Shown piece by piece: positions 1-49,417 of a stretch of DNA of 49,417 bases (positions are counted from its first letter, which is position 1; each line of letters begins with the position of its first letter). The position numbers and the translations under genes are program-made. The notes below the pieces were generated by a model. The model was not told where the DNA came from and did no database searches. It worked only from the letters and a program-made list of their open reading frames with translations. The stretch is from Puniceicoccaceae bacterium (GTDB taxonomy: Bacteria; Verrucomicrobiota; Verrucomicrobiia; Opitutales; Oceanipulchritudinaceae). The DNA is taken from assembly GCA_040830765.1 (NCBI GenBank), contig JBFOMH010000008.1:1-49417 (forward strand), read 5' to 3'.

Positions 1-500
1 CTCACGATTACTGCCAACCAAGGCATCGAAATACAACCACTCGCCGAAAACCGTTAAGTCCAAAGGAGTTGAGGAGGCGGACCCTGGATTGATATCCTTC
101 ACCAACTCAGGCTCTCCCCCATCGGTTAGCCAAAGCTCAGTACCGGAATCGCCGTCTTTTGCTCTGAAATACAGCCGCTCCCCTACAATCGTTAAGTCTG
201 CAGGCTTGGAGGAGGCAATCCCTGGATTGATATCTTTCACTAATTCAGGCTCTCCTCCATCGGTGCGCCAAAGCTCAGTACCATTGACTTCCTCCCAAGC
301 ACTGAAATACACCCACTCTCCGAAAACGGCGGGGGATCCCAAGCTTGTAACCTTCACGAACTCCGGCCCCCCACCATCTGTACGCCAGAGCTCGCGATTA
401 CTCCCATCCCGGGCATCGAAATACAACCACTCCCCGAAAACCGTTAAGTTGCGCGGATCGGAGGAGGCGGATCCAAAATCGATATCTCTCACCAATTCAA
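1..500 (-). repeat. ELWxxDG(T)-type beta-propeller repeats within the giant CDS
   Basis: Three ELW(R/L)TDGG units are each followed by a hydrophobic strand ending in (W/R)(L/V)YF (e.g. ELWLTDGGEPELVKDINPG...LTVFGEWLYF). A near-identical DNA copy, atacaaccactc.ccgaaaaccgttaagt, occurs at ~31 and ~421. Confidence 0.85.
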
Positions 501-3500
501 CAAAAGTATTCACTTCTGATTCATCATTAAGCGTCCATGCTGCGTTTCCTGATTCGTCAAAGGTACCGTCAATTATCAAATTCGATCCGAAGGACACTTC
601 GAGCGAGCGACCATCAACCGTCGAGAGACGAATACTCGGCTCGTTATAAACCTTTGCCGCACTGACGAGGTCACCGAGGCCAGCTGCCTGCAGGGCATTA
701 TTAAGCAAGTCAATTCGTCCAGAGAGTGTAGCGGTATTGGGCCCATCCCCTAGGAGAGTATCCGGTACCTGTACGAATACCAGAGTCGTTGTGCGTTCTG
801 TTCCCTGTTCATTGCCCAAGGTAATGAACAGGACAAAGTCCTCGGTCAGAGGGCCATCAATGACGAGTGGATTACCCAGGAGTCCGAAGGAGGCGACATT
901 CCTGATCCTAACAAGGAAGTACTCAGGCGCTGTTTCAGGATTCTCGAGGACCTGAACGGTGCCACCATCAAAGGCAGCAGCCTCAACTTCGATACGGTGG
1001 TCGGCGTAGAAGTCCGACTTAAAAAGGTTGTCCTGAACCTTATCCTCAAACGTCACCGAGATGGCGTCGCGAATGTGCTGGAGGGCCGCTTCGCCTGAAA
1101 GTCCGGCCAGTTCGCTTGGGGTTTTGAAGAGGTACCAGTCCCCCTTGTCCCCGGTCGTGAAGGTGGCCTGGATGGCGGTGGACTCGGAGACTTCCCCGAT
1201 AAAGGCGGCGAACGGGATTTCATCATTCCTGCCGGTGAGTCCGTTACGCAGGACCCACTCGTAGGTATCAGTGGGGGTGTTCTGGTTGCCGGAGATGAGG
1301 TCGTCACCCGGACCGCCGAAGAGCTCGTCGTTGCCTTCGCCGCCGGAGATGTAGTCATTGCCGTCACCCCCGTCGATGAAGTCATCCTCGGCACCACCGA
1401 AAAGGACATCATTGCCGTCGCCACCGAAGATGGTCAGGGAAGCGATGGTGGCACCCTGCGGCCGGGCCTGCGGTGCCATTCCCCATTCGCTGCCATTGAG
1501 GATGTAGCCGGGATCCCCGTGGACGACATCATCGCCTGCCTGGGTGTCAAAGACGGTCTGTTCAATGTCCGTGACCTGGTAGAAGGCGTAGTGCTGGACA
1601 AACTGGTCGCCCCCGAAAGCGGCCTCCGTGAGGAAGCGCTGGTTGGCGGTATCCCAGACAAGGGCAGTCAGCTCGTAGCGATGCAGGATGGTGTTGTATC
1701 GGATGGCGACATGGTCTGGGACAGCCCTGCCCTGCTCGTCGAGATCGCCGCCAAGGAAGAGCACCTGATCCTCCCCTTCCCCGCCATCGAGGCGATCGAC
1801 CAGGGTCGGGACAAAGGTTTCCCCGTCCCCGGTGAGCCCACGGCCCTCATCATTCAAGAGTGGCAATCCATCGGGAAGGATCTGGAAGATGTCATCTCCC
1901 GGACCGCCCCAGAGAAGGTCGCTGGCCTGCTTGTCATATCCGCCGGCAAGGACATCGTTCCCCTCTCCGCCAAAGATCCACTCCTCGTAAGGACCGCCGA
2001 TAAGGACGTCATTGCCGATGCCGCCCAACAGCACATCACGACGAAGGATTTCGATTTCGGAAGACAGGTCGACAATCGTCGCCCCCGAAAGGTCCACGGT
2101 CTGGTAACCACTCGGCCCGATGCTAGTGGCGAGTTCGTAACGTCCCGCTCCACCGGTTACCTCAATGAAGTACTGGCCGGCGGGGAGACCTGTCAGGTAA
2201 AGGACACTTCCCTGGGACACGGAGTCGACATCGTTGCCAAACTCATCCAGCAGCTTGAGGCTGAGACCACTTCCATCGAGGTCCCTCAAGATAATTGCCT
2301 GGCCAGGGAGCGAACCTGCAGTATCCAGGCCTTCGGGGATCTCAAATACAAACCAGTCAACGTCTGCGCTTTCCCTACTACTTAAATTTAGTCCGGTGAC
2401 CAATTCGACAAACTGGATGTTGGCGATTTCGTAGGCATCAACCTCGTTGTTATTACCCTGGTCCCGTTCACCGGCATCCGGTGTGGCCAGGAAGTCAAAG
2501 TGCAGCTCATAGCGGGTGGGCGTCCGGTCAGAGGTGACCTGAAGGAGGTATTCCTTGCCGGTTTCCAAATTGGACCCAGTGCCATTGTGCAGTTCAATGC
2601 GGCCATCCTCCGAGGCAGCGACTTCCAGAGTCCACTCACCATTCCCATCACGCTCCAGGATGCGGAAACTGAGCAGGTCGGTGATTCCAAGGCTGTTGAG
2701 TAAAATCGCATCACCCGGCTGAATCTCGAGGCTGGAGTCCAAGGTGAACAGGTAGTTATCGATATCGTCCGGATTGTCGATGGTCAGACGGCTGAAGATC
2801 GTGCTTTCACCAATGGGCAGGTAGCTCTCCGGATTGGCCGGATCATAGGTCAACGGATAGGCCGTAGCGAGGGAATCATTACGCAGCTCGAGCTTCTCCG
2901 TCTGGTCGATGAGAATGGGGAAGCCGGAGGCAATCTCGACATAGTCATCACCGGGTCCGCCATCGATCCAGACCGTCTTGGTAACCGTGGGCCCGACAAT
3001 GACTTCATCATCGCCATCCAGGGCGTCGATAATGATGGCGAGGAAATCGCTTTCCGGGGGAAGGATGCTGTTGACGAGGTCCAAGGCATCGATCCGATCC
3101 TCAACCGGCTTGCGGGACTCATCGGCTGCCGTGGCAAGGGAGGTGCTGCGTGTTTCGGCATCTGTGCTGCCGAGGCCGGAGGCCCCGAAGAGGTTGTCAA
3201 ACTGGTCCCAGATGCGGTTGCCGTCCCCGTCGGTGGCGAAGAAGTCCAGCTGGACCTCGGCATCGAAGGTGAAGTTGCCGTTATTTTCCGTCAGGCGGGT
3301 AATGAGGTGATGCTCGGCGATGAGGCCGGGCTCGGTGACGAAGTCGACCCGGATGATGTCATCGAGGTTGGTACCACCATAGTACCAGACCTGGTTGGTG
3401 GACTTGGCGTAGGCCTTCCATTCACCGACCTCGTCGAACTGCTCTTCCAGGTCCTCAAAGGGAACGCCATCCCGGGTGTAGAGGGTGTCGTCTCCCCCGT

Positions 3501-6500
3501 TGCCATAGAGGAAATCGAGCCCGGTGCCGCCATAGAGCTCGTCGGCCTGGAGGCCACCGATCATGCGGTTGAGTCCGGTATCCTCCGGCACCGGATTGCC
3601 TTCATCATCCAGGAGCAATGCTCCCGTATCATCCCTGAGGAAAATGCCGAAGGGCTCGCCCTGCGGGTCAGCACTCCATGCATAGAGCTTGTTGGTACCG
3701 GAGCCACCAATCAGGTCGTCGTTGCCCTGGCCGGCATAAAGGACATCGAGGTCGCCCGGATTGCCAACCCCATCGTCGCCCCAGAGCCGGTCATCGCCGC
3801 CAAGGCCAAAGAGGATGTCGCTGCCCTCTCCCCCGTCGAGGCGATCGCGCCCGGAGGTACCGGTCAAGACATCGTCTCCCGGTCCTCCGTCGATAACCCC
3901 GATGAAGTCCTTGACCGTGACCCCGCGACTAGCCAGCGCCCCGATGTCGAGGGGCTCAAGCAATCCACTGCCATCGACAAATCCGATGGTGTCATCCCCA
4001 CCGAAACCGGCGATGCGGAACTGCTCGACAAGGGGAACGCCGTTGTCGTCTTTCCATTCGGCCACCACTTCAAGCGAACGGGTTGTTTCAACATCACTGA
4101 GGATGACATCTGTATTCACACCTGCTGGCGGGAAAATGCTGTTTATTTGTACAACCAAACGTGGATCGTCTGCCGCGAATTGGCCGATCTCGATGGTGTC
4201 ATGACCCTGGGTGCCCTGGATCTGGAGGATATCGGTCGCATTGTCGTCTGGCACATCTCCTTCCGTTTCGTTCCCGAAGTGGCCGTCAAAGTTCCCTCCT
4301 TCGTTGTCGTAATCAAAGTTCGTATCAAGGACCAGGATATCGATCCAGGCTCCGCCATAAAGCGTATCCTTACCGTTCTGGCCTTCCAGCCAGTCTGAAT
4401 CAGCGCCACCCCAGAGGATGTCATCGCCACCCCCGCCGTAGAGCTGGTCTTCACCGGTACCGCCATAGAGACGGTCATTGGCCCCGACAAGGTCAGCATC
4501 CGGGTTACGGATGTAATCCGGACCCTTCAAGTAATCACCGTGGAGATAGTCATTGCCACCTTCACCGACAAGGATCTCCTGACGCAAGTTGCCATAGAGC
4601 CAATCGCCCCCGGTACCTCCTATCAACTGGTCGCCCGGCTTTTGTGTTTCCTCGCCAATCTCCGTTCCGGTCAAGGCCAGGTTGGACCATGCGTAGAGGG
4701 AATCGATGCCCCCGCCACCGAAGAGGCGCTGGCCGAGGGTCGAGCCGGATTCATCCCCGGCATCGCCGTAGAGGAAGTCCGCCCCGGTATCGCCGTAGAC
4801 ATGGTCAATCCCTTCGTCCCCATGGAGGACATCGCTGTTGGCACCGCCGCGGATAACATCATCACCGGGCCCGCCAAAGACCTCATCGTTCCCGGATCCA
4901 CCGTCCACGTAGTCATTGCCCGGGCCGCCATCAAGAACATCGATATCACCACCGCCGAAAATCCAGTCATTGCCGGATCCGCCGTTGATGACATCCGTCC
5001 CGTCGGTGGCGGCACCACCAAGGGAGTTTTGGAAAACTGCCGCAGGGACAATCCGCGGGGCTGCATAACCCGTCGGGAAACGCGCTTCCATTTCAGCATA
5101 GCGCATCGGCAATTCAAAGGCCTGATCGGTTGTCTGGATGAGGGAGGTCAGGCCAAACCGGGTTTCGGCTCCCGCTGAGGGAGCGGATTTGAGAATCAGG
5201 TACTGGGTGGTGGCGGAACCTGTAAGGGGTGCCTGTACCGATCCGGTGCCGGTATTCCAATCCACCAGCACCTGGGCACCTGTCCCATCGGGCAATGCTG
5301 CCAGTTCAACACTCCAGAGTCCGGAAGTGGAGAGGACATCCAGCGTCAGCTCGTAATCCTGCCCCGGGAGGAGGGTCACCGCCTGCCAAAGGGTACCGGA
5401 TACATCTGAGCTGGAGCGGACAATGCCTGCGCCTCCGGCGATTTCCGAATTTGAGGAGGCAATCCATCCTTCATCGGCAGTAAAGCTGGGATTGGCGAGG
5501 AACTGCTGCCGCACGGAGACGTTGTCAAAAACAACCTCCGCCCCAAGGGAATTTCCCGCCAACAGTTTTATGAAGGTGGTCGAATCACTGGCGACAAAAC
5601 TGATTGCGTAAGCTCCTTCTGTGGTGCCAACGCCAATCACATCGAGGTCGCTGACAAAACTCGTCCTTCCGGCAGCAAGTTTCCAACCTTCACCGGCGGC
5701 AATCGAATCAACATCAAAGCGAACGGTGTATTGGATGCCGGGTGTTGTCTCGATGGCCTGGACAAGGGCGCCCCGACCGCTGGAGTTAGATCGGGCAATG
5801 CCCTGGTTCGACAAGATCTCCGAACCGGCAGTGAGCGCCCACTCGTCGTCGGACTCAAAGGCACCATTGCGGATCCGTTCCAGGGAACGCTCAAACGCTT
5901 CGGCCCCCAGGCCGGCACTACCGCCCCAGAGGACATCATCACCGCTGCCGCCATCGAGGCGGTCATTACCCAGTTCACCGATCAGGAAATCACCACCGGT
6001 TTCACCATAGAGTATATCATCGCCGCGGCCGCCGTAAACCATATCGCGGCCCCCGCCAGCAACAACCGTGTCGTTGCCATCCCCGGCGAGGATGAAGTCA
6101 TCGCCGCCAAGGCCGAAGATCTGGTCATCGCCAAGACCGGCAAAGATGCTGTCGTCGCCCGAATCCCCGTAAATTGTGTCAACAAGATCATCCGGCATCT
6201 CACCGGGATCCGAGGCATCCTCAAGGTCGCCGAAAATGGTATTCTCCGTATCGACACCGCTTCCCGCTCCATCGTTGCCGGCATAGATTATGTCGGACCC
6301 AAACCCACCGACGATCCAGTCATTCCCGGCACCGGCCACAGGCGTTGTGAACTGCCTGATGTCGACGCCGCCAAAAATGAGGTCGTTGCCGAATCCCCCG
6401 TAGAGACGGTCGTTGCCCGGGCCACCCCAGATGATGTCGTTCCCGCTGAGACTACCTTCCATATCATCCCCCCAGATGATGTCGGAATCCCGGCCGCCGG

Positions 6501-9500
6501 ACAGGATGTCATCCCCTGCTCCTCCAACCAGAATATCGTTGTTCTCATCGCCCTGCAGGTCATCGTTGCCTTCTCCACCTTCAAGGAGGTCCGCGCCCCG
6601 GTTGCCAACGAGGATGTCATTACCCATTCCACCCCTGAGGACATCGTCCCCCGATCCGCCGATCAAGGTATCCTCCCCGTCTCCTCCTTCAAGAAGGTCA
6701 TTACCCAATCCACCGTCGAGTTGATCTGCCCCTCCAAAGCCACGCAGAATGTCATCACCCGGACCGCCCTGGATGTCGTCGTCGTTCTCCCCGCCCTCGA
6801 GCAGGTCATCCCCACGGCTTCCGGTCAACTGGTCAAATCCCGGGCCGCCATAGAGCTGGTCCGAGGAATTGCCCCCGATGAGGATATCGTTGCCTTCTCC
6901 CCCGAAGAGGCGGGTCACGCCGCCACCGGCGATGAGCTCGTCATTACCGGACCCACCATGCAAGTCGGCCGGAATAATCACATTGGGGTCGATGAAAATG
7001 GAGTCATTCCCCTTTCCTGCCCGTGCTTGGATTTTGGATACACCGGAATAGGTCTGTTCAACCCCGAATGCCCGGACAATGACGGAGTCCGGTGAAGGCC
7101 CGGGCAGGACCCGGAAGTTTTCATCCCCGTCCTCGGCATTGACGACGATTTTGCCACCGCCACCGGGCTTGCGGCGGGCCGCGTAATCACCCATGTGCAG
7201 AGTCAGGGTACCGCCACTGTTGGAGGCAAGGACGGGGGTGGTGTTGGGCCGGGGCAGGTTCCAGTCAAGAAGCGTCTGGGACCAGCTGATCTTGTTCTTG
7301 TAGATGGTGACAAATCCAAAGAAGAAGGTATCAAAACCAATCTTCAGATAGGCGGAGAGTTCGAAGGTAATCGCTCCGGAGACATCGAAGATATACAGCG
7401 GCCCGACACTGAAATTGCGCTCCAGCTCAGACCAGCGGACCTTTCCGTCACCGTCCGGGTCATTGAGATTAAGATCGATGTTGGCAAAGATGCCGCCACC
7501 GACACCCACGGCTGCCACGGCAATGTTCAGCTCCGCTGCGGCCGCAAATCCCGCCCGGACACCAAACTCGGGCCGGTCCCGGCCACGGGCATCGAGGTCC
7601 GCGATGTAGAAACCATCAAGGATATCGCTGGGATCGCTTTGCCCGTTCTCGAAGTAGGTCCGCAGCCCGGCGGTATCAAACCCAAAGGAAAGGTCGGCAA
7701 AGGCCCCCACGTGGGCACTCAATTTCAGGAAGACCGGCCACGGGGGGAAGATGGGGATGGGCGGACGCAGCTGCCAGGGGAAGTTCAGGACAAACTTCGG
7801 CAAGTCGAGCACGACCAGATCCACGTTCCGGCCCAGCAAGAGGTCAAAAACCAGCTTTGGATTCTCGAACAAAGGGAACCGCAATTCGAGGAAATCCTCG
7901 TCGTTCAGGTAACCACCCGCTCCCTTGTCCAGAAGTGCGTTCAGCTTGGAATCCACGCCGTCCAGTCCAATCGGGTTCATGAGCGAATCAAGGGGCAGCA
8001 ATTCACCCACCATGCGGGAATCAAGGGCGGCTGCCCCGTCCAGGCTGAAGTCGATGTCCTGCAGGGATGCCATTTCAATCCAGCCGTTTTGTTCGTTTAT
8101 GGCAGAGAAGGTATCCACGAGCCTGGCGAGGTCGGCAGCGGCTTCGATAAAGTCAATGACGCCCTTGTATTCGGAACCGCCATAGATCCGGGCAATGTCC
8201 AGCAGGCTGATCCGCATACCCAAGTCCTTGAGGATGGGCAGGGGTTCCGTGATAAACTCCAGCGGTTCCCGGATGGGATCGAGGATGGCGTTTATTTCAT
8301 CAAGGATCGGTCCAACCAGATCATTGATGAAGGTCCCCGCATTAACCGCTACCTTGTCGAACTGGATCGTTGGAACACTACTTGTGTCCCTGCCCCCTTC
8401 CGTGCCGGTGAAGTCCCAGTCAATGATAAGGTCCGTGCGGATTTGTGGGAAGCGGGCAGAACTGTCGAAACGGGTCAGCAGGTGCAGGTGGACCCTGGCA
8501 TTCACATCGAGGTTCGCCGCAACGACCTTGTTGCTCGGGTTCGTCAACTCCGACAGATACAATCGGCCATCCCCATCGCCACCATCGAGCAGGTCGATGT
8601 TAATGTCTCCCCCAACCAATGTGTCCCTATCCGTGACATTCACCTCCATGAAGACGAGGTTCCCGTTGGCGTTGAATTGCGGTATGGTGGCTTTCAAGGA
8701 GATGGAAAGCTCGTTCTTCCTGTCGGGAACAGGCTCATTGTCGGGCCCAGGCTCCTTCTTGGGCCCAAGTTCCTTGTCGGTCGCAAAGTAGAAGCCCCGG
8801 ACCTTGTTGATCCCGAAAGAAAGAGCGAATTCAAAGCCCAACTCCAGTTGGACCTTCCCGTCCACATCCAGGCCCAGGCCCGGCAAGCCAAGATCGAAGT
8901 CCACATCCAGATCGCTCAAGGCAAGGACCTGGCCAAGCAACATGTCGATTTGGAGATTATCGGCAGTTTGTGTAATGACGATATCCTCGATTGTGATCGC
9001 CTTATCCCCGTTCCCGTCCTTTAGCCAATTGAGGTCATCCGGTCCCAATTTCTCGAAAAGCAACCTGCGCAATTCCTGCTGTGTTTTGCTATCCGCATTG
9101 GTAGGATCATTGAGGAAATCAGTGACTCCCCTAAGGTCAGAAATGAAGGCGGCTACATCCTTCAATTGATCACCGACCAAAGGTAGCTTGACGCCAAATA
9201 CCTCTTCATCAACGGCCGTTTCAAGGAAAGTCAGGAAGGCGTCCCACCCGCTGGTAATCGACTGCCAGGCATTCTCAAATTTTTCGAGGAAACTTTCGAG
9301 GGCGGCTTCAAAGTTGGGCAGTGCGTAGCTGAATTGACCTTCCGGGCTCAGAACGGGATCATAGGCTTCGACGTTACCAGCGAGCAGGGCATCGAAAAAC
9401 ACATCCAGGTCCGGAACACTAAGGGCGAACTGGCCAATGGGATCCGATTCCGTCGGTGAAAAGGTCGGGAGACTCACATCCAGCTGGCCGGTGAGCGTTG

Positions 9501-12500
9501 TTTGCAGGTTGTCCACTACATCACCGAGCAGGTGGTACTCACCCGCGGCACCCGGATTTGCCGGGTCCTCGATTCCCGGTGCCAGATCCAGTTCCCATGT
9601 GGCCAGGTTCTGTGGCCGGATGGACTGCCCGTTGGCTTCAGTGACGATCTCCGTACCGTTATCGAGCCGGACGGACCCGTTCTTGATGAACATCCCAAGG
9701 CCACCAAACCCGACATTGAAGGCAAGGCCTTCGGACTTGATTCCGGCCCCGAGTTTCAGGCTGCTACTGTCCCTGAGGTAGAACTCCGGGGCAAACGGAT
9801 CCGAAACGTTCAAGGCAAAGTCAAAGTCCAGATCGATGAGGTAAGCCACCTCGAGAAGGCCGCTGCCACTGACCAGGTTGGTCGGCTTGTTGTTCAGGGC
9901 ATCGAGGCGCAGCGGCTCTAGTTCCAGATTCAATGGAACATCCTTGCGCAATGGAACCTTCTCGTCGAGCTTCTCGTCGAGCCACTTTTCGTAATCAAAC
10001 TCGATGGCCAGCACATCATCCTCGAAGGTCACGGAGCGCTGCTGGACCAGCAGGTTGTCGATGATCCCGGAGAAGTCGGCACTGGCCAGGATCTGCAGGG
10101 CGGAAGCGTCCTGGCCCTGTTGCCAGACAACCTTGTACCGTCCCGGCAACTGTTCGCCACCAGCCAGAAGAACAAGATCCTCCTGGCCCTCGAGGACGCC
10201 CTGCAGGACCAACTGACCGCCTTGACCATTCCGCTCAAGCAGATCGAACTCGATGAAATAGGTGCGCCCCGCGAGGAGGCTGGTTCCCTCGTTCAATCCG
10301 TAGAGAAGTGTATTGCCGGGGCCATTGGCGTTGGTGAGATCGATAAGCTCACTGGTGTCGCTGGCCTTTAACTTGATGGTGGCCTCATCGACAACCGAAG
10401 CGCGGTAAGTCTGCCCGTCGATCAGGCCGGTGATATCGCTGCTGCCGAAATCCCGGAAGAAGATCAGCTCATCACCTTCGGAAAGGCCATGGTTGATCGA
10501 GAAGCTGATCGTGTCCGCTTCCCAATCTATTGCGGCAAGCGGATCAAATTGCAGGTTAACGGGGACATAACCAGGTTCATCAATTCCCTCGGTGATGGTG
10601 AACCCGACCTCCGCACCGAAGGTAGCCGTTGTCCCGGACAGGGACCAGTCACCACTGGTTGTCGGGTTTTCCTGCAGCAGGCCGGGGAAGAGCGCATTGG
10701 AAATAGCCCGCTCGAGGTCGGCCATGGTGGAAATCCCCTTCCCTACTTCGCGCAGCCGGATGTTGCTGATCGTCCCGTCAAAGTCAGCTGAAGCGCGCAG
10801 GGCAATGGCCGCAGTAGCGCCATCCACACGCACCGATACCCGGCGAACAGTTTGCTCACCCTCTCCGGAGGCCAATACCAGCGCTTCCTGATCGGGGGTT
10901 TCCGAGTCGCCGTTATCAAGGACCAGCTTCAATTCGCCGGCGGTCCCGTTCCGGTTGTCCAATGCAAATTCGAGGACATAGGTTTTGCCGGCAATCAGGG
11001 GAGTCCCGCTGGGAAGGGTGTAGCTCAAGTCGCTTGCTGCACCGGGAACATGGGTAAAGGTGTTTTCGTTGCCCGACCAGCCACCATCCGGGCTGGCAAC
11101 GCGATTGGCCAGGAGGTCCGGAATGAGGATGGCTTCAATCTCGTCGACGATAAGTCCGAACTGGTCCGAGAGGTCTACCAGATCATTGATGCTCTGCTCC
11201 AGCAGGATGATCTTCTGGTTGAAGAGATCGTTGTTCTCAAATCCGTCAATGGCATCCTGAAGTTCCCGCAAGGCCTCGATGACTTTCTCGAAGGCCAGGC
11301 CCTTGAGGTTGTCAACGGCCGGAAAATCGACCAGCTCGGCCCCGAGGGTGGAAAAGTCAAACAGGTCGGACCAAGTCACCTCGATGCGCGGATTGGCGTC
11401 CGGGCTAACCAGGCTCTGGTGCAGGCTCAGGGGCCGGATAACCGCCGGCAGGATGAGCTCCAGTTGGCCGCTTTCAACAACATTGAACAAGTCCACTTCC
11501 GGCTCGGAAACACTCTTCCAAATTTCACCAAAGGTCATTTCCTTTTCAGGGTCCTTGGCGGACACCGTCAACTGGGCCTCGTTCTTCCCATCTCCCCGAA
11601 TGGCCTGCGCAGGATTCGTGGTTCCATCCTGAATCCCGAGGTTCACAAACTGCAGGTCAGCCAGTGCATCGATACCGGTGGCCTCCAACTCGACCGAGGC
11701 CGTCATCTGGAAATTCCTGATAAAGAAATTATCGGCCAGGGAAAAGGACAACAGGGGGGAACCGGCGATCACCCCGTCCCCGTCATCATCCACGCCCACG
11801 ATGCCGAGGCCCAATCCGGGCGCAGCGGCGGTGGAGTTATTGAGGGCAACAATGCTGAAGGGAAAACTTCCCTCGGTCAGGTCGATGAAGGTCAGGTTGT
11901 TGTCCTCGCCGGACAACCTTATGGCAAGGGACTCACCGACACGAAGTTCATCCGTCTTCTCCCCTGATCCGATCTGGGCCATTATTTCGTATTTGTTCCC
12001 GAAGTTACCTCCGTCGATGCGGAGGAAGTACTCTCCGGGCATCAGGTCTTCCAGGGTAATGGCGGGTAAATCACCAACGGAGGCACGTACCGACTTGCCG
12101 GACTCATCGACGAGTTCGAGAACGAGGACGGAAAGGTTACTCCCAACGAGGGAGAACCGGTCGCTGGAGGTACCGGGACTTTCCAGGGTGAACTTGAACC
12201 AGTGCTCGTCGGAGCCGGACTTGAAAGCCAACCCGCTAACCCTGCTGAGGCTGGTTACGCGGTTGAGGTCCAGGGCGGTCTCGAGGGTGTTGAAGTAATT
12301 CGTTTCCCGGAACTCCAGAATGGATCCTTCCAGGATGGCATTCATCAGCTGCCCGGTGGAACTAATCCGGTCCAGGTTAAAGGGAATCGCAGCACCGTTG
12401 GCCAAACGAAACTCAACATCATCCAGGCCCTCGGCATACCCTTGCACGCCTTCCCCGTTGTTGAGCTCCTCAAAGCGCGTGCTGGTTGTCAGGTTACGCC

Positions 12501-15500
12501 GTGACTCGGGAAGGGTGATGCCAAAGACAAAGCTCGCTGCCAGTTGCGGCGTCAGTTTGAGCAAGCCATCCGTCGTTATGTTGACCAGGTCTCCCAGTCC
12601 GGCCGAGAAGTCGAGGTCCGCCACCAGGCTCTCCAGCAGATGGGTGAAGTTAACCTCAAATTCCAATTTCCCGGAAGTGGGTTCAAGGTCCATTGTGCCA
12701 AACGATGGCAGTCCGAGAACGAGGTCCTGCACGCTGCCAAATGTCGGAACGCCCAGCTCAGCCTTGATCCCTTTGAACAGTTCCCCAACGTAGCGGAAAA
12801 AGTCGATCAGCTTGTCAAAGGAAACATCCGGGAGTGTGATGTCACCGATATCCGGCAAACGCAGGTTTTTCAGGAAGGAGAAATCGACCTCGCCGAAGGC
12901 CGGGCCTTGGCCGAATTGTTCAAACCAGGCAGCCAGCGCGTCGAAGATGGCCAGCAGATCGAAACCGTCAAAGAAGGTGAAGCGGCCAAAGTCGAATGTG
13001 GAGGAACCGCCCGATCCGCTCCCGTCTGATCCGCGGCCTTCAAAATCGAACCAGTCCGTCACATCCGGGAAATCGAAAAAGGAATCGGGATCGATGCACA
13101 AGTCCGTGTCAATGCTGGTCACAAAACCGTCCATGTCATACTTGATGCTGCCAATCGTGACGGTCAGCGGCAGGTTCAGGTCAAAGCTGACGGTCCCACA
13201 ATTCACCTGCACGATATCTCCAAGTGAACCCGCGAGCATCTCGGCCACCGTCACCCGCCCATCGTCATTGGGATCGTTCAGGGTCACCTCTGTCTCAAGC
13301 TGGAAGTCAAGGATAGCCGTTGAGCTGTCCACCTCTGCCTCGAGCTGGCCAATCCGCGCCGTCAGGTCGATGGGATTGTTGTCCGGCCCGGCGGATGCAC
13401 TGGCCTGGAAACTCAACAGCGGTCGCTCGGAACTGTCCGTAAAACGGGCTGGCGAAACAAAGAAGGCTTCCGGGGAGGGCTCTTCAACGGTCAGGTCGAC
13501 ACCAAAGGAGAAGGCCAAATCAACCGCCAATTCGAGATCAATGGTTGTATCCGATTCAATATCCAGACTGATGTCCAAGGCCTCTGCCGCATCCCCAAGG
13601 TCAGGGGTGGTCTGGACGGTCCGGGTCCCCTTGAAGACAATGTTTTCAAAAACAATCTCATTCCCGGCATCGATGATGATTTCAAAATTCTTATCGACCT
13701 CCGGGATCCAGAGCATGCCGCCATGGTTGAAGGACTGGTTCTTCAAGGTCTCGATAAGCCCGAAACGTGTTGGGGCGGTTTCCCCGGAGAAGTACGCTTC
13801 CAGCGGCTTGATGAGGCTGGCATCCAGTTTGTCGTAGAGCTCAACCAGATCGTAAATGGAGCGGGCCGCCTTGGCCAGGTCACCACCGGCGTTGGTGAGT
13901 TTCTCAACCAGCCCGGGGAGATTACGGGCCAGATCGCTGGTGACCAGCCATTCAGCCAGCACGCGGACCAATGCCCGGAACCCATCCAGGATGGAGGCTT
14001 GCAGGGGCTCGGAAAGGATCTCTGTCTGCGCCGGGGGATCCATGTTGACCTGGAAGATGCCCCAGTTGGTTTGCCGGTATTCTACCCGTAATCCGGCAAT
14101 CTCATTACTTCCTCCGGCCCAGAAACGCGGATCATTAAAGTAGATGCTGGCGATCGAGGCCAGGCTGTCCTCCGCCCCGTCCCGCAGCGCTTCGAACTGT
14201 GCCCGCATAGCCGCGGAGTCATAGCCCGGGGCGTCAAGAATCAGGTCTTCAATACCCAGCAACAGCTCCTCCGCACCCTCGCCATAGGCCTCACGGGCCT
14301 GCACGGCAGTTGACCAGTCAAATCCGACCACCGTCGAATCAGCGGCAACGTAACTGTCATTCGACTTGACGACCACAAAACTGGGCCCATCAACCGTTGC
14401 GATGTAAGTCGTGGTCTGTCCACTTTCCTGAGGTGTAACAACCTTGAAGAACGGACTGAAGGTGATACCGCCACTCTGGCGGAGGTTGCCATTTCCGTCG
14501 AAGGGACTGTTGCTGATCTCAACGTTGGTGGTCCCGGTGTTATCCGGAACTTCAAAATCGATCTGCATACCGAGTTCATGGAGGTTGTCGTCATCATCCC
14601 CGGGACCATGGAGCGGCGTATCCCCACCCTGCGGCAGGCTGGCACTGCGTAGTTCCAGGTCCGGTCCGTCCACGCCGAGAAGTGCAGCTGCCCGATAGAT
14701 TATATCCACTGCCCAGTTGGTCCCCCAGTCTTCCGGCTGTTCGAAACCATCGACGCCCGGCAACACAACAAAACCATCCCGCATTTCACCATCAAACTGC
14801 TCCCACTGCGGGGCGTTGGGATCATTGAGCCAGCTGACAATTGGCCAATTGGAGGAGAAGTGCTCTTCCGTTGATGGATTTACCGGATCGAAGGAAACAA
14901 CCGCATTGAACAATCCAATCGCATGGGCTGTCCCGGTACCGATCTGACCGGATAGGACCAGTGGTGCTCCGGCTTCACTGGGAAAGCCGAGATAGTTCAG
15001 GCGCTGCTGGACGCGCAGGGTATCCAACGCACTGCTACCCGACGTTACGGCGAAGCCACCGGTCTGGGAATAGCCTTGGTCGACCGCTATGGTGAAAGGT
15101 AACTCATCCCCGCCGTTGACCTGATAAGTGCCGGTCATGAATCCCTGGAAGCCCTTTGCCTCATTGAGATCGTTCAACCCGGGGGTCGTGCTGGGTGCAA
15201 AGTAGAAGATCCCGCTGGTGGTGAAGCTTTCCGCAAATGGATTTTCCGGCTCCAGATCCGTGAACAGGGTTCCGAAAAGCTCCCCTCCCTTGAGCACAAG
15301 CCATTTGCCCTCGGTCTGCTGCTGGACCGTGTATCCGTCGATCCTGGTCAAGTTGAATACGGAACCGACCGGTTGTCCGCTGCTGACATCAACTACCAAC
15401 ACATCCCCGGTCCGCCCGGAAGTGTACACTCCGCCACCAAAGGATATGTCGTCCAGGTATACTTCCGCCTGCAGACCGGCATCACCGCCAAGCTCCGACG

Positions 15501-17811
15501 CATCGACCAGGGATACCCGGAGAGTGTAGACGCCCCCGCCGACAATCTTGTCCAGCGTGCTGTCCCGGATATCCATGCTCACGGACCGGAATTCGCTGTC
15601 CGTTTCCTCAAGCTCCTCCGTGTAGAGGAGGATGGTTTCCAATCCCTGTCCGGCGACTGGGACAAGGGTGACCTCCAGCACATCATCCCCGGCCGTGACC
15701 GTCCGCAACTGGAAATTGATCTCCGTGGCAAAGGAGGGGATGTAGAGCCAGTTGTGCGTCCGGTGATCCGAACCCGGCTTCAGGACCAGGTAATGATTCA
15801 GGCTGTCAAGGTCAAAGGCCAGGGACTCGATTAGTCCGAGCTCTTCCGGCGGTTCAACGAGTGCTGTTCCTCCACCTCCGTGATGGGACCAGCCGGGCTC
15901 GATGTTTGTCGTGTTGCTCAGGACCGGCTCCGCCGGAGGGGTCTCAAAGTCGCCATTCCCGATTGTCAACGGATCCCAGCGGGGTGTCCAGCGGACTTCC
16001 GTGAACTGTTGTTCCGTCAGTCCCAGCGTGCGCAAGGCATCAGCGGAAGGCGTTCCGTCGTCATTGACCAGTACATCCGGAGTCCAGCGATGACTCTGGG
16101 GATCAATCAAATCATCAGGCGATCCGAAGAAGACCGGATCCGGCCGGTCGGGGACACCGCTTTCACCTGCCTGTGATTTTGCCACATGGCTTAAGGCATA
16201 ACCCGTGCTTTCAAGAAATGCCGAACTGACTTCAATACCGGGTTTTTTCAAATCCTCCCCGAATTTCCCTTTGATCGTGGCTATGTAGAAATCTTCCCAG
16301 ACCCAGCTGTGGTCCCCGCTGGCCTCTTTCTCGCTCAAGGCAAAATCAACCGGCAGATAGGGGTCCATGAGGACGTTGTAGGCTCCGGGGATGGGCCGGC
16401 CGCCCGGGACACCGACACCATCCGGCACCCCGTCATCATTGAGGTCGAGGCCGCTGAAGCTGCTCGCATTCCGGGTCTGGTAGTAAACATCGGCAAAGGC
16501 AACATTGTCCCAGATGGTCGCTCCGTACCCGTCAATGATTGGAAATGTCTCGAACAGGCTGGTTCCGAATTGCGGCAATCCAACGCCCGCTTGCCCTTGC
16601 AACTCATCGATGGGAATGGATATCTGGTCAAAATCATGCGGGTCCAGCAAGGTCACCTGGTCAACAGGAACATCATAACTGGCCAGCCGCTCGATGGCCT
16701 GGCTGGTAACTGCGGACCCAAAGCTGTGGGCGATGAAGTGCAGGGGAGTATCGTTGGCTTTACCCTTTTCCGGTTCTACAAAGCCCAATCCAGCTAGCAT
16801 CGAAAAGAGGGCATCACCGGCGGCCTCGGTCCAGCCGGAGGTCGGCTCGTTTGATTCCACCGCCCAGTCATAAAGCAAAATGACGTGGCCTGACGCCTCC
16901 GCATTCTGTTCGTCTTCGGTTGGCAAGCGACTGGATGGCTCGTCCTCCTTGTAATAATCAAAGACGCCTTCCCCACCCTGGGAAGGAATATCGTAGTCAA
17001 GAATCCATGCCTTGTCGTTTTCGTGGCCGGTGATTCTGTCATAGATGGCCTCGGCTAATTTCCACATGGCATCACCGGAGGCCTTGGCGACACTTTCCAA
17101 TGCCGCCCGGATAGTCGGGGTGATGTCAGGAAATGCCTTTAAAATGAGATCGACCGTTCCCTCAAAGCCCATCTGGAATCCATGGGTAATGATGGTCACG
17201 CCGGTAATCTTGAGGCCCTTCAGGCGGGCGGCCATGTCCCCGATATTGAAAGGAACCTCATGCTCACTGAGCTGCTGGAAGGCGTCACTTGAATCCCCGG
17301 GGGTCGGTCCTGTTTGGGCCAGCTCAGCAGCCGGGGGAGCCCGGGGCTGAAGGGAGTTCTCAAGCTCCTGTAGCAGTAAACTGTCGTTTTGTTCGCCCGG
17401 GAGGCTACTGCCAGTGCCGACATTGAGGAGTGGACCATCGGATGCCTCCAACTCGGGGTAATACTCACCCTGCCTGCTGAAAAGGTACTCTGGTTCCTTG
17501 GCGGGGGCAGCCCCTGCCTCCAGGTCCGGACCATCTCCATCAGCAATTGAATCCACCGCTTCCGATGCCTCTCCCGAGCAGCTGATGGCTTCATCCTCTA
17601 AATCGAAAATCCCTCTGCCCGGCTCGTCGATGCCTGCATCCGCAAGGGGCAGCTGCCGATCATCCTCGACATGAATGGCCTCCATAGGCTCGTATTCCGT
17701 GCCATCCAAATGTGCCCCTGCGCCAGCCAATACACCCTCACCCGAAAGCAAAAGCCGGGGCTCCAGGCTCTCCAACTCAAAGGCGTTTTTTGGCACAGAT
17801 GGGGATCGCAT
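1..17811 (-). CDS. Giant (>=5937 aa, 3'-truncated by window edge) LEPR-XLL/RTX Ca-binding surface or secreted multidomain protein
   Basis: ATG at 17811, with an in-frame TGA upstream at 17835-17833, reads MRSPSVPKNAFELESLEPRLLLSG. The same frame gave sensible protein wherever I translated it, down to base 1. The ORF track lists no ORF in this frame, as expected if there is no stop before the edge. It contains GGxGxD nonapeptides (e.g. FIDGGDGNDYISGGEGNDEL at ~1321-1380), PPC-like domains, and ELWRTDGG repeats. Confidence 0.92.
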   Translation of the reverse strand, partial: MRSPSVPKNAFELESLEPRLLLSGEGVLAGAGAHLDGTEYEPMEAIHVEDDRQLPLADAGIDEPGRGIFDLEDEAISCSGEASEAVDSIADGDGPDLEAGAAPAKEPEYLFSRQGEYYPELEASDGPLLNVGTGSSLPGEQNDSLLLQELENSLQPRAPPAAELAQTGPTPGDSSDAFQQLSEHEVPFNIGDMAARLKGLKITGVTIITHGFQMGFEGTVDLILKAFPDITPTIRAALESVAKASGDAMWKLAEAIYDRITGHENDKAWILDYDIPSQGGEGVFDYYKEDEPSSRLPTEDEQNAEASGHVILLYDWAVESNEPTSGWTEAAGDALFSMLAGLGFVEPEKGKANDTPLHFIAHSFGSAVTSQAIERLASYDVPVDQVTLLDPHDFDQISIPIDELQGQAGVGLPQFGTSLFETFPIIDGYGATIWDNVAFADVYYQTRNASSFSGLDLNDDGVPDGVGVPGGRPIPGAYNVLMDPYLPVDFALSEKEASGDHSWVWEDFYIATIKGKFGEDLKKPGIEVSSAFLESTGYALSHVAKSQAGESGVPDRPDPVFFGSPDDLIDPQSHRWTPDVLVNDDGTPSADALRTLGLTEQQFTEVRWTPRWDPLTIGNGDFETPPAEPVLSNTTNIEPGWSHHGGGGTALVEPPEELGLIESLAFDLDSLNHYLVLKPGSDHRTHNWLYIPSFATEINFQLRTVTAGDDVLEVTLVPVAGQGLETILLYTEELEETDSEFRSVSMDIRDSTLDKIVGGGVYTLRVSLVDASELGGDAGLQAEVYLDDISFGGGVYTSGRTGDVLVVDVSSGQPVGSVFNLTRIDGYTVQQQTEGKWLVLKGGELFGTLFTDLEPENPFAESFTTSGIFYFAPSTTPGLNDLNEAKGFQGFMTGTYQVNGGDELPFTIAVDQGYSQTGGFAVTSGSSALDTLRVQQRLNYLGFPSEAGAPLVLSGQIGTGTAHAIGLFNAVVSFDPVNPSTEEHFSSNWPIVSWLNDPNAPQWEQFDGEMRDGFVVLPGVDGFEQPEDWGTNWAVDIIYRAAALLGVDGPDLELRSASLPQGGDTPLHGPGDDDDNLHELGMQIDFEVPDNTGTTNVEISNSPFDGNGNLRQSGGITFSPFFKVVTPQESGQTTTYIATVDGPSFVVVKSNDSYVAADSTVVGFDWSTAVQAREAYGEGAEELLLGIEDLILDAPGYDSAAMRAQFEALRDGAEDSLASIASIYFNDPRFWAGGSNEIAGLRVEYRQTNWGIFQVNMDPPAQTEILSEPLQASILDGFRALVRVLAEWLVTSDLARNLPGLVEKLTNAGGDLAKAARSIYDLVELYDKLDASLIKPLEAYFSGETAPTRFGLIETLKNQSFNHGGMLWIPEVDKNFEIIIDAGNEIVFENIVFKGTRTVQTTPDLGDAAEALDISLDIESDTTIDLELAVDLAFSFGVDLTVEEPSPEAFFVSPARFTDSSERPLLSFQASASAGPDNNPIDLTARIGQLEAEVDSSTAILDFQLETEVTLNDPNDDGRVTVAEMLAGSLGDIVQVNCGTVSFDLNLPLTVTIGSIKYDMDGFVTSIDTDLCIDPDSFFDFPDVTDWFDFEGRGSDGSGSGGSSTFDFGRFTFFDGFDLLAIFDALAAWFEQFGQGPAFGEVDFSFLKNLRLPDIGDITLPDVSFDKLIDFFRYVGELFKGIKAELGVPTFGSVQDLVLGLPSFGTMDLEPTSGKLEFEVNFTHLLESLVADLDFSAGLGDLVNITTDGLLKLTPQLAASFVFGITLPESRRNLTTSTRFEELNNGEGVQGYAEGLDDVEFRLANGAAIPFNLDRISSTGQLMNAILEGSILEFRETNYFNTLETALDLNRVTSLSRVSGLAFKSGSDEHWFKFTLESPGTSSDRFSLVGSNLSVLVLELVDESGKSVRASVGDLPAITLEDLMPGEYFLRIDGGNFGNKYEIMAQIGSGEKTDELRVGESLAIRLSGEDNNLTFIDLTEGSFPFSIVALNNSTAAAPGLGLGIVGVDDDGDGVIAGSPLLSFSLADNFFIRNFQMTASVELEATGIDALADLQFVNLGIQDGTTNPAQAIRGDGKNEAQLTVSAKDPEKEMTFGEIWKSVSEPEVDLFNVVESGQLELILPAVIRPLSLHQSLVSPDANPRIEVTWSDLFDFSTLGAELVDFPAVDNLKGLAFEKVIEALRELQDAIDGFENNDLFNQKIILLEQSINDLVDLSDQFGLIVDEIEAILIPDLLANRVASPDGGWSGNENTFTHVPGAASDLSYTLPSGTPLIAGKTYVLEFALDNRNGTAGELKLVLDNGDSETPDQEALVLASGEGEQTVRRVSVRVDGATAAIALRASADFDGTISNIRLREVGKGISTMADLERAISNALFPGLLQENPTTSGDWSLSGTTATFGAEVGFTITEGIDEPGYVPVNLQFDPLAAIDWEADTISFSINHGLSEGDELIFFRDFGSSDITGLIDGQTYRASVVDEATIKLKASDTSELIDLTNANGPGNTLLYGLNEGTSLLAGRTYFIEFDLLERNGQGGQLVLQGVLEGQEDLVLLAGGEQLPGRYKVVWQQGQDASALQILASADFSGIIDNLLVQQRSVTFEDDVLAIEFDYEKWLDEKLDEKVPLRKDVPLNLELEPLRLDALNNKPTNLVSGSGLLEVAYLIDLDFDFALNVSDPFAPEFYLRDSSSLKLGAGIKSEGLAFNVGFGGLGMFIKNGSVRLDNGTEIVTEANGQSIRPQNLATWELDLAPGIEDPANPGAAGEYHLLGDVVDNLQTTLTGQLDVSLPTFSPTESDPIGQFALSVPDLDVFFDALLAGNVEAYDPVLSPEGQFSYALPNFEAALESFLEKFENAWQSITSGWDAFLTFLETAVDEEVFGVKLPLVGDQLKDVAAFISDLRGVTDFLNDPTNADSKTQQELRRLLFEKLGPDDLNWLKDGNGDKAITIEDIVITQTADNLQIDMLLGQVLALSDLDVDFDLGLPGLGLDVDGKVQLELGFEFALSFGINKVRGFYFATDKELGPKKEPGPDNEPVPDRKNELSISLKATIPQFNANGNLVFMEVNVTDRDTLVGGDINIDLLDGGDGDGRLYLSELTNPSNKVVAANLDVNARVHLHLLTRFDSSARFPQIRTDLIIDWDFTGTEGGRDTSSVPTIQFDKVAVNAGTFINDLVGPILDEINAILDPIREPLEFITEPLPILKDLGMRISLLDIARIYGGSEYKGVIDFIEAAADLARLVDTFSAINEQNGWIEMASLQDIDFSLDGAAALDSRMVGELLPLDSLMNPIGLDGVDSKLNALLDKGAGGYLNDEDFLELRFPLFENPKLVFDLLLGRNVDLVVLDLPKFVLNFPWQLRPPIPIFPPWPVFLKLSAHVGAFADLSFGFDTAGLRTYFENGQSDPSDILDGFYIADLDARGRDRPEFGVRAGFAAAAELNIAVAAVGVGGGIFANIDLNLNDPDGDGKVRWSELERNFSVGPLYIFDVSGAITFELSAYLKIGFDTFFFGFVTIYKNKISWSQTLLDWNLPRPNTTPVLASNSGGTLTLHMGDYAARRKPGGGGKIVVNAEDGDENFRVLPGPSPDSVIVRAFGVEQTYSGVSKIQARAGKGNDSIFIDPNVIIPADLHGGSGNDELIAGGGVTRLFGGEGNDILIGGNSSDQLYGGPGFDQLTGSRGDDLLEGGENDDDIQGGPGDDILRGFGGADQLDGGLGNDLLEGGDGEDTLIGGSGDDVLRGGMGNDILVGNRGADLLEGGEGNDDLQGDENNDILVGGAGDDILSGGRDSDIIWGDDMEGSLSGNDIIWGGPGNDRLYGGFGNDLIFGGVDIRQFTTPVAGAGNDWIVGGFGSDIIYAGNDGAGSGVDTENTIFGDLEDASDPGEMPDDLVDTIYGDSGDDSIFAGLGDDQIFGLGGDDFILAGDGNDTVVAGGGRDMVYGGRGDDILYGETGGDFLIGELGNDRLDGGSGDDVLWGGSAGLGAEAFERSLERIRNGAFESDDEWALTAGSEILSNQGIARSNSSGRGALVQAIETTPGIQYTVRFDVDSIAAGEGWKLAAGRTSFVSDLDVIGVGTTEGAYAISFVASDSTTFIKLLAGNSLGAEVVFDNVSVRQQFLANPSFTADEGWIASSNSEIAGGAGIVRSSSDVSGTLWQAVTLLPGQDYELTLDVLSTSGLWSVELAALPDGTGAQVLVDWNTGTGSVQAPLTGSATTQYLILKSAPSAGAETRFGLTSLIQTTDQAFELPMRYAEMEARFPTGYAAPRIVPAAVFQNSLGGAATDGTDVINGGSGNDWIFGGGDIDVLDGGPGNDYVDGGSGNDEVFGGPGDDVIRGGANSDVLHGDEGIDHVYGDTGADFLYGDAGDESGSTLGQRLFGGGGIDSLYAWSNLALTGTEIGEETQKPGDQLIGGTGGDWLYGNLRQEILVGEGGNDYLHGDYLKGPDYIRNPDADLVGANDRLYGGTGEDQLYGGGGDDILWGGADSDWLEGQNGKDTLYGGAWIDILVLDTNFDYDNEGGNFDGHFGNETEGDVPDDNATDILQIQGTQGHDTIEIGQFAADDPRLVVQINSIFPPAGVNTDVILSDVETTRSLEVVAEWKDDNGVPLVEQFRIAGFGGDDTIGFVDGSGLLEPLDIGALASRGVTVKDFIGVIDGGPGDDVLTGTSGRDRLDGGEGSDILFGLGGDDRLWGDDGVGNPGDLDVLYAGQGNDDLIGGSGTNKLYAWSADPQGEPFGIFLRDDTGALLLDDEGNPVPEDTGLNRMIGGLQADELYGGTGLDFLYGNGGDDTLYTRDGVPFEDLEEQFDEVGEWKAYAKSTNQVWYYGGTNLDDIIRVDFVTEPGLIAEHHLITRLTENNGNFTFDAEVQLDFFATDGDGNRIWDQFDNLFGASGLGSTDAETRSTSLATAADESRKPVEDRIDALDLVNSILPPESDFLAIIIDALDGDDEVIVGPTVTKTVWIDGGPGDDYVEIASGFPILIDQTEKLELRNDSLATAYPLTYDPANPESYLPIGESTIFSRLTIDNPDDIDNYLFTLDSSLEIQPGDAILLNSLGITDLLSFRILERDGNGEWTLEVAASEDGRIELHNGTGSNLETGKEYLLQVTSDRTPTRYELHFDFLATPDAGERDQGNNNEVDAYEIANIQFVELVTGLNLSSRESADVDWFVFEIPEGLDTAGSLPGQAIILRDLDGSGLSLKLLDEFGNDVDSVSQGSVLYLTGLPAGQYFIEVTGGAGRYELATSIGPSGYQTVDLSGATIVDLSSEIEILRRDVLLGGIGNDVLIGGPYEEWIFGGEGNDVLAGGYDKQASDLLWGGPGDDIFQILPDGLPLLNDEGRGLTGDGETFVPTLVDRLDGGEGEDQVLFLGGDLDEQGRAVPDHVAIRYNTILHRYELTALVWDTANQRFLTEAAFGGDQFVQHYAFYQVTDIEQTVFDTQAGDDVVHGDPGYILNGSEWGMAPQARPQGATIASLTIFGGDGNDVLFGGAEDDFIDGGDGNDYISGGEGNDELFGGPGDDLISGNQNTPTDTYEWVLRNGLTGRNDEIPFAAFIGEVSESTAIQATFTTGDKGDWYLFKTPSELAGLSGEAALQHIRDAISVTFEDKVQDNLFKSDFYADHRIEVEAAAFDGGTVQVLENPETAPEYFLVRIRNVASFGLLGNPLVIDGPLTEDFVLFITLGNEQGTERTTTLVFVQVPDTLLGDGPNTATLSGRIDLLNNALQAAGLGDLVSAAKVYNEPSIRLSTVDGRSLEVSFGSNLIIDGTFDESGNAAWTLNDESEVNTFVELVRDIDFGSASSDPRNLTVFGEWLYFDARDGSNRELWRTDGGGPEFVKVTSLGSPAVFGEWVYFSAWEEVNGTELWRTDGGEPELVKDINPGIASSKPADLTIVGERLYFRAKDGDSGTELWLTDGGEPELVKDINPGSASSTPLDLTVFGEWLYFDALVGSNRE
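1280..7100 (-). repeat. Blocks of RTX/hemolysin-type Ca-binding nonapeptide repeats interrupted by PPC- and CBM-like domains
   Basis: Many (L/I)xGGxGxD repeats lie at roughly 1280-2030, 2930-3030, 3430-5000 and 5900-7100. Block boundaries are approximate. Confidence 0.8.
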
Positions 17812-18174
17812 GGAGAACTCAGGATAACGCGCTCATTAACCGGAAATTCTCTCCATGCCAGCCCGTGCGAATGGTTCGCCAGGCAGAACAATAGCGGAAA
17901 GTCTTAATGAACAGCATGCTCTGCAGAAGATGAAATTGGATGCACGAAAACGTGGGGTCACGTCGTCACTTTTAGGAAAATACCCCAGTATTCAAGAAAT
18001 TTATGAAAATCATAAGATCGGCTTAAACAGGGGCCTGCCAAGGGATCCATTAATTCAATCTAATACCACTGGTTCCATTGAATCTCGGCTTTCATCCATC
18101 TGGACAAATTTCCTATCTGATCCAATAGCAGAAAATCTGGATGCAGAAAACAGGAAGTTGGAAAACGTCCGCGT

Positions 18175-19329
18175 CTAGTCGATTTCCCTCAGCAATGCAT
18201 TCAGGGCCTCGGCCATGGCATCGCCGTATTCGATATCCGGCTGGCGGCCGAAGAGGTGGACCCGGGCCGATTCGGGACCGGGGGACCAGTCCACCTTGCC
18301 GTCGTCGGAAACGTCCACGGAAATGGGATCGAGCCGCCAGGGCCAGGTCTCGTAATCGCCTTGCTCAGCGCTGGCAACAAAGCGCCAGCCTTTCCCCGTC
18401 CGGGCGAGGACCCGTCCAGCTGCCATGACGAGGGAGGCCGTCGACCACATGTTGCGTTCCCCCTCGAGTATCTTCTCCCACGCGGGACCATGGCCCAGGG
18501 AATCGAGAGCCGCGAGGCCATCCGGGTCACTGGAATGGGTGAATCCGTATTCCAGATAGGCACGCAACCGCTGGGGCAGATCCTTGAAGAGGATAGCATG
18601 CGGTACCTTCCAGTAAGTACCCCGTTCGTGTTTACGGACAAAGGCACTCCGCTCGGTCCCACAGGGATACCAGTGAACCGGGAGGCGGCTGCGCATGAGG
18701 CCGACGAAGGCGTGTGTGTCCAGTCCCACGTTCCATTCCCTCTTGGGACCGCCTGTGGCTCCGGCATTGAGGACGACGGCCCGGGTTTTCTTCAACATCA
18801 GTTCGGGCTCGCGGTTGTAGGCTGCTGTGATGACGCGGGCCGAACCAACAGCTGTGATGACAACTGGCTCAATCGAATCGCGCAGGACATCTAGCAGGAG
18901 CCGGATACCGCCATCCTCATCACCCTCCTGCGGCAATGCTTCGTCCCCGGGATGTTCCAGGGGATGTATTGGTCCTGCCGCTACAGGGATATCTGTCCCC
19001 AGGATGTGGCCAATCTGTCCTACTGGAACAAAACCCGGTTCCCGGGCAATATCCCATCCTTCTGGCTTCGGGACAAGAAACCGGTGCGTTGCATCCAGAA
19101 TAACGGCCTTCAGGTCGAACTCCTTCAATGCGGCGACGGTGGCCAAGTCGAACTGGTCATCCGGATCCTGCGGCGGGTGATAAAGGTCCGTCGTGTGGAT
19201 AATGGGGATACGGGATTTCGAAGGGGCACTCATCGCTTGGGCCAAGCTGCTTGGACCGGCCAGCAAAGTCAAGAGCCCGCCCTTCAGCAGAGTGCGTCGA
19301 TGGAGATAGTCACGGTCGAGAGATGGCAT
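18175..19329 (-). CDS. Tat-exported nucleoside hydrolase-like (IU-NH fold) protein
   Basis: RRTLLK twin-arginine signal and an N-terminal acidic motif IIHTTDLYHPPQDPDDQFD; REWNV resembles the NH family EWN. Start is ATG 19329 or TTG 19335. Confidence 0.65.
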   Translation of the reverse strand: MPSLDRDYLHRRTLLKGGLLTLLAGPSSLAQAMSAPSKSRIPIIHTTDLYHPPQDPDDQFDLATVAALKEFDLKAVILDATHRFLVPKPEGWDIAREPGFVPVGQIGHILGTDIPVAAGPIHPLEHPGDEALPQEGDEDGGIRLLLDVLRDSIEPVVITAVGSARVITAAYNREPELMLKKTRAVVLNAGATGGPKREWNVGLDTHAFVGLMRSRLPVHWYPCGTERSAFVRKHERGTYWKVPHAILFKDLPQRLRAYLEYGFTHSSDPDGLAALDSLGHGPAWEKILEGERNMWSTASLVMAAGRVLARTGKGWRFVASAEQGDYETWPWRLDPISVDVSDDGKVDWSPGPESARVHLFGRQPDIEYGDAMAEALNALLREID

Positions 19330-19366
19330 CTTCAAAGAGTACCACTTCCGGCCGCGGAAAGGCAGT

Positions 19367-20263
19367 TTAAATTACGACGTAATCTCCGCCACGACACTGC
19401 TTCAGGTAGTTGAGGGCATGGACCTGTCCCGTCATTTCGAGCTCATCCTTGTAGACGGGATCGTGCCAGCCCTCAATGTCGATGGATCCGGTAAAGCCAC
19501 CCTTGCGTAGAATGGAAATGATATCGGTCCAATTGGAATCACCAAAGCCGGGGGTGCGGTGGTCGCCCACCTCCCGGTCACTGCTGAACCCGTAGGCGGA
19601 GATGACATCCTGATGGAGGGTGGCGTCCTTGCCATGGACATGAAACACCTTCGGTAGCCACGTTTTCAACTGGGCGATGGGATCGATACCGAGCAGCATC
19701 TGGTGACATGGCTCCCATTCGAGGCCAATGTTCTCCTCCGGCAGGGCATCAAACATCAGCTCCCAGGCAGCTGGGGAGTGGGCGATGTTCCAGTCGCCGG
19801 AGAGCCAGTTGCCCCCCATGGCACAGTTTTCAAAGGCGAGCCGGACCCCATTGTCCGCGGCACGCTTTGCCAAAGGGCCAAATACCTCCTTGTACCGTTC
19901 GATGCTGTCCGGGATGGAAGCGCCCCGCACCCTTCCCGTGAAGCCCGTGACAAGGTCTGTCCCAAAGAGGTGGGCATGGTCGATACATTGCTCCCAAGCC
20001 TGGCGGAGTGTTTCATCCTCCGGCTTCTCACCGAGCGGATTCCCGAACGGACTAATCGAGGAAATGACGGCACCGCTCCCCTCGAGAACAGGCTTCAATT
20101 CGTCTGCCAACGTCGGCAGATCGACTCCTTGCAGGGATTCCCAGAAGTTGATCTGGAAGCTCTCGAAGCCAAGCGGGAGAATCGACTTAATGTAGTCGGT
20201 CGTATCCGTACCTTTTCCGGCCAGCGTGCCGATGCGGATATCCTGATGAAATGCTCTGGTCAT
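19367..20263 (-). CDS. Sugar phosphate isomerase/epimerase (xylose isomerase-like TIM barrel)
   Basis: Motifs LAFENC, WEPCH, HVHGKD and IDIEG. Confidence 0.85.
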   Translation of the reverse strand: MTRAFHQDIRIGTLAGKGTDTTDYIKSILPLGFESFQINFWESLQGVDLPTLADELKPVLEGSGAVISSISPFGNPLGEKPEDETLRQAWEQCIDHAHLFGTDLVTGFTGRVRGASIPDSIERYKEVFGPLAKRAADNGVRLAFENCAMGGNWLSGDWNIAHSPAAWELMFDALPEENIGLEWEPCHQMLLGIDPIAQLKTWLPKVFHVHGKDATLHQDVISAYGFSSDREVGDHRTPGFGDSNWTDIISILRKGGFTGSIDIEGWHDPVYKDELEMTGQVHALNYLKQCRGGDYVVI

Positions 20264-20277
20264 ATCGCTTAAGGAAA

Positions 20278-21330
20278 TTAAACTTTGACGGTTCTGCCCT
20301 CTGCATCGGACTTGATGCAGGCATCAATGATCTTCTGGATTTCAGCGCCGCGCTCGAAGTCAGGCTGCTCCTGTACCCCCGTCCTGATGCTCTTGATAAA
20401 GCGTTTGAAATTACCGATGTCCGGGCGGGTCTCGACAACCTGCTTCTCCTTCAGCTTTCCCTTGCGGACCGGCCAGAATTCAAGACTGGTGCCAGACCTG
20501 TCCAGGTCGACCTCGATACTGCCTTGGTCCCCGTAGAGGTTGAGCCGCAGGGAATTCTGATGTGGGGCCGCTGTCCGGGTGGTATGGATGGTGCCGACAG
20601 CCCCGTTGTCATACTCAGCCGTGATAATGGCCGTGTCGTTGGCATCCAATCTGTATTCCCCGATTTGATTGCCCGGTGCCTTGTCCGGATAATTCTGGAG
20701 CTTGCAATGTACGGACTTGATCGAGCCCACGGGATAGGTTGCGAAGTCAAGGATATGGACGCCAAGATCGCCCAGCACGCCATTGCTCCCGTGCCCGGTT
20801 GACAGCCTCCAGAGCCATCCCGGGGTCTTTCTCCAATCGCCCCAATGGTCATCGACTAGCCAGCTTTGGTGATAATAGGCATGAACATGGCGGACTTGAC
20901 CAATCTTGCCCTGGGCAACCATTCTGGCTGCCCGGTGAATGGCGGAATGCCCCCGGTAAGAGAAGTTGACCATGTTGACAACGCCCGCTTTCCGGGCCGC
21001 CACAACCATCCTCCTCGCGTCGGCATAATTCGTCGCCAGTGGCTTTTCGCAAAGAATGTGCTTACCGGCCTTTATCGCCAGCAGGCTGAGGGAGGCGTGC
21101 GAGCTGTCGGGGGTGACAACACTGACGGCATCAATCTCCGGATCATTAACAAGTTTCCGCGCGTCCGTGTGGTACTTGGGAATGCTGAACTTGTGGCAGA
21201 ATTCCTTTACCCGGTCCTCGTCAATATCACATCCGGCCACCACCTTGCAGCCTTTGATCTTGGCAAAGTGCTGTGCCTGGAAGTTGGCCATCACGCCTGT
21301 TCCAATAATTCCAATGTTAATTCCCGCCAT
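20278..21330 (-). CDS. Gfo/Idh/MocA family oxidoreductase
   Basis: Rossmann start MAGINIGIIGTG, plus GKHILCEKP and GVLGDLGVHILD. Start trimmed to ATG 21330. Confidence 0.9.
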   Translation of the reverse strand: MAGINIGIIGTGVMANFQAQHFAKIKGCKVVAGCDIDEDRVKEFCHKFSIPKYHTDARKLVNDPEIDAVSVVTPDSSHASLSLLAIKAGKHILCEKPLATNYADARRMVVAARKAGVVNMVNFSYRGHSAIHRAARMVAQGKIGQVRHVHAYYHQSWLVDDHWGDWRKTPGWLWRLSTGHGSNGVLGDLGVHILDFATYPVGSIKSVHCKLQNYPDKAPGNQIGEYRLDANDTAIITAEYDNGAVGTIHTTRTAAPHQNSLRLNLYGDQGSIEVDLDRSGTSLEFWPVRKGKLKEKQVVETRPDIGNFKRFIKSIRTGVQEQPDFERGAEIQKIIDACIKSDAEGRTVKV

Positions 21331-21519
21331 ATGTCGTTTCTGAATCTTGGTTGCTCGTCTTGATAGGGCCTTTAAAACAGCCTCAAACCAGTCAGAGCAA
21401 TTGAAAACTAACCCCGAAGCCCGCCTGAATTGCCGGGGGGACGGACACATCCGGTAAGGCTGGTCCATACCCGGAAAATTCCCGCCCGATTTTCGGCGAC
21501 CTTTTGGCAATCATTTCCC

Positions 21520-21525
21520 TATACT
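21520..21525 (+). promoter_or_regulatory. Putative -10 element of a leaderless ada transcript
   Basis: TATACT lies 6 nt before ATG 21532, with no Shine-Dalgarno between them. Confidence 0.45.
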
Positions 21526-21531
21526 GTCTGC

Positions 21532-22614
21532 ATGCTATTTGAACTCCCGGACAATAAAGTGCTCTATGCGGCACTTGTGGACAAGGACCCGGCCTACGAG
21601 GGCCGGGCCTTCGTCGGCGTCCGCTCAACAGGCATTTTCTGCCGCTTCACCTGCCCGGCGAGGAAGCCGAAGCCGGAGAATTGCGAATTCTTCGAGACAG
21701 CCATCCACTGCATGGAGGCAGGCTTCCGGCCCTGCAAGCGCTGCCGCCCACTGGAAGCCGGTCTTTCAAAAGAGGAACCGGTCCGGGTCTTGATGGACAA
21801 GCTCCTGGCAAGTCCCTCCAGACGCTGGATGGAGGCCGATGTCATTGAAGCCGGTTTTGATCCCTCCACCGTCCGGCGTGCCTTCCGGCGTGAATTCGGA
21901 GTCACCTTCCTCGAGCTGGCCCGGCTCTATCGGCTCAGGGAAGGATTCAAATCACTTTCGGAGGGAGAATCCGTCATCGAGGCACAACTCGATGCTTCCT
22001 TTGACTCCTCCAGCGGCTTCAGGGAGGCCTTCACCCGCCTGCTGGGACAGGCTCCAGCCACTTTCCAAAAGGGAGAGGGCCTGCTCTGCGACTGGCTCGA
22101 CACACCGCTTGGTCCGATGATTGCCGTCGCTGATCCCCAGCGCTTGCACCTCCTCGAGTTTGCCGACCGGCGCGCCCTCGCCCGTGAAATGCAGCAACTA
22201 CAGCGTTTCGCCAAGGGAAGAATCGGCATTGGCCGTTACCCTCCCATTGATCAGGTCGAGAAGGAATTGCGGCCTTATTTCAACGGCGAAACGGCAGCAT
22301 TCAGCACACCTCTCCACCAACACGGCAGTCCCTTTGTCCAGCAGGTGTGGGCTGAGCTACGGAAGATCCCGCCCAATGAAACCCGCAGCTATCTCGACAT
22401 TGCGAAAGCCATCGATCGTCCCTCCGCCTGCCGCGCCGTCGCCCGGGCCAACGGGGCCAACCAGATCGCCATTCTCATTCCCTGCCACCGCGTCATCGGT
22501 AGTGACGGCTCCATGACTGGCTACGGCGGCGGGATCTGGCGCAAACGGCGCCTGCTCGAAATCGAGCGATCAATCGGAACGACTTCACCCCGTAGAATTG
22601 AATTGAACAGGTAA
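21532..22614 (+). CDS. ada: Bifunctional Ada transcriptional activator / O6-methylguanine-DNA methyltransferase
   Basis: Ada Zn site (TGIFCRFTC...PCKRC), AraC HTH, and the C-terminal IPCHRV active site. Confidence 0.92.
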   Translation: MLFELPDNKVLYAALVDKDPAYEGRAFVGVRSTGIFCRFTCPARKPKPENCEFFETAIHCMEAGFRPCKRCRPLEAGLSKEEPVRVLMDKLLASPSRRWMEADVIEAGFDPSTVRRAFRREFGVTFLELARLYRLREGFKSLSEGESVIEAQLDASFDSSSGFREAFTRLLGQAPATFQKGEGLLCDWLDTPLGPMIAVADPQRLHLLEFADRRALAREMQQLQRFAKGRIGIGRYPPIDQVEKELRPYFNGETAAFSTPLHQHGSPFVQQVWAELRKIPPNETRSYLDIAKAIDRPSACRAVARANGANQIAILIPCHRVIGSDGSMTGYGGGIWRKRRLLEIERSIGTTSPRRIELNR

Positions 22615-22679
22615 GGCCTCGCCGGTATCCCAATAATGCCCATCGCGCGGCATCAGCAAATCCATCCGGGAACGAGCCT

Positions 22680-22940
22680 ATGAACCTGCAGACCATCAAG
22701 GACTACCTTCTCTTTCGTCGGTTTCTCATGCCGGTCTTCCTGCAGGTGCTCTTCTGGGCCGGTATCGGAGGGACCCTCTATGGGGCATGGTGGCTCTACA
22801 CCCACGACAACTGGGCCTGGATCATGGCCTTGCTCTTCGGGATACCGGTTACCCGCCTCGTCTTTGAAAGCCTTATCCTGCGCTACCAGACCTACCTCCA
22901 TGTCAGGAAAATCAGTCAGCAACTCGATGAAAAGAAATAG
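22680..22940 (+). CDS. Small membrane protein, DUF4282-like
   Basis: F.RFLMP...VLFW and RLVFE pattern with two hydrophobic helices. Confidence 0.6.
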   Translation: MNLQTIKDYLLFRRFLMPVFLQVLFWAGIGGTLYGAWWLYTHDNWAWIMALLFGIPVTRLVFESLILRYQTYLHVRKISQQLDEKK

Positions 22941-23358
22941 CTGGGTCCTCCTTGCCTGCCTGATGATGGCCAGCAACCTCCTTGCTGCGGAAACCGCCAG
23001 CCTGACGGTCCGGGTCACCGGCCTCAGCAGTGGACAAGGCCAGGTCTTCCTCTCGCTGTTCAACACTCCGGACAATTTCCTCAAGGAGCCCGTTCTTGAA
23101 AAAACCCTCCCGGCCGGCGAATCCAACTCCCTGACCGTTCACTTTCCGGACCTGCAACCCGGTACATGGGCCGTCAGCGTTTTCTACGACAAGGACGGAA
23201 ATGGCAAAATGAAGAAGGGTTTCCTTGGTATTCCCAAGGAACCCGTCGGCTTTTCCAACGACGCCAAGGGCTCCTTTGGGCCGCCCTCTTTCGAGGATGC
23301 CACCTTCTCCCTCGAGGCTGACCTCGAAATTGTCGTCAAGGTGGGCAAAGCCGATTGA
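22927..23358 (+). CDS. DUF2141 family secreted protein
   Basis: Signal peptide, then PGTWAVSVFYDKDGNGKM...GIPKEPVGFSN...GPPSFEDA. Confidence 0.85.
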   Translation: MKRNSWVLLACLMMASNLLAAETASLTVRVTGLSSGQGQVFLSLFNTPDNFLKEPVLEKTLPAGESNSLTVHFPDLQPGTWAVSVFYDKDGNGKMKKGFLGIPKEPVGFSNDAKGSFGPPSFEDATFSLEADLEIVVKVGKAD

Positions 23359-23370
23359 GCGAGAGGAGCC

Positions 23371-23832
23371 ATGATTACCCCCCTCATCATGCTCGGTCTC
23401 CTCGCCCTCCCACTGGCCATGGCCAAGCTTGCCCAGCTTGCGGGCTCTGACCGCGTCAACTTCCGCACCGCCGGTGCCCTTGGCCTCGTCCTCCTCTTTC
23501 TCTTCACCGGGGTCGGCCACTTTATCAAGACCGAAGCCATGGCAGCCATGATTCCCGAGGCCTTTCCCTCCCGGACCGCCCTTGTCCAGGCCACCGGCGG
23601 TCTCGAAATCCTCCTCGGGCTCGCCTTCCTCTTCCGTCCCTTGCGCCGCTTCGCCGGCCTCTCCGCTATCGCCCTGCTCCTCCTCTTCCTCCCCCTCAAT
23701 GTCTACGCCGCCTTCGCCCAGGTTCCCCTCGGCGGCCACGCCTGGGGTCCCCTTTACCTCGCCATCCGCATCCCCCTGCAAGTCATTATCCTCCTCTGGG
23801 CCTACTGCTTTACCGTCAGGGCCCCGGAATAA
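23371..23832 (+). CDS. DoxX-like membrane protein
   Basis: FTGVGHF...MIP...GGLEILLG...FLPLNVY...RIPLQ pattern with 4-5 TM helices. Confidence 0.7.
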   Translation: MITPLIMLGLLALPLAMAKLAQLAGSDRVNFRTAGALGLVLLFLFTGVGHFIKTEAMAAMIPEAFPSRTALVQATGGLEILLGLAFLFRPLRRFAGLSAIALLLLFLPLNVYAAFAQVPLGGHAWGPLYLAIRIPLQVIILLWAYCFTVRAPE

Positions 23833-23856
23833 TCGGGCATCCCGCAGCGATTTTCC

Positions 23857-23901
23857 TTGTAATACTGCAGTACAGTACTCTATAACTACTGCAATGCAGT
23901 T
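23857..23901 (+). promoter_or_regulatory. Sigma70-like promoter (TTGTAA-N18-TATAAC) overlapped by two palindromic operator boxes
   Basis: TACTGCAGTACAGT (23863-23876) and TACTGCAATGCAGT (23887-23900) are 24 bp apart. The second covers ATG 23894. Confidence 0.6.
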
Positions 23902-25450
23902 AGAACCGGAAAACAGGGTCCTGGGGGACCTGGAGAGCGGGACCGGGAGGATCCCCGGGGTGGAAACGAATCCTGCAGTGGCCACGGGCACCGGCCTGCG
24001 GGGTCTATTGCTGATTGGAGCGGGGATCGTGGCGGGAGACTGGACCCTCCTGTATCATCGAGCTGGAGCGGGGGTAGGAATATTCTTTCTGGTCCTGTTG
24101 GGGATGGTCTGGCTGAGGAGGGGTGAGCAACGGCCGACGGGACCGGGGGTACTCCTCCTTCTGGGATTATACCTGGCCAGTGCGGTGCAGAGCGCTGTAT
24201 TCACGAGTTTCTCGAACGGAGTGGTCCTGTTGGCCTTGTTGCTGGTATTGAGTGGTGAATGGGGATCCGCCGGCTGGGAAAATCGGTGGCAAAACTGGTT
24301 GGAAGGAATGCTATCCCCCCTCCGGCCGCTGGGGGCCTATCTGCAGGCGAGGCAACAGTTCGAGGAGGCGGAGGACGGGCGCTCCGGCCGCATTCGGGAG
24401 GCGGTCTGGATACTGGTCCCGGTGGTTGTCCTCCTGCTGGTCTTCATTCCCCTCCTCAGCGGGGGCAATGCCATTCTCGGGATGTGGACGGAGCTCCTTT
24501 TGCGGAGTATTCATCTGCCCCACCTCGGCGACCTTATCTGCTGGGGAATGCTGGGAATCCTTGGACTGGTCCTTGTCTACCCGGCTGGCCGAACCCGCTT
24601 GGCCGGGCACCTCGGCGGGACCTGGAGACAGCTCGGGCGGGGCACCGTCATCCTGCGGCGCCGCCAATGGTTGGCCATCCTCATGGCCCTGAACCTGCTC
24701 TTTCTCTTCTCCAATATCCTGGACGTCCTCTATCTGTGGTTCTCCCAGGAATTACCTGCTGGGGTGACCTACAGCCAGTATGTCCACAAGGGGGTCTATG
24801 CCCTCATCATGACAACTGTCCTTTCCGCCCTTATTCTCGGATTACTGACCCAGCATGCCGACGCGGTGCGCAAAAACGCCCTCATCCGGGTTCTCGGAAT
24901 GACTTGGATCGGGCAAAACCTGCTCCTTATCAGTGGCGTCTTCGTCCGCCTCGCACTATATGTGGATGCCTATGGCTACACGCCCAAGCGGGTCTATGTC
25001 GCCCTCTTCCTCGGCCTTGTCATCGGTGGATTTGCCGCCCTCGCCTGGGCCATTGTCCGGTTGAGGGACCTGAAGTGGCTCACCGGAGTCAACCTGGGGC
25101 TCGTTTTCCTGCTTTTTACTGTTATCCAGTTTGTAGATGTGCGTGGCCTCGTGGCGTACCAGAACCGGGAGCTGTATGCGGCGGGGAAGATCGCTTATCC
25201 CGAATGGGATTATCTCTGGCAAATCGGGAGCCACTCGGTAGTCTCGATACTGGGGGTACTGGAAAGTCCTCAAACGGAGGCAGACCGGGAGGCGGCGGCG
25301 GCCTTGCTGGCGGATCAAGAAAACCTGGTCCGGTCTTTTCCTTCGCTCAAAGCGGAGAAGGCCTGGCAGTCCTTCCAACTGCGGGATGTGCGCAACCGGG
25401 CCCTTTATGAGGAGTACTTGGAAACATTGGCCCTTCCAAAGCAGAACTAA
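23894..25450 (+). CDS. DUF4153/DUF4173-like polytopic membrane protein
   Basis: Many TM helices, with YSQYVHKGVYAL and RLALYVDAYGYTPKR. Start trimmed to MQLEPE. Confidence 0.8.
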   Translation: MQLEPENRVLGDLESGTGRIPGVETNPAVATGTGLRGLLLIGAGIVAGDWTLLYHRAGAGVGIFFLVLLGMVWLRRGEQRPTGPGVLLLLGLYLASAVQSAVFTSFSNGVVLLALLLVLSGEWGSAGWENRWQNWLEGMLSPLRPLGAYLQARQQFEEAEDGRSGRIREAVWILVPVVVLLLVFIPLLSGGNAILGMWTELLLRSIHLPHLGDLICWGMLGILGLVLVYPAGRTRLAGHLGGTWRQLGRGTVILRRRQWLAILMALNLLFLFSNILDVLYLWFSQELPAGVTYSQYVHKGVYALIMTTVLSALILGLLTQHADAVRKNALIRVLGMTWIGQNLLLISGVFVRLALYVDAYGYTPKRVYVALFLGLVIGGFAALAWAIVRLRDLKWLTGVNLGLVFLLFTVIQFVDVRGLVAYQNRELYAAGKIAYPEWDYLWQIGSHSVVSILGVLESPQTEADREAAAALLADQENLVRSFPSLKAEKAWQSFQLRDVRNRALYEEYLETLALPKQN

Positions 25451-25470
25451 TCTGCTTTAATGAACTTCTG

Positions 25471-26103
25471 ATGGACCCGATTCAAATCAAGCAGGCCCTG
25501 AGTGAGGTCCGCAACCTGCGGAAAAACATCCTCGATAAGCAGCTCTACAAGGGCTACTCAGGCCGCGCAAGAGCCCTCGGCGGATGCGTCGCTCTGGTGG
25601 CCTCGCTGATAGCGGGACCGGGTCCCCTTGCCCCGGACGCTGAGGACCTCTTCCTGATGTGGGGCGTTGTTTATCTTGCCGCGATGCTGGTCAACTATGG
25701 TGCCGTTGCCGCGTGGATCCTGCAGAGGGGCAATTACCGCCGATGCGACCATTCGGTGGTATTTGAAATGGTCCCCGTCTGGATCGTCGGGGGTGGCCTG
25801 ACCCTGGCCCTGTGGTGGAACGGCGAGGCGGATCTCCTCTACGGGACCTGGATGTGCCTCTTCGGGCTGGCCCAGGGGCTCAACCGCTTGCGCCTGCCCC
25901 AAAATGTGGCCTGGGTTGGCGGATGGTACATCACCTGTGGCTTGATCTGCCTCATTTTTGCCGAGGGCCTCTTCCAGCAACCGCTGGTCATGGGACTGGT
26001 GTTTTTTGCCGGGGAATTTGCGGCTGGATTCATCATGCACAACAGCCAGCATGGGGGTGGAGTCACGGGTTTTCTAAAATTGGAAGGATCGATCGATGAG
26101 TAA
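25471..26103 (+). CDS. Membrane protein (6 predicted TM)
   Basis: ALSEVRNLR...YSGRARALGG N-terminus and hydrophobic helices; overlaps the next gene. Confidence 0.75.
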   Translation: MDPIQIKQALSEVRNLRKNILDKQLYKGYSGRARALGGCVALVASLIAGPGPLAPDAEDLFLMWGVVYLAAMLVNYGAVAAWILQRGNYRRCDHSVVFEMVPVWIVGGGLTLALWWNGEADLLYGTWMCLFGLAQGLNRLRLPQNVAWVGGWYITCGLICLIFAEGLFQQPLVMGLVFFAGEFAAGFIMHNSQHGGGVTGFLKLEGSIDE

Positions 26104-26488
26104 GGAAATAGAAAACGAGCTGCCCTTTGACAAACTGGAGCGCTGCATGCACGAGCCGGCACGGCTGGCCATCCTGTCTCTTCTCATGAATGCCAGCGAT
26201 GGCCTGACCTATCGTGAGTTGCAGGACCAGCTCGACCTCACCTACGGCAATCTCGAGCGCCATATGAAAGTCCTGATCAAGGCGGAAGTCGTCGAGGTCG
26301 AAAAAGTCCAGTCTTCCCGCCGCGCCCAGAGTTTCGCCTGCTTTTCCAGCTCCGGCCGGGAGGCCTTCATGCGCTACCTCGACAATCTCGAGCAAATCCT
26401 CCAAGCCGCCCAGGGCAGGCAAAATCAAAAGGAGGCCGGCAGTTCCCTCGATGACCTCTCATCCGATGAGTTTCTCAATCTCATCTAA
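26096..26488 (+). CDS. Winged-helix transcriptional regulator (HTH_34/MarR-ArsR-like)
   Basis: HEPARLAILSLL...LTYGNLERHM...GREAFMRYL. Confidence 0.85.
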   Translation: MSKEIENELPFDKLERCMHEPARLAILSLLMNASDGLTYRELQDQLDLTYGNLERHMKVLIKAEVVEVEKVQSSRRAQSFACFSSSGREAFMRYLDNLEQILQAAQGRQNQKEAGSSLDDLSSDEFLNLI

Positions 26489-26503
26489 CTGCGGCCAGCC
26501 CGC

Positions 26504-27187
26504 TTAGCCCTTCCCGTGACCCGAAACCAAGTCTTCCCGGCTGCTCACCAGCTCGCCCGTCTCCGCAAAACGGCAGCTCGCGCTTGAGACTTGAAAGGCA
26601 AAGGCCCGTCGCGGGCGATCCGTCCGGTTTTCCTTACTGTGATGCAGTAGTTCGCGGTGGAAGATAAGGGCATCCCCGGGTTGGAGCGGGGGTCCGGGGA
26701 TGGCGTTATCGGGCTCAGCAGCCCGCTTGTGGCCTTCTTCCGGATTGATGTTGGGGAGGCGGCCAAGGAGATGGGAACGGGGAGCAATCCAGAGACCGGC
26801 ATTCTCGGTGGTAATGGAATCGAGGGCGACAAAGGCGTTGCACATGTGGCCGAGGATGTGGGTGTACTGGTTATCCTGGTGCCAATCCAGCCCGCGGCCG
26901 CCTGGCATCACCACGGCATACATACCATGCCAGAAAGTGGTGGGTCCACCAAGCAGCTCCTCCATGCAGGCATGAATGCGCGGTGTGTCCAATTCGGACT
27001 GGGCAACATCTGACATGACCAGGCCCTGCCACTCCTTCTCCTCCTGAAGGGCTTTGATTTGTTCGTCATAGGATTGATTAATTACCTCCACCGACTCAGC
27101 CGGCAGGAACTGACGGGCCACGAAAAAGCCCTCGCGGTAGAAGGCCTGGGTATCCTCTTCGTTAATTTGGTAAATATTTGATTCCAT
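26504..27187 (-). CDS. Phytanoyl-CoA dioxygenase (PhyH) family Fe(II)/2OG oxygenase
   Basis: WHQD, ENAGLWIAPRSH and LLHHS..N.T..PRR. Confidence 0.88.
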   Translation of the reverse strand: MESNIYQINEEDTQAFYREGFFVARQFLPAESVEVINQSYDEQIKALQEEKEWQGLVMSDVAQSELDTPRIHACMEELLGGPTTFWHGMYAVVMPGGRGLDWHQDNQYTHILGHMCNAFVALDSITTENAGLWIAPRSHLLGRLPNINPEEGHKRAAEPDNAIPGPPLQPGDALIFHRELLHHSKENRTDRPRRAFAFQVSSASCRFAETGELVSSREDLVSGHGKG

Positions 27188-27288
27188 CGTTTAAATCTCC
27201 CCAATTTATGGCCCATTATTACCATCTTAGGGAGAATGTCCCTCTTCCAGTATGTCTTACTGTAATCGGAACCGGGACCGGATATCGA

Positions 27289-28140
27289 CTAGTGGCGGTT
27301 TGGTGAAAAGACGGCCAGCAGTTCCGGTACCCGATTGCGCTTTTCACCATTGCAGCTGATCAATCGACGGACCTCGAAGGAAACGATGTGCGCTTCATGG
27401 TAGAGCTGGCGGGTCTTGGCGTTATCATGGTTGGAGATGATAACCGTTGCCCCACGGGCGGCCGATTTGACAGCGAATTCCGCCAACCGATCCTGATCGG
27501 AAGGCCCGAATCCCCCGGAGCTATAACTGCTGAAGTTAGCCGTTGTTGAATGGGGCACATAGGGCGGGTCACAATAGACAACATCCCCTGCCCCCGCCTC
27601 CTCGAAAGTCACGGAGAAAGGCTGGCAACTGAAGGTGGCCTGGCTGGCGGCGCAGGCAAAGGCCTGTAGCTCCTTTTCCGGGAAATAGGGTGCCTTGTAG
27701 CGGCCAAAGGGGACGTTGAAACGGCCCTTGGCGTTGTAGCGGCAAAGCCCGTTGTAACCATGGCGGTTCATGTAGAGGAAGAGCAGGTTCTTGCGGTGGC
27801 GATCGGCACTCCGGTTGAACTCCTCCCGGAACTTGTAGTAGGCTTCCGGACAATTGTTCTCCGGGACAAAGAGTTGGCGACAATCCTCAATAAAGCGCGT
27901 CGGTTCATTGCGGACATCCTCAAAGAGACTGATCAAGTCCGCATTCACATCAGCAATGCGGTTTTGCGGAAGGTCCGCATTGAGAAAGACCGCACCTGCG
28001 CCGGCGAAGGGCTCAATAAGACGTTCCCCGCGAGCCTCCCGAATGAGAGGCAGCACCCGCTCCAATAGGCGGTACTTGTTCCCGGCCCATTTCAGGAAGG
28101 GCCGGACGGGGGAAGGTTTAATCATTTGCGTAGTGCTCAT
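27289..28140 (-). CDS. dam: Dam-family DNA adenine methyltransferase
   Basis: FLKWAGNK, EPFAGAGAV, NRHGYNGLCRYN..G.FNVPFGRY and DPPY. Confidence 0.92.
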   Translation of the reverse strand: MSTTQMIKPSPVRPFLKWAGNKYRLLERVLPLIREARGERLIEPFAGAGAVFLNADLPQNRIADVNADLISLFEDVRNEPTRFIEDCRQLFVPENNCPEAYYKFREEFNRSADRHRKNLLFLYMNRHGYNGLCRYNAKGRFNVPFGRYKAPYFPEKELQAFACAASQATFSCQPFSVTFEEAGAGDVVYCDPPYVPHSTTANFSSYSSGGFGPSDQDRLAEFAVKSAARGATVIISNHDNAKTRQLYHEAHIVSFEVRRLISCNGEKRNRVPELLAVFSPNRH

Positions 28141-28194
28141 CGAAATCCGCCTGCCTCATCAGGTTGTCCGGATTCCGTCCCTGCACAAGCCTCT

Positions 28195-29202
28195 TCAATC
28201 AGCCTTCTTTCCCAGCACGAGGGACTCTATCGAGGAAAGCTCCGGCCGGCCGCCTCGGTTACCACTCCCGGAACAGGTATAAAGCTTTCCCTTGTAGTTG
28301 ATCACTGCCGAACCGTGCCGCCCCCTCTGCAATGCCGGCCAATCATACCACTCCCCGGATTCCGGGCTGTACACTTCCACTTCATCATGGGCCAGTTTTT
28401 GAGTACCGCTTTCCCCTCCAGCGACCAGGAGGCAACCATCGACAACAGCACTGGAAGTCCCCGCTCGGGGCGTCGGCAAGGGCAGCTCGAGGGTGGCCCA
28501 TCCACCAGAGGCGATATCGTAGACATCCACTTCAGCAACTGTCCTGGAAAAGAGTTCATCCGTTTCGCGGGAAGTCTGGCGACCACCGGCGGAGTAGATT
28601 TTTCCTTCGATAATGACCGCCTGGAAGTGGTCCCGCGCGTGCGGAGCGTCTGGCAGGACCTCCCACTCCCCGGTTGTCGGATTCCAACGATCAAGCCATG
28701 GAACAAATCCACCCATGTGCCCGCGTTGAATGCCGGCAACAAGGTAGATCATGCCTTCATGCTCAACTACGCCTCCCCCACTCCGGCGGCGCTCCACCGG
28801 AATCTCCGGACCCACCGTCCATTCGTTTTTCCCGGGTTCGAAGATGTACATATGCGGCACAGGGGTCTCATTGGGATACTTGCCGGTCATGGCCCCTATG
28901 ACCCAGATTTTCCCTTCGCGTGAAATTGCCTGGAAGTGATGCAGCTCAATCGGTGGAGCCGCCAGCGCCTCCCACTCCCCGGTACCAGGGTCGTAAGCAT
29001 CGACCGGCTGAATCCGTCGCCCGCCAAGGAGGTAGAATTTACCTTCGCATTCGACGAAAGTCGCCTCGTGTCGGGGATGCATGCAACCTGTGACATCCTC
29101 CAGTTCCCAGCCGGAAATGCCCGTGCAGGTGTGGTCTTGATTCTCTGCAAGAACCAATTGTGAAGTCACCAGGATGAGGGAGATTAGGGTCAATGTTCTC
29201 AT
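28195..29202 (-). CDS. Secreted Kelch-repeat beta-propeller protein
   Basis: Signal peptide and six Kelch repeats (YLLGG, YSAGG, LVAGG, V..Y.P....W). Start is ATG 29202 or TTG 29217. Confidence 0.85.
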   Translation of the reverse strand: MRTLTLISLILVTSQLVLAENQDHTCTGISGWELEDVTGCMHPRHEATFVECEGKFYLLGGRRIQPVDAYDPGTGEWEALAAPPIELHHFQAISREGKIWVIGAMTGKYPNETPVPHMYIFEPGKNEWTVGPEIPVERRRSGGGVVEHEGMIYLVAGIQRGHMGGFVPWLDRWNPTTGEWEVLPDAPHARDHFQAVIIEGKIYSAGGRQTSRETDELFSRTVAEVDVYDIASGGWATLELPLPTPRAGTSSAVVDGCLLVAGGESGTQKLAHDEVEVYSPESGEWYDWPALQRGRHGSAVINYKGKLYTCSGSGNRGGRPELSSIESLVLGKKAD

Positions 29203-29269
29203 GTCTCGGTGCCTCAAGAGGAATATGAAATTCTTCAGGATGTCAAAAGCGCTCTTCTGCGATTGTCAC

Positions 29270-29300
29270 AAAATAAACAGGGCGGCCGAAGCCGCCCCTG
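29270..29300 (-). terminator. Rho-independent terminator
   Basis: The minus strand reads CAGGGGCGGC-TTCG-GCCGCCCTG-TTTATTTT: GC stem, cUUCGg tetraloop and U tract. Confidence 0.85.
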
Positions 29301-29425
29301 GCAGTGTGAGTTGATCTAGATGGCAGGGGATGCACCCGAGGAATCCCTGATGGGAATTCCGAGGAACCAGGTGCCTCCCCCATGTCATGTGGAGATTGTT
29401 GCGCTCAAATGCGTGTGTTCCCTTT
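29270..29425 (-). ncRNA. Candidate ~150-nt structured sRNA or attenuated leader
   Basis: Bounded by a promoter-like motif at 29432-29460 and a terminator at 29270-29300. Internal hairpins include GCACC...GGAATTCCC-ATCA-GGGATTCC...GGTGC. Confidence 0.5.
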
Positions 29426-29431
29426 TAAATG

Positions 29432-29460
29432 CATGCGTCTTTCACGGTTTTCAGGGGTCA
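29432..29460 (-). promoter_or_regulatory. Putative ECF-sigma promoter TGACCC-N17-CGCATG
   Basis: Same two boxes and the same 17-bp spacer as the motif upstream of the kinase gene. Confidence 0.6.
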
Positions 29461-29502
29461 GGAAAGTCCAAATCCATTCTCCAGGTGACCCCAAAAACGC
29501 CT

Positions 29503-29531
29503 TTGACAAAAATGAACGGCCAAATTAGCAT
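29503..29531 (+). promoter_or_regulatory. Sigma70 promoter of the ECF gene
   Basis: TTGACA (29503-29508), 17-bp spacer, TAGCAT (29526-29531). Confidence 0.7.
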
Positions 29532-29584
29532 TTTCCTTTCCTGCACAAGCAGCCCCCGGTGCCGCCAACAATCAGTGTGAGTCC

Positions 29585-30112
29585 ATGCAATCTCCGCCGG
29601 CAGAGGTCCTGGATGCCCTATTTGGGGACGTTTACAACGAGCTGCGCAAGATGGCTCGCGGTCTACTGGTGAACACGCCCCCGAACCGGACCATCCAGGC
29701 AACCGTCCTGGTCCATGAGGCTTACCTGCGGCTCAGCCACACCTACAGGAAGGACTCCGTTAACCGGGCCCACTTCTTCGGGGCAGCGGCCAAGGCCATG
29801 CGGCGGATACTTATTGAGGATGCCCGGCGCAAGCTGAGCCAAAAGCGCGGTGGCAAGTGGTCACGTGTTCCCTTGTGGGAGGTTCAGGTGGCCACAGACG
29901 CCGATCCGGAACTCCTGCTTAGCATCGATGAAGCCCTGAACCGGCTGGCAGTGAACCATCCGGTCGAGGAGGAGGTCGTCCGGCTGATGTTCTTTGCCGG
30001 CCTGACCCAGGCCGAGACAGGTGAATGCCTGAACATTTCTGAACGGACGGTGAAGCGCTACTGGGCATTTGCCAGGTCCTGGCTTTTCGCCGAATTGAAC
30101 GCCAAGGATTGA
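29585..30112 (+). CDS. ECF sigma factor, TIGR02999/ECF43-like kinase-associated type
   Basis: VYNELRKMAR, TIQATVLVHEAYLRL, AMRRILIEDARRK..QKRGG and ISERTVKRYWAFARSWL. Confidence 0.9.
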   Translation: MQSPPAEVLDALFGDVYNELRKMARGLLVNTPPNRTIQATVLVHEAYLRLSHTYRKDSVNRAHFFGAAAKAMRRILIEDARRKLSQKRGGKWSRVPLWEVQVATDADPELLLSIDEALNRLAVNHPVEEEVVRLMFFAGLTQAETGECLNISERTVKRYWAFARSWLFAELNAKD

Positions 30113-30131
30113 CCCGCTGGGCCTTCAGCAG

Positions 30132-30160
30132 TGTCCCATTCAGGGTCTGAATAACGCATG
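30132..30160 (+). promoter_or_regulatory. Putative ECF-sigma promoter TGTCCC-N17-CGCATG
   Basis: Lies in the 60-bp gap between the ECF and kinase genes, 12 nt before ATG 30173. Matches the motif at 29432-29460. Confidence 0.6.
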
Positions 30161-30172
30161 AATTAAGAGACG

Positions 30173-33100
30173 ATGTCCTGTGATGATCCATCTGACAAAA
30201 TCCCTCTATTATTCGAGGAGTGCATTGAAATCAAGGACCCGGAAAAGCGGGAGGAGTACCTCAATGCGGCTTGTGCCGGTTGCGCCAAGGTCCGCGCGGA
30301 GATAGAAAAGCTGCTCCGTGCCCATGAGGCTTCGGGGAGTTTCCTCATGGGAGGCACGCCACCGGGCGTGGCCATGGCCGAAGCGAATATTGACGTTCCC
30401 GACTTCAAGCCGGGTGAGTGCGTTGGCAAATACCGCCTCATGGGGCTAATCGGGGAAGGGAGCACATCGACCGTCTTCCTCGCCGAACAGGAGGAACCGG
30501 TCCGCCGGTGGGTGGCGCTGAAAATCGTCAAACCGGGAATGGACAGCCGCAAGGTCATCCTTCGATTCGGCCTTGAAAGGCAAGCACTTGCCCTGATGGA
30601 TCATCCAGGCATCGCCAAACTCCTTGACGCCGGTGCGACCTCCAACGGGCGGCCGTTCTTCGTCATGGAGCTGGTCTCCGGAACCAGCATCACCCGGTAC
30701 TGCGACGAGCATGAACTCACCCTCCGGGAACGCCTCGAGTTGTTTATCCAGATTTGCAACGCGGTCTTCCATGCCCACCAGCGGGGAATCATTCACCGGG
30801 ACCTTAAACCAGACAATGTCCTGGTCAGTGAGGTCGACGGGCGAACCGTTTTAAAGATTGTCGATTTTGGCATCGCCAAGGTCTTGCACACCTGGGGTGC
30901 CAGTAACGCCACCCGGACAAGTCTGATGCCGTTTATCGGAACGCCGGCCTACATGAGTCCGGAGCAGGTGCAAATGGACTCAACGGCCCTCGATACGCGG
31001 ACGGACATTTACTCCCTGGGCGCCCTCCTGTATGAACTCCTGGTGGGCCATCCACCCTTCGATCCGGAATTCCTGATCGCTGCAGGGCTTGAGGAAATGT
31101 GCCGCATCATCCGCGTTGTCGAACCCGCGGCCCCCTCGGAACGATTTGCCAGCCTGTTGCCCGGGGAACAGGAAAAAATTGCCGAGGCCAGAGGCACCAC
31201 ACCGGGTGAATTGCGCCGTCGCCTGATTGGGGATCTCGACTGGATAACAATCAAGGCCTTGGAAAAGCCACGGGGCCGCCGCTATGGGACAGCCTCAAGC
31301 TTTGCCAGGGATATTAAAAATTACTTTGAGCATCTGCCCGTCTCCGCGGCCAAGCCGAGCCGGCGTTATCGGCTGGCCAAGCTGATGAAGCGTCAACGAA
31401 AGCTGGTCCTGACAGGAAGCATTGCCGCAGCCCTCCTGTTCGCCAGTACGGTGATGGTCACGGTCATGGGGATCCACGCCCGGATCAGTGAAAAACAAGC
31501 CATCGAATCCGAACTGGCAGCGATGGAAGCTGAAAAGCATTCCCATGAGGCCATGGTCTCCATGCATGTTTCTTCGGGCATGGCCGCGGTGGATAACAAC
31601 CGGCCCGATCAAGCAGTCCTGTGGTTTGCCAACGCGGCCCTGAAGGCAGGTGCTGAAAACCGCCAGGCAGACGTCAATTTACGACGGGCCATGTGCTGGA
31701 TGGCCGAGACACCTATTCCCATCGGGGCCTTCAAGCTTGAACCGTCCTTTGCCGAGTTGCGCTTCAGCAGCGATTCCCGCTTCCTTCTGGCCCTTGACGG
31801 GACCGGCAACTGGGAAATCTGGGATGCCCGCATCCGGGATTCACTCCCTTGGACAAAAGAAGTGGGGCCTGTCATAAAGGCCGCATGGAGTCCTTCCGGA
31901 TCCAATCTGGCCGTCATAACCACCGATGGATTGATCGCCCTCTATGAGGCATCCAGCGGTAACCTCCTGCACTCCCTTGAGGTTGACTCATTTCCTGTCT
32001 CCCTGGGCTTCAGCACCGACTCCCGTTACCTCGTATTCGGGAATTCATCCCTTCACGTTTTCGATCTCCAATCCGCCAGCATAGTCCGGGAAATCCCCAA
32101 GTTGCAGGAGGCCTTTGTCGGTTTTGAGTTTTCCTCCAACTCCAACCAAATCGTCGGCGTTACGACGGATGGCTGGGTCAATATTTTCTCCCTTGGACTC
32201 GAGGACCCTCTCGAAGAAACCGGCAAACCTTATCCCCATACAACAGCCATCCGGTCCGAGTCCTGTTCCAGCCGAAGCAACTACCAGCATGAATTCCTGA
32301 GGACTCCCAGGATGTCCATGCCCGCACTGGCTGATTCCGACCAGCGGCTTCTGACCCGAACCGGTGCCTACGAGGTCTCGCTTTGGGATCTTGGCACAGG
32401 TAACCGGATCCAGAAAGTCGAGTCGGCCTGTTGTAGCTGCAAATTCATTACAAGTCCGGAATCCGGTGCGCTTGCCTGCGGCCTGCAGGGCGGAAAAATC
32501 GGCTTGTGGGACATTGCCACCGGGAAGCCCATCCAGCTGCTCCCCTCCACTGGCGGCTGTATCCTGGACATTGCCTTTGGCATGGGCGGCAAGCGACTGG
32601 TCACGGCCGGTGCAGATGGCATGGCGCATGTCTGGGCTGTCGAGGAGGGAAAGGAAGTTCAATCCCCCATGCACCATTGCAGTGACGTGGACTGGGTAGC
32701 GTTTTCAAACAATGGGAAAATGGTCGCATCCGTCCAATCGGACGGCCTCGTCCGCATCTGGAACGTGTTTGACCTCAAGCCGGATGAGCACCAGCCCAGC
32801 GGATTTGCTGTACCGACAATGGTCCATATGGACCCAGCTGGAAGTCACTTCATCCTGACCCGCGAACCCGGCTGGCAAGCCAGCGCGGAGGCCTGCATCA
32901 GCCAGGCCTCGGTGTTTTCAACCTATACTGGATTACCGATCGGTTCGACCTTGCAATACAACGGCTGCGTCGAGGCTGCCGCCTTTTCTCCCGATTCCGG
33001 CATGCTGGCCGTCGGCATGGCACCCTGTGAAAGTGAGGATACCGGCCGGCTCGATTTCTACGATCTGGCCATTGGTCTAAAAAGTGTCACTGGCTTCGCC

Positions 33101-34132
33101 CTTCCGTCCGCACCGGATTCAATCGCCTGGAGCCCGACGGATGGAAACGTCGCTGTCCTTTGCCACTTTGGCGAACTCTTGATGGCCCGGCCCGGTCCTG
33201 ATATGCCCGTTCAGTGGAACGCTGCCTTTGAATCGGACAGGCGCTACCAGAACCAGCAGGTCGCCTTTACACCTGATGGCCAAACGCTTGTCTGCCTCGG
33301 CCGTGATGGGCGCATCCTCGTCCGTGATGCCAGGACGGGTTCTGTCCGCTATCCACCCTTGCTCGCCGGTATTGAGGGTTTCTGGTCCTTTACGCTCTCC
33401 GAGGACAGCCGCCACATGGCAACTTCCACCGTCAATGGGGAAGTGAGAATTTGGGATCTGCTGGAAGGGACCCCGGTCGGCCATGAGCTGACGCATCCAA
33501 GTTGGGTCTATCGCTGTCGTTTCAGTTCAGACGAGCAAATCCTTGTCACTGCGGGACATGATGGAAAGGTGCGGTTATGGAACTGGCGGGAAGGCCGCCT
33601 GGTGACCGAGCCCATGCTCCATCCCCGGGAGGTCTATGACGCTGTGTTCAGTCCTGACGACAAATGGATTCTGACCGCCTGCCGGGACGGGAACATCCGC
33701 ATTTGGGATACGGACCGAGGCCAGCTGCTGGCACCCCCGGTCAAGGTTGGCCTGCAGGCATTCAATGTCCAGGTCACACCTGATGGGGGACGGGCGGTTC
33801 TTGGCAACCTCGGGAACGATGTTTCCATCCTCTCGCTGGACTTGCTGACGGGAGAGCTACCTTACAGCACGGACGACCTTTGCCTGATCGGTGAAGTGGT
33901 TTCCAGTTGCACGGTGGAGTCCGGTTCCATCCGGGACCTGACCTCCGAGGAGTGGCTCGAGCGATACAACCGTATCAGTCGGCTCCATCCTGAGGCGCTG
34001 CAGTCCGGGCAGGCTTATCGCCTGGAAAACCTATCCGTCGAGAAAGCCTCAATATTCCCCACGCCGCTCGGTTCACGGCCGGAACTGCAACGCGAGGGCA
34101 AATACGGCGCTGGGCTTGGACTCGTACCGTAG
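30173..34132 (+). CDS. Hanks-type Ser/Thr protein kinase with TM segment and WD40 repeats
   Basis: VALK, HRDLKPDN, DFG and GTPAYMSPEQ; hydrophobic segment LVLTGSIAAALLFASTVMVTVMGI; many WD/WN-terminated repeats. Confidence 0.93.
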   Translation: MSCDDPSDKIPLLFEECIEIKDPEKREEYLNAACAGCAKVRAEIEKLLRAHEASGSFLMGGTPPGVAMAEANIDVPDFKPGECVGKYRLMGLIGEGSTSTVFLAEQEEPVRRWVALKIVKPGMDSRKVILRFGLERQALALMDHPGIAKLLDAGATSNGRPFFVMELVSGTSITRYCDEHELTLRERLELFIQICNAVFHAHQRGIIHRDLKPDNVLVSEVDGRTVLKIVDFGIAKVLHTWGASNATRTSLMPFIGTPAYMSPEQVQMDSTALDTRTDIYSLGALLYELLVGHPPFDPEFLIAAGLEEMCRIIRVVEPAAPSERFASLLPGEQEKIAEARGTTPGELRRRLIGDLDWITIKALEKPRGRRYGTASSFARDIKNYFEHLPVSAAKPSRRYRLAKLMKRQRKLVLTGSIAAALLFASTVMVTVMGIHARISEKQAIESELAAMEAEKHSHEAMVSMHVSSGMAAVDNNRPDQAVLWFANAALKAGAENRQADVNLRRAMCWMAETPIPIGAFKLEPSFAELRFSSDSRFLLALDGTGNWEIWDARIRDSLPWTKEVGPVIKAAWSPSGSNLAVITTDGLIALYEASSGNLLHSLEVDSFPVSLGFSTDSRYLVFGNSSLHVFDLQSASIVREIPKLQEAFVGFEFSSNSNQIVGVTTDGWVNIFSLGLEDPLEETGKPYPHTTAIRSESCSSRSNYQHEFLRTPRMSMPALADSDQRLLTRTGAYEVSLWDLGTGNRIQKVESACCSCKFITSPESGALACGLQGGKIGLWDIATGKPIQLLPSTGGCILDIAFGMGGKRLVTAGADGMAHVWAVEEGKEVQSPMHHCSDVDWVAFSNNGKMVASVQSDGLVRIWNVFDLKPDEHQPSGFAVPTMVHMDPAGSHFILTREPGWQASAEACISQASVFSTYTGLPIGSTLQYNGCVEAAAFSPDSGMLAVGMAPCESEDTGRLDFYDLAIGLKSVTGFALPSAPDSIAWSPTDGNVAVLCHFGELLMARPGPDMPVQWNAAFESDRRYQNQQVAFTPDGQTLVCLGRDGRILVRDARTGSVRYPPLLAGIEGFWSFTLSEDSRHMATSTVNGEVRIWDLLEGTPVGHELTHPSWVYRCRFSSDEQILVTAGHDGKVRLWNWREGRLVTEPMLHPREVYDAVFSPDDKWILTACRDGNIRIWDTDRGQLLAPPVKVGLQAFNVQVTPDGGRAVLGNLGNDVSILSLDLLTGELPYSTDDLCLIGEVVSSCTVESGSIRDLTSEEWLERYNRISRLHPEALQSGQAYRLENLSVEKASIFPTPLGSRPELQREGKYGAGLGLVP

Positions 34133-35014
34133 GGCATCCGAGTCGCCCAGTTCCCAACCGCGAAGGCCTGCCATTCCACCACTGGCAACCAGCCAGAAAT
34201 GTGAATACAGACGATAGCCAATTCCCGCCTGTAAATTCCATGAGCCAAGGTATTCCGTAATCTCGTAGGAATCCCGGCGGCGTACCCAGGAACCCCCGCC
34301 GGGAGCAAGTCCCAGTTGCAGGATCCAGTTCTTGTCCGGGGCATAGACAATGGTCGGCCAGGGAAAGACAAGCGCCACCGACCATTTGGAGTTGGGAATC
34401 CAGTTTACCCCGAGATAGGGATAAGCTGCGTGCTGCCCGAAATTGTTGTGATACACTCCCCCATAGAGGAATTGCAGGGTGTCACTGAAGTAATGCATGG
34501 CGACAATACCCCCATATCCACTAAAGCCCCATGGCCCACCGCTTTTCAGCTCCTTGCTGATCATCGGGGCCACAAAAACCCCTACCAGATCGTCGCGGCT
34601 GGCCTGTTTCAGCCAGGCCGCAACAGGGGTCAGCCGCAAAACACGCTGGTCCCGGAATGGACCTGTCTTGACCCCGACAAAGTCCATCGTGAGGTCCCCT
34701 CCGACAAGCACCATTTCCCGCTTGCGCACATCGACCGGATAAACCGCGCCCGCGGAAAAGGTATTTTGCGCAATCGTAACGTTGGGAAGGTTTCCGCGCT
34801 TGGGCTCAAATCCGGCATTCGGATAATAGGTGTCCTGAACCCAGCCAAGCGGAAGAAACGGAACGTCCGAGACCGACCGGGCAAAGCGAAATTCACTCTC
34901 CCGGACTGCCTCCAGGACTTCCTGCATCCCGCCATGGGCAACTGTCCCAGCGAGGAAAAGATTCAAGAGGAGGAATACGGATTGCCTTCCGAAACTAGGC
35001 TTCATGAAGGCCAT
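34073..35014 (-). CDS. Putative outer-membrane beta-barrel protein (DUF6268-like)
   Basis: Signal peptide, YPYLGVNW.P...W...LVFP pattern, alternating beta strands and C-terminal FALALQFRP. Start uncertain (35005/35014/35047). Confidence 0.6.
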   Translation of the reverse strand: MAFMKPSFGRQSVFLLLNLFLAGTVAHGGMQEVLEAVRESEFRFARSVSDVPFLPLGWVQDTYYPNAGFEPKRGNLPNVTIAQNTFSAGAVYPVDVRKREMVLVGGDLTMDFVGVKTGPFRDQRVLRLTPVAAWLKQASRDDLVGVFVAPMISKELKSGGPWGFSGYGGIVAMHYFSDTLQFLYGGVYHNNFGQHAAYPYLGVNWIPNSKWSVALVFPWPTIVYAPDKNWILQLGLAPGGGSWVRRRDSYEITEYLGSWNLQAGIGYRLYSHFWLVASGGMAGLRGWELGDSDALRYESKPSAVFALALQFRP

Positions 35015-35052
35015 ATCGTTGGTTTTGATAAAGGAAATGTCCAGCACTCAGG

Positions 35053-36114
35053 TCAGGACACAACCTTGTGTCCGCGATTCAGGACGGTGTTTCCATCTTG
35101 CCACGAAGGAGCAATCAAGACCGCCCGCGGCTCCGCTTCAATGCCCGTTTCGCCCCGGTGAATCAAACCTACCAAGGTATCGACAGCAGCCTCCCCGGTA
35201 TGGTTATTGTGCTGGTGCATGCCTGCCCAGCGGTTGTTCTGTCGACGCCATTCCAGCTGGATCAGCCCGATGTCCTTGGGGACACGAAAGCCCAACTCCT
35301 TCAGCCAATCCTCCACATTGTTGTAGAGGGTGAAAATGACATCCGGCCGCTCCACTTCCATCCAGCCGGCGAACAGTTCCGGCTCCGCTTCAACCCGCTG
35401 CGTCTCGTAGAACGGGCGAAGACGATTCGTCTCCGGAAGCTGCAGTTGTCCGTAAAGGTAACCCGCAGAAAAGCGGCCCTCAACAAGGCGGTCAATGTCA
35501 CCATCTAGAACCAGGCCCGGACGCCGGTAGCCCAGCCGCAGCGCATTTTCCACTGCCTGGAAGGCCAATCCATGATGATCCGTGCAGACATAGGGTAGCG
35601 TCGGCTCATGGGTCCTGACACCGGTTACCACGGCAGGCAGGTTGCGGGCCACGGGTAATAGCTTTTCCGGAAAATTCGCATCATCCATCAAGCCGACGAT
35701 CAGGGCTCCCTTGATGCCGCGGGCAGTCATAACCGAACACAACCGCTCTCCGCTCATATCCGGTTCATATAACCAGAACGTATCCAGACTGTAGCCCATC
35801 AGCTCCGCCCGTCCCCGTGCACCGGCTACATATTCCGGTATGGTTGGGTGCCGCACGAACGCCTGCCGGTCCTCATTGGCATTAACCAGTGCCAACGTCG
35901 CCCGGTATTGGTCATGCGTGCGGATGCGTGACAAGACCTGACCCAGGGCCGGATTCAACTTGTAGCCCAGTTCTTCCGCCGCCGCCTGGACCCGCGCCTT
36001 CATCTTCTTCGAAACTTCCGGACTGTTCCGCAAGGCCAGCGAGACGGTCGCCTTCGAAATCCCCAGCCGTTCCGCTATGGTCTTCATCGATACCCGCTGT
36101 GGTCGTTCTTTCAT
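35053..36114 (-). CDS. LacI-family transcriptional regulator (probable ara regulator)
   Basis: SMKTIAERLGISKATVSLALRN HTH; divergent from araBAD. Confidence 0.9.
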   Translation of the reverse strand: MKERPQRVSMKTIAERLGISKATVSLALRNSPEVSKKMKARVQAAAEELGYKLNPALGQVLSRIRTHDQYRATLALVNANEDRQAFVRHPTIPEYVAGARGRAELMGYSLDTFWLYEPDMSGERLCSVMTARGIKGALIVGLMDDANFPEKLLPVARNLPAVVTGVRTHEPTLPYVCTDHHGLAFQAVENALRLGYRRPGLVLDGDIDRLVEGRFSAGYLYGQLQLPETNRLRPFYETQRVEAEPELFAGWMEVERPDVIFTLYNNVEDWLKELGFRVPKDIGLIQLEWRRQNNRWAGMHQHNNHTGEAAVDTLVGLIHRGETGIEAEPRAVLIAPSWQDGNTVLNRGHKVVS

Positions 36115-36121
36115 CTCAACT

Positions 36122-36134
36122 CTTAACAGTTAAG
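36122..36134. promoter_or_regulatory. Putative LacI operator palindrome
   Basis: Perfect palindrome CTTAAC-A-GTTAAG in the lacI/araB intergenic region. Confidence 0.55.
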
Positions 36135-36182
36135 CCCCGGTGGACTTTTTCAAGCGGGAAAGGGAGGATTAGAGTTGAGGGC

Positions 36183-37847
36183 ATGAAAACAACACTGGGC
36201 ATAGATTTTGGAACCAATTCGGTAAGAAGCCTCATTGTACGGACAGACGGCGGGGAGCTGGCCTCCTCTGTTGTCAGCTATCCGTCGGGAGATCAGGGAA
36301 TCCTGCTGGCCGACGGCGATGCCCATTTGGCGCGGCAGCACCCCGGGGATTACATGGCTTCCCTTGAACGGGCGACACTGGAGGCGATTGAACTGGCAAA
36401 ACAGGCAGACCCGGGCTTTGACGTGGACAGCATCATCGGCATCGGGGTGGACACAACCGGCTCGAGCCCGATACCGGTGAACGAGAAAAACGAGGCACTG
36501 GGAATGCTGCCCCCGTGGCAGGACAACCTCGATGCGCAGTGCTGGTTGTGGAAGGATCACACCAGTTACGCCGAGGCGGAGAAAATCACCGCCCTTGCCC
36601 GGGAGCACCGGCCGGAGTATGTGGCACGCACCGGCGGCACCTATTCCTCGGAGTGGTGGTGGAGCAAGATTTGGCACTGCCTGAATAATTCCCCCGATGT
36701 CTTTGATGCAGCCTATTCATGGGTGGAACTGGCGGATTGGATTCCCGCGCAACTGGGAGGCGTGACCAATCCGCTGAAGGTCAAGCGAGGCGTTTGCGCA
36801 GCCGGACACAAAGCCTTCTACGCTGATGAATGGGGGGGGCTGCCGGACAAGGAATTCCTCGCCATGCTGGATCCCAGAATGGCGGAGCTCAAGGACCGCC
36901 TCTACGAGAAGGCAGAAGACGCATCAGTAGCTGCAGGCGTATTGTCACAAGAGTGGGCTGAACGTCTTGGCATCCCATCCGGGATTCCCATCGGCATGGG
37001 GGCCTTTGATGTCCATTACGGAGCCGTTGGCTGCGGAGTCCGGGAAGGGACGCTGGTCAAGGTCATCGGTACCTCGACCTGCGACTGCGGAGTGGTCGAG
37101 GCCGGCGAAAGTTTCCCCGACGTTCCGGGAATCTGCGGCATTGTCCGCGGCTCGATCCTGCCAGGCTTCCTCGGCATCGAGGCAGGTCAATCTGCCGTCG
37201 GCGACCTCTTCAAATGGTGGGTCGAAGGCGTTTGCGAGGGAAGCGAAAGCCACCATGCCAAATTGACGGAGGCTGCCTCCAAGCTGGCCCCCGGCCAGAG
37301 TGGGCTCCTGGCCCTCGACTGGAACAACGGCAACCGGACGGTGCTCGTTGACCAGCGCCTGACCGGCCTTATCCTGGGCCAGACGCTGCGGACCACCCAG
37401 GCGGAGATTTATCGTGCCCTTATCGAGGCCACGGCTTTCGGCGCCCGTATTATCCTTGAGCGCATGGAGTCCTGTGGCATTCCGGTTGAACGGATTGTCT
37501 GCGCCGGCGGTATTGCGGAGAAAAACCCGATGCTGATGCAGATCTATGCCGACATCACCGGCCGGGAAATGCTGGTTTCCGGATCGTCCCAGGCTTGTGC
37601 GCTCGGTTCAGCGGTGGTCGCCGCGGTCCTGGCAGGAAAGGAAAAGGGCGGTCATGATGACTTCCCCACCGCCCAAGCCGCCATGACCAGCTTGAAGGAT
37701 GTGATCTACAAGCCGGATGCGGACAACCATGCCATTTACAGCCGGATATTCGCCTTGTATCAAAAAGTTCACGACAACTTTGGCGGCGTGGCGGTTACGG
37801 ACCTCGCTCCGGTCATGAAGGACCTGCTCGAGATCAAGCAGGGCTGA
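36183..37847 (+). CDS. araB: Ribulokinase
   Basis: LGIDFGTNSVR, GVDTTGSSP, LWKDH, YSSEWWW, GTSTCD, EAGQSAVGD and DWNNGNRT. Start trimmed to MKTTLG. Confidence 0.93.
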   Translation: MKTTLGIDFGTNSVRSLIVRTDGGELASSVVSYPSGDQGILLADGDAHLARQHPGDYMASLERATLEAIELAKQADPGFDVDSIIGIGVDTTGSSPIPVNEKNEALGMLPPWQDNLDAQCWLWKDHTSYAEAEKITALAREHRPEYVARTGGTYSSEWWWSKIWHCLNNSPDVFDAAYSWVELADWIPAQLGGVTNPLKVKRGVCAAGHKAFYADEWGGLPDKEFLAMLDPRMAELKDRLYEKAEDASVAAGVLSQEWAERLGIPSGIPIGMGAFDVHYGAVGCGVREGTLVKVIGTSTCDCGVVEAGESFPDVPGICGIVRGSILPGFLGIEAGQSAVGDLFKWWVEGVCEGSESHHAKLTEAASKLAPGQSGLLALDWNNGNRTVLVDQRLTGLILGQTLRTTQAEIYRALIEATAFGARIILERMESCGIPVERIVCAGGIAEKNPMLMQIYADITGREMLVSGSSQACALGSAVVAAVLAGKEKGGHDDFPTAQAAMTSLKDVIYKPDADNHAIYSRIFALYQKVHDNFGGVAVTDLAPVMKDLLEIKQG

Positions 37848-37871
37848 ACAAGAGTAATTTTCACAATCAAA

Positions 37872-39383
37872 ATGGAGATGACAATGAGCAAGCAATTTGC
37901 AGACAAGGAAATCTGGCTGGTCACGGGCAGCCAGCATTTGTACGGGCCGGAGACCCTTGAACAGGTCAAGGCGGATTCCAAGGCGGTAGCGGCAGCCCTT
38001 AACGAGGCAATGCCGGTTAACCTGCGCTTCAAGGCACTGGTTACAACGCCGGAGGAAATCCTCGCGACCTGCCTCGAGGCCAATAACACGCCCGGTTGCA
38101 TCGGACTGGTTTTCTGGATGCACACATTTTCCCCGGCGAAGATGTGGATTCGCGGCCTGAACGCGCTTTCCAAACCCTTCTGCCACCTGCACACCCAGAT
38201 GGCCCGGGATATTCCATGGTCGACCATCGACATGGACTACATGAACCTGCACCAGTCGGCCCACGGGGGACGGGAATTCGGGCACATTTGTGCGCGTTTG
38301 CAAAAGGAACGGAAGGTCATCGTCGGCCATTGGGAGAATCCCTCTGTCCAGAGGCAGTTGGCCAAGTGGTCCCGGGTGGCTGTGGCCTGGGAGGAGAGCC
38401 GGCAGTTGAAAGTTGTCCGCTTCGGCGACAATATGCGCCAGGTGGCGGTCACGGACGGCGACAAGGTCGAGGCAGAGTCCGTGTTCGGTTATTCGGTGAA
38501 CACCCATGGTGTCGGCGACCTGGTAGCGGTCATTGATCAGCTTACTGATGCGGAGGTCGACCAACTGTGCGGAGAGTACGAAGAAGCCTACACACTGGAT
38601 GCCGCCCTTTCAAAGGGGGGTCCCCAACACCAGTCGCTGCGGGATGCCGCCCGCATCGAACTGGGCCTGCGGGCGTTCCTCACCGAAGGTGGATTTAGTG
38701 CCTTCACCGACACCTTCGAGGACCTGCATGGCATGGTCCAATTACCGGGTCTGCCTGTCCAGCGCCTGATGGCCGACGGCTTCGGATTTGCCGGTGAGGG
38801 GGACTGGAAAACAGCGGCCCTTGTCCGAACCATGAAGGTGATGGCTTCCGGCATCGATCAGGGAACCTCGTTCATGGAGGACTACACTTACCACTTCCAT
38901 CCTGAGGGGAACCGTTGCCTGGGGGCCCATATGCTGGAAATTTGCCCCTCAATCGCAGACGGAAAGCCGTCCTGTGAAATCCACCCGCTCGGGATCGGGG
39001 GCAAAGCCGATCCGGTCCGCCTTGTTTTCAATGGGAAGTCGGGACCCGCCATCAATGCCACCGTGGTGGACATGGCCAATCGTTTTCGTCTGGTCGTCAA
39101 CAAGGTGGAGGCAATGCCACCCGAAGAAGAGCTCCCGAAGCTGCCCGTGGCCCGCGTCCTCTGGGAAGTCAAACCCAGTCTTGAGGTCGGGGCTGCAGCC
39201 TGGATCCAGGCCGGAGGAGCCCACCATACCGGTTTCAGCTACACCGTCGATGCGGATGACATGGAAACCTTCGCGGCAATGGCCGGCATCGAGTTCCTGG
39301 TTATTGACGAGGAAACAAAACTGCGTGCCTTCCAAAATGAAATACGCTGGAACAATGCCGCCTATGGCATTAAAAGCCTCTGA
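37872..39383 (+). CDS. araA: L-arabinose isomerase
   Basis: [54 protein letters not shown] and GGAHH. Confidence 0.96.
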
Positions 39384-39388
39384 GCATC

Positions 39389-40090
39389 ATGAACTATCTT
39401 GATATCCGAACTGAGTGTGTCGCGGCCAACAAGGCCTTGCAGGCCGCCGGCCTGATCGACTTGACCTTTGGCAATGCCAGCGTCCTTGATGCTGCGGAAA
39501 AGGTTTTCGCCATCAAGCCCAGTGGCGTGCCCTATGAAGAGCTGGTTCCTGAAAGCATGGTCATCGTCTCCCTCGACGGGACCATTGTTGAAGGCGACCT
39601 GCGGCCCTCATCGGATGAGCCGACCCACCGGCGGCTCCTGCAAGCCTTCATGGACAGGGGTATCCGGTCGGTGGTCCACACGCACTCGCGTAACGCGGTT
39701 GCCTTCGCCCAGGCGGAGCAGTCCATCCCCTGCCTTGGAACAACCCATGCCGACTACTTCAACGGATCCGTCCCCGTGACGCGGGAAATGCGGCCGGATG
39801 AAGTCAACCGCGGTTATGAATGGGAGACCGGCAATGTCATTGTGGAGACCCTTGGAAAAACGGACCCGAACGAGATATCGGCCGCCCTTGTGCGCAGTCA
39901 CGGTCCCTTTGTCTGGGGCTCAAGCGGCCCCAAGGCTGTTGAAATTGCCATAGCACTGGAGGCCATTGCGGACATGGCGGTGAAGACGCTGTCCCTGAAG
40001 CCAAAGGCGTCGGGTGCTCCGGATCACATCCGCAAGAAGCATTTCCTCCGCAAGCATGGGGCGGAAGCCTATTATGGGCAGCCCAAGTGA
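39389..40090 (+). CDS. araD: L-ribulose-5-phosphate 4-epimerase
   Basis: TFGNAS, IKPSG, PSSD..TH, HTHS, GTTHADYF and KHFLRKHG..AYYGQ. Confidence 0.94.
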   Translation: MNYLDIRTECVAANKALQAAGLIDLTFGNASVLDAAEKVFAIKPSGVPYEELVPESMVIVSLDGTIVEGDLRPSSDEPTHRRLLQAFMDRGIRSVVHTHSRNAVAFAQAEQSIPCLGTTHADYFNGSVPVTREMRPDEVNRGYEWETGNVIVETLGKTDPNEISAALVRSHGPFVWGSSGPKAVEIAIALEAIADMAVKTLSLKPKASGAPDHIRKKHFLRKHGAEAYYGQPK

Positions 40091-40155
40091 TTTGGCTGAA
40101 AAATTAGACTGCCCCCAGGGGTTGAAACCGGAGACATATTGGATATGTCCTTTGG

Positions 40156-40407
40156 ATGCCTTCCGATGCAAAGGAATCCAATCCCTCCCGCAACCGCTTC
40201 ATGGAGTGGCTTTGCGAATGCCTGCCCAATTGCGACAACGCGATGGAACTGGTGGAGACCGGAATTGAACGGGATTTGACGGCCATCGAGAAGGTCCGGC
40301 TGAAATACAACAGCCGCCTCTGCCCGTTTTGCGCGTGTGCCACCGGCAAGTTCGAGAGCGCCAAGGCCCGTATGGAGGAGGCCCAGGTAAAACGCCGGTC
40401 GGTCTGA
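40156..40407 (+). CDS. Small Cys-rich protein resembling a zinc-binding anti-sigma (zf-HC2) domain
   Basis: C.....LVE...ERDLT..EKVRLKYN..LCPFC pattern; fills the gap between araD and the convergent MFS gene. Confidence 0.55.
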   Translation: MPSDAKESNPSRNRFMEWLCECLPNCDNAMELVETGIERDLTAIEKVRLKYNSRLCPFCACATGKFESAKARMEEAQVKRRSV

Positions 40408-40418
40408 GGGAGGCCTGC

Positions 40419-42242
40419 TCAGGCCATTCGGGCTGGCAAATCCCGGACGGCGTCCTCAAGCTCCGGAACACTTGAGGTCGGCACCATCGGCTCACCGAAA
40501 TAGATGCCCACAGGATGCCGGAAATCCTTCAACACCCGCAACTGTGGCTCCCCTTCGCGGTGACTGGAGACACTTCCCCAGGCGCCATCAATATTCACCG
40601 GGATAATGGGATAATTGCTTCCTTTGACGATGCGGGTGAACCCGGGCCGGAAGGGTTGCTGTTCCCCGGAGCGGGACAACCCGCCCTCGGCAAAGATACA
40701 GACCAGGAATCCGTCATCGAGGGCCTTTCTAGCCCCTTGCAATGACCTCAGCAACTGCTTGGGGCCGTCGGAATCCTGGATGAGGATAACCCCGGCGAGT
40801 CGGACAATCCATCGGATGAAGGCATTCGCCTGATCGTAGTAGTCACGCGACATGAGCATCCGGATTCGCCGCTGCTGGCTGCTGATGACCAGTACCGCAT
40901 CCATCAGGGAAACATGGTTGCAGACCAGCAAGGCCGCCTCGCCATGGGGCAGGTTGTGAATGCCCCGGACTCGCATGCGGTAAATGGCCCGCGTCAGCAC
41001 CATGACGATGAATTTCACCAGGAAGTCCGGCAGCACCAGCATGGCCACAATGGTCAGGACTAACAGAAGGACCGCCTGGAAAAGAAATCCTTCCTGGGCA
41101 TTCCACCCGAGGACGGCTGAATTAAACTTCAGGACAATGCCGGCAAGGAGGATACCCACCCACGACAGCCAGCCGCTGGCCGCCTTGATGGAGCCCACCT
41201 CGTCCTTCGGGCTCCGGTATTGGATAAAGGCCTCCAGCGGAACCACGAAAAAGCCTGCCCCGACACCGAGGACCAGCATACAGGCGGCCACCGGCAGATA
41301 AGCCCCCTGCTCCACTGTCCCGAGGACAAAGTAGGAACAGAACATCATCGCGGAGCCAATGGGAACGATCCCGAACTCAATGGAGCGGCCACTGAGCCAT
41401 CCGGCAAAAACCGAACCGGCCCCGATGCCGATGGCGGTGAGCAGAAAGAGCCGGGTTGATTGCTCGGGCTGCAAGGCAAGGTGTTCATCCCCATAGACGA
41501 GGACGTTCAACTGGGCGAAGGCCGCCGTGAACATGAAGACGCTTGCGGCCAAAACTGCCAGGGTAAGGAACCCATCCTTGCGGATGTCGCGAATCGTCCG
41601 GATAAGATTGATAAAGCCATTGAAACTGATCTTGCGGTGCGGGTGGGCTGGTGAGCTCTCGATTTTCAAGGAGGCGGCAAAGCCGGCCATCGCCACCAGC
41701 AGGCAGGACAGAGCCGCCAGATGGTACTTACCCTCGAGCAGCAGGCTGAGCTCCGGCGCAATGACGGTCCCGGCAATCATCGCCAGAAAAGTAAACATCT
41801 GCAGCATCCCATTGGCCCGCGAAAGGCGTTCGGCCGGAACCTGTTCTGGAATGATGCCATACTTGCAGGGCCCGAAAATGGCACTCTGGGCGGACATCAG
41901 GAATATCGTCACGTAGAGCATGGCCGTGCTGCCAATCGTCAGGGCAAAGATACCGGTGCCCATGACGAGGATCTCCATCAGCTTCATGCGGACGATGATC
42001 TGCCGCTTGCTGAAGTGGTCGGCAAAGCTACCCGCCACCGGAAGGATGAGGAGAAATGGCAGAGCGAAGGCCAGACTGACCGACATCAGGATGCTCTCCT
42101 CGCCAATGGTCCCCCCGTGCCAGTTGATGAGGGCGTAAATCATGAACAACTTGAACAGGTTGTCATTGAGGGCACCTCCCATCTGGGTCAGGTTTGCCCA
42201 CCAGAAGGTGCGGGGAAGGGGCAACTTGGCAGTGGATTCCAT
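40419..42242 (-). CDS. MFS lysophospholipid transporter (LplT-like) fused to a PlsC-type acyltransferase
   Basis: GALNDNLFK and FGPCKYGIIPE in a 12-TM MFS domain, followed by NHVSLMD and FAEGGLSR. Confidence 0.88.
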   Translation of the reverse strand: MESTAKLPLPRTFWWANLTQMGGALNDNLFKLFMIYALINWHGGTIGEESILMSVSLAFALPFLLILPVAGSFADHFSKRQIIVRMKLMEILVMGTGIFALTIGSTAMLYVTIFLMSAQSAIFGPCKYGIIPEQVPAERLSRANGMLQMFTFLAMIAGTVIAPELSLLLEGKYHLAALSCLLVAMAGFAASLKIESSPAHPHRKISFNGFINLIRTIRDIRKDGFLTLAVLAASVFMFTAAFAQLNVLVYGDEHLALQPEQSTRLFLLTAIGIGAGSVFAGWLSGRSIEFGIVPIGSAMMFCSYFVLGTVEQGAYLPVAACMLVLGVGAGFFVVPLEAFIQYRSPKDEVGSIKAASGWLSWVGILLAGIVLKFNSAVLGWNAQEGFLFQAVLLLVLTIVAMLVLPDFLVKFIVMVLTRAIYRMRVRGIHNLPHGEAALLVCNHVSLMDAVLVISSQQRRIRMLMSRDYYDQANAFIRWIVRLAGVILIQDSDGPKQLLRSLQGARKALDDGFLVCIFAEGGLSRSGEQQPFRPGFTRIVKGSNYPIIPVNIDGAWGSVSSHREGEPQLRVLKDFRHPVGIYFGEPMVPTSSVPELEDAVRDLPARMA

Positions 42243-42390
42243 AGCGTTGGCGATGCCGGACGGTGGCTTTCGCGGATATCAAAACTAGGCTGTTCCCCAG
42301 GCAAGACAAGCGCTAAGCAGTCCCACCATCGTTGACCTATCGCCCGAAGAGTCTCGTCAGGAGAGAGGAACTTCCTCTATAAATCCTCTC

Positions 42391-42885
42391 GTGAAGAAGC
42401 TGCACTTGATCCGACATGCCAAATCCAGCTGGAACCATCCGGGCCTTGGGGATGTAGAACGTCCCCTCAACGAACGGGGAATCCGCGCTTGTGCCCGCAT
42501 GGCCCGCCCCATCATGGAGGCTGGTTGCCGGTTTGAGCATGTATTTTGCAGCGTCGCCACGCGGGCCCAGTTGACCATTGAGGGCATCGCCGCCTCCCTT
42601 CCCGAGCTGGACATTAACTGGCGGATTGATGAATCACTCTACACCTTCAGTGCCCGCGACCTCTTGAACTGGGTCCATCGGCTCGATGAATCCCTCGATG
42701 AGGTCATCATGGTGGGCCATAATCCCGCCATGACGGAATTTAGTAACGCCATGGGCAACGGTTCCATTAGCAACATGCCCACCTGCGGCTATGCCCAACT
42801 GCAATTTCCCGTCGGAAGATGGGAGGAAGTCGGGCCCGGAACCGGCACACTGGAAAAATTCCTCGCGCCCAAGTTGCTGAAATAA
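42391..42885 (+). CDS. SixA-like histidine phosphatase
   Basis: LIRHAKSSW...D.ERPLNERG, S.A.RA..T and VGHNP. Confidence 0.85.
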   Translation: MKKLHLIRHAKSSWNHPGLGDVERPLNERGIRACARMARPIMEAGCRFEHVFCSVATRAQLTIEGIAASLPELDINWRIDESLYTFSARDLLNWVHRLDESLDEVIMVGHNPAMTEFSNAMGNGSISNMPTCGYAQLQFPVGRWEEVGPGTGTLEKFLAPKLLK

Positions 42886-42908
42886 TCTCTGTCCGGCAGC
42901 GGTCCGGC

Positions 42909-43970
42909 TCAGTCGAGCGGCTTCACCCAGACATTCCGGAAACGGATGGGGTGTCCGTGGTCCTGAAGGATAATCGGTGCCGGTTCCCGGGGCGGTGATC
43001 CCAGGCGCACATCGGTGTAGTAGTAGGTCACCTCGAAGAGTTCCTGCTGATTATGGATCAAGCGCCCGTTGTGCAGGACCGTCATGACGGCATTCTTCAC
43101 CAGGACGCCATCGGCATCGAATTCCGGCGCATGGAGGGTGATGTCATAGGTCTGCCACTGGCCCGGTGGCGCACAGCGGTTGACCTTCGGGGGAGCCACC
43201 TTGTAAAGGGCGCCACACTCGGTCCAGTCGCCGACCAGGCCGTAGCTGTCGAGGATTTGCACCTCGTAGATCCCTTGTAGGAAGACTCCACTGTTGGCCC
43301 TGCCCTGGCCCCGGTTATCCGGCTCGTAGGGCAGAAGAAACTCGATGTGCATTTCGCAACTGGCAAAGGAATCACGAGTCTGTAAATCCCCCCCGGCGCT
43401 CTTGTCGATCTTGGCCGGCAGGACCTCCATCACCCCGTCGACAATTTTCCAGGTGGCATCCCTGCTCTCCCTGGTTGTCCCATCAACATGCTCCCACGCG
43501 TCAAGGGAGTTGCCATCGAAGAGGACCACCGCACCTTCTGGTGGCTCACGCCCCATCGTTGCGGACTCATGGATGAACTTGACCAGGGCAAACTTCGTTG
43601 GTTCATCCGACTTGTAGATGCCCGCACCGGTAATCGATGAGTCGGTCACCTGGCATTGGAAGGTGTCTGTCTCGATAACAATGGCACCATCCTTATGGGT
43701 TCCTGTTGCCTCGAAAATAATGTCCGCCCGCCGTTGGAATTCCTCCCGGAAAATGACCCGGTACTGGTCCTCTCCCACCCCGACGACCTGTGCCGTCAAC
43801 TGCGGGCTGCGCTTGTGGTAACCGGCCTCGGGATTGACCCAGCCGCCTCGCCAGTCACCGACAAAGGCTGGAACCGCCTCCTCGGCAAAGACTGGTCCAC
43901 CAGCAAGAAAGCCAGCCATAGCGGGGACGCCAACAAGGAAAAATTTGAGGATAAGTATGTGGTTTTTCAT
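42909..43970 (-). CDS. DUF1080 (3-ketoglycoside lyase/hydratase-like) secreted protein
   Basis: Signal peptide, then LFDG..L..W, GRANSGVFLQG.YEVQILDS and LQDHG...FRNVW. Confidence 0.88.
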   Translation of the reverse strand: MKNHILILKFFLVGVPAMAGFLAGGPVFAEEAVPAFVGDWRGGWVNPEAGYHKRSPQLTAQVVGVGEDQYRVIFREEFQRRADIIFEATGTHKDGAIVIETDTFQCQVTDSSITGAGIYKSDEPTKFALVKFIHESATMGREPPEGAVVLFDGNSLDAWEHVDGTTRESRDATWKIVDGVMEVLPAKIDKSAGGDLQTRDSFASCEMHIEFLLPYEPDNRGQGRANSGVFLQGIYEVQILDSYGLVGDWTECGALYKVAPPKVNRCAPPGQWQTYDITLHAPEFDADGVLVKNAVMTVLHNGRLIHNQQELFEVTYYYTDVRLGSPPREPAPIILQDHGHPIRFRNVWVKPLD

Positions 43971-44929
43971 CAGGCAGTGTAGCTTTTCCCCACTTTTTCC
44001 AGCAGGGCTTTGGTTTTACGAACACCAGTAAATTCATCGTCCACGGAACCTTCGTACTCAATGCCAACATAGCCATCATACCCGGCATCTAGGACAATCT
44101 TCATCATGCGGTAAAAGTCGGTATGGATCTCGTTACCCGCATCGTCGAAATCATGCGACTTGGCGCTGACCGCCTTGGCAAACGGCATCAGCTCGGCAAC
44201 CCCCTTGTAACGATCATATTCCTCATGGCACATCCGCTTCCCCTCCGCATCCTTTCCCCGCTTGATGCAGAAGTTGCCGAAGTCGGGCAGGGTCCCGCAA
44301 TTGTCCATGCCAACCTGGGCGATGACATTGGCTAACCAGGCACCGTCGGAGGAGAAGCCTCCGTGATTCTCGACAATGACATTCAGGCCCGACTTTCCGG
44401 CATACTCACTCAGCCGTCCCAATCCATCCACAACGGTCGGGGCCAGCGTCTTCCGGTCGCCGGGTCCGCCAGCATTGACCCGGATGGAGTGGCAGCCAAG
44501 GATTGCGGCCGCATTGACCCACTTGTAGTGATTCTCAACTACACGCTTCCGGGCTGCCTCATCTGCTTCACCAAGATTCCCCTCACCATCGACCATGATG
44601 ATCAGGCTCGTTACCCCGTAGTCCGAGGCCCGCTTTTCCAGATCATTGAAAAACGCCTCATCAGTGCCCCATTCCCTGTAGAACTGGTTGACATATTCCA
44701 CTGCGGAAATGTCGAACGACTCCTTGGCCAGGCGCGGAAAGTCCACCGGATCAATTGTCCCGCCTCGAAGGGCGCGGTGGATTGACCACTGGGCGAGGGA
44801 TATCTTGAACGGCAAGGAATCTGAACCACAACAGCTATGGGCCCAGGCGCGGGGCCCGGCGAGGCCGAGGCCCAGGGCGATGGACGTGGTCGTACGGATG
44901 AAGGAGCGACGCGTCTGGGGTTGTTTCAT
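43970..44929 (-). CDS. Tat-exported sugar phosphate isomerase/epimerase family protein
   Basis: TRRSFI signal, then ISLAQWS, VENHGG, LPDFGNF and GIEYEG. Confidence 0.88.
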   Translation of the reverse strand: MKQPQTRRSFIRTTTSIALGLGLAGPRAWAHSCCGSDSLPFKISLAQWSIHRALRGGTIDPVDFPRLAKESFDISAVEYVNQFYREWGTDEAFFNDLEKRASDYGVTSLIIMVDGEGNLGEADEAARKRVVENHYKWVNAAAILGCHSIRVNAGGPGDRKTLAPTVVDGLGRLSEYAGKSGLNVIVENHGGFSSDGAWLANVIAQVGMDNCGTLPDFGNFCIKRGKDAEGKRMCHEEYDRYKGVAELMPFAKAVSAKSHDFDDAGNEIHTDFYRMMKIVLDAGYDGYVGIEYEGSVDDEFTGVRKTKALLEKVGKSYTA

Positions 44930-44955
44930 GATCTGTCCGGGTTGTGGTAATGGCC

Positions 44956-46401
44956 TCAGGATAAGATCCAGCCGTCGGGATAGTCTTTCTTGAGGAAACG
45001 GTTGGCTTCATCATCACCGATGAAACTGCGGCTGGTCGCATCAAATTTGAGCGGCCGGCCGGCCCGGATAGCGGCTGCTCCGATAAGAACCGTCTCGGTC
45101 ATCGGACCGGCATAGGAGAAATCGGACGTCGCCTTGCGGTTTTCCCGGATGGCGTTGGTCCACTCCGTAAAGTGGTCTCCCTTGATGCGCCTCAATGTCT
45201 TGGGCGGAAGAGACGGTCGTGCTTCCATGAATTTTTCCCGCGGCAGCATGCGCACGCTGCTGGAATAGGTATCGATGAGCAGGGCTGCTCCCTCCCCGAC
45301 GATAAGTGTCCCGTTGGTCTGGATGGAGTCCCCACGGAAGGGATCCGCCTCTTTCATGAACGCTGGTACAGGTGGGTACAATCCACCGGAATACCAATGG
45401 TAGGCCAGTTCAGGGAAAGCGCCCCGGGAAGGGAACTGGTAGGTCACTGCGGTCTGCTTGGGGTAGGTGTACCCATTCATGGCCGTAGTGGCGGCAGAGA
45501 CCCCGAGGGGATAGCCAAGGTCAAGGCCCCAGATGGCAGCATCCATGATGTGGCAACCCATGTCCCCGAGAGCGCCGCAGCCAAAGTCGGTATATGCGCG
45601 CCAGTCGAAAGGCAGATATGCGGGATCATAAGCGCGCTCTGCAGCGACTCCCAGCCACAATTTCCAATCGAGGCTTTCGGGAATAGGAGGCGCTCCGGCG
45701 GAATGATCCGGCTGCGGAAGGCCTTGCTCCCAATAGGCGGCCGGGCGGTTGGTCCAAGAATGCACCTCGCGCACTTCACCGATGACACCGGCGGCAATCC
45801 ACTCCTTGACCAACCGGGCGCCTCCGTTGGAGTGCCCCTGGTTGCCCATTTGGGTCACCACCCCTGCCTTTTCGGCAGCTTCCCGCATCAGCTGGGCCTC
45901 TTCAACGGTATGCGCCATGGGCTTTTCCACATAGACATGTTTGCCCCGGTTGATGGCCGACATGGCAATTGGGAAGTGCATGTGGTCAGGTGTCGTAACC
46001 ACCACCGCGTCTATCTTGTCCCCCATCTCATCAAGCATCACCCGGTAGTCGCTAAACCAGCGGGCCCCCTTTTGCTCAAATGTGCTCAGGGCATCATTGA
46101 ATTTGCTGCTGTCTTTCTTTTTCCCTTCGGAAGGCCCATCATAATAGCGCTCGTTGTTCACATGGCCCATGTCCACGTCACAAAGCGCGACCACGTTCTC
46201 CGCCAAGGCACTGACGCAATGGGTCTTGGCCTTGCCGGCAACCCCGACCAGGGCCAGGTTCAAGCGGCTGTTTGGCGAAAGGACCTCGGGGGCCTGGCCA
46301 ATGACAAAGCTGGGGAGCGTCATAATTCCGGCGCCAATAGCGGATTGCTTGAGAAAGGATCGGCGGCCCAATCCAGAGGAGGGAGTGTGTTCTTCTACCA
46401 T
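44956..46401 (-). CDS. Tat-exported Gfo/Idh/MocA oxidoreductase
   Basis: GRRSFLK signal, then TPDHMH, KHVYVEKP, QMGNQGHS and GALGDMGCH. Confidence 0.9.
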   Translation of the reverse strand: MVEEHTPSSGLGRRSFLKQSAIGAGIMTLPSFVIGQAPEVLSPNSRLNLALVGVAGKAKTHCVSALAENVVALCDVDMGHVNNERYYDGPSEGKKKDSSKFNDALSTFEQKGARWFSDYRVMLDEMGDKIDAVVVTTPDHMHFPIAMSAINRGKHVYVEKPMAHTVEEAQLMREAAEKAGVVTQMGNQGHSNGGARLVKEWIAAGVIGEVREVHSWTNRPAAYWEQGLPQPDHSAGAPPIPESLDWKLWLGVAAERAYDPAYLPFDWRAYTDFGCGALGDMGCHIMDAAIWGLDLGYPLGVSAATTAMNGYTYPKQTAVTYQFPSRGAFPELAYHWYSGGLYPPVPAFMKEADPFRGDSIQTNGTLIVGEGAALLIDTYSSSVRMLPREKFMEARPSLPPKTLRRIKGDHFTEWTNAIRENRKATSDFSYAGPMTETVLIGAAAIRAGRPLKFDATSRSFIGDDEANRFLKKDYPDGWILS

Positions 46402-46500
46402 GGTCTGTATAAGTGAAAGTCGGCGATTAAAGTATTAAATAAGGATTTATACGGGGCAACACAAGGAATGAAGAACCGGAAAATTTGTACTTTCCTTGGA

Positions 46501-47844
46501 TTAATGGGATATAACCCGCCGCGAAATAAGCATAAACCTACCCACCAGGCCAATCGCGGCAAATCCCAGGCCGACCGCCAGCCCGATCCAGATTCCGACT
46601 GCTGCCATGGGGGTGAGAAAGGCCAGATATGCACCGAGCGGCATCGCCAAGAGCCAGTATGCGGCAAAGATAATACCCGTGGGTATGGTCACGTCCTTAC
46701 ACCCGCGGAGCGCTCCCGCCCCCAGCGCCTGGGTTCCGTCGAAGAACTGGAATATACCTGCCACCACGAGGAGGGAAGCTGCCATCGTCACCGTTTCGGG
46801 ATCGGTCGTGAACAGTCCCGCCAGCTGCCGGTTGAAGACAATAAAGACATAGGTGAAGATCCCGCTCAAAAAGACGGCAAAACCGATTCCCCCAAAGCCG
46901 ACGGTACGGGCCAGGACGGGTTCACCGGCACCGATGACATGCCCCACCCGGATGGAGACGGCGATCGACAGCCCAAGTGGAAACATGAAGGTCGTGGCGG
47001 CACAGGTAATGGCGATTTGGTGGGCTGCCAGCTCCACAACTCCCAACCAGCCCATGAGGAGGATGGCGAAGGAGAAGGCACCCACTTCCATCAGGAGTTG
47101 CATCCCGACCGGGAAACCCAGCCGCAGCATCTCCATGATGTTTCTCCAGGGGATTTTCTTCCACCAAACCACCGGCCAGCAACCGCTAAACCGTTTGTCC
47201 ATCCGCAACCACACGACGAGGAGGACCAGGTTGAATACCCGTGCGATGAGGGTGGCGATGCCCGCCCCATTGAGGCCAAGGGCAGGTGCCCCGAGGTTAC
47301 CGTAAATGAGAATCCAGTTCAGGAAAATGTTCAGGATAACGGCAATGAGACCGGCCCAGAAGGCGATCCAGGGAATGTTCTGGGCCTCCGAATAGTTCCG
47401 GAAGCAGATAATCGCCATCAGAAATGGCAAGCCCAGGGAGAGCAGGAATAGGTATGGCTTGGTCACGGCGATCACCTCAGGCGGCTGGCCGATCCTGTCG
47501 AGCAGGGGGAAGAGGCTCAGGAGGAGCAGCAACATCCCAATTCCACCAACCACCGAAATTGCCAGACCCCGCCGCAGCATCTCCCCCACCACCTGTTTGT
47601 CTCCCGCCCCATGGGCATGGGCCACAAGCACTGCCACCGCGGTCAATAGTCCTACCCCGACAATGAAAACGATATGGAATAAGGAGTGGGCAAAAGCGGA
47701 AGCCGCCAACGGAACTACCCCGACCCGGCCGATCATCAGAGTATCGGCAAGTCCCAGCAGCATCTGGCTGACATGCCCCGCGGCAATCGGAAAGGCCAGC
47801 ACAAGGGTCTTGCTCAGCTCGGTAAAATAGCGGCTTCTACTCAT
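46501..47844 (-). CDS. MATE family efflux transporter
   Basis: LA.PI...Q....LADT.MIGR, GLNGAGIAT, LAAHQIA, and DGTQ....GALRG. Confidence 0.92.
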   Translation of the reverse strand: MSRSRYFTELSKTLVLAFPIAAGHVSQMLLGLADTLMIGRVGVVPLAASAFAHSLFHIVFIVGVGLLTAVAVLVAHAHGAGDKQVVGEMLRRGLAISVVGGIGMLLLLLSLFPLLDRIGQPPEVIAVTKPYLFLLSLGLPFLMAIICFRNYSEAQNIPWIAFWAGLIAVILNIFLNWILIYGNLGAPALGLNGAGIATLIARVFNLVLLVVWLRMDKRFSGCWPVVWWKKIPWRNIMEMLRLGFPVGMQLLMEVGAFSFAILLMGWLGVVELAAHQIAITCAATTFMFPLGLSIAVSIRVGHVIGAGEPVLARTVGFGGIGFAVFLSGIFTYVFIVFNRQLAGLFTTDPETVTMAASLLVVAGIFQFFDGTQALGAGALRGCKDVTIPTGIIFAAYWLLAMPLGAYLAFLTPMAAVGIWIGLAVGLGFAAIGLVGRFMLISRRVISH

Positions 47845-47850
47845 ATTTTC

Positions 47851-47911
47851 ACCACGGAAGACACGGATGCACTGCCATCATTGTTTCGGTGTATTCCGTG
47901 TCTTCCGTGGT
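47851..47911. repeat. REP-like intergenic inverted repeat
   Basis: Perfect 17-bp arms, ACCACGGAAGACACGGA (47851-47867) and TCCGTGTCTTCCGTGGT (47895-47911), separated by 27 bp. Confidence 0.8.
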
Positions 47912-48471
47912 TAAATTCTACCGTTCTCCTCGAGGTGGTCGCGCAGGTAGAACAGGGCCGCGTGCACGATGCCATGGGTAATTGTCCCGTCGCGGGCCCA
48001 GTCAAACAGGGTTTCCATGGCGACTTCCTCCACTTCGAAAAACTCATGCGGCCCCGGGGCCCCGTTGTCGATGCGTCGTGCACCCTCGACAAGGATGAAG
48101 TGGCAACGGTTGCGCTGGATCGCCGGGTTTGGATGGACGGCACCCAGTACACGGGCGGAAGTGCCCTTGTATCCACTTTCCTCATACAATTCGCGCTCGC
48201 CACCCTCAATCGGGTCCTCGCCGGGGTCGACAACGCCTGCCGGCAGTTCCCAGGAAAACTGCTTTGTCCCGAACCGGAACTGGCGCACCAGGACACACTT
48301 TCCTTCCGGTGTCAGGGCCAGGGTGACCGCCCAGTCACCCACCTCCATGACATAAAAGTCCGCCTCGGAGGATTCCTTGGCATTGGACCAGCGTTCCTTG
48401 AGAATCTTGTAGACCCGGCAGTCCGCATAGACCGCCCGCTCCTGACGTTCCCATGGAGTGATTTGGTCCAT
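47911..48471 (-). CDS. NUDIX hydrolase (ADP-ribose pyrophosphatase-like)
   Basis: VRQFR, and the Nudix box ELPAGVVDPGEDPIEGGERELYEESGY. Confidence 0.9.
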   Translation of the reverse strand: MDQITPWERQERAVYADCRVYKILKERWSNAKESSEADFYVMEVGDWAVTLALTPEGKCVLVRQFRFGTKQFSWELPAGVVDPGEDPIEGGERELYEESGYKGTSARVLGAVHPNPAIQRNRCHFILVEGARRIDNGAPGPHEFFEVEEVAMETLFDWARDGTITHGIVHAALFYLRDHLEENGRI

Positions 48472-48498
48472 CGCCGGCCGGCCTCTTTCAGAATATTT

Positions 48499-49131
48499 CT
48501 AATTCCCGGGAATGACGATTCTCTGCCCGATCTGCAGGGCCCGTGGATTGACCGTCGGATTCGCAGCCAGCAGCGCATTCAGGCTGACCCCAAACCGCTT
48601 GGCAATGGCACTGAGGGTGTCGCCACTCTGGATCAGGTAGACGCCCTCTTCGGGCGCGGCTTCAGCTGGGGTTGAATCTTCACCGCTGCTCTCCGTTGAA
48701 CTGGTTGTCGTGGTCCGCACCGGATACTGGCGGCTTTCCAGCTTCTCCACCAGTTCGGTCAGTTTGGTCGACAACTCGTTCAGGGCCTCCCGGTTGGCAG
48801 CGATGTTTCCGGCCACCTCATTGAAGGCCGTCTGGGTATTCTCCTGCAACTGGCGATCCTGACGACCCAGCTTGACGAATTCACCGCCCAGTTTGACCAG
48901 CCGGGCATCCAGATCTTCCAAATCAGCTTCCAGTTCCGGGATCTTGTCCGGCTGGGCACTCAACTTCGCTTCCAGGGTCTTGATTTCACCCTCGGCCTTG
49001 TTGGCCAGGACAATTCCCGTGGCTCCCACGATAATGCCCACAATCCCTATGAATACCGCGATCAGGGCCATTTTGCCGCCGCGTTCCGTCTCCTCCGCTT
49101 CGGTTACCGATTCATCAAAGTCGTCCATCAT
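48499..49131 (-). CDS. Membrane-anchored coiled-coil protein with C-terminal LysM domain
   Basis: One TM helix, a coiled coil, then YLIQSGDTLSAIAKRFGVSLNALLAANP..NPRALQIGQRIVIP. Confidence 0.88.
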   Translation of the reverse strand: MMDDFDESVTEAEETERGGKMALIAVFIGIVGIIVGATGIVLANKAEGEIKTLEAKLSAQPDKIPELEADLEDLDARLVKLGGEFVKLGRQDRQLQENTQTAFNEVAGNIAANREALNELSTKLTELVEKLESRQYPVRTTTTSSTESSGEDSTPAEAAPEEGVYLIQSGDTLSAIAKRFGVSLNALLAANPTVNPRALQIGQRIVIPGN

Positions 49132-49298
49132 GGTGCCAAAGCGTAAGTCCCCACCCCCTTCTGGCAAGCGTTTAGAATTGGCCCCTGAGGGCGCAAGCCC
49201 GGTGTCCAGCCCCCTTGCCGCGTGTCGTGACCCCAATTTTCCAACTTTTTTGGCTTGCGCAGGCGCAACAAGCCTCCCTTATTCATTCCCTTTCCCGT

Positions 49299-49374
49299 GC
49301 CGGACTAGCTCAATTGGTAGAGCAGCGGACTCTTAATCCGTTGGTTCAGGGTTCGAGTCCCTGGTCCGGTACCA
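49299..49374 (+). tRNA. tRNA-Lys(CTT)
   Basis: 76-nt cloverleaf: acceptor GCCGGAC/GTCCGGT, anticodon loop CTCTTAA, T loop TTCGAGT and encoded CCA. Confidence 0.95.
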
Positions 49375-49377
49375 TCG

Positions 49378-49417
49378 GCCAGCTTAGCTCAGTTGGTAGA
49401 GCAGCTGATTTGTAATC
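49378..49417 (+). tRNA. tRNA-Thr(TGT), partial (cut by window edge)
   Basis: GCCAGCT-TA-GCTCAGTTGGTAGAGC-A-GCTGA-TTTGTAA-TC. Confidence 0.85.

Follow-up and report, generated by a model that had tools for sequence, protein, structure and literature searches.

According to the accessible parts of the published accounts, sigma factors of the ECF43 type share, among other features, a Pfam Sigma70_ECF domain in place of sigma2 and sigma4 matches (PMC7826278, supplement), and a consensus, QTTA, in which the threonine is kept in 88% of the members and is phosphorylated in both EcfK and EcfP (PMC13147305). A Ser/Thr kinase gene at position +1 and a single transmembrane helix in this kinase are further features of the group. 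Extracytoplasmic TPR repeats are typical of the proteobacterial ECF43 kinases, and are no criterion for the sigma factor itself. The promoter predicted for this group has GTC at -35 and CAG at -10, while those given for the ECF41 and ECF42 groups are TGTCACA/CGTC and TGTCGAT/CGTC, respectively (PMC7826278, supplement). In the literature searched we found no validated ECF43 promoter, no feedback on the kinase and no RNA target; a consensus may be given in the original EcfP paper or in two planctomycete ECF papers. Below, a sigma factor and kinase locus is compared with these systems. It lies in a window of 49,417 nucleotides, i.e. the whole stretch of DNA that was analyzed, which belongs to a genome of 4.0 Mb (here G000).

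The sigma factor and its kinase

The core of the locus consists of two genes on the plus strand, preceded by a predicted promoter:

29585..30112, plus strand: ECF43-type sigma factor gene, 175 aa, with a QATV motif in which Thr40 is the predicted phosphorylation site
30173..34132, plus strand: Hanks-type Ser/Thr kinase gene, 1319 aa, with Pkinase and WD40 matches and catalytic motifs
29503..29531, plus strand: predicted sigma-70-type promoter of the sigma factor gene, TTGACA-N17-TAGCAT, from a scan and from comparison with orthologues

In a profile search the sigma protein matched TIGR02999 with 187 bits against a cut-off of 126. It also matched PF07638 (Sigma70_ECF) with 166 bits, as one Sigma70_ECF domain and not as separate sigma2 and sigma4 matches. 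The acidic DAED/DxxD motif of region 2.2 is replaced by the uncharged QATV, which includes Thr40, and the column of this residue holds a threonine in all 41 aligned sigma relatives. A total of 190 related loci were gathered, of which 130 were left after dropping those above 85% identity, the window's own locus included. The Ser/Thr kinase ORF at position +1 of the sigma factor gene has its counterpart in 99 of these 130 loci. Taken together, the two profile matches, the conserved threonine and the +1 kinase support, as far as sequence can tell, an assignment to the ECF43 type. A preliminary description of the window had proposed precisely such a sigma factor, with its Thr site in the segment TIQAT, and had given the gene its own TTGACA-N17-TAGCAT promoter; both proposals are supported by comparison. 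The promoter was found at 29503-29531, and a TTGACA box followed by a -10-like hexamer, again at N17 spacing, precedes the sigma factor gene in all four loci compared, namely the window and three orthologues. The numbers of sigma-70 promoters and terminators found by scanning resemble those in shuffled sequences (1 vs 1.2 and 4 vs 2.8, respectively). The sigma factor is likely made from this putative housekeeping promoter. A second TIGR02999 gene is present in the same genome, on contig C33.

The kinase has intact catalytic motifs (VALK, HRDLKPDN, DFG and GTPAYMSPE). Its kinase domain is followed by one predicted membrane helix at residues 411-429, which is the single hydrophobic peak in a simple hydropathy analysis, and then by WD40 repeats that are predicted to lie outside the cytoplasm. 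No TPR repeats were found on the kinase among the best 25 of 44 families, the WD40 repeats being in their place.

Predicted promoter copies and target genes

Three copies of a two-box motif, two in the window and one on another contig of the genome (C2), and two predicted target genes were identified:

30132..30160, plus strand: TGTCCC-N17-CGCATG, predicted ECF43 promoter of the kinase gene, conserved in orthologues and ranked second in the genome
29432..29460, minus strand: predicted divergent ECF43 promoter, TGACCC-N17-CGCATG, homologous to the promoters of genes A and B in orthologues and ranked third in the genome
G000:C2:81024-80996: third promoter copy, TGTCCC-N17-CGCACG, about 40 bases ahead of gene A and ranked first in the genome
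Contig C2, 80955-79450: gene A, HAF repeat, 501 aa, TIGR02913 above cut-off
Contig C2, 79402-75266: gene B, choice-of-anchor O, 1378 aa, NF040591 above cut-off

The two copies that were originally reported to flank the sigma factor gene at a spacing of N17 are exact, at 30132-30160 on the plus strand and at 29460-29432 on the minus strand. Counting the pattern TGWCCC-N17-CGCAT over the whole genome gave 8 matches, as compared to 1-10 at spacers of 10-25, i.e. no enrichment. The motif scan that the preliminary description had suggested as a check divides into a genome-wide part, where the pattern does not rise above chance, and a part concerning the gaps between sigma factor and kinase genes of relatives, where CGCAY is enriched. 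It is the comparison of sequences, and not the pattern count alone, that lifts the motif above chance. Conservation around orthologous sigma factor/kinase pairs, which had been suggested as a further check, was found for both copies in all three distinct close orthologues (G007, L128 and L130, with 77-78% identity). The loci L008 and L129 are both identical in sequence to G007 and were counted once, leaving only three independent orthologous loci.

Among the 99 loci in which a kinase follows the sigma factor, 50 have a gap of at least 35 nt between the two genes. The sense strand carries CGCA[TC] in 41 of these 50 gaps, as compared to 13.3±2.7 (maximum 18) in 60 shuffles, while the reverse strand has it in 8 of the 50. 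In the gaps shorter than 35 nt it was found in 11 of 49 only. The relatives in this count are mostly 42-53% identical, and since 30 of the 41 listed CGCAY sites lack an ATG, the enrichment is no start-codon effect. Divergent CGCAY sites upstream of the sigma factor were not enriched in the wider family (34 of 125 loci vs 40.8 in shuffles), and the divergent copy is a feature of the close clade. A promoter matrix built from 8 sites in other genomes was scanned over all positions of the 4.0-Mb genome and put the C2 site on top, followed directly by the two sites of the window, all three being intergenic; the training sites had been chosen with patterns like those of the preliminary description, which makes ranks 2 and 3 partly non-independent. 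The -35 box TGTCCC includes the GTC of the ECF43 prediction, and the -10 box, for which CAG is predicted, is CGCAT or CGCAC, with CGCAG at one orthologue site. This motif is likely the promoter read by the sigma factor. The claim of an ECF-type promoter ahead of the kinase, and with it of feedback, is consequently strengthened by comparison of sequences, as seen from the three orthologues, the 41 gaps and the second rank in the genome. Throughout the close clade the -10 box of this promoter ends 12 nt ahead of the kinase ATG, and a transcript from it would have a leader of about 6-8 nt, i.e. be almost leaderless.

The -35 side varies across relatives and looks linked to the sigma-4 helix, with a mean -35 identity of 0.42 vs 0.29 that is reached by 34 of 500 permutations (p ~0.07); this covariation is only a lead.

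The divergent promoter precedes a gene for a long signal-peptide protein in all three orthologues; in G007 this is gene B, and in both L128 and L130 it is gene A. In G000 itself, genes A and B are arranged as an operon (C2:80955-75266) behind the third motif copy, which has CGCACG and was for this reason missed by the CGCAT pattern used previously. A copy of gene A is also found apart from the sigma factor in G007, on contig C160, again with its own promoter copy. Over the aligned parts, identities are 58-80% for gene A and 61% for gene B. All five target promoters have TGTCCCCTTT in common on the -35 side, from which the divergent copy of the window departs. When 300 genomes of the order were searched for gene A, there were 0 matches outside G000 among those listed (G007 not being among the listed rows), which points to a patchy distribution of the module. 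Since the divergent promoter leads to protein genes in the orthologues, and since the A-B operon has a copy of its own, the output of the system is most likely the A and B proteins, which are predicted to be secreted. A single-sequence fold of gene A had a pLDDT of 32 and was unusable. The extended promoter pattern had 16 matches in viral contigs, none of them near genes A or B, the sigma factor or the kinase.

The stretch behind the divergent promoter

In the window, the divergent promoter is followed by a short non-coding stretch of 160 nt, here called the stub, and by the gene of a Kelch-repeat protein:

29299..29431, minus strand: non-coding stub, likely the decayed 5' end of gene A, with a strong hairpin inside
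about 29381-29325, minus strand: imperfect strong hairpin in the stub, from folding
29337-29310, minus strand: core of the stub, 28 nt, identical to gene A on C2 at 21 of 28 positions in an alignment
29270..29298, minus strand: intrinsic-terminator-like cUUCGg stem (29298-29279) with a U-rich tail, from a terminator scan
28195..29202, minus strand: Kelch-repeat protein that has a signal-like segment at its N-terminus, encoded beyond the terminator

The preliminary description had this stretch end in a cUUCGg terminator, which is present at 29298-29279 on the minus strand, and had taken it for a dedicated RNA that is the output of the system. The latter claim is not supported by comparison, as protein genes occupy the position in all three orthologues, and as the stub is not conserved and weakly resembles the start of gene A. 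When anchored with its 5' end at the -10 box, the stub aligned to the start of gene A in G000 with a score of 39, a value that 6 of 1000 shuffles and 2 of 1124 intergenic controls attained. The start of gene A in G007 gave a score of 27.5 (34 of 1000 shuffles, 25 of 1124 controls), and those in L128 and L130 gave chance-level scores, reached by 512 and 667 of 1000 shuffles, respectively. Summed over the four gene A starts, p is ~0.02-0.05. True gene A pairs score 47-86 in the same alignment, and shuffles 11-16. Similarity of this weak kind was also seen for the leader ahead of gene B in G007 (6 and 15 of 500 shuffles). At the protein level, a test of the stub against gene A was null (39/150), and genome-wide nhmmer and protein-HMM searches did not detect the stub as a fragment of gene A. 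This relic signal is modest and suggestive only. Considering the alignments and the orthologues, the stub is likely the decayed 5' end of gene A behind an orphaned promoter, and such a leftover is more likely than a dedicated RNA. An antisense match of 16/17 nt (E 0.67) that links the stub to the 3' portion of gene A was taken as chance. Among the contigs from 8 of the 10 sequencing runs listed, X3, from an RNA library, spans 29306-30238, and X2 and X4-X8 cover little or none of the stub; such contigs show neither strand, ends nor level.

One alternative is a dedicated, functional small RNA of ~155 nt made from the divergent promoter; such an RNA would be young, with a possible origin in the old gene start, and would act as an RNA arm beside the protein arm on C2. 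This appears unlikely to us. The orphan copy has retained an intact -10 box, the predicted promoter ranks third in the genome and the predicted terminator lies at a fitting distance, but a protein gene is found at this very position in the three orthologues. The central hairpin reaches a z of -3.3, matched by 0 of 200 shuffles in a fold window that was chosen after the fact, and its stability is equaled by 5 of 250 intergenic stretches (top 2%), whereas the stub without the terminator folds at a z of only -1.45. Small RNAs driven by ECF sigma factors are known, e.g. MicA, RybB and MicL with RpoE (PMC8103513, in its accessible part), yet no excess complementarity was found between the stub and 2693 translation-start regions. 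Nor did the stub have any match in Rfam (best E-value 6) or in plasmids, or any homologue in 60 relatives, of which 8 had short weak matches, mostly to terminator or hairpin fragments. It seems just as unlikely that the stub now works as a small RNA that was born from the 5' end of the target gene after the operon left, with the protein arm now in trans and the RNA arm in cis. The best weak matches of the stub in two relatives are terminator-like stems.

That the stub instead serves the Kelch gene as a leader or attenuator, with regulated read-through from the ECF promoter now driving that gene, is quite unlikely. The Kelch gene is situated on the same strand ~70 nt past the terminator, its protein has a signal-like N-terminus as do the other targets, and its own TTGACA lacks a good -10 at N17. 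The predicted structure is, however, without an antiterminator fold, and the Kelch homologues in G007 and G009 adjoin neither an ECF gene nor the stub. The Kelch gene is probably outside the circuit. Synteny of the Kelch and DUF6268 neighbors was not found in the relatives checked.

There is, in our judgment, only a small chance that this ECF sigma factor does not read the motif at all, the latter being rather the operator of another regulator, or retained only by shared descent and start codons. Such a reading could draw on the lack of genome-wide enrichment of the simple pattern, on the p of ~0.07 for the helix/-35 covariation and on the overlap with an in-frame ATG in three orthologues (L128, L129 and L130), where the ATG within CGCATG shares the reading frame of the kinase; in the window copy, an in-frame stop follows this ATG. 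Against it stand the strand-specific enrichment in the 41 of 50 gaps from these relatives, the form of the motif, i.e. two non-palindromic boxes at a fixed spacing around a variable spacer sequence, and its copies accompanying the target genes in two genomes (G000 and G007). Finally, a small peptide encoded by the stub is highly improbable, as its open frames are two ATG frames of 40 and 46 codons that both extend across the terminator, with scores lower than those of 99% of gene ends, and a 22-codon tail frame that ends 17 nt ahead of the terminator stem with a neutral coding score, but lacks a start of its own and was not matched in any of 36 genomes of the family.

Proposed circuit and comparison with described systems

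Directly observed are the genes, the location of A-B on C2 and three motif copies together with their conservation; from these we infer a circuit in which a kinase-switched ECF43-type sigma factor has its kinase and the A-B operon as targets, and in which the divergent copy has been orphaned. As a whole, we find this reading fairly probable. The sigma factor would be made from its housekeeping promoter, as suggested by the conservation of the latter, and the membrane kinase would sense an outside cue via its WD40 repeats. By analogy with EcfP and EcfK, direct phosphorylation by the cognate kinase, at Thr40, is predicted to switch the sigma factor on. Judging from the motif, the active sigma factor would then read TGTCCC-N17-CGCAY ahead of its own kinase and of the A-B operon, and the comparison of loci suggests that the kinase would gain positive feedback in addition to read-through from the sigma factor gene. 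When the A-B operon moved, it likely left the divergent copy of the window behind as an orphan. This promoter may well still fire, giving a short transcript up to the terminator that would be without a selected function.

The regulon is probably real, well supported and of a known kind, and the small RNA claimed for it probably a relic. As such, this would be a complete three-promoter regulon for an ECF43 sigma factor outside Proteobacteria that is open to testing, with targets on another contig that are invisible to a reading of the window only, and with a likely feedback loop from sigma factor to kinase that was not found described in the literature searched. It also calls for caution, in that a promoter, a gap and a terminator are insufficient for calling a small RNA. 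If the RNA were true after all, it would be a rare example of the birth of a small RNA from a displaced gene start, caught in the act.

Concerning the known systems, as presented in the accessible parts of the respective papers, the RpoE small RNAs MicA, RybB and MicL constitute a precedent for an RNA arm, but one with known mRNA targets (PMC8103513), whereas the stub is unconserved and has no target excess. ECF41 and ECF42 have similar two-box promoters, with TGTC at -35 and CG at -10, and likewise very small regulons. They differ in being controlled by C-terminal extensions of the sigma factors and in having CGTC at -10, where CGCAY is found here (PMC7826278). EcfP/PknT of Vibrio parahaemolyticus shares with the present system an intrinsically inactive sigma factor that Thr phosphorylation is predicted to activate; here, the motif is QATV instead of STTA, and both the phylum and the outputs are different (PMC8999054, PMC8103513). 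The accessible part of PMC13147305 was found to give neither a promoter consensus nor kinase feedback for EcfK/PknS of Xanthomonas citri. The likeness to that system includes a QxT motif that replaces the acidic motif of region 2.2 in both sigma factors, an adjoining, membrane-anchored Hanks kinase that has an outside domain, and exported or envelope functions as outputs. The differences are the WD40 sensor and the targets, which here are predicted secreted HAF-repeat and choice-of-anchor-O proteins and in Xanthomonas citri type VI secretion (PMC13147305).

A putative mobile module of secreted proteins

The two predicted targets of the window sigma factor, genes A and B, both with predicted signal peptides, form an operon on another contig of the same genome:
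G000:C2:81024-75266 (L208), minus strand: two-gene operon, HAF-repeat protein (A) and choice-of-anchor-O protein (B)

No Pfam matches were found for either protein of this operon. Homologues of gene A numbered 371, many of them 60-85% identical and with source names spanning several phyla, yet none occurred in the 300 sampled genomes of the same order, a distribution which suggests that the operon is a mobile secreted-protein module.

In the relative G007, gene B is preceded by a leader:
L008:2709-2845, (-): leader of ~135 nt, from promoter to gene B

This leader, where a ribosome-binding-like site is followed by an ATG-stop, is possibly another gene A remnant. A divergent gene B homologue, having a long leader with nested inverted repeats, also lies beside a second, 53% identical sigma-kinase pair of G007 (G007:C250; L209 / L104).

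The second ECF43-type sigma factor

G000:C33:18856-19398 (L001/L105): second ECF43-type sigma

Here the kinase gene is upstream, not downstream, and no TGTCCC/CGCAY promoter was seen at the locus. A signal-peptide gene comes after the sigma gene, and the N-terminus of its product bears a weak likeness to gene A (domain E 0.03).

Sigma-4 helices and neighboring elements

Among related loci L013-L175, sigma-4 helix types seemed paired with -35 types (apparent pairings: ADNDW with TGGGTG, EREW with T.AGG, ADRYW with A-runs and VKRHW with TGTCCC); this association was tested and was not significant.

The window encodes a methyltransferase, beside which no restriction partner was seen:
window 27289-28140, (-): Dam-family adenine methyltransferase gene

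At several sigma-kinase pairs from planctomycetes, the surrounding gaps carry an inserted REP-like element, which is palindromic and repeated:
L017, L029, L031, L042, L050, L053, L073: loci with REP-like palindromic insertions
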